Assembly (NCBI GenBank): GCA_964106915.2
Contig: OZ066914.1
DNA from: Podarcis gaigeae
Taxonomy: Eukaryota
Length of the DNA: 64,000 bases
Reading direction: 5' to 3' (one strand)
A program made the translations under genes and the position numbers. Below the pieces are notes generated by a model. It ran no database searches and was not told the origin of the DNA. It was given only the letters and a program-made list of their open reading frames with translations. Positions 1 to 64,000 of this stretch are shown in pieces (positions within the stretch are counted from its first letter, which is position 1; every line of letters starts with the position of its first letter).

Positions 1-370
1 AATTCGTGGCAAAGCTTGTTGATCATGGCTTCCTTTTTTAAAAATAAAATAAAAAACACAACTTCATGACCAACACAAAAGCAAACATCCATTCAGTCTA
101 CATTGTTCTTTTTTCATTATAACATACAAATGCCCATTTACAAATAATACATCAAAATGAATAAAAGTTTGGATACCAAAATGAAGATTTGTTCCAACTG
201 ATATAATGCCTTCATGTATACAAAGGTCCATGTTAAAGTCTTTCTCCATGTGTTATGTCGTAGGGCACAGTTGCAGTACAGACGTACTCTGAGAGCCGTT
301 CTTCTTTTAGAAAACACAGCCAAACCTCCAACTGTTGTCCATAGAGCCATTTACAAAATCAACACATGGT
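1..370 (-). other. PAX6: PAX6 3' UTR (proximal part)
   Basis: Directly follows the TAA. Contains blocks such as GTTGGAACAAATCTTCATTTTGGTATCC and ATGATCAACAAGCTTTGCCACG that I recognise from PAX6 3' UTRs. Confidence 0.9.
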
Positions 371-456
371 TTACTGTAATCTTGGCCAATATTGAGACAT
401 ATCAGGTTCACTGCCGGGAACTTGAACAGGAACTGACACTCCAGGGGAAATAAGAC
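371..456 (-). CDS. PAX6: PAX6 exon 13, coding part: (G)LISPGVSVPVQVPGSEPDMSQYWPRLQ*
   Basis: Acceptor ttttaag, 86 nt, TAA at 371-373; canonical PAX6 C-terminus. Missing from the ORF track. Confidence 0.97.
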
Positions 457-1024
457 CTTAAAAGAAAAAGAAGAAAAATTTTGTAGAAACAAACACACAT
501 ATATTCAGCTTCTCTGTGTCCCCTATTAAAAGGGGGCTTTCTTCTAAAGCTTCCAGAGCTCTGTTAAAGAAGTCAATAAGATCTTTCCCCGTTTGATCAT
601 TTCCTAATTTTAGGAAATCAGTTGACCTGGCCATCTGCAAGCATATTAGAAAATACTTTTTGGCCCCACAGTTAAGTGTCCAGTCAGTCTGCTTTGACAT
701 TTTCAAATTGTAATGGGATGCAGTATTTTATTTTTATGTTCAAACTTTATCTAGAAGTGCTGAGAGGGGGAAAGATATAAACTGGAAGGAAGAAACAAAA
801 TGATGTTCTGTTCATCATTCTTTCCTTCCTTCAAGTGCAGCCCCCCAAAACAAGTCAGGAATGGCTTCCCTATTTTATACACGAAGAGTCAAACCACTAT
901 GTTTAAGCAACTGCTACTAGGACTGGGTTTTTAACAGGTAACTAACAATCACATTTGGATAGAAAATTAGCAATAACTTTCTGAATAAATTGTTGCGATC
1001 AGACTGGCAGAAGAAACAACTTTA

Positions 1025-1312
<288 letters not shown>

Positions 1313-4300
1313 TCATATTTAGTGCCTTGTTCCATGGAGTGCTCAGTCTTCACAGTTCTCGCCCCCAAAAGAGGGCAAATGATTCCCCATCTATATTCCA
1401 TGGCATGCAGAGAGCAGGCCCTTCCACTATTAGTCTTACTTATTATATTCAAATAGGGGCTACTTTCTTTGAGCACTTCACTTCCCCAGATTTGAGCACT
1501 TTCAGATCTGTCACTGGGTTGGGGAGCTGAGAGTGGAGCATCCTTGCTCAGAAGCATCAACTGTGAATTGGGCTATCTTTTTGTTTATATTGGAATGCAT
1601 GTAAAGGGCATCTCTCAGAAGTGCCAATCCTAATGATTTTCTCAAATTCAGTAGGAATCATCTATCTTCTTGTTTCTAGCAGGAAATCGGATCAGCTTAC
1701 CAAACTATAAGCCTTACAGTGAACACCAAAACAAAAACATTTTCTCTCTGGGTCTTGTCCACAAGCTTCCCACAAGTCGCTCTACTATTTGGTAAGCAGA
1801 ATATAAATGAGGGCGTGCATGAAAGCCACATCACTGAAGACAAATATTGCTTATAAGAACTGATATCACTCTCAGTTTTTTGCAATGTAATGGTTTAGGT
1901 CTTACATCCCAGTCCAGTTTCTGAATCAGAGGATATGTTAGACTTCAAGGTGACAAACCAGTTTAAACCCATGAGGAATAGCAACTAAATATTTTATCTT
2001 AGTCGGGTTATGGATTGGCCTGGTTTTCTAGTTGTTTACCTATATTTATTCAGAACAGCATGGATATAGAAGCAGCAGATATAATACAACAGGCCCATGG
2101 GTAACCTTAATAATAGACAATCCACTAATTTATACCTGTATTTATCCTCAAACTGATTGTCATTTGGATTGAGTTATTTTTGTGGGGGGGAGGGGCTGCT
2201 AAAAGTAATTAGGTTCCTAATTCCCATTACAATTCCCTGTGATTTGGATATTTTACTTTCTAATCTCTCTTAACTCTCTGTCTTTCCTTTGAAAGTACTG
2301 CTGTTACATTTTTGTGGATATTAGGTTACAGTTGCACCCTGGCTATCTGTGTAAAAGTGCTGCTTCTTCTTCAGCAATCCACATACAACAGAAATAACAA
2401 TTGCCTTTATTTTAGGAATATTGTTTTGCTTGCACAACAGCTGTCAGGTTCTTAAAGGACAGTATTTTGAAACATTCTGCATTTATCTTTTATCCAGAAT
2501 TTATCTTTCATATATTATCTTTGGATTACTTTAGAACTCTTATCAAGTATGCTCAGATTCCCACTCCCAATAATTCTAGGTTCAATTAACAAAGAGTTCC
2601 CAACCCAAAATGCAACTCTGGTCCAAAATACAATTCAGATGCACACGCCAATTAAGTAACCAACATAAACCCCTTCCCAACATTTACTCATGACTATGTA
2701 TTAATATACTAGCTTCAGTTCTAAATTCAAGAGGCATGCCATACATATATACTGTATTTACTGCAAATGTATTTGTATTTCATTGATTGTGGGGGTGGGG
2801 GTCATAAAGAACATAGCAACCTATTCCATCATGGTCAATTCTACTATGATCCGATTTCTCCAAGCTCTAGCCTGAAATAGCTGTACCAGTCAATGCTTCA
2901 TGAAAAGCCATGGAAAACCTATAGCTTCTGTATCTTCCTATGAGCTCCATCGCATGTGCACAATAATGATTGGGGACCCTAGCATTGTATTCCCCCCCCC
3001 CCACTCAGCCAGCTAGTTATCCACCTGCTTACAAGCATGAGGTTTGGCAGCTCTGTTCACTTTAACACAGCTATTTAGAACTGCAGGTGCTGTTCACATC
3101 CTCCTCTCCCCCTTGGGTATTTCTAGGGTGCCAATAGCCACAGTGTCTCATCAGCCAAGGTGTAATCCTGCTAGCATTTTAATAAGCCTTTTCTCCTCAC
3201 CAATGCTATACTAATGAGTTTCTCTGGTTGGGTACATTTTTTTCCTTAAACAGATTCTGAAACTTTTGCTTTATGAATTCAAATCCATGAGCGCCAATTA
3301 ACTCACTACACAATTTTATCAAGTCCTTTATTTCTCTTTTCCAGTCCAGATGATCACATTCCAGGTTTGGAAAGCTCTTCCCAGTTATTGTGTACCTAAC
3401 TATCATGTTGCATTGCAACAGTCCTTTTATGTTGGCTCATTCTACAACTTTTAGATCAATGGGTTGTATGCTGCCCTCCTATTCATGGAAGGCTCTTTCA
3501 TGCAGTGGAGGTTTCCATGAATGGAAAGAAGGGGGAAGGTGGTTTTTGCAAATTCCCCTTTTCTCCCGCAGTCCCCAGCACTATCTTCCATGAGGGTACT
3601 CAACCATTTTAGGGGAAATCAGAGAAAAGGGGGATATCACAATCCCCCCCTTCCATTCACAAAAACATCTGCTCGATCAGAGTGCCTTTCTTGAACAAAT
3701 CAGACACTTTAGAAGCCCTGATTCAGTTGAAATCACATGTGCCTTACTAGAAAAACTAGTCATAGACCCCAAGTCTAAACATATTAGCCTTCATTCAGAA
3801 AATGTTTGCTGCACTTTTGTTCTATGGAAATCAGTCAAGCAATGTATAACATTTTCTTACAATATAGCATGCCTTTTCAAAGAGATCCACAACATTTATA
3901 CACAAGGCATCAGCCACATGTCAAGAACTCTCAAACAGATTGAAATCAGTGAGACAATTAATCACAACTGACTGAAATGCCATGGGGCTTAAGCACAATC
4001 AACTCTAACTGGATCAGGACCAACCACCATGATTCAATATAGATTTAATGCATGTTTCATTCTGCACAAGACTGTGTCCTTTAGGTGGCATTTAGGTCTA
4101 TTGATTGCCTTGTAAAGTATACAAGGTCAGGGTGTCAGTTGTATACCCCAATGGGCAAACTCCCATTAATTACCTGGATGTTCCTAATACTCCCTTTGGT
4201 GATAATTTTCCTATTGCTCTGGGAACTTTGCCTCTTTCAAATCAGAGTATTATGAAACTTGTATATTTACCAGGAGTGGAATACCCAAGAATATTGAGAA

Positions 4301-4440
4301 ATTTGCCTTTTAGTTGACTCATAGCCTATTAAATTGAGTTCATAAGAGATCTTAGGTATGGTCCCATTCTTTTAATTAATGTTGATCAATTACAAATTAA
4401 ATTATTCTGGATTAACCACTGTCACATTTTTCTACAGTAA

Positions 4441-4510
4441 AACATAAGAAGAGTGTGCTGAATCAGACGAATGGCCCATCTGATTCAGTAACCTGTTATC
4501 TCAGTAGCCA
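4441..4510 (-). mobile_element. CR1-type LINE 3' tail fragment
   Basis: aacataagaagag..ctgaatcagac..atggcccatct resembles the reverse complement of a reptile CR1 3' end; degraded. Confidence 0.5.
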
Positions 4511-4934
4511 ATGGATATCAATGGTCATGGACACCATTTAGAATCATGCTGTAGTCAAAAGCAAGTCTTCTTTAAAAAATGTGGGGGACTCTAATAGTGA
4601 GTTAATAAACAAGGTTAGCGGCCATTAGAGGGTGTCTAAACTGTCCTTGAACACTACTATTGTGAATTAGAAGCAGGTTCCAGCCCTGCTTCCACACAGC
4701 AAAAAGTCAGCTGTGGATAGGGTTAATGCTAAGACTCCCAACTCTGGAGAAACTCAGAGCAACGCCACTTAGCCAGCAACTTCCTGCCATCTTGCCCAAT
4801 GTTCAATTCAGTTTAGATATTGTAAATTGGGTTTGAAAATCCCCATGTCACACTAATACAGGACTTTTAAAAAATAAATAAATAATTGCATATGGCAGTA
4901 CCAAAGGAACAGTGCTAAAAAATTATTAGTCATT

Positions 4935-5097
4935 CTTTTTATTTACTTATTCTGGCCTTCACTCCCAAGCATTACAGTTTTCCCTTGGTTTATTCTCACA
5001 AAGGTCCCTGGGATAGTGATTTGTCCAAGGCCACCCTGTGAGCTTCATGCTGAATAGGATTTTGAACCATGTCTAAACACTATCCACCAGTGGTGCT
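4935..5097 (-). mobile_element. Degraded MIR/CORE-like squamate SINE
   Basis: agtgatttgtccaaggccaccctgtgagcttcatgctgaataggattttgaacc; same family as the copy at 59090-59325. Confidence 0.5.
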
Positions 5098-6171
5098 GTC
5101 AAGGTATGGCTTTGGGGAGAAAGTGCAGGGCACCAGTCATCAAAATGACCAGGAGGACCCACCAAAAATGCCATAGGGCTGACTTACCACACGTTGAAAT
5201 AATGCACATTACCATATGGAGGTGAGAGGTGGGGGAGGGAGAGAGAGAGAGAGCCACAATTTCTTCTAAAACTACCTATCTCACACAACTACTATCCACA
5301 ACAACAATTCAGTGGCTTCTACAGGATAGTCTTGCCCATACAAAAGGAACAGAGTGGCAAACATAAGAAATCACTGAATTTATGCATCCCTGTGAAATCT
5401 CAGAAGGGCCAGATTAAACTATAGATGTTTTACTCAGGAGTGACCTGATTGAAATAAAAAGGAGAAAACTATGCAGCATAGAAGCAAACTCCTAGGGGCC
5501 GAGGCCCCTTCACCCTCCCCTCCAATAAAATATTTGAGGAGGTCGGCCCCCTGGAAGTTGATAGGCATTGCTATTCAAATGGTGTCTGTCCACCAAGTCT
5601 TGTGGTCGATTATGCAGGGCAGGGCTTACTTGTCCCCCCCCCCATATTTTATTCAAGTTGGTACCCCTGCTTTAGAGTAGCCAGTTTGGAGGCTGCTGCC
5701 TTGCTCCTTCCAGGTTTTCATACCCAAGAGCACTTTACTCTGATTAATTGTTCTCAAAATACCCTTTAGCTCTCTGTCAGAATCAAGGTGGTTAAACCTT
5801 GGCAAAAATGATGTCCCAGGGCCTGTTTGTGGATCAAGTGGAACTTCTGGCCGGCATTGTAGACTGCTAGCATAGAGCCATGCCCTGAGAGCTACTCCAC
5901 GTTAATTAGCCCAAGGAGGAAATCTTGATGAGTGGCTCAAGCACCTGCATTAGGCTAATCAGTCTCAAGGAGGCTCCATGTTGACTTCACAGATTTGAAG
6001 ACTTCATAATGGTGTGAAAACAGAAATCCCCTTGACCTTTGACAACCTCCTCTTTTGGCCTGGAATTGGCATTCACCACCCCAGCCATTGAATGGGCAAG
6101 ACTCTGCCCAGCTCAGAGAGAGAACGAGAAAGTGGGGGAGAAAGAAAGAAAGAAAGAAAGAGAGCATATTA

Positions 6172-6354
<183 letters not shown>

Positions 6355-6420
6355 TCAGATGACTGTATTACTGTACAGAGCGTTCTGTTCTATTGCCCCA
6401 AATGGGTGACTGACTGATCA

Positions 6421-6618
<198 letters not shown>

Positions 6619-7065
6619 TTAGCACTGTGAAAAAGTACCTTGTCCTATCACGCATCATTCAGAGCAGAAGACCCAGCTACTTCTCTAGAGCTACTCATGG
6701 GAAGCCTCTATAAAGACAGAGCCTCACTGCAACCTTTTTTCATATCTATCTATTATCTACTTAACAAAATGACTGGGGAATAAACATGGAACCATTGATC
6801 TACAAAGTCATCTGCATGCGTGACTGGCTTCCCACAGGGCAGATTGGATGCACATCTACTACACACCTGCACACCTGGGTTTTTGTTAGGGGGGCAGGCC
6901 TTTTGTTGGGGGGCAGAACCTCAGTTTGCTATGTATTTTTATTGTTTTTTATTGATTGGGGGCAGCTGCCCCTCCCTTGTGCCCATGCTGGCACATATAT
7001 AGCTATCTAGGTAAGATCCAGATGGAACAACAAGCACTGCTTGGGGCTTTCCTGTCCTCATGCAT

Positions 7066-7246
7066 GGGAAGGGCTGCAGCCCAGTAGGAGAGCATCTAGC
7101 TTGGAATGCAGAAGGTCCTAGGTTCAATCTCTGGCATTGGAGGGATTGGAGAGGCCCCTGCCTGATAGAGGGATGCAATGCACACAACACTGAGTCAGAT
7201 GGACCAGTGGGCTGACTCAGGATAAGTCAGGTTCATATGTTCCTAT
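7066..7246 (+). mobile_element. tRNA-derived squamate SINE (Squam3-like)
   Basis: tRNA-like head with B-box ggttcaatc, followed by a CR1-like tail ...gatggaccagtgggctgactcag...atgttcctat. Confidence 0.7.
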
Positions 7247-7350
7247 CAGGCTGCTTTGTTGGAGACTACATATTTCCCCTTGAAAACATCAGTGTCTCCC
7301 TTTACAGGGTGATAGGAGGGGAGGGGAGGAAAGAAAACATTACATAGTCA

Positions 7351-7467
<117 letters not shown>

Positions 7468-8286
7468 TTAGTCTTAAAAACAGGTCTCAGAAAGGACGGC
7501 CGCTTCCTGCTTTCAGCTGTCTATGTTTGAGTGCACTTTATGCTTTCAATCTTTTATGAGGAATATTTCCACCAAAGTGCTCCTATGATTTTTATTCCTT
7601 TCCTTTAAGAAGAGGGAGATGTCATTGTTCAATGTTCACACACACATATACATTCTCTCACCCTGCTAGATAAATATGTGATTAATACCAGGCTATGCAA
7701 TTATAGGAGTAGATTGTTAAGAAGGAATTGACCAGAGTTCCTCTGTGTTTGGATGTATTTAGAGCAGCCAATGCATAAGAAATGAGGGCCTCCTTTTCCT
7801 GTGCTAACATTTGAACATGAGTAAGTTAATACGTGATCATCTAATCGGATTTCAAGCAAAGCGTTTGAAATCTGGGCCCGGAATCAGAGGTGCATCAAAA
7901 GAAGCAGAAGGACAACTGTCCTCTGGGGCAACTGGTGATGCCAGGACAGGAACTGCAGTCTCGGTATCCTGAAAGCTGTCCTTCAAGCATATAATGTAAC
8001 CTGAGAGAAGGGTGAGGTTGGCTGCAGTCGGAAGTCTTATCACCATGACTCAGCCAATATGCGTTGCCCAAACTGCGGCACTGTGGAGCAGGTGGATTGT
8101 CAGTTTTGAATGCTGTCCTTATCATGTCACCTCCAAGCATTTAAAAGATGCCTTTGGTAGGAAAACCATGTGAGATCCTCGTCAATGTCCATCAAAGAAT
8201 TTCTTTGGAACTTGTTAGGATGGCCCAGAAGGGAACAGAGGATGTGAAGCCCTTCCGTAGTTTTGACTCGGGCACACGCAACATAC

Positions 8287-8445
8287 CTTTCTCAAGCGCT
8301 TCGATTTGTTCTTGGGTGAAGGAGGTCCGATTTCTTTGCAGCTTCCTTTTCAGCTGAAGCCTCATCTGGGCCTCGTCTGAATCTTCTCCATTGGAACTGA
8401 TGGAGTTGGTGTTTTCTCCCCCTCCTTCTTGTTGCGGACAACCAT
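8287..8445 (-). CDS. PAX6: PAX6 exon 8 (linker and homeodomain start): (D)[52 protein letters not shown]
   Basis: ttgcag acceptor, gtatgt donor, 159 nt. Confidence 0.98.
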
Positions 8446-9299
8446 CTGCAACAGAATGAGGAGGCCATCCTGAGAAAGACCAAGCTGGACCGCTATGTTC
8501 TAGCACAAAAAGTCAGCCGTGACCAAGGACATATCTTCTTAACCTTGCCCAAGTTACAACCACCCATCAGCTTACTTGAGGGTGAGATGAGGCCTCGTAA
8601 TAAAAGCCTCTTATTGGTCAAGTTGTTTCTCAGTTAAACCAAACATATTTGAGGTCAACGTATGCCCAGACCCAAAACATGCTGCCACCTGATAGTTCTG
8701 CAGTACATGTATCTCATTGAAGTTACATGAAACTTCCTTGCATATAATCAGCTTGATCCAACTTCTGCTGTGGGACATGGAGCTGTTATACCCAAAGGAG
8801 GTGCACAAAGTGGGCATCTAAACAAAAGGCAGAGGGGAATCTGCACTTCCAGGCTCTGAGTGTGCATGGCAACATTTGTGGAGTTTCAGACTGAGATTGG
8901 TGTAATAGGAATTGGGGATCAGAAGCCCCGGTACTCTATTCTAAATGGTTTGTGGACTAAAGTGTGAGGCTTAAGCCTTTGGTCCATACTGAAAAAAATG
9001 GACTACTGTGGGACTGGTGATATAAGGACAAACAATACCTTATTTAAAAGGTTTATCAGTCTTGAAATCTTGGGTGGGATAGTGACTGAAGAAAAAGGTC
9101 ACCTCCCTCCCACTTGCAATACAGAGGAGTTCAAAGGAATATGGAACAAAACACAAATTAGTATGTAACAATGGGGGACATATATCATGTTCAAATAAAG
9201 AATATTCAGTTTATCTAAATAACAACATATTCCCACTGTATGAACTAAAGATTAATAATACATTTTAATTCTATTAATAAAAGACATCACTTCTCCCTC

Positions 9300-10020
9300 C
9301 CATACAAATACAACAATCCAATAAATTATTTCAAGTGGAGATGGCTGTAACTTTTTGAAAATGCCCTGCAAAAGATCCCCTCTTTATGGAATTTATTTAC
9401 CTATTGCTGCACTTAAAATAGTGATGTTCAGNNNNNNNNNNNNNNNNNNNNNNNNNNNNNNNNNNNNNNNNNNNNNNNNNNNNNNNNNNNNNNNNNNNNN
9501 NNNNNNNNNNNNNNNNNNNNNNNNNNNNNNNNNNNNNNNNNNNNNNNNNNNNNNNNNNNNNNNNNNNNNNNACAGTCAATTTCATTTTAAAGGTTGTGAA
9601 TTTAGAAGTGCCTGCATTGTTCTGCAGTTTTATTCAACTATTGTATGAGTGTGCATTGCCTTGACNNNNNNNNNNNNNNNNNNNNNNNNNNNNNNNNNNN
9701 NNNNNNNNNNNNNNNNNNNNNNNNNNNNNNNNNNNNNNNNNNNNNNNNNNNNNNNNNNNNNNNNNNNNNNNNNNNNNNNNNNNNNNNNNNNNNNNNNNNN
9801 NNNNNNNNNNNNNCATGTAATTTTAAAAAGAAATAGTAGCGAGTTCGCTAAGTAGCTAAATATGCTATTCTGCAGCTGAGCGCCTGGCATATCATTTAAG
9901 TGGTACATTTTTAATTAGGGCATTTCCAACACTTTTAATGTAATTTCTATCATTAAACAAGAGAAAGTTTTATTGTTTTCACATTGCTGCTGGAGGTAAA
10001 GATATGCTCGTGGTCTAGCT
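9300..10020. promoter_or_regulatory. Distal intron-7 conserved non-coding element (7CE3/7CE4-like), with two masked cores
   Basis: AT-rich non-repetitive sequence rich in TAAT and CATTGT motifs, flanking N-runs 9432-9571 and 9666-9813. Position fits the known intron-7 enhancers; the name is an inference. Confidence 0.5.
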
Positions 10021-13000
10021 GTCTTTCAAAGTGTCTGCAGACACTGAGGGAAAAGGGAAAGGAGGGGGGAGAAGGGTGTTTTACAAAAGGAATGGACATT
10101 TCTGTAGAGGCAAAGGAGAAGTTGTCAGTAAATTAACTCTCCCTTTCCTTTCAGAGAATAATTTGAAGCGTTTTGATGTTGCTAAATGAAAAATAGAAGA
10201 AGGGATTCTTTTGATTCTAACACTCTGGACTAGGAAGGAAGAGAGGGAGAAAAGTTATGCTACCAAAAAAAATCAGCCAACAGTTTTCTCTCTCTCCTAA
10301 GCCTGGAAAAATATATATATATTTGTGGGAAATCAACTTTAAAGTAATATCGTTTATAATCAGCCCACAATGGGGCCCAGCCTTCAAAGCCTCAAGAGAA
10401 TTGTGACAGGATCTGGTAGGGATCTTTTCAAACACTTTGAAATGTTTTAAAACCCCAACTTTCTCCCCCATTTAAACAGTTGGATTCATCTCCAGTGGTC
10501 ACCATATGGGCGTTTGGAGATCTATTGAGATGACCACCAACACTTGAATAGCGAGGGGGCTGCTTTTCACCAGGACACAATGCCCGCAGAGTAAGGGAAA
10601 CTATTAAACTCTTGGGGCAAGGAGGAGGGTTGGCAAACTTTCGTGGGCAGAATTTTGAGGACACAATCAGGCAGGCCCAACAAAAGGATTCTCTTGAGGC
10701 GTGCAGCGGCCCACATTGTATCACAAGGATCCCAGTCAACAGACTTTTCAGTGAAGTATGTTAACCTTTAGGCACTACTATCATTAATCACTGTCCCCTG
10801 GGCTGGGCTACTCAATGCTATTTAGGATTTTTAAAAAACTTTCTATAGGAGCTGAGGAAGAAAGAAAGAACACCCCTAAACTGGTGAATAGGCCAGTTCC
10901 ATACACTGAGCCTGTTTACTCAACACCAGGAAGGGGGGAAAGAGGTGGGGGTTAGAGGAGAGAACTACTTAGCTAAGATTAGAGAAGCTTCAACTAGCAG
11001 AGGAGGGTCCAGGACAAGGGCCCTGTTTTTATTTACTAGCTAGAGTTGGTGGCTGGCTTTTTAAGTTAAGGGCACTGCTAGGAGCCTCTTCCAAGAGTCC
11101 TCCGTGTTGGAGAAAGGCAGCCCACTCAGATCTGCAGCCCTAATTGCTTCTGCCTTTTCTCAGCAAGGCTGATGGACTCTGAGCCCCACGTTACACCTTG
11201 CACGCAGGTTGAGGTAGTTGAGGAGATACTTGAGCGCAACCCAGGCAAACACTGGTCGCCTTAGTCAATGATGCACGTGTGAAATTGACAGGGGCCCCAA
11301 TCCTTTCCTGGATTTAAAGGAAGGGGCACTGTGGACCGTTCAAAACTGAAGCCAATGTGCTTATTTGTAATTAAAAGCACTTCGGAGGAGAGTGCTTGGG
11401 TTCACCGGGATTTGCATCGGGTACTTCAGCCCATATGAATTCCCTGCTCTGAAACTGCGCGTTACGCGGGCGAGATCCAATCAGGAGGCGCATTTGCTGC
11501 GCGGACTTTAGCCGAGGGTCAAAAATGCCTACGTGGTCGGGGATAATTCCTTCCGTGAGATTCAACCTGAACTCATGGGATAAAATGGCCTGAAATCACC
11601 AGTTCCCCCGTCAAATCGCATTTCTGGCCACCTGGCTGAAAAGATGATTGGGTTTCAACCGTTTTGTCCCATTGATATCTTATCTGAACAAAAGTTAAAA
11701 TGAAATAAAGAAACTCCAACGGTTTGTGCTTAGCGCGTGTATATAACCAAACCAAATCTGCAAGCCGCAACGAAGTCCCAGTGACCCAGAAGGAACAACC
11801 TTCGGTATAATCGGGACATTTTGGGTGGGTGGGAATTGGCTACTTTGTAGTTGTGGTCAAAGGGAGTGCTCGAAAAGCACGCAACACTTTCGGATCTTTC
11901 CAACTCCATTCCTTATTGCTGCGCCCTCCCTCGAAGGTGGTGCCAGCGCTGGGCAAAAGCCCAAATCTGCCCGTTTTCGGCGCGCGCCTTTGGAGGCTGC
12001 GTGCAGATGGGTCTGTGCGGGTGCGCAAGAAATTTTCGTCTGCTGCGACTTGCGGCTTGATTCCCCCAGCCCAGCTGCTCTCCGGGGAGGCGGTTTGGGA
12101 TCCTAAGGGCCTGCGTGGAGTCATTTTTCAGCTCCTTTTTCACCGCTTAGCCAAGGCAGTTTTGGAGAAATGGCAGGAGCCGTTAAAACTAAAGGAACCA
12201 GATTCAATCCACGAAAAGCAGGGATAATTCTCTCCTCCTGCAAGGCGAAAATGGCCCCAAAGCAGGATTTGTTTTCTTTTTCCAGGTTAAGGGGGATTTA
12301 AAAGCAAAAAAAAGGAAGCAACCTCAACCCGCTCCTCATCCATTCTCCAGTCAGCCTCCACTTCTAATGACCCGCAAAGCCCCATGGATATCAATGGGAG
12401 GGTCCCCATTAACTTCAACAGAATGACGGTTGCACCCGAAATCAAGAGCTCTTCGTTTTCTTTAAGGAGCACTTATGGCAACTTTTTCGCTTGTCTTCAT
12501 TCTGCTGTTTTAAGGCCCTTTTCTCTCCCCGCCCCCCCTGCCCCTCAAAACGGTGTCTGTTTAAACTATTTTAAGTTTTGCTTTGGAAAGACAGATATAT
12601 GTGTGCGTGCGTGTTTGTTTTTAAGGAAAAAGAAATGCCAGACAATTAAGATATCTTTCTTTCTTTTAAAATGAGACTTGAAAAAAAAGAAGAAGCCTAT
12701 AAAGGAATGAACTCAATAGCCCGTTCCACCTTCTAGACCTAATCCGTAAGAAAAAGCGAGTGAATATGCTGTCGCTATTATCCTATAGCTAGACCATCTG
12801 ACGCTGGGTATAGGATTTGTTTTCCAGGAAAGGGGGAAAAACGGGGGGGGGATAAAAGACGCTGGGAAATAAAATCATTCCTTAGTTTCTTAGTGTCTTA
12901 ATCAGTGAGGCGGAAAACTAGCAGAGAGGGGGAAAAGAAAGAAAGATAGCAAACCGATTGCGGCACCTTTCAGCTGCGGAGCTGGGATCAAAACATTGTA

Positions 13001-13636
13001 GCATCTGTTGAAAGAGAAAGTGTCTAAATCCTATAGAAGGCTTTAGTCTTATAAGGAGGGGCGAGAGGAGGCGGAGGGGGGGGGGAGATAAGAAACAGTG
13101 TCTCAGTGATCCCTAAAACCGCTAAATCACTGGAGAATTTCTCCCGGATAGAGATGTCTCTTTTTGTTCTGTCAGCCCTCATGTATCCATTATTTTATTC
13201 ACTGCTGCATGGCGTTTATCAGATTGAGACCATATTTGTCCCCCTCTGAGACCTAACCTTGCCTTATGCTTTTGGAGTAATGGACTCTTAAAATCCAGGA
13301 ACACAGAGGCAGCCCGGGGAGGGGGGGCACCCGAGTCCCCCGCATGAATATTCCAGGGCAGAGGCATTTTATTAATTTTAATTTAGTGGTGCAAAGGCTT
13401 TAAGTGCGCGCCTCTCTCTCCTCTTCTCTCCCCCCCCCCCCAGCGCCTCAGCCAAGGCCTCTACGCCCCCTCCCCCGCTTTCCTCGTCCACATTTTTTTG
13501 AGGTTGACTCAGGGCCAAGAATATAGTAGCAGGCCCCCATCCGCAAGCTTTCCCATTCATTTGTTTTAACTATATGGCAACTGGTGATTAATGGGGGTCT
13601 TTGAAACCCTGGCACCCAGATCCTATACACGTTGGC

Positions 13637-13708
13637 AAGAAGAAGAAGAAGAAGAAGAAGAAGAAGAAGAAGAAGAAGAAGAAGAAGAAGAAGAAGAAGA
13701 AGAAGAAG
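13637..13708. repeat. (AAG)24 microsatellite
   Basis: Perfect trinucleotide run; explains the poly-E and poly-L ORFs. Confidence 0.97.
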
Positions 13709-14619
13709 ATTATCAGTGGGCCTTACTTCCATGTAAATGTGCTTTAGGGAGAGCAGTTGAATACGCTCTGGGGGAAACGATCCAGCCACAGTTAAGCACT
13801 TTTAAGATTGTAGTCCCATGGGCGTTTAATGGGAAGCTGGACTCATTGTCTAAAACGGGGCTTTTCTTCTGAGTAAACCTCTTACCAGCAGATCTCACTG
13901 GTGTAAATGGGATGGATTGATCCGCGCGCTCCCATTAAAACCGGTGGGATTTACAAGGGCTTAACTACAGTGGCTGAATCCTGCCCCTCGTCTCCCTCCA
14001 CGGGCCCTAGCCAAATACTGCCTGAAATCCACCACAAAAACCGAAAACAAAATTCTGTGGATCCAGCGCTCCTGTCTGGAGAATTTAGAGAGCAAACCCA
14101 CGCCCTGTCCCGCACCGGTTAATCTTTAACCCCAAGGATCTCCTCAGTTTTTCTGCGGGGGAAGGTGTGTGCTTCGGTTTAAAATTTAAATTTTAAAGGA
14201 TGAGGGTGGGGGCTGTTGTTTCAGGAAACTATAGAGGAATAAGACAACGCGTCTTTTCCGAAAGGGCTTCACGCCCAATTCCCAATGATTCTGCGACAGA
14301 TCTTACTTCATTTCAAAACAACAACAACAACAACAACAATATCTGGGAAGGGAGAGAATCCCGATTTTAAAATAACTAAATACGCGCCTGGCGATGAAAT
14401 GTACCCTCGGTTCAGATATTACAGCAACGGACTTCAAGCAACCTGTTATCTCACTGCAAACACGCACGCACCAACCCGAGTGGGTGGGTGTGGAGGAAGA
14501 AATATTGAGCTCAGCAAACTGAGGGTGAGATATCAAAATTGGACCTTTCGACACCCAGAGAGAGAGTTTATTGACTCCCGCCCGCCCCCGCCCCCGTTTA
14601 CCCTTGGTGGGGCTGCATA

Positions 14620-14930
14620 TGTTCCTACACTCTGGTTTATGACAATGATCCGCTTTGGTATAATATCCGATATAACATTCAAATAAAGCCAAATTTCCCA
14701 GCTTGTTGTGATCGGGCTCTCTTCTTCCCTCTCTGATGAGATCTGAAGTATCTGGAACCCTATTAATTGCCAACGATCTCTCTCACTGACTCTCTCACAC
14801 ACTTCGACGATCTGTAGGCTATACATATGATCTATTTAAATAATCCTCTTATTTGGGGTTGTGACTTGTAGGTTGCGAGTCAGGGCGAGCTAATCTGCGC
14901 CAATGTGCTCACCCTGATCCTGACAGCAAG
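14620..14930. promoter_or_regulatory. Candidate intron-7 conserved element
   Basis: Complex sequence with TTTATGACAATG, TATTAATTG and two TGACA motifs; position fits the intron-7 enhancer series. Confidence 0.35.
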
Positions 14931-16469
14931 TCCCATCCAGCTTAGAAGCGCTAAGGTTGCTATTCTAGAACATAGGAAGTCAGAGAAGCCAGTGTTAGGT
15001 GGCTTTAAGCGGGGTTGCCTAAAGGTTGGGATGCAAGTTCCATTGGAGCCATTCTTAGCATCGGGCTGTTTAGGGCCCTAGCCTGAGGGCCGGATCCTTA
15101 CATCAGCAATCTTAAAACCGAATTCGCAGAAATCCTGTGGATTGCAGTTCAACGTGTTTCCCAGCAAGGATGCTGAGTTTTGCAGCTAGCTAGACCCTGA
15201 CTTGGGACTTTGTAAATCATTTTGATGCGCTCAGGATCGTGGCAGTGTCAGCCTGAGATTAGACGTCGTGAGGTTTAACTGCAGAGTTAACATACAACAA
15301 CCAGGAAAATTCCCCGTGCAAGACCCTCGACGAGCCTGGGGCTGCCCTGCCTCTCTTCCTTATTAATTTCAATCCAGGGTTGGATCGTGCCCGAGGCCGT
15401 GGACCGCCATAGCAAAAAAACGAGCCGGGATGCCAGTGTTGAGAACCTCCTAGCTTTAAGAGTCCGAGTTATACACACAAAGAATAAAGAAAGGCGGATT
15501 TAGCCTTTCTGATATTCAGGACTGATTTGAATCGGTTGGAATCCGAATTCTTCCATTGCCCTGCAGGAACTGTGAGCGAATCTTTGCGCCTGGGACTATC
15601 TAAGTTATATACAACGCGGCCTATAGAAGCATGCAGCTTACAGTTCAGGTAAGGGGAAGGCGATTGCTTCATATCGCTGTTACTCAGATCCGCGGAACAG
15701 CTAGCTTTCGGCGCCGTTCAACAACCACCCCCTGCCTACCCTCTGTCCGCATTCCGAAGCGAAGCTCAGGCGCAGCTTCCTCACGCCGCCATCCTCAACG
15801 GAAGGGCCCTTCCTCGCTTTGCTTCGCGTGTCCCTCTCCTTACTCCAGAACTTGGCAGCTCTAAGGAATTGGAAAGACCTGGGTGCTGCTTTAGAGTCCC
15901 AGAGGCCGATGTCCAGTTCTGAAATAAGCCACTAAAAGTCCGGTGGCACTTTGAAAGACTAATACGTTTCATGGCCTCCGTGACTCAGAACAAGTCCCAG
16001 GGCAACTGATGCCACCACAAACAGCCTTGAAGGTACCACAAGGCTCTTCTTGACTGTGGGCTTGTTTTTCGCTCCTTACACCACATGGACGCCACTCTCC
16101 CATTGGAAGAGGTCGGCAATATGTGGTCTTAAAGACCTGGGTGCCGGATCAGGTCTCCCTAACCCTTCCATCCCTCCCAGGGGAGCACCTACCCAGCCAC
16201 TCAGAGCACCAGTCTGAAAAAAAGGATGGTTCATTGAAATTAGTGGAACTCAATTCCAACTAAGTGTGGTTAGCTGGGACTGAAGTGTCAAAGGTGCTAA
16301 CCGGCGGGTGGGGGTGGGGTGGGGGTCTCAGTGAGCAGGCTGGCTCCCCGTCATCCTCCAGCCCCACGGCATTCTTCCTCCCCAATGGGAGATCTGAGAG
16401 TTGGGACGGTAATAGGATGCCCCGAAGCTCTTGTCTTTCCAGGGTCCCTCCTAGACTGCTCCCTTCTCT

Positions 16470-17560
16470 TAAAACTGACATGTCTAATTGGCAAGCGGAG
16501 CCATATCGTGTCCAGAGGTCTCCTGTGGAACATTTCTACAGCTGTCTCCTTCAACTAGACGCTTATTCATGTCGCCTTAATGAGAAACAAAACGATCTCT
16601 AATGAGCAATTACATAGCGACAGAATTGTTCCCATAACAAATTCTTGCGTGTGACAGAAACATCCTTTGTACCAGATATTCCGCATATTGTTACTGATTT
16701 CTTTCTTTTCTCTCTCGCTCTCTTTCTCTCGTATCTTAACCTCCTTTTCGGGATGGAAAGAAAAAATCAGGTTGTTGGGGAGACACCTCTCCCGAGAGAC
16801 TGACCAGAGCCAGAGAAAGGTCTCGTGGCCCACCGAGAGGCCGCCTTGGCAAACAAAAACAAACCCGTCGCGATTATTACAGCATCTCCAGGAGCGAAGG
16901 AGCGCAACCCGCCCCGGAGGCTCCGCATTAACCTCTCGCCATTCCCTACAACAAACACCTATTAATCTTCCGCGTAAACAGGGACCCACATTGGCCAAGT
17001 GGGAGCACGTCTAGCTGAGGAGCGAAGGCGCCCCGGGATCGGGAGCAGGCGCGCCACCGAAAGCCTATCCAGAACCAGCTCCAGCCTGGAGCGTGACCTT
17101 TTCAGTGATGCACGCACGCAACCTGGAGGAAAATCCAGCCGACCCACTTCTCCTCTGCTTTTCCCGCAAAGGCTCTTACGTTTGTCCTACCTTCCTGATT
17201 CCCTCTACTACCCTTGCAAGCAAAGAAAAGACACGCCGAGATGGAAGAAGCCAGAAGCTTCTCTTGCTTCCTCGTCCATCTTTCTAGGTGCTTCCTCCAC
17301 AGAGTCACAAAATTTGTCAATTACCCTGAAAGCGCAATCGGATACAAGGGTGTTTTCCTCGCAATCCGTCAGCGCTGGAGCTTCTCAGGCTCTAAGGAGA
17401 GGGTGGCGTGGTTGTTGGTCTGGTTTGTAAACCAAAGCCCATTTTTAATCATGTGCGCGTGTGCTTATGGGGCGTTTTTCGATCCAATGTGTATCGAAAG
17501 GAAAGGGTAGGGTTGAGGGCTGCCGAAAAGATCCGGTTTAAAATAAAGCTGCCGCCTTTC
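16470..17560. promoter_or_regulatory. Proximal intron-7 conserved elements (7CE1/7CE2-like)
   Basis: Clusters of TAATTG, TAATGA, CAATTA and TGACA motifs at about 16475-16700 and 17300-17550; assignment by position. Confidence 0.45.
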
Positions 17561-17759
17561 AAAGGCCTCTCCGACCTGTTGCCCTCCTGAGCATTCACAC
17601 GACACCCAGCCACCCCACCCCACCCCACCCCACCGCTGACCATCTCGAGATACAGGAGGAGGAGGAGATTGCGGCGGAGGTGGAGCCACGAGGCAGACCA
17701 GCATGTCGAGCTTTACCACTTTGGACTTTGATGGGTCATTAGAAAAATCGGATTGATCA

Positions 17760-18014
<255 letters not shown>

Positions 18015-18898
18015 TCAACGCGATGGTAGCAAGGAGAGGAGCCGCTTTGGAAACAAAGCGGCGACAACAGCAGGAGCAACCCCCCACCCCCACCCGCTGA
18101 CCACAGATCTCTAGAACCACTGGGACGTTGCTGTCAGTCCCAGAGGATGTGTGTTGTGTGTGTGTAAGAGGACTTAAAAAAAGAAAACCCAGCCCCCAAA
18201 TTTATTTACAAAGAAACCATTCCCACCGATTTCAATGGGAGTCGCTTCCAAACAGGCCACCGATCGAAGCCATCGCGACCCTTTTGCTCCAGCACAGCCC
18301 CGCTGACTGCAGCAGGACTACTCTGTAGCAAATGGGCTGTGAGAATGGCAGCCGGCTCGCGTGTTCAGCAGGGCAAGCCAGGCGGGAGATGAGAGGGCTG
18401 CGGTCGCCTTTGAAAGCCAGGACGCGTCCCCTGCAATACGCGGGGTTCTCTCGCCAGCCAACGCGTTTAGAGCAGCAATCCTCTGAAAACTATTTAGGGA
18501 CTTGAGCAGGTTGTGCTCAGCAGAGTTCCTTCTTCGGGAGAACTGCACCTTATGGAAAACGCACAACCCGGGCAGAAATGCCCTGTGTTTTTCAACCTAG
18601 AAATAAATCCCCCCACTGCATTGCTTTGCACATTCATAATTCGCTCGAGGAAAGTTCCCAGTTGGTCCCACCACCCTGGGGCGGGGTATTTAGCCTCTAA
18701 AAGCCACCTTGGTTTTCGGAGCCCTGTTAGCTCATAAGCCAAGGATGAGTCCTGAGCAATTTTTAAGGGCACCCATAAGTTATTAGTGCCAAATGTTGCC
18801 CTTACCCAAGGGCGGGGGAGGGAGAAATTGCGGGGGGAGGGGCTCCTTCGTGCTAGAAGATCAAAGAGAAGGGGGAGTTAGCGACAGGTCTCCTGCTA

Positions 18899-19174
<276 letters not shown>

Positions 19175-19253
19175 GGNNNNNNNNNNNNNNNNNNNNNNNN
19201 NNNNNNNNNNNNNNNNNNNNNNNNNNNNNNNNNNNNNNNNNNNNNNNNNNNNN

Positions 19254-19295
19254 NNNNNNNNNNNNNNNNNNNNNNNNNNNNNNNNNNNNNNNNNN
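19254..19295 (-). CDS. PAX6: Inferred position of alternative exon 5a (42 nt), hidden in N-run 19177-19324
   Basis: Not readable. Both flanks (gtaagttctcat| and |ccgcttccctgatgcag on the gene strand) match the recalled human flanks of exon 5a, and the 148-nt gap fits 29+42+77 nt. Confidence 0.6.
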
Positions 19296-20266
19296 NNNNN
19301 NNNNNNNNNNNNNNNNNNNNNNNNATGAGAACTTACTTAGAGAGGTTTTTCTTTTCTTTTTCTTTCTTTTTCTTTTAAAAAATATTACATTTGTGGCCCT
19401 ACACGCTACAAAGGTGAGATTTTTAATTTTTTTTATTTAAAACCCACTTTGAAGGGGGGAGGGGGATAAAAACTGGAGAAAAATGTCAGATATTGGAAGT
19501 AATGTTAATATAGACATCATCAGCTCAGTTTCCAAAATACTCAGATTTCGGGAAGAGGGAAGGATCGGGAAGGTGTGGGTGGATTATAAAACGGGAATGA
19601 TACTGTATCCCTAAGCCAAATCCCCGGCCAAATCGTTTTCTCATGAGCTTCTAGGGATAAACAGGCAGCAATTTCAAAAGCAACCAGCGTTGCTTATTGC
19701 TTATTCACATATACATATATATACATACATAAATTTGCATGCAGAAACTTTCAGTTACATGGAGGGGGAAGCGGACAGTTTAACACCCCCCTGACTTGCA
19801 CACGCTTGCTTGGAAAGAAGTCCCTTAACCAATCGGGGGGCTCTGCCTTCCAAAGAAGCGTCCTTAGGATCGGGCGCATTGCATCGGTCAGGTCACTCCA
19901 GCCAACTAATATTCGCCAATAGAATACAGGCGTACATATGGAAATAAGGCATATCCGGTTGTCAAGCAGCCATTGACTTAAGGAAAAAATAGATAGCTCT
20001 ATCCCCGTGGTTTTGAGAAGCAGATTGATGGCCATTTAATTTTTTAAAGAATCCTTCTCTCTGCCCCTCCCCCTGCCCCAAATAGGCTGGAGAGGGAAGG
20101 TTGCAGCTACAGAATAATACCCTTCCCTCGCCCACCCACCCCCAGGATAGGCTGTGTCCGGTTTTTTTTTTTTTTTTTGTCTTGTTTTGCTTTGGTTTGT
20201 TCCTTCCTTCCCCAAGCCAGGCTGGCGTAGGGTTGCTGGAGCTGGGAAGGCGAGGCGCATTTTCAC

Positions 20267-20397
20267 CTGCAGGATTCGGGAGATGTCACACGGCCGAGCC
20301 CCGCTGTGGGCGAGTTCCACGATTTTCTGTCGGGTTGAATCTGGCAGCGGCCGACCGTTGACAAACACGCCGCCGAGCTGGTTGACGCCGCTGTGAC
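20267..20397 (-). CDS. PAX6: PAX6 exon 5 (paired domain): (S)[43 protein letters not shown]
   Basis: acgcag acceptor, gtgaaa donor, 131 nt. Confidence 0.98.
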
Positions 20398-20838
20398 CTG
20401 CGTGGTGGGGGGAGGAAAACAAGGACAATGGAAGCCTCGGCTACCTGAGCTGGAGAAGGACGACCTGGGGCGCCCCAGCTCCCTCCTCCCCGGTCAGGTT
20501 GCTGCTGCTGCTGAGACAGAGAGGGGGGGGAGGAGGGGAAAGGGGTCGGGATGGCGGGGGTCGGTGGGGAACAGCGAGATCAACAACCAAACAACCCAAA
20601 TCAGGAGCTTCTCTGGTTCTGCTTTGGAGTTGGCAAAGAGAAAAGCCCCACTTAGCGCGGGCACAGGCGAGCCAGACCTATGGCTGTGGATCTCAGGTAT
20701 GAAGACTGTACACACACACACACAAAAGATGCACACACCTCCTTAGGCAAAATCACTGCAGCCAGGTAGCCACCGATACTCCAACAACCATGTATTTTAC
20801 CAGTTGCAAAGCACGTTCTATACAGGAAAGTCATTCAT

Positions 20839-20890
20839 AGATAGATAGGTAGATAAATAGATAGATGATAGATAGATGATAGATATAGAT
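20839..20890. repeat. Imperfect (GATA)n microsatellite
   Basis: agatagataggtagataaatagatagatgatagatagatgatagat. Confidence 0.85.
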
Positions 20891-21561
20891 ATACATATGA
20901 TCATCAAAGTAAAATTCCACCACCACAAAGACTTTCTCCCCTTTGAACTGGTCTCCTTCCCTTCCTCCCCCCCCCCCAAATCCTCCGCCATCCCCCCTTC
21001 TAAGCTCGACGCTGACTCCTCTCTATGGCTCCATTCACGGTCCCAGCTCTGCCTCTCAAGCCCAGAAGAGCAACATTTGGTTACACACTTTCACTCAGAG
21101 ACATCCTTTCAGCAGCCTTGGCACCAGCCGGCGAGTGAAGGGCACACAGCCGACTGTGGGGGAAAGGGGGTGGCTGGGGGTGGGGTGAAGGAAAAACCGT
21201 CCCCTCTCTCTTCCATGGGGCGGCGGGAGGTGGAAGATGCCTTTCGAGACCCAGCAGCGCGTGGACCCAACGCAGCCTGGAGCCCATCCACAGAAAGTCC
21301 ACCTCGCCCGCCCGCCCCACCACAAAAAACACAAAACCTGCCTGGATCAGAAACTGGCTAAGCCAAAAACAGGCGCCTCCTGCCCTCCGTCTCTCTTAGC
21401 CCCCTAAATGCCACCAAGATCCCCACACCCCAAATTCCTCGTCTGGAAAAGAAGGCGAGGGGAAAGGGAATTGTTGCTATTATTTTAAAAGGAAAATAAA
21501 TCGGAGGGGTCTGTTCTGAGCTTTGCGACAGTCCCTAAGCATCCTCCTAGCTACAGCTCAC

Positions 21562-21650
21562 TTGGCCAAAAGCAGCGCGAATGGATTTCTTAAAAAAAAA
21601 AATGGTTCGAAAATAATTCCCCAACCTGCAGCTTGAGGCTTTGGAGGCAA
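21562..21650 (-). other. PAX6: Candidate exon alpha (P-alpha first exon)
   Basis: Donor GGCCAA|gtgagc at 21561, just downstream of the neuroretina enhancer in intron 4; 5' end uncertain. Confidence 0.4.
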
Positions 21651-21729
21651 AAGGCTCCCTGGAGAAGGTCTGGGCTCGCTCTCTCTCTCCCTCTCTGTGT
21701 GTCTCTCTCTGTTCTGCTCTCCTCCTCTC

Positions 21730-22035
21730 TTTGGAGCCTCCTGCTAAATTGANNNNNNNNNNNNNNNNNNNNNNNNNNNNNNNNNNNNNNNNNNNNNNNN
21801 NNNNNNNNNNNNNNNNNNNNNNNNNNNNNNNNNNNNNNNNNNNNNNNNNNNNNNNNNNNNNNNNNNNNNNNNNNNNNNNNNNNNNNNNNNNNNNNNNNNN
21901 NNNNNNNNNNNNNNNNNNNNNNNNNNNNNNNNNNNNNNNNNNNNNNNTGTGGCAGACGTGTCACTTTATGACAGTGCTCCGCTTTTGAAAATTGCATCGT
22001 CACGACAAACAGGAGCATGATAAAAACGACCCTTT
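21730..22035. promoter_or_regulatory. Intron-4 neuroretina (NRE/alpha) enhancer, ultraconserved core masked
   Basis: Gene-strand TTTATCATGCTCCTGTTTGTCGTGACGATGCAATTTTCAAAAGCGGAGCACTGTCA..AAAGTGACA..CTGCCACA before the N-run (21753-21947) and TCAATTTAGCAGGAGGCTCC after it match my recollection of the mammalian alpha enhancer. Confidence 0.8.
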
Positions 22036-25000
22036 CTGTCCGGATTTGGGTATCACTCCGACGAGATTGAACTCTACTCGTTTCCCCTTCGAGGGGAAGC
22101 GACTTTTTAAGGTAGCCACGGGGCCAGTGCGGACACAACCGAGGGGGCGCGCTGCCTCCTCGATAGATCCGAAGTGACATGCGGTTTGGAGAGCGATGGA
22201 GGGAAGGGAGGGTGAAGGAGGAGGGGAGGGGTGCGGGGGGAAAGAGAGAGAGTGGCAGGAGCGTAAAAGCCACTAGAGAACCGACCAACGTGTGCGGTTT
22301 AAGAAATATAGGGGGGGGGGCACAAGGCACAGATCCTCTTTTTCTCTCTCTGCCTCTCGGATGGACCTGCTCATCTCTCTCCCCACCCCCCAACTATGTG
22401 AAGAAGGGGAGGGAGCTTCCATCCCCGGGTCGGGGAGGTGGGGCGTCAAATGCCCCCTTTTTAATCCTCCCAATCACCACTCCTAGGTTAGGTGGTTCTG
22501 GATACATTCCCCTTCCCCACCCCACTCAACTCCCTGTTTCTTCCCCTTACCTTCACCCTCCCTCTCCATTGCCCTGGATTGTTGTGGAATCTGGGTTGCT
22601 CTCTTCTCCAGTCTCTCAGGGACCCGATCCAGCCTCGGCAAGCCCTTATCAGAGACCAGTTGTTTCTCAGAGGGGTGGTGGGGCGGGGGGGTGTTTCAGA
22701 GAGATGAGCACGTGCTTCATTCTCTCTCACGGAAACCAATGGGACTCCCAATCCCGTGGCTGTGATGTTTCCTTGGGGCCTGGGGATCCACGGAGCCAGA
22801 TCTCCCTCTCCCTCTTTCACTCCCACACACGCATGGGGCTGTGGACAGGAGGCCCTTTGCCCGCAGCCCCGCCAGAAATGTATCTCTGCGCGCGGCCCAA
22901 CGAGGAATGCCAAACTCCCAAGTTGCGCGTAAAAAGGTTAAGCCTTAATCAATGCCTTAATTTCCCTGGAGAGGGGAGGCAGTTCGAGCCCAGTGGCAGC
23001 GATTAAGCGCCTCGCCTTTCTGGGGCTAGGCTTCTAATAGGAAAGCATATGGTGTCAATTTGGAGCCCCGGCACCACATACACCCAGGAGTTGTTCGCAC
23101 AAAGCCTGCAGAGCCGGCGGCGACCTTTGCGCAAAACCCGGGCTTCACCCGGACGGGATCTCCTCGCTCCACTCCTGCACGGGCTGAAGGGGAGGGGGAA
23201 GAAAAAGCGAGCGCCAAGGGCCGGCATCGAGGCATCTTCTGGCCCTCCGAGGAACACTTTGGGATGAGCTGTGCCTCAAGGCCAAGGGCCCAGGCTAGGA
23301 GAGAGGAGAGCTCGGCCTCCATGCTTTTCTCCCTGCTCCACCCTGGCCGCGTCTCTTTCTGATCAGCGCTAAGGCTTAGCAAGCCGTCGGTTTAAGAGAG
23401 ATCCCAGGCGAAGGAAGCAACAGAATAAATACAGGCCTTCCCGCCGGAAAAGTTCATCATCACGCTGCCACGGTCCGCCACGGGGAATCGCCCGAAAGAA
23501 TCCCAACACACAGGGCAATTTAAAGGCGCGCTCGATCCCCACAATCCGGTTTGTATGCTTAGAAATGCGTCCACCCCACGCCCTTCTCCCACAGTCCAGG
23601 AGCTGAGACCTTCCTGCAAAGACCCCCAAGCCCTTTCTAGGAGGAAATCGAGGGGGGCCTCGGAAAGCCGACGCCAGCAGCTCCACAGCGAACCGCCTTT
23701 GGCTAGGGAATCCCCGCCAAGGATTTCAACGCGACTGGCGGCCAAAGGGAGACGAAGAAGGGCCGCCGCCATGAAGACCCGGCCCCGCTTACTCGGAAGA
23801 AAGTCCTGCCAGAGTTCAGTAGGGCCAACTCCCAAGTGAAGAGAGTGGCAGCTAAAGAAATCCTGATAATCCTGGATCCTGCACGAAAGGCCAGAATTAT
23901 AGCCCAGGCCGAGTCAACTAAACTCTGAAGTACCTTCGCTTTAGGAAGAAATACTTGGCCGGCTTTTGACTTCTAAGGCAGCATCTTTAAACATGACAGC
24001 AACTCGCTAAGGAGCTCAACATTATCTCACGGAAGGGGCATTTTCTGGGCAACCAGGCCCTATTCCATCCATCCAAAGCTATGCACTTTTAAGTCTCCCT
24101 TGGCCCCAGCAGGAGAAATTTAAGCAGGTGCTGCAACTCTCTGGTGGACTCCTGAGAACTTAAAAGTGCATCCCTTGTGACTGCTGGATTGTCCCTTAGC
24201 CCATCCGACCTCCCTACACCCAGGAAAGTCGACGGGACTTAATTTCCCAATCAAAGTCCGCGGGAAGGCGGCTGATCTGCTCGGCCAGCGCGCTAAATAT
24301 ATTTATCAGGAAGTGTCACAGATTTCCTTTCCACCAACACGCTGAAAATCAGCGGAGTTGCCGGTCCAGAGTGCGGGTCAAACTGCCGCAACCTTGCGAG
24401 ACTTCGCTTGGAAATCCAGACAAGGCCCTCTGAGAAGGACTGCTTTGTTTGCGAGTTCTACGCAACTGACACCTTATCCCAGTGGGCTGATCCACTGTGG
24501 GTACCATCGGGCTCCCCACAAACACAAAGAGGGCTGGGGGTGTGGCGGGATTGCGCCCGGTCCCTTGGCTTCTAGAGGAATCTACGTCCAAATAAGGGCG
24601 CTTTGTGAGAAGCCGCTGTCACTGGGGATTCCCTCACGGGAGTGGGGAGAGGATAGCAAGACAGGCCTATGTAGGGCGTCCCTCACACGCAGCCTAGCCA
24701 AACCAAGTCCTCTCGGAAGTCAATCCTATTGGATTCTATTAATTTGACATCCAAGCGCACAACTTTATCAGGAAGCCGTTAAGCAGCTGCTGCCAAGCTG
24801 GTCTGGAAGACGATTGAAAGGGACATAATCTCTCATCTTCCTGAGTTTTCACTAAGTCTGGTGGGTTCAGCTCCAGGGTTCCCTTCCCAGCCCGACCCCC
24901 CGGCCCCAGACCACCACAAGTGACTAACATTTTCTCAGCAAAGGCCTTCAGTCTCGATCGCTTTGACATTCGCCCCCCCCTTTTTTTTTTTTGCAAATCC

Positions 25001-26396
25001 CCACATTCCTCCAGCCAGAAGAACACAGAACACGGTTAGTGACGTGGGAACTTCTTGCGCGTTTGCAACTTGCTTGGCGGACGATTGATTGTGTGCAATC
25101 AAGGGAAGTTCTGGTTTATTAAAAAAAAAAAATCCGATCGAGGCAGTTAATTCCTGTTCGAGGTCGCCTTGGCTTCGAAACCCGTTGGAACTGATTGCAA
25201 TGAAACAACCACAGACAGACGCGACTGTCCTCTGAATCCGGGTTCGGTGACCCTCGCTTGCCCTGCCTCCTGGACGGCGCTGGAGTTTATTATGTCAACA
25301 CATCCAAACTGTGAAGCCATTGGGGGGCTCTCCCAACCTTTCCGCTTTGCCAGCCTCTACAAATCTAACAGGATAGATCTATAAGCACCCATCACTGCAA
25401 TCCTAAACACACTTGCAGAAACCAGATCGATTTTTAATGAGACTGGCTTCCAGAAAAGTTGCGCTTTCTCACGGGAGCATTAAATCGAGTTGCATTCTCG
25501 ACGGACTTTCCCGCGGCCACTCAGATTTATTTCAACTGCACCACAACAAACTGCCCCCTTATTGTCACCTCTCGCGCAACCCAGTAGATCTCTCGTCCTG
25601 GGTTACAAATCCATTTAAATCCATCTACCTTTTTCGCCCCAAGAATTTTCAAATCTACACAAGCTTCCCTGCGCCAGACATTTAGGTCATCGAGATTCCA
25701 TCACCGCGAGATTTTGTGAGGAGAGTCCAACCAAAAGAAGACCAAAGAAAATGATCCGATCATGTCTTTCCTTCCCATTCACAGGACTTTCCTTACATCG
25801 ACACCCTCCCCCCCCCAAAAAAAATCCCCACTCACAAAGAGCTGATTTACTCCAGTGGCTGCAGATCCGATCCATGAGCAGTGGGATTCTGGAGTGGTCA
25901 ATTCCACACTCAATGGGTGGCCAATCGCTCCAGACGCGCCATCCGCAAAGCAGCTCGCTCACGCCTCCATCTTCCCAAGCACAGTTACTTGGAAGTAAGT
26001 CCCGTGGAAACGAGAAGGGCACTTACATCCCCTCCCCAAGTAAGGGTGCTTCGGATCACGGCCTCGCAAATCTCCATTCGGGAAAAGGAGCGCGTCGCTG
26101 CCCGGTCTCCTGTTGCAAGAACTACCAGCTGCATCTCTCTTAGGCGAAGGACTCAAATGGCAGCCACCAAGCGCCGGGTGTTGTAACTCTCCTAAGCTTC
26201 ATAACCCCCCTTTTCCAGAAGGAGCCACTTCTGCTATGATTAGTATTTTGAAAATGTGAAATTCTATACCTTCGCCCGCCTCTCTACCCCCACCCCACCC
26301 CACCCCCGCCCAGCACACACAAACACTACCCACCCCAATAATACACCGACATCCTCAAGCCGGCAGAGTCGTGAAATAAGAGGGAGAGTCACTTAC

Positions 26397-26406
26397 TGTT
26401 CTGCAT
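26397..26406 (-). CDS. PAX6: PAX6 exon 4, coding part (ATG CAG AAC A; MQN(S))
   Basis: CCACCATG Kozak context, gtaagt donor at 26396. Whole exon 4 is 26397-26451 with acceptor ctcatag. Confidence 0.96.
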
Positions 26407-26854
26407 GGTGGATTGATGGAGCAAGATCCCACGTGGCTCGCGGATAAGATTCTATGAGTAATAAAACAGGCTTTAATCAGGGGAGGGAAGCTCGCGGGCA
26501 GGTAGTTGCGCTGCACTGAGTGCCCAGGTCTCCAAGGCCTCGTTGCTTTCTGCTGGCCTCCCAAATGATGTCAAATATTATATATATATATTTATATATA
26601 TCATGCGAAAACCCTCCCAGCCCCAGAGCCTATATAACAAACCTGGAAACGTTTCAACCTAGCAAGTCTAGTTATTTTTAAAAAATAAATAAATAAATAA
26701 ACATAAACCAGCCGTGGCCTTCTCCTCGGCAAACTGGCTGTGGCAAGTGAGGGCTCGTGATGTACCAAGGAAAATGGGTCGGAGTGTGAGAAGTCTTCTA
26801 GTGATGGGGGGTGGGGGGACGGGACGGGGAAAGTAGAAGGTGCTTCCAACTTGC

Positions 26855-26931
26855 CTGATTTATGAGCGGACTCTCCTCTCTGGCAATTTAACGACTCACA
26901 CATCTGCGTAGCGCTTGTTAAATTCTTCCCG
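26855..26931 (-). other. PAX6: PAX6 5' UTR exon 3 (77 nt, GC donor)
   Basis: ttttcccctcatcctag|CGGGAAGAATTTAACAAGCGCTACGCAGATGTGTGAG...AATCAG|gcaagt; same length and motif order as recalled human exon 3. Confidence 0.85.
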
Positions 26932-28281
26932 CTAGGATGAGGGGAAAAGTATATTAAAAGTATATTAAGCACTTTTAAATTTGCGTTCCCTAACCTCCTC
27001 CCCGCCACCCACCCCAGTCATAGCCGCCTCGCATTTGGAGGTGGGGGTGGGAAGAGAAAGGCAGTTCAAAAGATTCAGCAAGAGAGAGAGAGAGAAAGAG
27101 AGAGAGAGGAAAAGATGCCGAAGTTTTTTCCAGCACGCCTTACTGAAGCGCCTCCTGCCCATAGGAAGGAGTTCTGATCTGTGACACCTTTTGTGTCCGT
27201 ATTTACAAACAGGACCTCGACTTTAGTTGGGCTTGGATTCGCTGAAGGGAGCCGGCGCGGCGTCCTCGCGCTGCACTTTGGGGCCAAAGGACTCTTTCTC
27301 TGAAAAGAGGTGGCCAGCAGAGTTTGTGGGCACTTTCGCTCCCTGGGTCCCCCTACCCCCGCTGCAACCTCTCCAGGTTGCTTATGGGCAAATCCTGCTC
27401 TCTTGCATGGGGCGTGGGTGGGTGTGCTGGGGGCACTTCTTTCCCTTTTTAAACCACACATGTTTGGGAGCTACTTCACTCTGGTGATTCTTTTCGGGGC
27501 ACTACTAACCATCCTGAAAAAAACAAAACCCGAAGAGGGAGAGAGAAGTGGGGAGGTGGTGGGGGAGAGAGAGAGAAATCCACTTATTGTGATTAACTTC
27601 TTTTTTGGTCTTTAGATCTTCCCCTTTTTCACTGTACTGTGACACACGCTGTCTACCTCGCCTCAGTGCTTTAAAAAGTAAGGCCAGGAGGGGGTGAGGG
27701 CTGGGAATACAAAGCCTCCAGAAGGCGAACAATGGCCTCCATTTTACTCCCCTACCCAAACGCCGAGCGCAAGACCCCAGCCAGGCAGCCTCCTCCGGAA
27801 CGGGCCGCGGCGCAGCCTCCCAACTCCGCGTTCCCAACGACCCTCCAACTTACAAAGGAGCGGGTGCGAGGGGGGGCACACAGCGGCCTTCCTGCTCCCT
27901 TCTGTAGGGCCCGCCTTGACCCACGCAGCCTGGCCAGCCCCAAGCCCTGCCTTGGGTTGTTTTTGTTTTTAAACCGGCCTTTTGAGGAATAAGACGAGGA
28001 ATAATGCAACAACAAAAGAAGTTCTGCAGTTCTTGATGTTCTGTGTTTCATGTATTTATTTATTGGGTCCCAGCGCTTTCTTTTTAGGTTCCCAGCCTAG
28101 CAGGGGGAAAATAGAAAAGTAATTTCTCGTTATAAATATCTGGAGGTAATTATGTTACTGGTGTGAGTTGTTAGGGGTTGTAAAAAGATACAACAGCGCA
28201 GTGGGGTGCTCAATTGGGGTGAGACAATTACAATAAAGAACCTATTCAAGAGGTTTTGCTTTAAAAAAAAGAGGGGGGAGA

Positions 28282-28286
<5 letters not shown>

Positions 28287-28318
<32 letters not shown>
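28287..28318. repeat. (AG)n microsatellite
   Basis: Direct read. Confidence 0.9.
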
Positions 28319-28322
<4 letters not shown>

Positions 28323-29409
28323 GTAAAATAATGAAATAGTGGCAGCCTTCATTTTATTCGCCCCCCAAACCTCCCCCCTTTATTTTTATTTTTTTGGAAG
28401 CTTTAAAAAATCTCTTCTCTTTCCAGGCTATAATGAATATTAATTTTATTCTTTCTACCTAGAAAAAGAGGCATCTTCTTCCGGGTCCAAAACGACTCCG
28501 GTATGATTTTTTAAAGTGCTTTTTCCCCCAAAGCCATCTACGTTCCATTAAAAGGGGGAAAAGAAAATCAACACGGAACAAGGACTCCTCTCGCAGCGTG
28601 AATGAGGCGCGCGGTGGTAAATATTTACTCCGCTTTGGAGAGGCACCTGATTAGCAGCCGAGCCAAGCGCCCTGGACCCTTCTCCGGAAAAAGCCGGTGC
28701 CTCCAGTCGCCCAGAGTTTCCAGAAGGCGCCCCTTTAACACACCAAACACGTCTGCCGGGACACACGCTTGCACGCAGGACAACCGCTCCAAGACAGAAA
28801 GACGCCGAAGCGTGAGAAGCAACTAGAGAGAGAGAGAGAGCCTTTTTCGCCCAGGCGCGGGGGACTGTTATTGTGAACACTTCCCAGCTATACCAACTGG
28901 CGAAATGCATTTTAAGAACTCACTTTGGCACTTATGGGTGTTAACAAACAAAGACGGCTAGCTGGTTTCAGGCACCAACAAACAAACCGAGGCGTTATTC
29001 TGATGAATCCGAGACAGCAAAATTGGAGTAGGGGGGAGTGAAGAGATAAAAGAGAGAGAGAGAAAGATTTGGGCTTTTGGGCTATTTTAATTACAAGGTG
29101 GACTGAGCCCTACAACCACCAGCAAAACCGACCCTTCCTCCCTTCCCCCACCCGGAAGCGCAATAATGGTGGAGTTTCTCCCTTTGCCAGAAAGTAGCTC
29201 CTTTTTACTGAATTTTAAAAATGAAATTATTCACAAAGAGATGCAGGTAGGCAGAGAGCAGCCTCGATCGAATTTCCCGGTGAGATTACAAACCCTAAGC
29301 GAAACGCAACGCCTCCCTGGTCCCGGCTAGGCCTAATCTGCAAATTCCTATTTAAATCTCCAAATCTGGATCTAATCTGATCGTCTTTGAGATTTGATCC
29401 TCCCCTCCG

Positions 29410-29610
29410 CTGCAAACATAATTAGCTATTAAGATGACAAACGTTTACAATCCCGGGCCGAATAAGCAAAAGATAAACGCTAATCCATTGGTGTGGAGAC
29501 GTTTGCTAAAGGTCACCGGCTATAAAAATTTATTGCCAAAGACCACAATTATTATTTTAGGCCTATAAAGACGCTCAGCCTCCAGCCATAATGAATGGCT
29601 TCACTTTCTG
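29410..29610. promoter_or_regulatory. Candidate intron-2 conserved element
   Basis: Dense TAATTA, TGACAA, AGATAA, TAATCC and TTTATTG motifs in unique sequence. Confidence 0.3.
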
Positions 29611-30952
29611 GAAGGAACTGCTCGGTGCTCTCGACTGGGCCTGAAAAGTTTACTTGTAAGCCTGGTCGCATCAGGAGTTTCTCCCCATGTATTTTAAACC
29701 CCTGATTTGAAGACGCCAGTGGTTTATTATTCCCTCCCCACAGTTAGATTAGTTTAAATAGAGTTAAAGAAAACAGACAGAAGTTTATTCTTGCACTTGG
29801 GCAGCCCTTGCCTATGCACGTTCACTCAGAAATGCTTTATTGTTTCAGTGACGTTTATTCTCACATTAAAGTGTGCGTAAAATCTCAGCCTCAATGTATG
29901 GCGGTAGAGGTGGAAACTCTGAAGAAGAGAGGAGGTGGGGAAATGAACTTTTTTGCGGGTTGCCCTGCATTTTCCGTGAGTCTGGGCGAAACTTCACAAC
30001 ATCCACCCAACAAGGAAATGAGATTTCGAAAATCCAAAATCAAACCAAAACAACAGCAACAGCAACAAAAAACCCATTTGCTACTTGAAAAGGAAGCAGA
30101 CAACATTCTCTAGCCTGGAAACTTGTGGAGAATGGGGTGGGGGGAGCTATTGATCGCAGATTCTTTGGAGCGCAAAACTCAGGAGACTTAAACGATCTCG
30201 GAGATTTGAGTGAAGTGCTGTAGGGGGGGTGGGGGTGGCAAACAGCGCAGAGAGAAAAATGTTGTTGTTTTTGTGGCTGTTTTTGTTTAAACAGTTTGTA
30301 CTTCGAGCCAGGTAGTGATCAAGTTAGAAAGTTCTGCTCATTCCCAGTCTCGTCGTGGGCAAGTTTGGGGAGATCTCGCGGCTGCTTGATTGAGAGTGAC
30401 AGTCCTTCAGCTCCGCTCAGACCTTCCCGGATACAACAACTGAGACCTGACTTGGCCTAGAATGTGACTCTGTGTGTCGTCGTGTCCCCCCCCCCCCCTC
30501 CCGCGTGTCTCTCTCTTCCCCATTTCCTTAAGGCCGGTTAGTTTGAGGAGGAAAAGAGATATATAGACATAAATAAAGGGAGAAGCGAGAGTTGCCTAAA
30601 CGAAAGTCCCTCGTCAACACACACGCATAAGCACACACAGCTTCAGCTTGACGGAGATACAAAGCAACCAGGGAAAAGAAGCAGGGAATAAAGACGCTGA
30701 GCTTGGATGGACCCAGCTTCCCAAGAAAGCAAGGGCCAAGCAACGCCGTGTGGTCCATAACGCCTCCTTCACAACGACCGCAACAACAAATGCCCCTCAT
30801 AGGAACCAGGTGTGATGCATTCTCGTGTGTGTGCGCGCGCTCAGATGATCCCTACAGCTTTGGCCGTCCCTATCGCGCTGTGCCAAACGCAGCAAGCCTT
30901 TCGTGGGGCTCTGTCTAGCAGAAAGGCCGGGCGAGTCTGCTGCTGTTGCTAT

Positions 30953-30954
<2 letters not shown>

Positions 30955-30986
<32 letters not shown>
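30955..30986. repeat. (AG)n microsatellite
   Basis: Direct read. Confidence 0.9.
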
Positions 30987-30989
<3 letters not shown>

Positions 30990-31269
30990 TTTTCCCAGAA
31001 AACAGGGGCGGGGGTCGGTCCATGAAGGAGGAAGAGGAGGAAAAAGAAGAGGAGGAGAAAGAAGGCTGGAGCGAAAAGGACAAAGTTTGGAAGCCTTTGA
31101 GACTGGCATCTCGCTTAAGATCCTTTCCCGGAATGTAAGAAATGGTGTGTATGTGAGCGAAACCGGGGGGGGGGGAGAGAGAGAGAGAGAGAAGGGGGGG
31201 GGGGAGAGGGAGAGACCTGTCTAAATATTAAAATGAACTGAAGCGAGGAGAAGAAACGAGCAGACTCAC

Positions 31270-31415
31270 CTTTCTGAGGCATCCTGTCTTGTTGTCAAAG
31301 CTCCTGTCAATAGTTTTAAAAAGCGCCCCTGATTTGAAATGATGGTGCCTTAAAAAGGGTTGCCAGTAAAAGAGTTTTTCTCCACTGAAGCTGCTGGTTG
31401 TGTGATCTTGAGTTC
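31270..31415 (-). other. PAX6: PAX6 5' UTR exon 2 (146 nt), ending in uORF start ATGCCTCAGAAAG
   Basis: tctctgtctccttcccag acceptor, gtgagt donor; conserved-looking GGAGAAAAACTCT, CATTTCAAA and GGATGCCTCA.AAAG blocks. Confidence 0.9.
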
Positions 31416-31537
31416 CTGGGAAGGAGACAGAGATTGACAATAAAATGGGCTGTCACTGACTGGAGAGGGAGAAAGAAAGAGGATGTGAGCGAAGTAGGGG
31501 GGAGAGAGGGAGGGAGAGAGGGAGAGACAGAGCACAC

Positions 31538-31778
31538 CTATGCTGATTGGTGATGGTTCAAGTGTATTAATGTATGTGTGCGCCTGGTCTCTGCCTCGCC
31601 TCCCCTGCTCCCCACTGGCCCATTAGCAAAGCCTGACCTCTGTCATCATCTTCCAGCAAAACACTTCCTCCCTGCGCCTGAACCAGAGCGGGAAATGAGG
31701 CTGAGCCAGGGCTCGCTTTTCAAACCCACTAATCACTCCACGCATGCAAATGCTCCGCTCGCTCCCACACAAAATATT
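31538..31778 (-). other. PAX6: PAX6 5' UTR exon 1 (P1 transcript)
   Basis: AATATTTTGTGTG...GGAAGTGTTTTGCTGG.AGATGATGACAGAGGTCAGG...CCATCACCAATCAGCATAG|gtgtgct; start site approximate. Confidence 0.88.
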
Positions 31779-31880
31779 GCTTTATGCAAAGCAACGCCAT
31801 TGCCTCCTAGCTGCCGATTGGACGCTCACTCGCACTGCCTGGTTCAATTGGCCCATTTGTTTGAATATGAATGCACTGGC
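31740..31880 (-). promoter_or_regulatory. PAX6 P1 promoter
   Basis: Two CCAAT boxes (31817-31821, 31847-31851), TATA-like AATATTT (31772-31778), octamer ATGCAAAT (31744-31751). Confidence 0.85.
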
Positions 31881-32837
31881 TTCTCTCTCTCTCTCTCTCC
31901 CCTGCTCCCCCCCCCCCAGCTCCCCGCTCCTCCTCGCTTAGATTCCACCGACCTCTCTCTCTCCCCCCCCTACACCCGCCCCCCCATCTCCAGCCCTCTT
32001 TGCCCTGAGTTCCTCTTCCACCATCCTTGGGCTCAAATGCGAGGCTCCGGGACGCGCGGTGAGCGGACAGGCACCCTCCGCTAAGGTTTCGTGTTTTTTT
32101 TTGGAGGGGGGAGGGACAATGTTTTCCTGGTTAGGATTCAGTCATGTCTCCCGGCTGAACTTTTTTATTTTTTACCTCCTTCCCCACCTCAGAGATCCCC
32201 TCTGTTCGCCCCATTTCCTCCGAGATAGGGCCTGCAGTAAATAAATAACGTCGCTCGGAAAAATAAAAACGAGGACTGCCCTTTTCTTTCCAAGGCGATC
32301 TAGGTTTGTGCGGACGGCCGTGTGGGGGGGGGGGGATGGGAGAGACAGAAAGGGAGGGGGCGAACTATTTGCATTTAAACAGTTCGCTCCCAGCAGACAA
32401 TGGAGATAAGGAAAAAATAACATTCAAATGGTAACGACATAAATATTTGGGAGACAGGCGCTTTGTCAACTTGGAATCGCCTGGAGGTAGCCAAGTCCAC
32501 AGTTGGGTGTGTGGGTATTTTCCCTCTCCCCCCTCCTTTCCTCCCCCCCCCTTCCCTCTCTCTCCTCGAAATGTGATGGAGAAAGGAAACTCTCTCTCTC
32601 TCCCCGCTGCCTGGAAAGTGCAGAGCAAATACACACTTTACTTTGTGTATTGAGGACTTTCGTGAAGGGGCCTGAAGAGTCCTTTCCCAAACACCCAAAC
32701 TTCTTCCACGTGCCGTTTGTTGACTAAGTGCTGTTGTGTTTCTCCCCCCCCCCCTCCAACTCTCTCTAGCAGACACTCCAAGGAGGGGGAGAAAGAGAGG
32801 CGGGAGGAGTGCTAAAATATCTCCACCGCAAGGGTCG

Positions 32838-32840
<3 letters not shown>

Positions 32841-32878
<38 letters not shown>
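32841..32878. repeat. (TG)19 microsatellite about 1.1 kb upstream of P1
   Basis: Direct read. Confidence 0.95.
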
Positions 32879-32880
<2 letters not shown>

Positions 32881-33379
32881 GGAGAGGGGGTTTTGCGTGT
32901 TGCTCTCGCCAGATTTAGCTCATTCATGTGCGCAGGGCGATTCTCTCTCTTTCCCTCCCTCCCTCCTTCCCTCTCTTTCTCTCCTGCCAGGGAAATCGGG
33001 GGCCGAAGGAAAGCAAATGACTTTGCTTCTCTGACCACACACCACCACAAGTTCATTTGTTGAATGGCGGAGTATTAAGACACACCTCAGTACACTCCAA
33101 AGCAACCCCTCCGCGCCTGCATTTAAGGTGACACTGGCAGCACCAGTTTGAGCTCAGGGTGTTCCGATCGTTTATGGCGAGTGGTCTAGGAGGCGGGGAG
33201 TGGGGAGGGGTGGGGGAGATGAACTTCTGCACAAAGAGGGAAGGGGAAAGGAGGAGAGAGGGAGGGGGCAGGGAGGCGACGGGGTGGGGGGGGGGTAGGA
33301 GGAAAGAAGGCAAAAAGCCCCAGAAATTCCAAGAGGCAAGGGTTTCGGAAGGGTTTCGGGTGGGGGTGGGTGGGACACG

Positions 33380-33700
33380 AACGCGCCAAGCATAAAATGA
33401 AGTCGTAGCCCCGCATACACTTGACTTCTCTTGACATGTGAAAAGTGCTAAAAGTCAGAGCTCATCAATAAAGTGGCTGGCGATTGAATGAGGGCCCTGA
33501 CAACCATTGCATTCTTCAATAAAGTACAATGAGGAGACAAACGACTCTGCCAAGGAGTTTGCATGGGAGTGAAAGGACGCCTCAATAGGAGCTGGATAAT
33601 GGGCTGCCAGGCCGTCATGCACTGTCATCTCCAGCCCTGCAGAGAAGCTACCGCGGCCTCTAATAGCACAAAATGGGCTCTTAAGAGACTACCGGGCGAT
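33380..33700. promoter_or_regulatory. Candidate conserved element between P0 and P1
   Basis: Complex unique sequence with CAATAAA x2, TGACA/TGTCA and ACAAT motifs, between low-complexity tracts. Confidence 0.4.
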
Positions 33701-33719
33701 TCCTCTCTGGGATGTGTGT

Positions 33720-33722
<3 letters not shown>

Positions 33723-33782
<60 letters not shown>

Positions 33783-33785
33783 TGT
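33723..33785. repeat. Compound (CT)n(GT)n microsatellite
   Basis: Direct read; (AC)m(AG)n on the gene strand. Confidence 0.95.
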
Positions 33786-34119
33786 CCCCCTCCCTCTCTC
33801 CCTCCTTCTTCATCTTCTTCCAAACTCCTTCTTTCCTTCCTTCTTGTGCCTTGATGCTGATTACCACTAATGCGTGGGGCTGCGCTTTTATGGGTCTTGC
33901 TTTCTATTTTATTTTTTTAGGGGAAAGAGAGGAGGCTGCAGCAAAGGAAGGCTGGGATTTAAAATCAGGACTTTCTCCTCGGTCCCCTCTTTTTTTTTCA
34001 GGCCTCCGGTTCCAAAGTTTTTGGTGTCTTTTTTGCAGCAAATGGGGAAAGAGTCAGAGAGAATTGCCCAGCCTAGCTGGGAGGGTTGAGACATTCTTCT
34101 GCAAACGCCACTCAGGAAG

Positions 34120-34121
<2 letters not shown>

Positions 34122-34180
<59 letters not shown>
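34122..34180. repeat. (CT)n microsatellite
   Basis: Direct read. Confidence 0.95.
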
Positions 34181-34183
<3 letters not shown>

Positions 34184-34566
34184 TTCTTCTTTCCTCTGCT
34201 GATCTAGATTTTTCCCCACCCGGGCATTGCCCCCCCCCATTTTTGATTTGTTTCTTTATCCCACATTGCAGCCCGCATCAATAACCCAGGCCACTTCAGT
34301 TTGCTGAAGGAAAGAGATCCGGTGGGTTGGACAAATCTTTTACCTCCAGCTACAATAGTTCAGGCCTAAGGCGAGTTGCACCCCCCTCCACACTTGCTGG
34401 AAATATCCTTTTTATTTCAATGTAATCGGAGCCGAATAACTATGATGGAAAGCTGGGGTGAAAAAACCAACCACACGGGGACATTCTAATAGGATTCCCC
34501 TTAAAAGGTAGGTAGGAAACTTGAGAATTCTCATAGCTGGGATGCTGCTACTGATAGAGGTGTAGG

Positions 34567-34568
<2 letters not shown>

Positions 34569-34607
<39 letters not shown>
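34569..34607. repeat. (TG)n microsatellite
   Basis: Direct read. Confidence 0.95.
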
Positions 34608-34609
<2 letters not shown>

Positions 34610-37599
34610 TGTAGTGTTTGGACGGTTTTAGTTCTGTGTTTAAATTTATTATCCTTTCGTTTTGCCCTACTGTTATTTTTGAAGTGTCTCCCATACATTG
34701 GAACCCTGCTAATTTCTGCAAAGTCCCCGCTATCAATGGCTAAATCTTACACGGCAGTCCTGCTCCATTCAACTCCATGGGAACTTTGCTGTTGACTTCA
34801 GCGGGCGCAGGCTTTTTCAAAGTGCGCCAAAGGAGATCTTTGCAGAGAGATCAAAATGGGAAGAAAACATAGATTACCAAGCCAATGTCTCGCTTGCCTC
34901 GCGGGTTTCACCGCATAGAGTTGCCGCTGCGGGATAGTTTAGCAAAGTATCTTGAAAAGACCCCGCTCCTTCAAGCTAGTCCTCTGCAAAGCTTTTTCTT
35001 TTCTTCCTGTTGTCTGAAAAAACTCTCCCTCTTAAAGAAAAATCGCAAAGAGAGTAAGAATAATAACAAAAATAATCCCTGAGATCCTGGGGATTTTTGT
35101 TTTGTTTAACGTGACTTCTGGTCCTCTGGAAATCAGACGAATCTTTTCTCTTTTTTTGTCCAACAAACTTTTTTTAATACTTTCCTTAAGTGGAAACGCA
35201 AAAAAGGGCAAAACAACAGGGTAGAAAGGTGGGGGAAATAGAATAAAATGAAGAACTCATGAAGCTTGTTTTTAGGGGGGACAGACACGTCCAGATCTTC
35301 AGGCAAATTTCATTTTTACAACCATTCAATTAGCCTTCGTTTGGATTAGCACCTCCTTATATGCTGCTCCTTCAGAATAAAGAAGCCGTAATCTTGTTGC
35401 TATTTCCCCCAGGCCACAGTGGGCCTTGCGCCCCTTCCCTCTCCACCCCCTCCCGCTAGTTTTGTTTTGTTTGTTTTTTAACTGGGGGGGGGGAGGAAAT
35501 AATAAGGGGAGGGAAATGGTGAATAATCTGACGTCATTGCAGAGATGGGAATGGAAGGAGAGAGGAAGCAAGTCTGGGAAGAAAGGAAGAAGGGGGGAGG
35601 AGAGAGAAAAAAAGTGCCACAAAAGGTGAAGAAGAAAAAGATTGGGTGCCTCGCTTTGCTGCTGATTTATCAGGACGTTGGAGACGGGAGGCCGAGGGCA
35701 GGCGAGGGAGCCTCCGAAGCAAGGAAAGCAAAAGTTGAAAGGGAAGGAGGGGCCGAGGAGAGGGAGGGAGGGAGGGAGGGAGGAGGAGGAAGACAGGAGC
35801 GGAGCGAAGGGCCTGCATGACAATGTGCATGTGTGAAAGAGAAGAGGAAGAGGACAAGGCGTGTAGAATGGGGGTGTGAGAAGAAAGTGGGATTTCTGCG
35901 GAGACGTGGAGAGGCGAGAAAAGGGGAGGAGGGACAGAGCAGGGCGAAGTGAGAGTGTGTGAGTGTGTGTGTGTTTTAAAGAGCGAGGGAGAAAAGTGCA
36001 AAAATTGTGTGAGGAGAAAAACACAACTTGGGATGAGTCCTGGAGTAGAGTAAAGGAAGCGGGGCAGAGGGGGAAAATGGGGCCAGGCGCGCTTGCTTAG
36101 GAGTAAGCGCCGTGGAAGGAAGAAGCCCGCTTCGGATCCGGCTGGGAGAATCGAGATGGAAGAAGACGCGCGCGTGGGAGATCCGGGCGAGGGGAGCAGG
36201 TTCTCACGTGCAGCGAGAGCGCACGTCGGCCAGGGAGGGACGCCCTTCGCCTAGCTCAGGGCAGGCTCAGCTTGCTCTCGCAAGCAGCATCTCGGGGCGA
36301 GCGCTGCCAGCGACAACCCCGGGAGCCTTTGAAATAGTACCTGCTCTCCAACGACCAGAGGGGGGGGGGGAGTCCTTGCCAAGTTGAGCCACAACTCGAA
36401 GGGCGCCATTTTAACTCTGGGTTGCTCTGTTTTGTTTTGTTTTTAAAACAACAACACAAGTTTTTTTTTTAAAAAAAGCACGTTCTGGATTCTCCCAGGT
36501 ATATACAGGTGTAAACAAAACAAAACAAAAACAGAATAAAACACGAGAAACCCCAAACTCCTCTGCCCTGTTCCTTTTTTTTTTTTGTCAGCAGCTTTGA
36601 ACTTGAGAATTAACTTGCTTAAAGTGGCAGGCAAACGATGGAGCAAGGAGGGATGAGGCCGTGGAAATGGTCGCGAGTGGGGTGGAAAATTCAAGCGTCC
36701 TTTTTGGGGGGTAAGGGATGATTTGCATGTGAAGTAGAAATGAGGAATGAGCGCGCCAGGGTAGATTGGCTGCGGGGGAAAGAAATGGCCCTTTTCTCCA
36801 GGGATTTCTCTTGACCACAGGAGGGAAAATAAGCGCTGAACGGAGAATCAAGTGCATTTGATGCTCACCAGGTTGGCACCTTAGCACCTTGCCCACCAGA
36901 CCTGGAGGGACCGCCGCAACCAGAGGACTTGAGAAGCAAGGGTCCGGATCCCAAGTGGATTTCTAAGTAGACACGTGCACTCCACGTAGATTCGCAAATA
37001 TCATCGTGGATAGATGGGGCGGGGGGGGAGCTTATTTACTTCCCAAAGACGCGCACCTAGGATGGCAGCTTGCGCCTTTTCTAATTTGGCAAGAACGAAC
37101 ACCAGACGGGCAGCAACAGCAACGAAGAGTCTTGTGGCACCTGAAAGCCAAACAGATTTATTGTGGCATAAGCTCTGTGTGGAGGGGAGCCAACGGAGTC
37201 TGATGCACGACGTGTTTGTCTGTAAACTGAGTGCTAACTGAGGATAACACTTCCTGCCTCTGAGGAAGAGGGATCTGCACCACCAAAGCTTATGCCGCGG
37301 TCCGTCTGTTAGGCTTTATTTCGAAGGTGCCACTTCCTGTTTTTACTACAACAGAGTCTGGCTCATTCTTCTGAGCGTCTGGTGGATTCAGAGTGGATTG
37401 ATCAGAAATGTCTTGAGCAGTTAGGAATACTCCTGCGGTGGGAAATAACTCGAGGGACTCGGGTTTATATCTTTTCTTTTTCTTTTCTTTTTGGGAGGGA
37501 ATGGGGAGAATATGATTAATTCTCCCTCGCCTTCTGTACCAGTGTCAGGTGCATTAGTCACTCTGCCTTTGGATTAAACTTATCTTTGTCTTGAATTGT

Positions 37600-37601
<2 letters not shown>

Positions 37602-37646
<45 letters not shown>
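37602..37646. repeat. (TG)n microsatellite
   Basis: Direct read. Confidence 0.95.
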
Positions 37647-37648
<2 letters not shown>

Positions 37649-39269
37649 GGGCACAGGTGTTCAGTAAGTGGATTCAAAATCACTCGGAAAGTTAATATTA
37701 AGATGAGAGAATTACAACTGAAAAATTATAAGCCTTTGCAATTTAAAAAACCCCCCAAACCCTTACACTCCCTTAAAAGAAACAGCAAACATCTCTACTA
37801 CTTTCTCGCAGAAAGCAAACATATCAAGGAAATGTGACTAAATTAGATTCATTCTCCCGATACTGCCATTGATTGCAGAAGTAGGTATTTATTTGTCAGG
37901 GACAAATAATAATAAAAAAATTCTCCCCTTCTCAGCTTCCTTAGGAACAGGAGTCGCTCAGTTCAGTGCTCCTAGATCGTCTTGTTGTATTAATATCTGG
38001 CTCGCGAACCTCCTTTTTTTAATACCCAGAAAAATGCTTAAAGTCCTCTTGTCCACTTCAGTCTCCCACTGAAGAGATACACAAACCCTGACGTGTTAGA
38101 CTACAATGCGTTTGCCTTCCGGACACCGAATGCCGAGTCGGATATGGAGAAAGAGCGCTTGAAACCTCTAATGCGCCGGACATTGAGTTAAATGGAGCTT
38201 TGGCGAGTTTAGGAGCAATCTGCAAAAAGTTTGGAATCGATTTAACCTCTTTTACGTCGGGCGTTTTGCAAGAAGGCGCAACCTTTTGTGTGGAAGGATT
38301 AAAAAAAAATAAAGGCGAAGGGGAGGGGACAAGAAAAGGACTCAATTTGTGGACTCTGAAATAAAACATCCATGTTTTTCCCCCTCCTTCATCCAGGAAA
38401 GGTTTGATATTTATCTTGGTCTGGTAGATTTTTCGAAGGGACTTGCCAGCAAAGCCCCTCTCAAAAAAAAAAAGGGGAAAGGGAGCGGCGACTCGCCAGC
38501 AAAGCGCATCCTGACGGGCTTTTTAAACACTATTGATTGGGACAAGCTGTTCCAAACCCCAGTAACACTTAATCTGCCTGTTAATCAAGGCGCTAAGGAG
38601 CTCAATGCGAGTTTTATTAGCGACTAGAGAACACAGCGGCAGAAAGGATCAAAAGACTCGCCCCCTTGATATTTGTCAAGCCAGACTCCCCCCCAAAAAA
38701 ATATATTTTCAATTACAGAGCAATTCTTAGCTTATCATCGCCGCCTAACAGAAACACGCAGATGGTTTCACAAACGCTGCCAGAGAAACAACTGCAGCAA
38801 AGGCAGCGAGACCCTCAGAACTGCAGCCTCCGAGAACCCCACGCCGGACCCAAGCCGGCACTGCGCGCCTAGAAAGGAGCAGTGGCTCACCTCAAAGCGA
38901 AACCAGTGTCATTATTTCTCTCTGTCTCCCCCGCTGCCTTTCTATTTACCACCGGAATTCGAGAGAGAGAGTGGAAGGCAACACCTGAAAAGCCTATGCC
39001 AATTTAAACCATCCTTTCCTTCCTCACTTTTCTCCCCCCCCCCCCCCGTGCCTGTTTGCGAACGAAGAACTTTGGAGTGGGTTTGCAGTCAAAACGAACG
39101 GAAAGAATTTGGTATGTTCCTCAACACCACCTCACTCAGATTTTTTTTATTTAAAAATATTTTAATTAAAAAAAAAATTATTCTGAAGGGGAAAAGTTGA
39201 ATGGGGGTGTTTTTTGTGTGTTTTTTTAATGGACTGGCCCGACTCTCAAGCCCGTCCCTCCCCTCGAGC

Positions 39270-39560
39270 TGAGTTTCAATTAAGGTAAAGGTGGAGAAAT
39301 ATTATCCCGTCTGCGAAAATCAACATTTTGATCTTGTCATTTTTAATGCGAACCGATGGTGCTGGATGTCAACGAGATATGCGTATAAAAGACTATGTGG
39401 TCAGAGGTAATTATGTCACAGCTTTTTCTCGTCGTGACAGCTGGATAAACACAATCTCCAATAAACATCTCTAATTAGGGAGGAGGACCTGCGAGGCTGG
39501 GTGTCTGATTTATTACTCACCCAGAATGTCCATTTACCGGTGGAGATTAAAGTGGACTCC
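39270..39560. promoter_or_regulatory. Candidate intron-0 conserved element
   Basis: CAATTAA, TGTCA, GGTAATTATGTCAC, GTCGTGACAG and CTAATTAG motifs in unique sequence. Confidence 0.45.
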
Positions 39561-41869
39561 CCCCCCCTTTTTTTTGGTGCCAAAGCACCTTAAGGGATTT
39601 GGTGTAGGAGCTGAGGGGCTGGGAAGGCGAAGTCTTACAGCTTGATCCAGGAGAGTGAATGGAAAAGAGAGAGAAAGAGAGAGGGAGGGAGGGAGGGAGG
39701 GAGGGAGGGAGGGAGGGGAGAGCCATTATCCTACTAATCCCTTTTTTCTAATTAAGTACAAAGAAGGAGAAGGACAAGGAAGAATCTAAAACACAATTTA
39801 CCTGCCTTGGGCTGCAATCCTAAGCGCCCTCCTATTTCCAGCTGCTTGAATTTACTCCCAAGCAACCGCGCGCGCAGGATACCGAGTTTTACTTCTCAGG
39901 AAGTGCGGTGCGGACTTCTCCCGGCGCAACTCAAGCTCTGTTTACTCACGAGTAAGTCCAATCGGTTGAAACAGAACTTTTCCCTACAAATAATGGGTAC
40001 CTAAGATTGGAGTTTCGATTGTGCGGCTGAAGTTGCGTTTCTGAACCTAAATGCACCCTACAATTCCCCTTGCTTTCACTTCCACTAACAAACCAACCAT
40101 CCAGAGTTAAGCAAAAACAAAAACACAACGAGAGGCTCCACCAGGCACCAAACAGGGTATTTTCGCACACCTTTTCAGACGTTCGAGCAACCTAATGGAA
40201 AAGAAAACCATCACCACGCCGCAACCTCAAAGGAAGTTAAACGCGCGGATCCAGGAAGCAGTTCCCAAAGCAGAAAGTTTTAGAGACAGTTAACCTGACG
40301 GCAACAGATGACAGGCGCAACAGAAAAACAGCAATCTCTTCTCACTCTCTCCACCCCTTATAATACACCGACTGCATTTTATGCAGACCAGGAATACTTA
40401 GCAGTATACTTTTACATACAGCCTAGCATTAAACACATCACCTGGAAACAAAATCCTATGGATTTCTAAGGGACTGCCTTGAAAACACCGACGTTTCCGG
40501 CTAAGGCCCCAAAGCTCCTTTACTCTGGAGTAAGTCTTACTGGGCCGATTTACCTGTGCTTAGAAAGGAACGTCAGTTTTAACTCCAACGGAAGACGTAT
40601 CGATTTCGGCTGAAGTGGTTTGTGGATCGGGCGCGAAAAAGCGCGCTTCGCAGGTTGCCTTAGTAAAGGATTCTTTACCCCCTCCCGCTCACTCTGTCTT
40701 TTCTTGGTACAGCTTCAGTCTGGGAACAATGATCTAGCCGAGACATTACCTTGCTGGAAACGTGGGGACACCCCAGAGTTGGTGGGTGCCCCAACGGACA
40801 GCCCCTCCCGGCTCGCCTAAGCGCAGAAGTCGCCGCGAGCAGAGCCATCCAGGACCGGGAGAGAGGGGTGTGGATATGCGCCGGTTCACAAACAGACCCC
40901 AGTTGGCAAGTGGTTACCAGGCACGTGAGTGAACTGACCGGAGAGTGGAGCAGGACTCCAGGTCAGACTAGGCGAAGGGAAAAACAAAAAACCAGCCCCA
41001 AACTCCGCAAAACCCCGAAAGATCCACCGGACCCGAGGATCCGTCTGCGCCAAACGCCCCCGACGTCTCTGCTTGCAGAGTCCCTTCTGAAGTGCCCAGA
41101 AGCTCAAGGCGAGCCGGGCGTGCGTAATCCGAAGCCCCTTTTCGTTCTACCTCAGTGGAAATCGTTAATTATTAGGTCTTCCCAAGGAAAGCTCAAATCA
41201 CACGGTCTGGGGATTGAAAATGCTACCCAAGTATGCGAGCCACATTCTTTCGTTCCCTTGCCTGAACTTCGGGAGCGCCCTAGCGCGAGGGCTGGAGGCC
41301 GTGAGCGAGGTCAAGGACCAACTTCTTCCTCCTCTCTCAACACCCCCCCCCCCGCGCACCCACCCCATGCCTCTCCCCACACATCCCCAAACCGGTGGCC
41401 GGGTTTTTCCATACAAGGCACCTCGGTTGTCCAGCGGGGAGAGGTCAGAGCTGCTCCAAGCCTCGCGTCTGCCTAGCCACGCCAAAGCCCAACTCTCTGC
41501 CCCTCGCCCTCTTCCTTCCTCCCACCTGTTGGCACTGCGCTTTCTGTGCGCGCCCCGTCGAACCTGGCAGTTGGTCACGAGCCAGCGTGACCCCCTTTTA
41601 TGCCGCTTGTAATTAACACTCCGCACAAGGCTGAGAGAGAGGGAGAGATGGGAGGGGGGCGGAAATAAAGAGTTTGTTTTTTTAAAAAATAAATCCTGGG
41701 CTTGGTAATGGAAACGAGGAGGTCAGAGAGAGAGAGAAAGAACGGGAAAGAAAGGAAGGAAGAAATCTAGACGAGGCAGAGAAGGGGAGAAACAAACGCA
41801 GCGGCAATTGTTTCAGGAGGAATCCGGCAACTCCCCCCGACGCCTGGATAAAGAGCATCAAATGTTTAC

Positions 41870-42015
41870 CTGTTAGAGAGAGGGCAGGCATAGGCTCATG
41901 ATCCGCGGGTTCCCAATTGCGCCTCTGAGAGTCGGTAACTGGCAGGTTTGATCGCCAATTTCTACATAAGAATCTGCCACACAGTTTAAATGTCAACGAC
42001 AATAAAAAAGAGGGT
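41870..42015 (-). other. PAX6: PAX6 5' UTR exon 0 (P0 transcript)
   Basis: Begins ACCCTCTTTTTTATTGTCGTTGACATTTAAAC about 25 nt below the TATA-like box; donor TAACAG|gtaaac at 41869. Confidence 0.85.
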
Positions 42016-42190
42016 GCCTGGCTTTGCACTAACTTTCCCTTAATATCAGCGCCAGCGCCTCTCCCATTGGCTGGGCTGCCCCGGTGACGTCACGGCGGAC
42101 AGTAGTTAGAGCTGAGTTCATAAGAAATTTTAGACAACAAGAAGCTCACCGGGGCCGGGAGATAATTCACCTTCCCGTGACCATTGGAGG
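42016..42190 (-). promoter_or_regulatory. PAX6 P0 promoter
   Basis: TATA-like ATATTAA (42040-42046), CCAAT (42066-42070), full CRE TGACGTCA (42085-42092). Confidence 0.88.
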
Positions 42191-42412
42191 GGCTGAGAGG
42201 CGAGGCGCACGTGGACGTGGGCCAGCCATGCTGGCTTGTTCGCTCCTGCCTGCCTGCCTACCTCTATCCATCCATCCAAAAAAGAAAAAGAAATATGTTT
42301 CATTATAGTCAGATCCCACTACCAAACAAGGTCCTCCTGGCTGGCTGATCCACAGAAGCGACTCTACCATAATATGTGGTCTGTGGAATGTTGTCCAGAG
42401 GACGGCCCTTGC

Positions 42413-42460
<48 letters not shown>
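42413..42460. repeat. (AAT)16 microsatellite
   Basis: Direct read. Confidence 0.95.
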
Positions 42461-42461
<1 letters not shown>

Positions 42462-45133
42462 CTTTAAAAAAAACATCACAGCGATGATTTGTGATTCTGA
42501 GTGTTCTTTTGCCTTTGTCTTCCTCTTGGATCCTCATACTACGACCGCCCTTCCCTTCCCCCCGGTCTTTCACCCGCACAAAAGGAAGATCTTTTCTCCT
42601 TTTTCTTTCCTTCTGTGTATACAGGAAAATCCGCAGGTTTAATTATGACGCAGCATCTTCGGCACGGCGGACGCAGAGATGTCCCTGGACTTTTGTGTGT
42701 GTGTGAAGTTCTGGAGAAGAGCTCCCAGGTGCAGCAGAGCCGCCGACTCTCCGTAACCATCCAAAGTCGAAGCCTGGGTCTTTCTACCTGAGGCTCCAGA
42801 TCACACACACAAATCCCCCACTCTGCCCACGGCTCAGTTATCAATAAAATCAACCTTTATCACTTGGTTCCTAGGTTTCTGTTTATGGAAGGGCTCCAGT
42901 CAGGGGGAAAATCCAATTTGTACTTTTGGATGGCTACCTGGGTTGTAGCACTGGCGAAGACGAGGCTTAAGCTGTATATTCGCACCCAATGCTGCCTTCA
43001 GAGGGGTCTGGATCTAAATTTTATTTTATTTTATACGTGTGTAAAGCTGTCCAGTTATTAAAAGTCGATCATTAAAACCAACTGAAAGAGAAAATCAAAC
43101 TGCGCGTGGACTTTCACTTCGAATCACTGAACACCTCAAACACCGAGGTGTGAGAGGTGAGTTGATATTTTGTGGAGGTTTTCTTCCAACCGCGATTCAA
43201 AAGAGAACCGGCGGATCCTTTCCATCTCTCTCTTCTCCCCTCCCCACCTTTCTCTAAACAATTTTTAAAACGAAGGGCGTTCGTTTTAAAGTTAAGCCCC
43301 AAGTGAAGTGCCGCTTATTTCAATGGAAGAATGGCGCCCTCGCTCATCTCTCCTTCCCACAGAAATGAATGGGACCTAGAAGACCATAGCGCTGCTTTTC
43401 ATTTCAGAGGGGCTGACACAACCTTTACACAGAGACCAGGCCGCATCGCACTTTTTTGGCCCAGAAGGTGGTGTTAGAATAATCATCAACTTCTTGCTTT
43501 AAGGCCCCTTTCTTACAACGACACCGAACATGTCCCCTTTGCCTCAAAGTTCTGGAGAAAACGAAGTTTTCTCTAGGCAGCTAATAGTGTTCCCTCGCCC
43601 AGCAATGTTTTCTGAAGGGCAGGGAAGCTACCCCCTGCTCACACTTTTGAGGACACAATCCATTGGATAGTTCTCCTGAGTAAACAATTGGGGTTGGGAA
43701 GGTGAGTTATGTTCCGAAGAAACCCACGAGATTTAAGTGATGGGGAAAACGGTGGAGATCTTCTTTCCTTTGAAACCGGGGCAGAATTCTCTCTGCAGGC
43801 AACGTCAAGCAGGTAACGTGGTCTGGGATTACGGGGGGAGGATCAGAATAGTTTTAGTCGCATAGTAACACCCCCCCCCCACGCACACACTTGTGGGTTT
43901 CCCCTCGACACCTTCATCCTGTCCCCTTAAAGGCAAAAACACCAGGACGGGTGGGGTGGGGGAACACACTTGTCGGAGTGAATACTTTTGTTTGTCAGGA
44001 AAGAAGCGCGCACGCCCGAAAGTCGCTGTAGCTTTGATTGAACCGCGCGTCGGTCTCTCGGGAGCTGGCAAAGGTTTCTCTGGACTTTGTTTGCGGCGGA
44101 TCCCTGAAAAGGGAGGCGTGGGGAATCAGTCGTCCTTGATGCACCCACACATCTAGAAATACCCGTCGGGGAGACCGCCCACCGCCGAGAAAGGATAGCT
44201 TCTCTTTCTACATGGTTTTCAGTAGCTGCGTTGCTCCCCACTTCTCCTTCTTAGGGACCGTCTCCCTGTTGGTACACTTACGGCTGCTATCCCCAGCACA
44301 CTTAGCCAGGAACAAGTCCCGCTAAAACCCATTTAACTTCTGAATGAATAAATGGAGGATCGGGATGCAAACCAGATCTTGATCTAACAGGCGAGGCGAG
44401 GGAGGGCTGTCTACCACCCGCATCCCCCAACTTCGTTGAGCTCCCTGGTGCGTATACATATATGAATACGTGTGTGTGTGTGTGTGTGTGTGCATGTATA
44501 TGCGCGCGCACCCACCCACCCACCCCTGACCTAGAACCTATGCCTGACGCTCTAAACTGCTTCAGAGCTTTGTGACACTCCTTTGGGGTTTTCTGTTAGG
44601 GATTAGTCGGGTTCCTTATAAGGAAGTCTATCCCCCAATGTTACATAAAGATTTCCAGAGCAGAAAAAGGAATGAAGAAAGGACAGGCAGCCGATCCAGC
44701 CAAAAGACCAGCAATCTGTTCCGAATGCAATGCGCTTCAGAATCGGATCGCAGCTGCAGGGGGATTTCGAATTGGCCAGCGGGGAACCCTTAGGCCTTCC
44801 TGCCAGCGCCCTGTGATGCCCAATGCACCTTTTCACTTGTGCTTTTTGGGCTGCGGGGGGTGGTGGAAGGTGCCATCCTAAGTATCTTTGTTTAGGAGTC
44901 AATCCTGCCGAGCTGGTGGGGGTTTCTGTCCTAGTATAAAGGCCGGCGTGGCGGCTGGGCTCAGTGGTAGAGGCAGCCCATGGGCCGCCAGGATCAACCC
45001 CTCGCATCCCGGGTTGATCACATATTGCTGGGAGAAGGACCCTTGAACATCTCGATCTTGTTGGGACCGGAAGGGTTGGGCGAAAGTTCATTTGATGAAT
45101 GCGCTTCGATTTAGGACCGGTGTAGGTGCACGC

Positions 45134-45194
45134 TCATAGAATTATAGAGTTGGAAGGGACCCCAAGGCTCATCTAGTCCAAACCCCTGCAATGC
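45134..45194 (-). mobile_element. CR1 LINE extreme 3' tail
   Basis: tcatagaattatagagttggaagggaccccaaggctcatctagtccaaacccctgcaatgc; the reverse complement aligns with the end of the copy at 52481-52733. Confidence 0.8.
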
Positions 45195-45724
45195 TAAACC
45201 AGGCTGCAGCTTCAAGGCAAATGCGGCCGAATAGAAAGCCAACCCGTCAGGCGCACGGAAGGCCAGCCTGGTAGCGGCGCTTCTCTTTCGGGATCAGGCT
45301 AAGAGGGCGATCCTATAGTTAGGACAAAGGCCCACGAAGCCCTTCTGGGGACTAAGGGGAACCGCCTGAACCTCCCCAGTCTTCAAAAGGCGCCCACGTG
45401 GAAACGCCTGCGGGTCTCAGTGGAGTTCAATTCGTCGAAGAGAGAGATGTTCCCGAGTAAGAGTGGAGACAGAGCGTCCTCTGGGCAGGCTGCTCTGACC
45501 CGCTTGGCTTTGCGCGCTGTGGGGTGGGGAGGGGGTTAGGAGGAAGGTCCTGCATCTTCTTCCCTTCTCACCCCCCATGACCCGCTCGCTGCCTCTTATT
45601 CCTGCCTCCTCTCCTCCCCCCCCCCCCCCGAAAGCCAAGGCTCTCCCCGACGGCCCTGCGGCAGGTCAGGTTGGCCTAGGAGGAGCAGCAGCGCCGCCGC
45701 CGCCCTGTCTCTTGAGCCGACGCG

Positions 45725-45755
<31 letters not shown>

Positions 45756-45779
45756 AGGGAGGGAGGGAGGGAGGGAGCC

Positions 45780-45950
45780 GTGGCCAAGGGCTTGTCAGGC
45801 GAGAAAGTGTGTTTGCCTGATTGTTTGGAGTTGCTGCCATTAAGGGAGCCGGGCTCCCTGCAACCCAGCAGGGTTCTCCAAGGAAGCGCTGGAAACGCCA
45901 CGGCTCCCGCCTGCTTATCTGGCTGTCAATAAAAGGAGATGGCTCCGAAA
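45780..45950. promoter_or_regulatory. Candidate proximal upstream enhancer
   Basis: Gene-strand TTTATTGACAGCCAGATAAG combines a TALE/Meis site (45923-45928) with an adjacent GATA site (45915-45920). Confidence 0.45.
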
Positions 45951-46123
45951 AGCAGGGCCAGGTGCTGCCTTGCCTTCTCTCCAACCGGCGCGGCTCTTCA
46001 GAAACTGATCAGGCGTGAAGCCAAGTCTGCTTGGCCAGGCCTTCGGAGCGAGCAGACAAACAGTCCCCCGGCCAACGCCCGAGTGTTGCCCGGGTTGCCT
46101 TCCGAGCTCCGGGGGCGGCGAGG

Positions 46124-46161
<38 letters not shown>

Positions 46162-46889
46162 TAAACATAAAAAGGCAGTCAGGACACACAAGCGCGCACA
46201 CACACCGGGTGATAAATGCCGCAGCGTGGCTTGATGATCCGGATCCGATCCGGGTTTGAAAAGGGAAACCAGTCGGTAGGCGCGATCTGGATGCTGGGCT
46301 GGGGCGCGCGCGCGAAAAGCCACCCCCCCCGATCTTTCGGACAGCGCAGCCACCTCCATCGGATCAGATGGCAGTTTAATTACACGCTTGCCTTTTCCTC
46401 GCTCTTTCCCCCCTCGAACAAATTTTCAGGCGAGCATAATCTCAGTCACTCCGCATCTCTGCGGCGTGGAGTGACATGGCTTTGGGAGGAGACCCTCTGC
46501 CACCCCCTCCCCTCCGTTCCCTCCAGGCTCCTGTTGGGTAGCCCCTTAAGCCCCTTCTAAATTAAAACAGGAGTAAACAAAGAGGTGCATCTGTGTCTAA
46601 GAGGTGTGTGTTTTTGAGAGAGGGAGAGAGATCTGAAATCCCCGTCATCATTTCCTAACTTATTCGGGAAAGAGAGAGAGGAAGAAATCCCACAAATTTC
46701 AAAGTGAAGTGAGCATAAACATCACCTGAACTGGTAATGTTTGGGTCTGGAATACGTGTGTGTGTTTGTGGAGAGAGAGAGAGATCGCCCCTCTCTTCCC
46801 TCTTCGCAGGTCTTTCAACGTGCTGGAATCGTCCTCCAAGGATCTAAAAAGCTGGCGCCGTGTAAACGCAGACGGGAACTTCCCTTTTC

Positions 46890-47350
46890 TCTCTCAGAGT
46901 AACATTAAGGGGAAATTAACATGCCGTCGAGGTAGATAAGGCGCTAATGAGGGCGCTGAGCTGGCAAGGAGCGGAGCCCTGCCTTCAATGGAGGCGTTTT
47001 GCCGCTCAGCCTTTCTGATGGGCAGGAGGCTCGAAAGCTGTGAAGCCACTTTGAATGGGATGCAGGCAAGAGGCAACAATAATGTGTTACAAATTTATAA
47101 GCATTATACATATTTGATTTACACAGCGATAGGAAGCCTCTCTCTCTCTCTACAAGGATGCCCCAAACCCCCGTGTGTTCGCTTAGATGGAGCAATTCGC
47201 AACCCACACACACAGACACACACACACGGGCACACACACACGCGCTGTAATAATGAGGTTTAATTCTCTACCCAAGCAGAACTTGAGCAATAATAATAAG
47301 CACATCAGAACAATTTGTTTACTGTGGCATCGCACAGACGGCAAAATAAG
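46890..47350. promoter_or_regulatory. Candidate upstream conserved element
   Basis: AACAAT (Sox) x2, TGATTTAC, TAAT clusters and TGTTTAC (Fox) in unique sequence. Confidence 0.45.
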
Positions 47351-48989
47351 GTCCGAGAAGGACTAGCTGCTAGAAAAGGGTGTTTATTGTTTTTTTATTA
47401 TTAAAAAAAAAGAGGGGGAGGAAAAAAATTAAATAAAACAAGCCAGGGACGAACCTAAATTTCACAGAGGAGGGGAAAATCTTGCGAGCAGAAAAGTGGC
47501 TTGAATCGAAGGCAAAAGGGGGAAATGCTTCCGTAGAAGGGATCTGGTGCCCTTGCTCAAGGTATGTGCTTTTTCAAATAAGTCGATTACTTAGTAAATG
47601 CTTTTCCTTGGGTCTCCTTGGACTTTGATTTCAGAACGTGTGGGGGGGGGGACACCTCAAACCCCTTCCCTGCTGTCTCCTGGTCTTTAGTTTTTCTCGC
47701 ACACATTTCCATTTCAGAGATGGATGTCTTGTTGTTGTTTTTTATCTGTCCCTTACCTACCTGCCTACCTGCCTTTCAGGCTAACTTTTAGGATGATTTA
47801 AACCGATGTAAAGCAAAGCTGTGCCTGCAACAAGAGAAATGGGTTGTCATCGGATAGATCATGCCTAGGTGGGCTTGCCGGTGTTGACGTGGGATCCAGC
47901 TCGGATTCAAATCGATAACAAAAGCCCTCCTTGACTGCACCTGGTCAGGGTAGGTCTAGGTGACATCAAGAATCCGGCGGCAAGCCTGGATACCTTGTTA
48001 ACCAGCTCTCCCTCCTCACACCCTCCGAAAACATCGCCTAGCATTTTTCAGTACTGGCAAATCACAGTATTGCCCGACACCCCTGTCCTCAACGCATGAT
48101 GGGAAGGCAAGTCCAGCCCCTTTGATATCTGCCGGACCGGCTCTCAGATAATGTTTTGCAGATCAGGCGGTAAAAGGGCTGCAAGGTCTAACAGACACCT
48201 TTCCTGAGGAGCATGTCCCGTTGAACTCATTGGGACTGGCTTCTGTGTAAACATGCCCAGGTTGGTTCCCTCTGCAAATGAAAGCAACCCCCTTGGAATT
48301 GGATGGCCAGACTTTCCAGTCGGGAGGCGAGATTTTTCAGGGGGCTTCGACTGTAGCGAGCTATAGGCAGAATCTCAAGCATTGCCAGAAGGCTTGTGCC
48401 ATTGCGCCCAAGTTTTGCAGAACAGAAAGATCCAAAAGTTACACGCAACGCTGTCATTCTGACCAGGACGGAAGGTTTGGAGCGCCCTGACTTTCCCTCT
48501 CTAGTTTGTCAGGCGCTCCTAGGGAAGGAGGGAAGGAAGGAAGGAAGGAAGGAAGGAAGGAAGGGAGGGAGGGAGGGAGGGAGATAGATAGATCCTGGGA
48601 AATTCCGTGTAAGGTTTGAAAAGAAGAAAGGGGAAAAAGTTCCTAAGAGGCATAGTGCGATCCTAACGGAGTTCAGAAGTAAAAGTACAGCCTTAATTTA
48701 AGATAGTCTGAGGAGGGGAAGGTAAGGAAAATAATATGGGGGAGGGGGAGATGAATCCGACTCCCCTAAGCTGGGTTTTCCTTCCCTCTCCCCTGCCCCC
48801 TTCAGGATTCTTAATGGTATTAATTTGGCTCCAACATGATCCAGGCTTGTCTTGTATTATTTGCCCCCCCCCACTTCCCCCCTCCTTTAAAACATTTTCA
48901 TAATAAGCGTGATGCTGGCCAATGTTGTTTGATTTGTTTTTCTGCCCCTCATCCCCGAGCTCCCCCCCCCCTTTCCTTTTTTCTCCCCC

Positions 48990-49165
48990 GACTGAGACAT
49001 TAGCTGAATTCCCTGGGGGTGATTGGATGCAGCTCGCTGAAAGTCGACAGGCACGTCCTGGATGTTAGAAATTCACTTTTCCTCGACGTGACAAGGCTGA
49101 GTTCGATCTACAATTGTATTTGAAAGGGCAACGAGCGGAAAGATCTCCCATCATTAAAGCTTCTC
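48990..49165. promoter_or_regulatory. Ectodermal (lens/cornea) enhancer EE
   Basis: Gene-strand TTAATGATGGGAGATCTTTCCGCTC.TTGCCCTTTCAAATACAATTGTAGATCGAA...CCTTGTCACG...AAGTGAATTTCTAACATCCAGGACGTGCCTGTC matches the recalled mammalian EE core, including the Meis site (49089-49094). Confidence 0.85.
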
Positions 49166-49429
49166 CTCTCCTTTAGCGAAATAACAAGATACTTCATTTG
49201 CACACAAACACTCCCTTTTTAAAAAAAATAAAAATAAAGACAGAAGACGCCACCTCGACCCTCGATAAGTATAATAATAACAATAATAATATTATTATTA
49301 ATAATAATAATAGCAGCTCTTGCTGCATAAAGGAAGCACACTGAAAGAAAAAGTGGGGGTGTCCAGGATCCCCGCCCTCCACAAGCGTATCCGAGGTTCC
49401 CCAAAGCGCCCATGTGATCCAGTTGACTT

Positions 49430-49800
49430 TTTTACTTTAAATCTTGAATAAGATGTGAGTTGTAACAAGGGGATTTGCACTTACTCCCTGACCCTTGTAA
49501 TTGGATTAAATATAGACTGAGACGTACAAAAACAGACCAAGATTGACACCTGCCAACTGGGCTTCCTTATGATTGATTGTGATGCTTCGTGCTGGCAACA
49601 ATAATGAAACAAATTGTATGGATAAAAACGGCGCGTTTGTCATTTCCGTGCCATAAGAGGAGAAGAGGCAGCGTGGCTGGCAAGCTGTTCGCTGACAGCC
49701 CAGAGCGGAGCGGGCACGTTGTGCAGGAGAGCTCAGGCCAGCGAGGCCAGCCGCTGACAGGGCAAATGATCCCTTGTCACAACCTCCTTAAATCGCCCCC
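49430..49800. promoter_or_regulatory. Pancreas enhancer (P) upstream of EE
   Basis: Gene-strand CATTATTGTTGCCAGCACGAAGCATCACAATCAATCATAAGGAAG..CAGTTGGCAGGTGTCAATC; Pbx-type TGATTGAT (49570-49577) and GATTGACA (49541-49548). Confidence 0.75.
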
Positions 49801-50656
49801 CCTCCCCAAAGTTTGCCCATTAACATATAGATTGCTCGGGCGAGAGAGAGGAGGGCTTCCAAAAGTTACCACGCGCGGAGCAAGCCGCCGTGGAAAGTCT
49901 CGGGGCGCGGAGAGCCTGGTCTCCAACATGGCTCCTTCTTGCGCGCGTCGGAGGAAGCAGAGGCGGCCGAAAAGTCGCTCCTCCTTCGCTTCCGTGGGGT
50001 GGGCGGCGGCGGGGCATTTCCCCGAGGCAGCAACGGGGCCCTGGCCCTGCTGGGGTGGGGAGAAGGCGCAGGCCAGCCACGGGGAAGGGAGGCGCCTGGA
50101 GGAGCCCCCAAGGTCCCCTCTCTCCGCAGGACCAGGCCGAGTTCAAGCGAAAGGCCCCGCCGAGTCCTGGAGGCGGGAAGGAAAGGGCGCTGCTGCTTCT
50201 CCTCTCCGGGCTCAGGCCCCCCGCGCCCACAGCGAGCCGCTCGCGGGCCGCAAGTTCGTGAGAGAGATCGGGGCGCCTTCTCGCCGGCAGAAGCGAAGTG
50301 GCGCCGATTTCGCGGCGGGGAACCGATTTGGAAATGGAGGCGCCGAAGAGCTCCTCGTGGCTAAAGCGGCAGCCCGGGGCTTGTGTGTGTGTGTGCTGCT
50401 TCTGCAGACTGAGGCCTGGTCCTGAAAGCAGCATCCAGAGCCGAGTTGAAGCCCCGCTATCGCTCGGTGAATTTCGGGGTCAGGCACAAAGCCGTCCGCC
50501 TTCATAGTTAGGGCGGCCTCTTTCAGCCATCCGGGGGATCACTTCCTCTTTTCTGGGTGTCTCCGAATTTCTGCCTCCCAAACGCCAGAGGAAATCCTAC
50601 TCTCGCCCTTCACCAGTCCAACAAGTGGTCCTTATTTCAAACGACGCCATACTAAG

Positions 50657-50760
50657 GGACTACAACTCCCATGATGCCTGAGCATTGGCCTTGCTGGCTG
50701 GGCTGTTGGGAATTGTAGTTCGCCAGAGCCCGAAGGGTGCCGCGTCGGCTTCTCCATCCA
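50657..50760. mobile_element. Squamate non-autonomous DNA transposon (MITE) fragment
   Basis: Internal inverted repeat ACTACAACTCCCA...TGGGAATTGTAGT; related copies at 59542 and 63335. Confidence 0.7.
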
Positions 50761-51055
50761 TAAGTACTCTTCCTGCAAGCTATTTATTCGCGACCACCCT
50801 GATCTTGCTTTGTGGCTCATTGTTCACAAGAGCATAGGAGACGCCTCTGACTGCGCCCAGATCTCCCCATGTCTCTTGAAACTGCAACCTCTAGTCCCCT
50901 GAGTCTCTAGTCTCTTGCTTTGCACCTTGGCAGCGGCGTGCGATTAGAAACGGTGCAAAGCTTTTAATCGGTCGTCTGAGAGGGATACTTTTAAACTCCC
51001 CTCGCCAGCTCACTGATGCTTTTTTCCCTGCGGCCTGCTAACGCACTGTGGCAGC

Positions 51056-51227
51056 GAAGGGTCGTGGCTCCGGTGGCAGAGCATCTGCGTTGCATGCATA
51101 AGGCCCGGGGTGCATCTCCAGATAAGGTTGGGAATGGCACCTTGTCTGGAAAAGCCTGCGGAGCCGCTGCCAGCCGGTGTAAGCAGTGCTGAGCTACATG
51201 AGCCACTGTCTGTTATATGTTCCTATG
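51056..51227 (+). mobile_element. tRNA-derived squamate SINE (Squam3-like)
   Basis: gtggctccggtggcagagcatctgc.ttgcatgca...gagccgctgccag...atgttcctatg; homologous to 7066-7246. Confidence 0.7.
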
Positions 51228-51905
51228 ATCTTGAATAAGGCTTATAGCTTAGTATAAGCCACTGTTCCATATTAAAACTTATCACTGGGCACACTTGGCC
51301 CAGTGAAGTTGGCCACCCCATTTCAGAGTTCTAGAGAGCCTGCATCAGTTTAAGACGATTAAAAATAAATCTAAGAGCACTTTATCACTGCCTGAAGGCT
51401 TTGAGTTGTTTCTTCAGTTTATACGGTCTCTCCGCCAAATCTTCTGTTCTGTCTGGAAGAGAACATATTTTCATCAAAACACAACACTTTCCCTCTCTCT
51501 GGTGTAACTGCATACAGGAAAGGTTCTCCAATAACCCAATTCACAAGCCAGTTAAACCCAAGTAATCTAACTGGGGTTCTCTTAAGCAAGTGCCATTTTC
51601 TTAAGCAAGTGCCATTGAAAAAGGAAATGATAATTTACTTTTTTGGGGGGAGGGGCTTTGTTTTTGGAGCAATGCTGAGTCTCCTACGCCTTAATGTATT
51701 TGGCTTATTGTTCTGCAGTGTTCAGGCACCTTTCTATTCCCAAAGTGGTGACTGGTGCTTCCTGTAGTCCTTCTGCGCTGGAGGCTCAAGATTTGATAGC
51801 TTCTGATGAGTAACTCCAAATGAGTGCATTAATATGTAAATGGATCTTTGTGGCTCTAAATCTTCATGGCCTTTCCCTCAGCCTACAAAGTTCTGTTTGT
51901 TTTGC

Positions 51906-51908
<3 letters not shown>

Positions 51909-51948
<40 letters not shown>
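51909..51948. repeat. (AC)20 microsatellite
   Basis: Direct read. Confidence 0.95.
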
Positions 51949-51951
<3 letters not shown>

Positions 51952-52480
51952 AGCCAAGTGACACTGGTATGGAAAAGGGAGACATTAATGGTCCAATTAA
52001 ATAGCAACGTGCATGACATTACACCTCTAGCCAATAACTAGGCAGGAGCTTCCCCCCCTTTATTTCAAGTACAAAATGCCCTTTCTTCCCTGAATGAAAC
52101 AGGAATGGACTTTACGGATCCTAGAAAGGTAATGCCAGACTTCACCTCCTGCTCTTCTATGGTGTGGGCTACTAGGTTACAATTAGAAGGGACTCTTCCA
52201 GTGCATCACAATCGGGTTAAATGGGGAGTCCTCCAGAGGTTGTCAGTGGAAGAGGGCAGCAAAAAGAGGACCAGCAGCGGGGTAAACTGGGTGCTTTTGT
52301 GGCCTATGGGAGAAGGAAGAATTAGTTTGAGCTATTTGGTGGAGAAGCGTTTTAGTGGCTGCTGTTACTGCTAAGGGGACGAAACGGATTCTGATTCCCA
52401 TTAGGAAGTAGGTTCAGCTGGGACTCATTTTTGTGGTGTCCTGGGCAGTAAATCGCTCTGAGGCCTATTGGTTTGATGTC

Positions 52481-52733
52481 TGATGGACTTCAGATTACAA
52501 GAAAGGAGATTCTGACTCAACATCAGGAAGAACTTTCTGACAGCAAGAGCTTTTCGACAGTGGAACGGACTCCCATGAGAGGTGGTGGACTCTCCTTCCT
52601 TGGAGGTTTTTAAGCAGAGGCTGGATGGCCATCCGTCATGTAAGATCTAGTTGAGATTCCTACATTGCAGGGGTTGGGCTACATGACCCTCGGGGCCTTG
52701 CAGCTCTACGGTTCCATCAGTCCATGATTCTAT
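52481..52733 (+). mobile_element. CR1 LINE 3' fragment (end of ORF2 and 3' UTR)
   Basis: Typical CR1 text: caagaaaggagattc...aggaagaacttt...gtggtggactctccttccttggaggtttttaagcagaggctggatggcc..., ending in an ATTCTAT-type tail. Confidence 0.85.
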
Positions 52734-54149
52734 AAGCATATACACAGAGTGGACAAATATATGACCCCTTGGCCAGCAAATGACACCCACTGCTTTCTGC
52801 TGTGCTGTTTGGAAGCCTGCCCACAACATTGGGCCAATTTCAAACATGAATGTAAATAAGTTGACTTCTCTATATTTGGCTCAACCTTGATCGGCACTGG
52901 ACTGGATATCAAGGCCGCTGCCATCATTAGGCCATATTGGCAGGTGCCTAGGGCATAGGCCTCAGAGGGGTGCAATACAGGCCTTTGAGGGACACAGTTT
53001 TATGCAGATTAGATTTTGTTAGACCTTATACATTTTTGGAAATATTTTGCTTTTATTTTATATTTTGATGAATATTATCGTTTCTACATGACCTCTGCTT
53101 TTGAAAATTAAGGTTAACAATTTTTTTTTGTGTGTGTAAGTAATTAACCTTGCAAAATAGCCAGGCCCCAATGCTGGGTGATAGGAGAAAGTCCTGCTCT
53201 CGGGGTTTGATATGTGGTGGTGCATTTACCTAGTCAAAATTACTGGATGCCTCCATCTAATGGACATACATGTGTGAAGGAGCCAGTGCTAATGACACCT
53301 AGCTCACTTTACGGTCTCGAGGCATGTCATTTGATTGCATCCTTCCTGGTGCCCTCCAGATATGTTGGATCACAACCCATCCATCATCCTTGGTCACTGG
53401 CCGGGCTGGATGATCTGATGGGCTGCAACTGGAGGAAGGTTGGGATACTGGGATGACTAAATATTCGGGTTTTGGAATTCTGTTTCTTATTTTATTCACT
53501 ATAGATCCACTTGGCTGGATTTCTTGATCCAGCAAAGACTAAGGAGATAAATCTGCAGCCCAGTTTGCTTGAAAGCAGCTACTTGGAAGGGAATTTCTTG
53601 TCTGGAGGGGATGGGATGGGGATAAGGAATGCAGCCAAATGGAGGGATTCCCTAGCCACCACACCCCTCAGTGGGAAAGGACATTGATCAATGATCACAA
53701 AAAGGTCAAATCCAGCCAAAGGATTCCAGGCCTAGATTCTGCAGGCCTAGTTAGGATCTGTCCTTTGTCAAGAGCCAGAATTGTTCAGTTGGGGAAAATC
53801 ATGTCCCTATCTTTAAAAATACTGTCTTATCACCCTCTCACTCTGATTGTTCTAATTTTAGTTTATAAAGCATAAAAGAAGTATATTTGGTGCCTATTTC
53901 TGGCTGCTTACCTATCATGGAAAAATACAAGCTACGAGATTCACCCTATCCCCAAACAGCATAAATTGACCTTTCCAGTTCTCTGTAATTGCTACCAAGC
54001 TCATTCCTAGAAATTAAAATGCTGAAAGTGATTTGAATTCTGGTAAAGTAAGGGAAGGGGGTGGAGGGGAAGGAGAAAAAAAATAAAAAATAAAAAAGCA
54101 AAACAAGAGAGGGACAAAACCGAAGTTCCATCGAATTAGTTTTAGTCCT

Positions 54150-54640
54150 CCTGCTCTCCCCAGTGGCTGCATCTATTAGCATTANNNNNNNNNNNNNNNN
54201 NNNNNNNNNNNNNNNNNNNNNNNNNNNNNNNNNNNNNNNNNNNNNNNNNNNNNNNNNNNNNNNNNNNNNNNNNNNNNNNNNNNNNNNNNNNNNNNNNNNN
54301 NNNNNNNNNNNNNNNNNNNNNNNNNNNNNNNNCTATATCAATGCTAATTTCTCCCCCCTAGACTCCAGGTGCCGGGATGGTGCGCCTGCCCAGCGCATCG
54401 GCTTACAAAGGGGGGAAGCGCTTGCTGTGGAGAGGGCCAAAAGAAACGGAGCCCCACATAAAATTACACCTATTTCCCCCCCTTTTGCTACAAAACCTGG
54501 TTCTTATGAGGCAAAGTTAAACAAAGCAGCTATGCTAAATTAGCGTTAAATAAAGGCGAGTTTAATGCTCGGCTACAGTCAACTGGTGTATATTTGATGG
54601 CTAATTGTCTATCAAAATTAAAGAGAAAAGAACAAATGAT
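54150..54640. promoter_or_regulatory. Far-upstream conserved element (Up-8-like), core masked
   Basis: TAAT/ATTA-rich unique flanks of N-run 54185-54332, about 12 kb above P0. Name assigned by order only. Confidence 0.45.
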
Positions 54641-55819
54641 TCGTTATAAGAAGGTGTTAAAAGCTCCAACAAAGGGGGACATTTCACAAATATAATATCT
54701 TTGGATGGTGAATTTGAGTCTTTCGGGTGGTTTGGGAAAAAAGGAGAAGTAAGGGGTGGGGGAAAGATCTGAAAGTCCGTCAAAACAGCACGAGTTTTAA
54801 ACAGGGAGCCTTTTAAACCTCAAGAATGGGCTCTCTGAATGAAAAGAGAAAATCGACACAATAAAATAGGGCTTTTTTATTTTAAAGAGAGAAATAAATA
54901 ATTGCTGAAAGGAACTAATAATGAGCAACAGTACCTGCATTCGAAGTAAAGGTACTTCAGGAAATCTCGCTAGAGAGGAGTGAGGAACGTGATGCTTTTG
55001 GTAGTTCTTGCAGTTATTAGCAAAGGTATTAGGAGTCCGGGAAGTTCTCTTGCGCAAGCCCCAAGGAAATGAAGTGGGACTATGCAAAGAGTAGTGTTGT
55101 TGCGGAGGAACAGAGATATAATTTACAAATCAGCTCCTAGCTCCTAGCAAGAAGCATGTTGGGGAAACTTCAGAGTAAAGGAGAAGCTCCTTCTGCGGAT
55201 AAATCTATGTAGTTTGTGTACAGGGATTTCTTTATTTTTTAAAATTTAAAAGGTAACTTTGAAATATTCATCATCTCTTCTTCCATTGGGTTCCCTACTT
55301 TTGAAAACTGATTAAAATAAAAACAAGCGCTCTCCCCTCATCATGAGAAGAGTTTTAAGAACATCCTGAAATATTTCCTATTGGGATTAATGCGGCTGAA
55401 AAGTTCTTGACTTACTCTGAATCGTGCCCAAAGGAAGCGGGGATAATAAAAAAGTGAAGCATAAATTAAAAATAAGACACGCTGTCTAAGTTCAGCAAAC
55501 AGCAGGGGAAAAAAACAAACCCCAAATACTCCTTCGCCCCCCCAACCGAAAAAAGTCTCGACTAAGGCGTCAGAGCGCAATGGCCACTGATGAACTCGAC
55601 ACCAATTTTGTCGATCTGCATTAGAAGAAGACGCAGGCGAAAGACTTTCGTTGGAGTAAATGTAAAAGAAGCCATATATGCAGAGAAAAGAACAAACGGG
55701 GGGGGGGGGGGAAGAGCCTCGAACTAAATCATGCAGCAAGAAGGACAAACCGTCTGGAAAATGGACCTACGGAGCAGCAAGAATGTACTTTTTATTTTAT
55801 TTTTCCCATTAAACAAAAA

Positions 55820-56060
55820 TTCTTTGACAACTTGTGTCCTAAAGAAACTATCTTGAAGATAATTGAAATGATTACAATTCACTGCTGCAGCATTACTTTG
55901 AATATCAGCAGTCAAATAATGAAATCTTAGTAATACAGCCAAAATTTAATTTGCATTACAGCATTGTTCAGGCTCTCCTTTTATGCCCAGCTTCCCCTAG
56001 AAAATTTTGTGATAATACATAATTCTGTACTTCGTTGCATTATTCATATTTTGGGGGTAA
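55820..56060. promoter_or_regulatory. Far-upstream conserved element candidate (Up-9-like)
   Basis: Octamer ATTTGCAT close to a Sox motif CATTGTT (about 55949-55968), plus TAAT clusters. Confidence 0.35.
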
Positions 56061-56919
56061 TATTTTCTCCGCCTTTCCTTTCCCAGTAAATGGCCTCCTC
56101 GAAAACTTCAAGGTGGGGGGAGGATGTAAATGCACAGCGACTGGAGCAAATCAGCTTCTGATCAGAGATACACACGAATATTTATATGAAAAAGAAAACA
56201 AATGTTTAACCTCTCCCCCCAAACTTCTTGCACCCCCACCCAAAATATTATTTTTAAAAAACCAGCTTCGTTTTGATCTTGGTTGAAGTAAAGGGATCTT
56301 CTTTTATATATATAAAAAAACCTGTTCTTAACAGTTAATAGAACAATAACTTGCTTGAAATAGTCAGGGCAGCTCCTTACCACCGAATAGCATCAAAAGC
56401 AGAATATTCTAGCAGAACTGATTGTGAGCTGAATAAGCGGAGGGAAGACCGCATTCCCCACCTGAAAAGGCTTATTTATGGGTTTCCCTTCCATAAATTC
56501 CATAATAAATTTGAGCCGGGTCTAGAAATCCATATGCCTTATCATCTGCCTCTAGAATAAGTACTTTCACACTGAATTTATCAGGCAGACCTGCTGCTCG
56601 ATTCACTTTCTAATGGGAAGACCTGCGCTCTTTATTTTGATTTTAAAAAAGAAAGTCTACGTATACAGAGAAAGATAGAAAAGGACTCTTTCATTTCAAG
56701 TAAATTTGTTTGGGATCGCAGTTCCGGAGACGCACGTTTTGTTTTGATCGCTCTTTTGGGAAGACTTAGTCAACATTTAGTTCAGCGCAAAGTTCAAAAG
56801 GTCTTGAACTCTGAGGCTGTATATATTTTTTTTATTGAGGGGGAGGGTGTCTAAGAAATGAAAACGTCGTCACCATTTTATTTAATTTAATCTGTTCCAT
56901 ATAAAAAAATCCACCTACT

Positions 56920-57290
56920 CCTCCCTCATTAGACTATCGATCATACACAAATCTTTGCATTAAGGGCGGGAAAAGAAGAATGAGGTTTATTTTTTCATGG
57001 CGTGAATGCAAAACACCCACACCCACACCCACACCCTCACACACCCCCATTACATGTTGCGGGCAACGTGTCTCTTAATCCAAATTAGAGAAGGACCACT
57101 ATACATCCTTCAACAGACTTTTCAAAAAANNNNNNNNNNNNNNNNNNNNNNNNNNNNNNNNNNNNNNNNNNNNNNNNNNNNNNNNNNNNNNNNNNNNNNN
57201 NNNNNNNNNNNNNNNNNNNNNNNNNNNNNNNNNNNNNNNNNNNNNNNNNNNNNNNNNNNNNGTAGATGTATCTGCTGGGATTGTGTGTGT
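56920..57290. promoter_or_regulatory. Far-upstream conserved element (Up-10-like), core masked
   Basis: TTTGCATTAA and TTAATCC motifs flanking N-run 57130-57261. Name assigned by order only. Confidence 0.4.
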
Positions 57291-57679
57291 GTATATATAT
57301 ATATGTGTATGGGGAGAAGATACCGGAATATAAAACGGACTAAACTTTGGGATCCCCCCCTTTTTTAATCCTCTGCCCTGAGAACAGAAGCACATTTTAG
57401 AAATTATTTTTATTATGCAGACTCTCGCCAGGATTTAAGTTCTCTGTCATGATTGTTTTCATATTTCTTTGACATCTATTGATTCGGAGGCAGCTGCGAG
57501 GGTTTGTCACAAGAGAGAAGAGCAGTCACAATATATTAGCTTGACGGCATAACTCAAAGACCAGGAGGAGCGGGAGGGAGCGCGGCAGCGGGGCACGTGA
57601 CCCAAGGCTGGGGCCCTCCGACAAAATCAAGAAATTAATTTTTAATAATATTCTTTTTTTTTTAATAAAGGGGGTGGGG

Positions 57680-57681
<2 letters not shown>

Positions 57682-57730
<49 letters not shown>
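57682..57730. repeat. (GA)n microsatellite
   Basis: Direct read. Confidence 0.95.
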
Positions 57731-57733
<3 letters not shown>

Positions 57734-59089
57734 ATGGCGACGGCGGCAACACTCTTGTTAATTTCCTAACATTAGAGAAGCCGAGACAGAAGCTCTCCCA
57801 GGCGCCTTCCCCGGGATTTTCTGTCTTAATTTGTATTTCGAAATTCCTTTTCTGCATCAGATGCGAAGCGAATGCCGCAGAGTTTCGTGTGTGTGTGTCT
57901 CTGTGTGCGCGCTCCCATTTCCACCAGCCTCATCTGCTTGGGAAAGAAAGAAGACTTCCGATCCTAAAGTCAGAAAGACTCCCCCCACGTGTTAGTTTTA
58001 GTGGAATCAAACTGGGGTGCGGGGGATTATTCCCTGCCGCGGGGCTGGGCAAAAGGGAGTCAGCCCTGTTTCAATGATTCGATGGAACCAACTCCCGCTT
58101 CGTTCTGAATCTGCGATCGGGGGCTCTTAATTTGGACGCCCCTCGGCTGAACAGCCTCGTGGGTCGGGGTTTGGGAAGCGCTGGTGGAATTGGTTGTTTT
58201 TGAGCCACCGATCCTAATGGAGTTTCGTGTATTGAGACAGCACACAGTATAAATCCATTAAACATAATATTCCTTTACTGAATCCTTAACTGTTGTAAAA
58301 TAACGTTTAATCTTGCCAAAACAAGGGGGAAAGGGGGTATTATGTTGTAATATGGAGTAGCTGGGGAATCGGGTCCATTGATACGGATTTCCGGCTACAG
58401 AGGACTGAGGTGTCGGATCCCGTTCAAGCCCAAAGGGTGATAGTCCAGGCTGTTAACGATCAATTCACACTTCAAACCAGCCTGGTTCGCTCTTTGCTTG
58501 GGTGCAGATGAAGGGAATCAGGAGATTTTTGATTTTTTTAAAGTTTGGGTGTACCAAGAGGTTTATAAAATCTACTTCTGGTTCAACGGACAAAGACATT
58601 GAACAAAATAAATAAATACGCAGAGGTCGTTAACTCCCCCCTTTATTATCTCCCCCTTCTTTCATCAGTTCAAAGTCTTTTGCTCCCCCCCACTCCCCCC
58701 CCCGCGCCTCTGTTCCTTCCAAAATTTCCACATTGCCTTGTATGTAGATGGAAGTATTTCGAGCAGGTTTGGGCAAGAGATCAGAATTATGGCTGGTGAT
58801 TAAAAGCAGTCATTGTGCTTAATCTGGGAAGGGAGGGGCGGAAAGAATCCCTGAATCAGAGACACGCGAGGAACCAGAGCAGGGCGGGGGCGGCGGGGAG
58901 TCCGGTTTAAGGGAGTCACCGTTCTTCACCATCCCCATCACCTTCCTCTCCTTCTGCAGCCCCAAGCAGTGGCATCTCCGTCCAGTTGACTGAACTCTGG
59001 GCGTCTCCAGGTGGAGGGGAGAGGCGCTGCACTCGGGGCCATGCCCTCTGCAGGTGCGGGGGGGGGGAACCGGTTTGAGGATGCCCGAA

Positions 59090-59325
59090 AGTTATTTATT
59101 TATTATTACATTCGTCCCCCGCCTTCCCTTCAAGAAGCTCAAGGTGGCCTCTGCGGCTCTCCTCTTCCTCCTTTTGTCCCGTGTTATCCTCACAGCAACC
59201 CTGTGAGGTAAGTTAGGCTGAGAGACTGTGCCTGGCCTAAGGCCTTCCAGGGAGTTTTATGGCCCCATGCAGATTTGAAGCCTTGTCTCCCTTGTCTCCA
59301 GCGCTCTAACCACTAAGCGGTGCTG
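59090..59325 (-). mobile_element. MIR/CORE-like squamate SINE
   Basis: tatcctcacagcaaccctgtgaggtaagttaggctgagaga...ctggcctaagg...gatttgaa...ctctaaccact, preceded by a (ttat)n tail. Confidence 0.7.
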
Positions 59326-59541
59326 CCCATCTCACCTGCCAGGCTTTATTCCTTGCAGCTAGGGTTGGCCTGGGCTGAGAGAACAGCGCTCTACACATGT
59401 TTAGATGACACCTTTTGTATATTGTTACTATCTCAGGGGGAAAATAACCTCTGGGCCTGAAGGCTCTGAGTGCATTCAGAAGAGGTTTTCTTCCAGACCT
59501 TCTTTGACCACAACAGTGTTAAAACACACCCCATACACCTA

Positions 59542-59636
59542 GACTACAACTCCCATCAGCCTTAACCCTTGGCCATGCTGGTTGGGGCTACTGGGAGATG
59601 GAGTTCAACATCTGGAGAGCTGGAGGTTCCCCATCT
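59542..59636. mobile_element. MITE fragment (same family as 50657)
   Basis: gactacaactcccatcagcc...ttggccatgctgg.tggggct..tgggag...caacatctggag. Confidence 0.7.
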
Positions 59637-60927
59637 GTGATTTATATCATTCAGATGTGCTTTATGTTGCCACCCTCAAAACGACCCCCTGAAGCGGGTT
59701 ACACATATCCCAGTTGCAAAGATGGGGAGATGAACCAGAGAAACCTTGGGGCCCCAAATATACCCTAACTGGTCTACTGAAGAAGTTGAGCTTGTATTGT
59801 ATCCATGACTCTCTCACAGTCAGAGGGAAAATAAAAGATCTCTGTCAGTCGGACAATCTTTCCTCCACTTGCAAATACCCTCGTCAGCTAAACCAGGCTA
59901 CATCACTACAAATCTCATTCAAGTTTGCCTTAAACCCCAAAGACCTTGGCTTAACCTTGTTATGGAACTAAGTGGGAAATCTTCTTTTCATTCCAAACCT
60001 CTCTCTCCCCCCGCCCACTCCACAATAGTTCCCCCCCCCCAGAGGTGAAATCTACACTGAAGGCAGTTTAGTTGAAACTACAAGACTGCCCTTGCCTTGT
60101 GTGCAATCCTCACGGAGCCACAAAAGAGAAGGTAATAAACAGGAGTGACAAGCGATTGTATGTGTTAACTAATGTGCCAGGAGGATAATGCAAACATATC
60201 TGCTCACTTACCCAGAGACACAGCTCTCCCCTTGTCTCTTCTTCCACTTCCAAACACATTCACTTGGAAGTATGCCCCACTGGGCTCAATGGAACTTATT
60301 GTCAAGGATTCAGAACCGCTGGCCTCTCCTGCATTCTGCCACATGCAGCCATTCCGTGACAGGATCTTCAGCGAATATGATTTTTATTGCAACCTTCCAA
60401 CTTTTCTCTGGTTTCTGTGTGACAAAGAAAAGAAGGAAGAGACTCCAGGCTGGGAGTGCTTCATATCCAAAGTAAGGAAGTGCAGCTATTCAGCCCTGCC
60501 TGGAAGAAACCACATTTTCAAATCCGGAAGCCCTCCATATATGTGGACTTAGATATTCAGCATAGAGAGGTGGGGGTGCATTCTGTCCATATTCAGATGC
60601 ATTCTCTATTATGTATTCACAAATTCCAGGGCCAAGCACAGACTACAGAAACAGGTTCTTGGGCTGAGCTCTGGTGTACATTAAGGCCTAGATTGTTTGG
60701 TATCAGGTGGCTGTTAACCAGCATGATGATGATGATTTTATTTACCGAATTTATATACAGCCCTATACTCGCAGGTCTCAGGGCGGTTCACAGAATAATA
60801 CAGAATTATCAAATATAATACAGATCACAATGCAGCTACATATGGGTCCTGCATATTTTAATGACAGAGAAAGAGAGAGAGAGAAAGAGTTATGTTTACG
60901 CCACCCACTGAAATCAATGGGACCTAT

Positions 60928-61010
60928 GCTACAATCCTATACCCACATATCAGGGAATAAGCCCCACTGAACTCTATGGGATTTACGTCTGAAACATGCA
61001 TAGGACTGAG
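60928..61010. mobile_element. Short (~85 bp) palindromic interspersed element
   Basis: CAATCCTAT...CCCACTGAACTCTATGGG...ATGCATAGGA. Degraded relatives at about 13810-13885, 25394-25455, 39811-39880 and 48210-48265. Confidence 0.5.
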
Positions 61011-61211
61011 TTGTTTTTAAGTGCTGGATCACTTAAGAGTGATAGGATTGGGTCCACTGTGATTTATTATAATGACAAGTTCTTACATAAGTATGTTTAA
61101 TTTTGCATAAAGCTCCAATCTCCTCAAATAAATTGTACTGAAATCAGTGGAACCTCCTTCCTAGGGAATAGGTTTCTTGATCAACTCAAGCAATCTGAGC
61201 TTCCAGATCTA

Positions 61212-61212
<1 letters not shown>

Positions 61213-61255
<43 letters not shown>
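61213..61255. repeat. (ATCT)n microsatellite
   Basis: Direct read. Confidence 0.93.
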
Positions 61256-61567
61256 CAGGACAGCCTATTTTGTTATGTGAATGCGATCACAGTGATTATA
61301 TATTTCAGATGTGGAATAGCTACATATCAAGTGCCATAAGCATGTGTTTGAGTGTTTTTAATAAATGAAGATTTAGTTATTACAGCTTATTCTTTCTTTG
61401 GGCAAACTATGCATATACACAAAGGGTAGGAAGTCATAAATCTGGTGTGGTTCTGTGAACCTGAAAACGAAACCTGTTCTGGGGCACCTATCCAAGATAA
61501 GTTTAATGCAGATTAATCACCCTCAGCTAGGCCTGTCACAATCAAGAGTAATTCAAGGGTGTATTTT

Positions 61568-61969
61568 ATTTATTTCTTTTTAAAATTTGTATTTATACTT
61601 TTCAGATTTCACAATCATTTTGACATTTCAAAACTTGACTTCCCCCTCTTTCTGCAGTTCCTTAGATTTATTTTTAATATATTCTGCATATCCAAATTAA
61701 CTTAATTTGCTCATTTATTCATCTTCTTTAAATATATACTCCTATGAAACTGCAGGCTATTACAATAATCTTGCCAATGTTTTTATCTGTTTACAATTTA
61801 TCTGTGAATATTCAATAAACCATTTCCATTCTTTTTATTAAAAAGGTTGTTATCTTGATTTCTTATTATTCCAGTAAGTTTTGCTATTTCTGCGTATTCC
61901 ATAAGTTTTTATATCCATTCTTCCTTTGCTGGGACTTCTTCTTCTTTCCATTTTTGCCCCAAAATGGAA
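61568..61969 (-). mobile_element. 5'-truncated L1 LINE with 15-bp target-site duplication
   Basis: Minus strand reads QKWKEEEVPAKEEWI*KLMEYAEIAKLTGIIRNQDNNLF/KEWKWFIEY (L1-type ORF2 C-terminus), then a 3' UTR and A-rich tail. TCAAGGGTGTATTTT occurs at 61553-61567 and 61970-61984. Confidence 0.85.
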
Positions 61970-63334
61970 TCAAGGGTGTATTTTCCAGCTTTGGTTATTT
62001 CAAGTGTAGATGACGCTTTAAAAGTGCGGAGGTGGAAAAAAGAAATGCAAAACTTGCCAGCCAGCTATTTTGGAGTGTGGTCATAAAAACATTAGCTCAT
62101 TCTCTTCTGAAAGTGCCTTTCTGGATAAAAGTTGCAGTCTGAACAGGGAAATCCAGTGCTGCTTAACTGAAGGGTCACTTGAACCAGCAAAGAAGCAGTT
62201 GGAATGGGATGCAATTAATTACCACGACAACTAGTGTTGTTGTGCCAGCATTGCAAACCAATTCAGAGGGTGATCCTGACCTCACTGAAATCTGTGAAAG
62301 TTTTTTTTCTATTTACTTGAGCACAATCCAGATTTCTTCCATGGTGAATATCCCAATGAACTGTGACATTTATTCTGCAACTGAAAAAGTAAGCAAGGCC
62401 AGACAGATGTACCACCGCTAGCCCAACTTAGCCTGTGAGAGACAGAAGTGTTATAGGTCATGAAATATGTTACGAGCCTGTTAAGAGCAAACTGGAATAT
62501 TCTCACACTCAAACTGACATTCATACATCTGCTTTTCCTTTTTTCAGCATCCTGTCTGGAGCCAATAAAGGACTGCAGATCAGGCAGTTAGCCTAAGAGA
62601 AACTTCTCACATTACATTATGGGCCAATTAATGCAATTGGTGCAGATACATTTCTTCAAATGGAGATCTGCCCCTGTCATGAATACAGCAAGGTTGGAAG
62701 GTGCAAAGCCCTGAACAGCTTGGGACCTGGGCTGCATACAAATCATACATTTAAAACCTGTGCCGTTCCCCAAAGAATAATGGGAACTGTAGTTTAATGG
62801 TGCTAGGAATTTAGCTCTGTGAGGTGGGAAACTGAGGTATGGTGTGTGCACAGCCCAGGTCTCCAGGATATTTAAAGGACTGTTATGATCTCATATGATC
62901 TTGCTCATCCAATGCAGGCCATCAGAGGAGTCTTTCCTTCATATCCCACCACTGTCTGAGGTCTGGTTGGCAGGAAAATGGGGAACAGCCTTCTGGGGGC
63001 ATGGTGCCCAGGCAACAGAATGGAAGCCCTAACCTTGCAAAATTGCCCAACCCCCTTCTGTAATGGCATTTTGAAATTGAAAACTTCATTGTTCCAGCAT
63101 ACTCATGACTTGACCAGTTCCTGCAGAATTATATAATGGCTCTCTTTTTATTGTTGGTTTTATCTGCTGCTCTCCTCTGTGTTCTATTGGTTTTGTCATT
63201 GGATTGTATTTGAGGAATTGCGGAGGGATTGAAAATGCAAAAGGGGTTGAAAGGGACAGGGGACAAAACCTTTCTCTTGTCTGAGTCCCTCCTCTTCCAG
63301 GTAGGTTCCCCATCAGCATTAGATCCCAACACTC

Positions 63335-63420
63335 TTAACTCCAACCAGCCCCAGCTAGCATGGTCAATGGTCAGGGATGATGGGAGTTGTAGACCAACAA
63401 CATCTGAAGGACAAAGGTTT
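63335..63420. mobile_element. MITE fragment (same family as 50657)
   Basis: cagccccagctagcatggtcaatggtcagggatgatgggagttgtagaccaacaacatctg. Confidence 0.7.
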
Positions 63421-64000
63421 CAATCTCTCGCCCAAAGTATTATGTTATGCAATATGTTATGAAAAAAATATAGTCTTGTTTGAATGGAAGGACTAATTAA
63501 TAGCAACGAGTGCAACATTCTAGGAGGCTACCTCTGTTAGTCAGTTGCAGGAAAACTACCCATGGGTTCTGAGGCAACTGAAAGTCTCAATCAAATTTAT
63601 GGTGGCACAAGTTTTCAGGCATTTTTTTTCAACAGGTGTATGGCCATTTTACAAGAGAAGATGTCACCTTCATCTAATGAATCATTGCAAAGCAAGGAGA
63701 CTCTGAGCTGTTAGTCTGCCCTCCCATTTCTCAGACTCACAAAAAGACTCATAATGCAATTCTGCCTCTGAAGAAGTCTGACCAACTTGTGAACCATTCA
63801 AAAGCCCCTCTGAGCTAGTCAAGAGGTGAATATGGTGTGTACAGTAAAACAAATAAAGTAAAATACTAACAACAACAACAGGCATAACTTTTCTAAAGAG
63901 CATTGTGGGCATCAAGGAGGCCCTAGCTACTTTCCCTCTTTTCCTGTCATCCCTCTCCTAGCATTGAAACTGTACAATTTCAAAGTATCTTCTATTTGTT

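What the first reader, a model, noticed from the sequence alone, without database searches (positions are those of the whole stretch)
20286..31282. UTR exon 3 as a uORF-terminator cassette: a possible splicing-controlled translational switch for PAX6 dosage
Seen: exon 2 ends with ATG CCT CAG AAA G (ATG at 31282, A at -3). With exon 3 included this uORF is MPQKAGRI* (TAA 26918-26920), short enough to allow reinitiation. If exon 3 is skipped, the 13+45 nt spacing puts it out of frame, and it runs 59 codons across the main ATG to TGA at 20286-20288, which should suppress PAX6 translation. Exon 3 also stops a second frame (TGA 26896-26898) and has a non-canonical GC donor. Recalled: human has the same 8-codon uORF, and variants that frameshift it or skip exon 3 cause aniridia. 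Inference: the architecture is amniote-wide and may be a regulated rheostat rather than only a mutational liability.
Basis: partly seen in the sequence, partly recalled or inferred. Interest (0 to 1): 0.8.

Follow-up and report, generated by a model that had tools for sequence, protein, structure and literature searches.

The report
PAX6 leader uORF ending in exon 3
This is the non-human counterpart of a short upstream reading frame in the PAX6 leader that is already published for human: it stops inside untranslated exon 3, so losing that exon blocks PAX6 translation, and nothing here shows that the loss is a regulated switch.

Summary
Every coordinate and frame in the observation checks out on the minus strand. 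The exon 2 uATG (31282) plus exon 3 gives MPQKAGRI*, with TAA at 26920-26918. Joining exon 2 to exon 4 gives a 59-codon frame that crosses the main ATG (26406) and ends at TGA 20288-20286. The exon 3 donor is GCAAGT. The N gap at 21753-21947 lies inside intron 4 and does not touch any frame.

The mechanism is already published for human PAX6 (Filatova 2021, pictured in a 2025 review): skipping exon 3 removes the uORF stop, the uORF then overlaps the coding sequence, and aniridia results. This locus is its orthologue.

Two points qualify the "terminator cassette" reading:
- Exon 3 carries its own weak-context ATG (26903) in its one open frame. That ATG opens a 71-codon overlapping uORF ending at the same TGA.
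- A stop in the uORF frame turns up in 81% of shuffled versions of exon 3, so the stop alone is not surprising.

Indirect evidence leans against it: the wild-type human minigene includes exon 3 fully, and the exon 3 acceptor here is good. The scan had no earlier finding of this on other DNA. Interest is low.

The parts
31270..31459 (-). 5' UTR exon 2. The start is uncertain: the acceptor at 31459 gives 190 nt and the one at 31415 gives 146 nt. It holds a single ATG.
   Evidence: Human exon 2 is 188 bp (PMC7093334), which favours 31459. The pyrimidine tract there is 17/17.
31280..31282 (-). uATG of uORF1, in context GACAGG|ATGC (A at -3). It lies 13 nt before the end of exon 2.
31264..31269 (-). 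Exon 2 donor GTGAGT, a consensus site.
   Evidence: U1 duplex -10.7 kcal/mol.
26855..26931 (-). 5' UTR exon 3, 77 nt. Two frames carry stops and one is open.
   Evidence: It has the same length as human exon 3. The acceptor tract is 15/17 pyrimidines.
26918..26920 (-). TAA ending the 8-codon uORF1 (MPQKAGRI*). It is in frame with the main ATG.
26888..26890 (-). Second TAA in the same frame, a back-up stop between the uATG and the main ATG.
26896..26898 (-). TGA closing a second frame of exon 3. A further TAA in that frame is at 26862-26860.
26901..26903 (-). ATG inside exon 3 in weak context (ACGCAG|ATGT), 14 nt after the uORF1 stop. It opens a 71-codon out-of-frame uORF that overlaps the main ATG and ends at TGA 20288-20286.
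26849..26854 (-). Non-canonical GC donor of exon 3 (CAG|GCAAGT).
   Evidence: The U1 duplex is -7.4, against -12.1 if the site were GT. The nearest GT, 4 nt downstream, gives only -1.5. Not confirmed by RNA.
26893..26900 (-). Possible cryptic donor TGT|GTGAGT inside exon 3. The last exon base would be 26900.
   Evidence: U1 duplex -5.5. Seen in passing.
26397..26451 (-). Exon 4, with 45 nt of leader, then the main ATG at 26406-26404 in context TCCACC|ATGC, then donor GTAAGT.
21753..21947 (.). Assembly gap inside intron 4. It is spliced out and is irrelevant to the frames.
20267..20397 (-). Exon 5, the start of the paired box. TGA 20288-20286 in the +1 frame ends both overlapping uORFs.
   Evidence: PF00292 in all relatives.

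Best explanation
This is the 5' leader of PAX6 in a non-human amniote. It carries the orthologue of the short uORF that has been validated in human PAX6.

Shown by the sequence: the uATG, 13 nt before the end of exon 2, is read into the 77-nt exon 3 and stops after 8 codons.

Inferred: exon 3 is constitutive. Because the uORF is short and the main ATG lies 108 nt further on, ribosomes can resume scanning and reinitiate at the strong main ATG. On the way they pass the weak out-of-frame ATG that sits only 14 nt after the uORF stop. On this view the uORF is a constant mild damper, or shield, of PAX6 translation.

Shown for human: exon 3 is needed because it holds the stop. If exon 3 is lost, or the uORF is frameshifted, the uORF runs 59 codons across the main ATG and PAX6 protein output falls. 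That is a mutational liability. It is not shown to be a regulated switch.
For: - The frames and coordinates are confirmed.
- For human, exon 3 skipping or a uORF frameshift turns the uORF into an overlapping one and causes aniridia. Sources: PMC7617937 Fig. 3A, PMC12822670, PMC9943669, PMC13087467.
- The published human variants c.-125dup and c.-122dup are G duplications. They fall on G residues at the matching positions of the CGGGAAG start of exon 3 seen here, and the human exon is also 77 bp.
- The wild-type human minigene includes exon 3 fully in HEK293T and COS7 cells, while c.-128-2A>G skips it.
- Exon 3 here has a good acceptor (15/17 pyrimidines). Its donor matches the consensus everywhere except +2.
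Against: - Constitutive inclusion, the GC donor and the start of exon 2 are therefore all inferred.
- Translation of the uORF and reinitiation were not tested here.
- The GC donor pairs less well with U1 (-7.4 against -10.7 for exon 2).
- From general knowledge, not tested here: GC-AG introns are more often alternatively spliced than GT-AG introns.
Confidence: 0.75

Rival explanations
1. One reading: exon 3 is a regulated cassette exon. Cells would tune PAX6 protein by varying how often exon 2 is joined directly to exon 4. That joined form carries the 59-codon overlapping uORF and is translationally nearly silent.
For: - The GC donor is weaker than a GT version would be (-7.4 against -12.1).
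- CU-rich tracts flank intron 2: 19 and 14 PTB-type motifs in its first and last 300 nt.
- The exon 2 to exon 4 join appears to be the coding arrangement in teleosts, where translation can start in exon 2 (PMC3554528). The length arithmetic for this rests on my memory of the fish N-terminus.
- PAX6 is dosage-sensitive.
Against: - No report of natural exon 3 skipping was found in nine literature searches.
- The wild-type human minigene shows complete inclusion.
- Heterozygous skipping already causes disease, so substantial physiological skipping would be costly.
- The CU tracts are low-complexity microsatellites.
- There is no structure signal around exon 3 (z = -0.57).
- The included form also carries an overlapping uATG, so exon 3 is not a clean on/off element.
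Confidence: 0.1
2. The uORF is chiefly an evolutionary leftover of the N-terminal extension that fish Pax6 encodes from an exon 2 start codon. It would be kept because the leader DNA is conserved for other reasons, such as promoter-proximal or RNA elements. On this view it has little regulatory role of its own in normal cells.
For: - In teleosts translation can start in exon 2, whereas tetrapods start strictly in exon 4 (PMC3554528).
- Here the uATG is in frame with the main ATG when exon 3 is included (135 nt, interrupted by two TAAs). It is one base out of frame when exon 2 is joined to exon 4 (58 nt).
Against: - Human variants that only frameshift the uORF cause disease. So the uATG is used by ribosomes, and its stop matters.
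- The similarity to fish peptides could not be tested with a tool-supplied fish sequence. One search returned only genomic exon ORFs.
Confidence: 0.12

Closest known systems
Human PAX6 5' UTR uORF (Filatova et al. 2021, Hum Mutat 42:1053; pictured in PMC7617937 Fig. 3A)
   Same: - The uATG is at the end of exon 2 and the stop is early in a 77-nt exon 3.
- Skipping or a frameshift gives an out-of-frame uORF that overlaps the coding sequence.
- The positions of the published G duplications fit the sequence here.
   Different: - This is another species.
- The exon 4 leader is 45 nt here, against 51 nt implied by the human numbering. That is an in-frame difference, so the frame relations are the same.
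- No functional data exist for this species.
Teleost Pax6 N-terminal extension started in exon 2 (Ravi et al. 2013, PMC3554528)
   Same: A start codon in exon 2 upstream of the exon 4 ATG.
   Different: In fish the frame joins the main ORF and extends the protein. Here it is closed by exon 3, or is one base out of frame if exon 3 is left out. The sequence-level comparison was not made.
ATF4/GCN4-type leaders (a short permissive uORF followed by an inhibitory overlapping uORF); from general knowledge
   Same: A short first uORF is followed by an out-of-frame uORF (ATG 26903) that overlaps the main start.
   Different: The second ATG lies only 14 nt after the first stop and has a weak context. 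Reinitiating ribosomes should therefore skip it at all times, so a stress-dependent delayed-reinitiation switch is not expected.
THPO 5' UTR splice mutations (exon skipping changes uORF content and translation; hereditary thrombocythaemia); from general knowledge
   Same: Splicing of an untranslated exon decides which uORFs the mRNA carries, and so sets protein output.
   Different: In THPO, skipping removes inhibitory uORFs and raises output. In PAX6, skipping lengthens a uORF and lowers output.

Membership tests
PAX6 exon 2/exon 3 uORF (human, Filatova 2021) | The locus is PAX6, with the main ATG in exon 4 followed by the paired box. | tested here: met
   The main frame reads [13 protein letters not shown].... 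Exon 5 relatives carry PF00292 and several are named paired box protein 6. Downstream exons with paired-domain, homeodomain and PST sequence are present.
PAX6 exon 2/exon 3 uORF (human, Filatova 2021) | The uATG is in exon 2 and the stop is in a 77-nt exon 3, giving a short uORF. | tested here: met
   8 codons and a 77-nt exon 3. The human exon 3 is 77 bp.
PAX6 exon 2/exon 3 uORF (human, Filatova 2021) | Loss of exon 3 or a frameshift gives an out-of-frame uORF that overlaps the coding sequence. | tested here: met
   59 codons to TGA 20288-20286.
PAX6 exon 2/exon 3 uORF (human, Filatova 2021) | The uORF is translated, and its extension lowers PAX6 translation. | not testable with these tools
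   This needs ribosome profiling or reporters. It is known only for human, from the literature.
Regulated cassette exon (alternative splicing switch) | Both the inclusion and the skipping junctions are present in normal RNA, in proportions that vary. | not testable with these tools
No paper reporting natural skipping was found.
Regulated cassette exon (alternative splicing switch) | Weak splice sites or flanking regulatory motifs. | tested here: inconclusive
   The donor is GC (-7.4) but the acceptor is good (15/17). The CU-rich flanks are low-complexity. There is one GCATG in intron 3, about what chance gives.
GC-AG intron | The donor dinucleotide is GC with an otherwise consensus site, and this is the donor actually used. 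| tested here: inconclusive
   The sequence CAG|GCAAGT fits, the 77-nt length matches human, and the alternative GT at +4 is very weak. Use of the site in RNA has not been seen.
ATF4-type delayed reinitiation leader | The spacing between uORF1 and the inhibitory uORF is long enough for reinitiation at the latter under normal conditions. | tested here: not met
   Only 14 nt separate the uORF1 stop from ATG 26903.

The most novel reading that the evidence does not exclude
Exon 3 inclusion might be physiologically varied in some PAX6-expressing cells of amniotes. The GC donor and the CU-rich flanks could make this possible. The exon 2 to exon 4 join, which appears to be the protein-coding arrangement in teleosts, would then serve in amniotes as a translational off state that fine-tunes PAX6 dosage.
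Probability: 0.1. Interest if true: 0.7.

Novelty: already known. Interest (0 to 1): 0.22.

Why it matters
PAX6 dosage decides eye, brain and pancreas development. The leader uORF is a proven disease mechanism in people and a candidate target for raising PAX6 output. Finding the same arrangement in another amniote agrees with conservation but adds little. A demonstrated physiological splicing switch would be a new layer of PAX6 dosage control, but nothing here shows one. Two details may be useful to anyone designing reporters or splice-modulating oligonucleotides:
- Exon 3 also brings in its own overlapping uATG.
- uORF1 ends only 14 nt before that uATG.

Tried and rejected
- **RNA evidence.** No junction evidence was obtained.
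- **Primary papers.** Filatova 2021, Tarilonte 2022 and Plaisancié 2018 are not held. Their content comes only through citing papers and, where marked, my memory.
- **Natural exon 3 skipping and bird or 5'-exon transcript structure.** The literature searches found nothing. The search for a PAX6 GC-AG intron also found nothing.
- **Fish N-terminal sequences.** The supplements of PMC3554528 hold no sequences. The word search with the exon 5 translation returned only unspliced genomic exon ORFs. One hit, P0007, was labelled human, and I did not fetch or compare it.
- **Big representative search.** I did not use it, because the protein's identity is not in doubt.
- **ATF4-like stress switch.** Considered and rejected on spacing (14 nt).
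- **RNA structure hiding exon 3.** Rejected (z = -0.57).
- **Alternative GT donor 4 nt downstream.** Rejected (U1 duplex -1.5).
- **Joined exon models.** These were only translated locally from window.fa for frame arithmetic. The step of searching a joined model was left out.
Full report
**What is there**

The gene runs on the minus strand. Reading the three places named in the finding and recomputing the joins from the window file confirms every coordinate.
- Exon 2 ends ...GACAGG ATG CCT CAG AAA G | GTGAGT. The ATG is at 31282 and the last exon base at 31270.
- Exon 3 is 26931-26855 (77 nt), preceded by a 15/17 pyrimidine tract and followed by GCAAGT.
- Exon 4 is 26451-26397 (55 nt) with the main ATG at 26406 in a TCCACC|ATGC context. 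Its donor is GTAAGT, so the codon AGT (Ser4) is split A|GT.
- Exon 5 is 20397-20267.
- With exon 3 the uATG reads MPQKAGRI and stops at TAA 26920-26918.
- Without exon 3 it reads 59 codons across the main ATG to TGA 20288-20286.
- The main frame reads [47 protein letters not shown].

Relatives found with the exon 5 translation all carry the paired-box family PF00292, and several are named paired box protein 6. The later PAX6 exons are visible downstream. The locus is PAX6.

**The gap**

The window has six N runs. The one inside the finding, 21753-21947, lies within intron 4 (26396-20398), far from both splice sites. It is removed by splicing. Its unknown length and the continuity across it therefore have no bearing on the uORF or main frames. 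I did not try to fill it.

**Is it more than chance?**

Not by itself. Exon 3 is A-rich. In 20,000 shuffles of its letters, 81% had a stop in the uORF frame and 93% had stops in two or more frames. The meaning of the arrangement comes from outside evidence.

**What is already known**

The mechanism is published for human PAX6.
- A 2025 review draws it as a figure: 5' UTR variants cause skipping of exon 3, which holds the uORF stop. The uORF then becomes an overlapping one and translation of the coding sequence falls (PMC7617937).
- A 2025 preprint on splice modulation names "the third exon of PAX6" as the example of uORF extension by exon exclusion (PMC12822670).
- The uORF-annotation and variant-scoring papers list the PAX6 variants as uORF stop-loss or overlap cases, citing Filatova 2021.
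- Human exon 2 is 188 bp and exon 3 is 77 bp (PMC7093334).
- The human duplications c.-125dup and c.-122dup are G duplications. Counted from c.-128 as the first base of exon 3, they fall on G residues of the CGGGAAG with which exon 3 begins here. So the uORF tail looks the same in both species.
- From memory, not checked here: the abstract of Filatova 2021 already calls the uORF evolutionarily conserved.

Exon 3 closes two frames: TAA 26920 and TAA 26890 in the uORF frame, and TGA 26898 and TAA 26862 in another. Its third frame is open and begins with an ATG at 26903 (ACGCAG|ATGT, a weak context). That ATG opens a 71-codon frame which runs through exon 4, crosses the main ATG out of frame and ends at the same TGA 20288-20286. 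The included mRNA therefore also carries an overlapping uORF, and exon 3 is not purely a terminator.

The spacing suggests how the parts may work together. This is inference.
- The uORF1 stop lies 14 nt before the exon 3 ATG. That is too close for a ribosome that has just terminated to have regained initiator tRNA.
- The uORF1 stop lies 108 nt before the main ATG, a distance that generally allows reinitiation.
- Translating uORF1 may therefore carry ribosomes past the harmful ATG.

With exon 3 included, the uATG is in frame with the main ATG (135 nt), separated by the two TAAs. The uORF1 stop lies 63 nt upstream of the exon 3/4 junction, so in principle the mRNA could be a target of nonsense-mediated decay.

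**Splice sites**

| Site | U1 duplex (kcal/mol) |
|---|---|
| Exon 2 donor | -10.7 |
| Exon 3 GC donor | -7.4 |
| Exon 3 donor if it were GT | -12.1 |
| Exon 4 donor | -6.4 |
| GT 4 nt downstream of the GC donor | -1.5 |
| GTGAGT inside exon 3, after 26900 | -5.5 |

The GC donor is the only credible donor that gives the 77-nt exon, but it has not been seen in RNA.

Intron 2 is 4338 nt and intron 3 is 403 nt. The ends of intron 2 are rich in CU repeats. Intron 3 has one GCATG, about what chance gives. The region around exon 3 folds no better than shuffles (z = -0.57).

**Is skipping regulated?**

This is the only part of the finding that would be new, and I could not test it.
- Nine literature searches found no report of natural exon 3 skipping.
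- The one direct datum is that a wild-type human minigene spanning exons 3-4 includes exon 3 completely in HEK293T and COS7 cells, while c.-128-2A>G skips it (PMC9934858).
- Heterozygous skipping already causes aniridia, so substantial physiological skipping would be costly.

I put the regulated-switch reading at about 10%.

**Evolutionary side-light**

Ravi et al. [quoted passage not shown] Here the join of exon 2 to exon 4 places the uATG 58 nt before the main ATG, one base out of frame.

From memory, the zebrafish extension is 19 residues and begins like the skipped-frame peptide here. That would mean fish join exon 2 directly to exon 4. I could not obtain a fish sequence from a tool. The paper's supplements hold none, and the exon 5 word search gave only unspliced genomic ORFs. 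This stays a lead.

- Joined exon models were only translated locally for frame arithmetic. The only window letters searched were exon 5, by reference.
- One hit was labelled human (P0007) and was not fetched.

**Verdict**

This is already known, and interest is low.

Noticed in passing
window 19177-19324: This N gap ends about 15 nt upstream of the exon 6 acceptor. Exon 6 reads [11 protein letters not shown]... from about 19160. The alternative 42-nt exon 5a is expected within roughly 140 nt upstream of exon 6, so it probably lies inside the gap and cannot be read in this window.
   Followed up: no
window 26893-26900: A consensus-like donor GTGAGT sits inside exon 3, directly after the exon 3 ATG (TGT|GTGAGT, U1 duplex -5.5). 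If used, it would shorten exon 3 to 32 nt while keeping the uORF1 stop.
   Followed up: partly
window 31415 and 31459: There are two possible acceptors for exon 2, 44 nt apart (CCCAG|G and CTCCAG|T). The upstream one gives 190 nt, close to the human 188 bp. No extra ATG lies between them.
   Followed up: partly
window 31160-31260 and 27040-27100: Long CU-rich and poly-C tracts lie just downstream of exon 2 and about 120-170 nt upstream of exon 3. The first 300 nt of intron 2 are 74% pyrimidine. They are low-complexity and could bind PTB-type proteins, or could be plain microsatellites.
   Followed up: partly
window 26407-26451 with 31270-31282: The exon 2 to exon 4 reading (MPQKESYPRATW...) resembles, from memory, the teleost Pax6 N-terminal extension. 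It is one base out of frame with the main ATG. This is the same point as note s1-692077. No fish sequence could be obtained to test it.
   Followed up: partly
window 1022-1170: The exon 12 translation reads ...[14 protein letters not shown]. I saw this only in the ORF list.
   Followed up: no
window 13600-13750: A long triplet repeat in intron 7 reads as poly-E, poly-K or poly-L in different frames.
   Followed up: no
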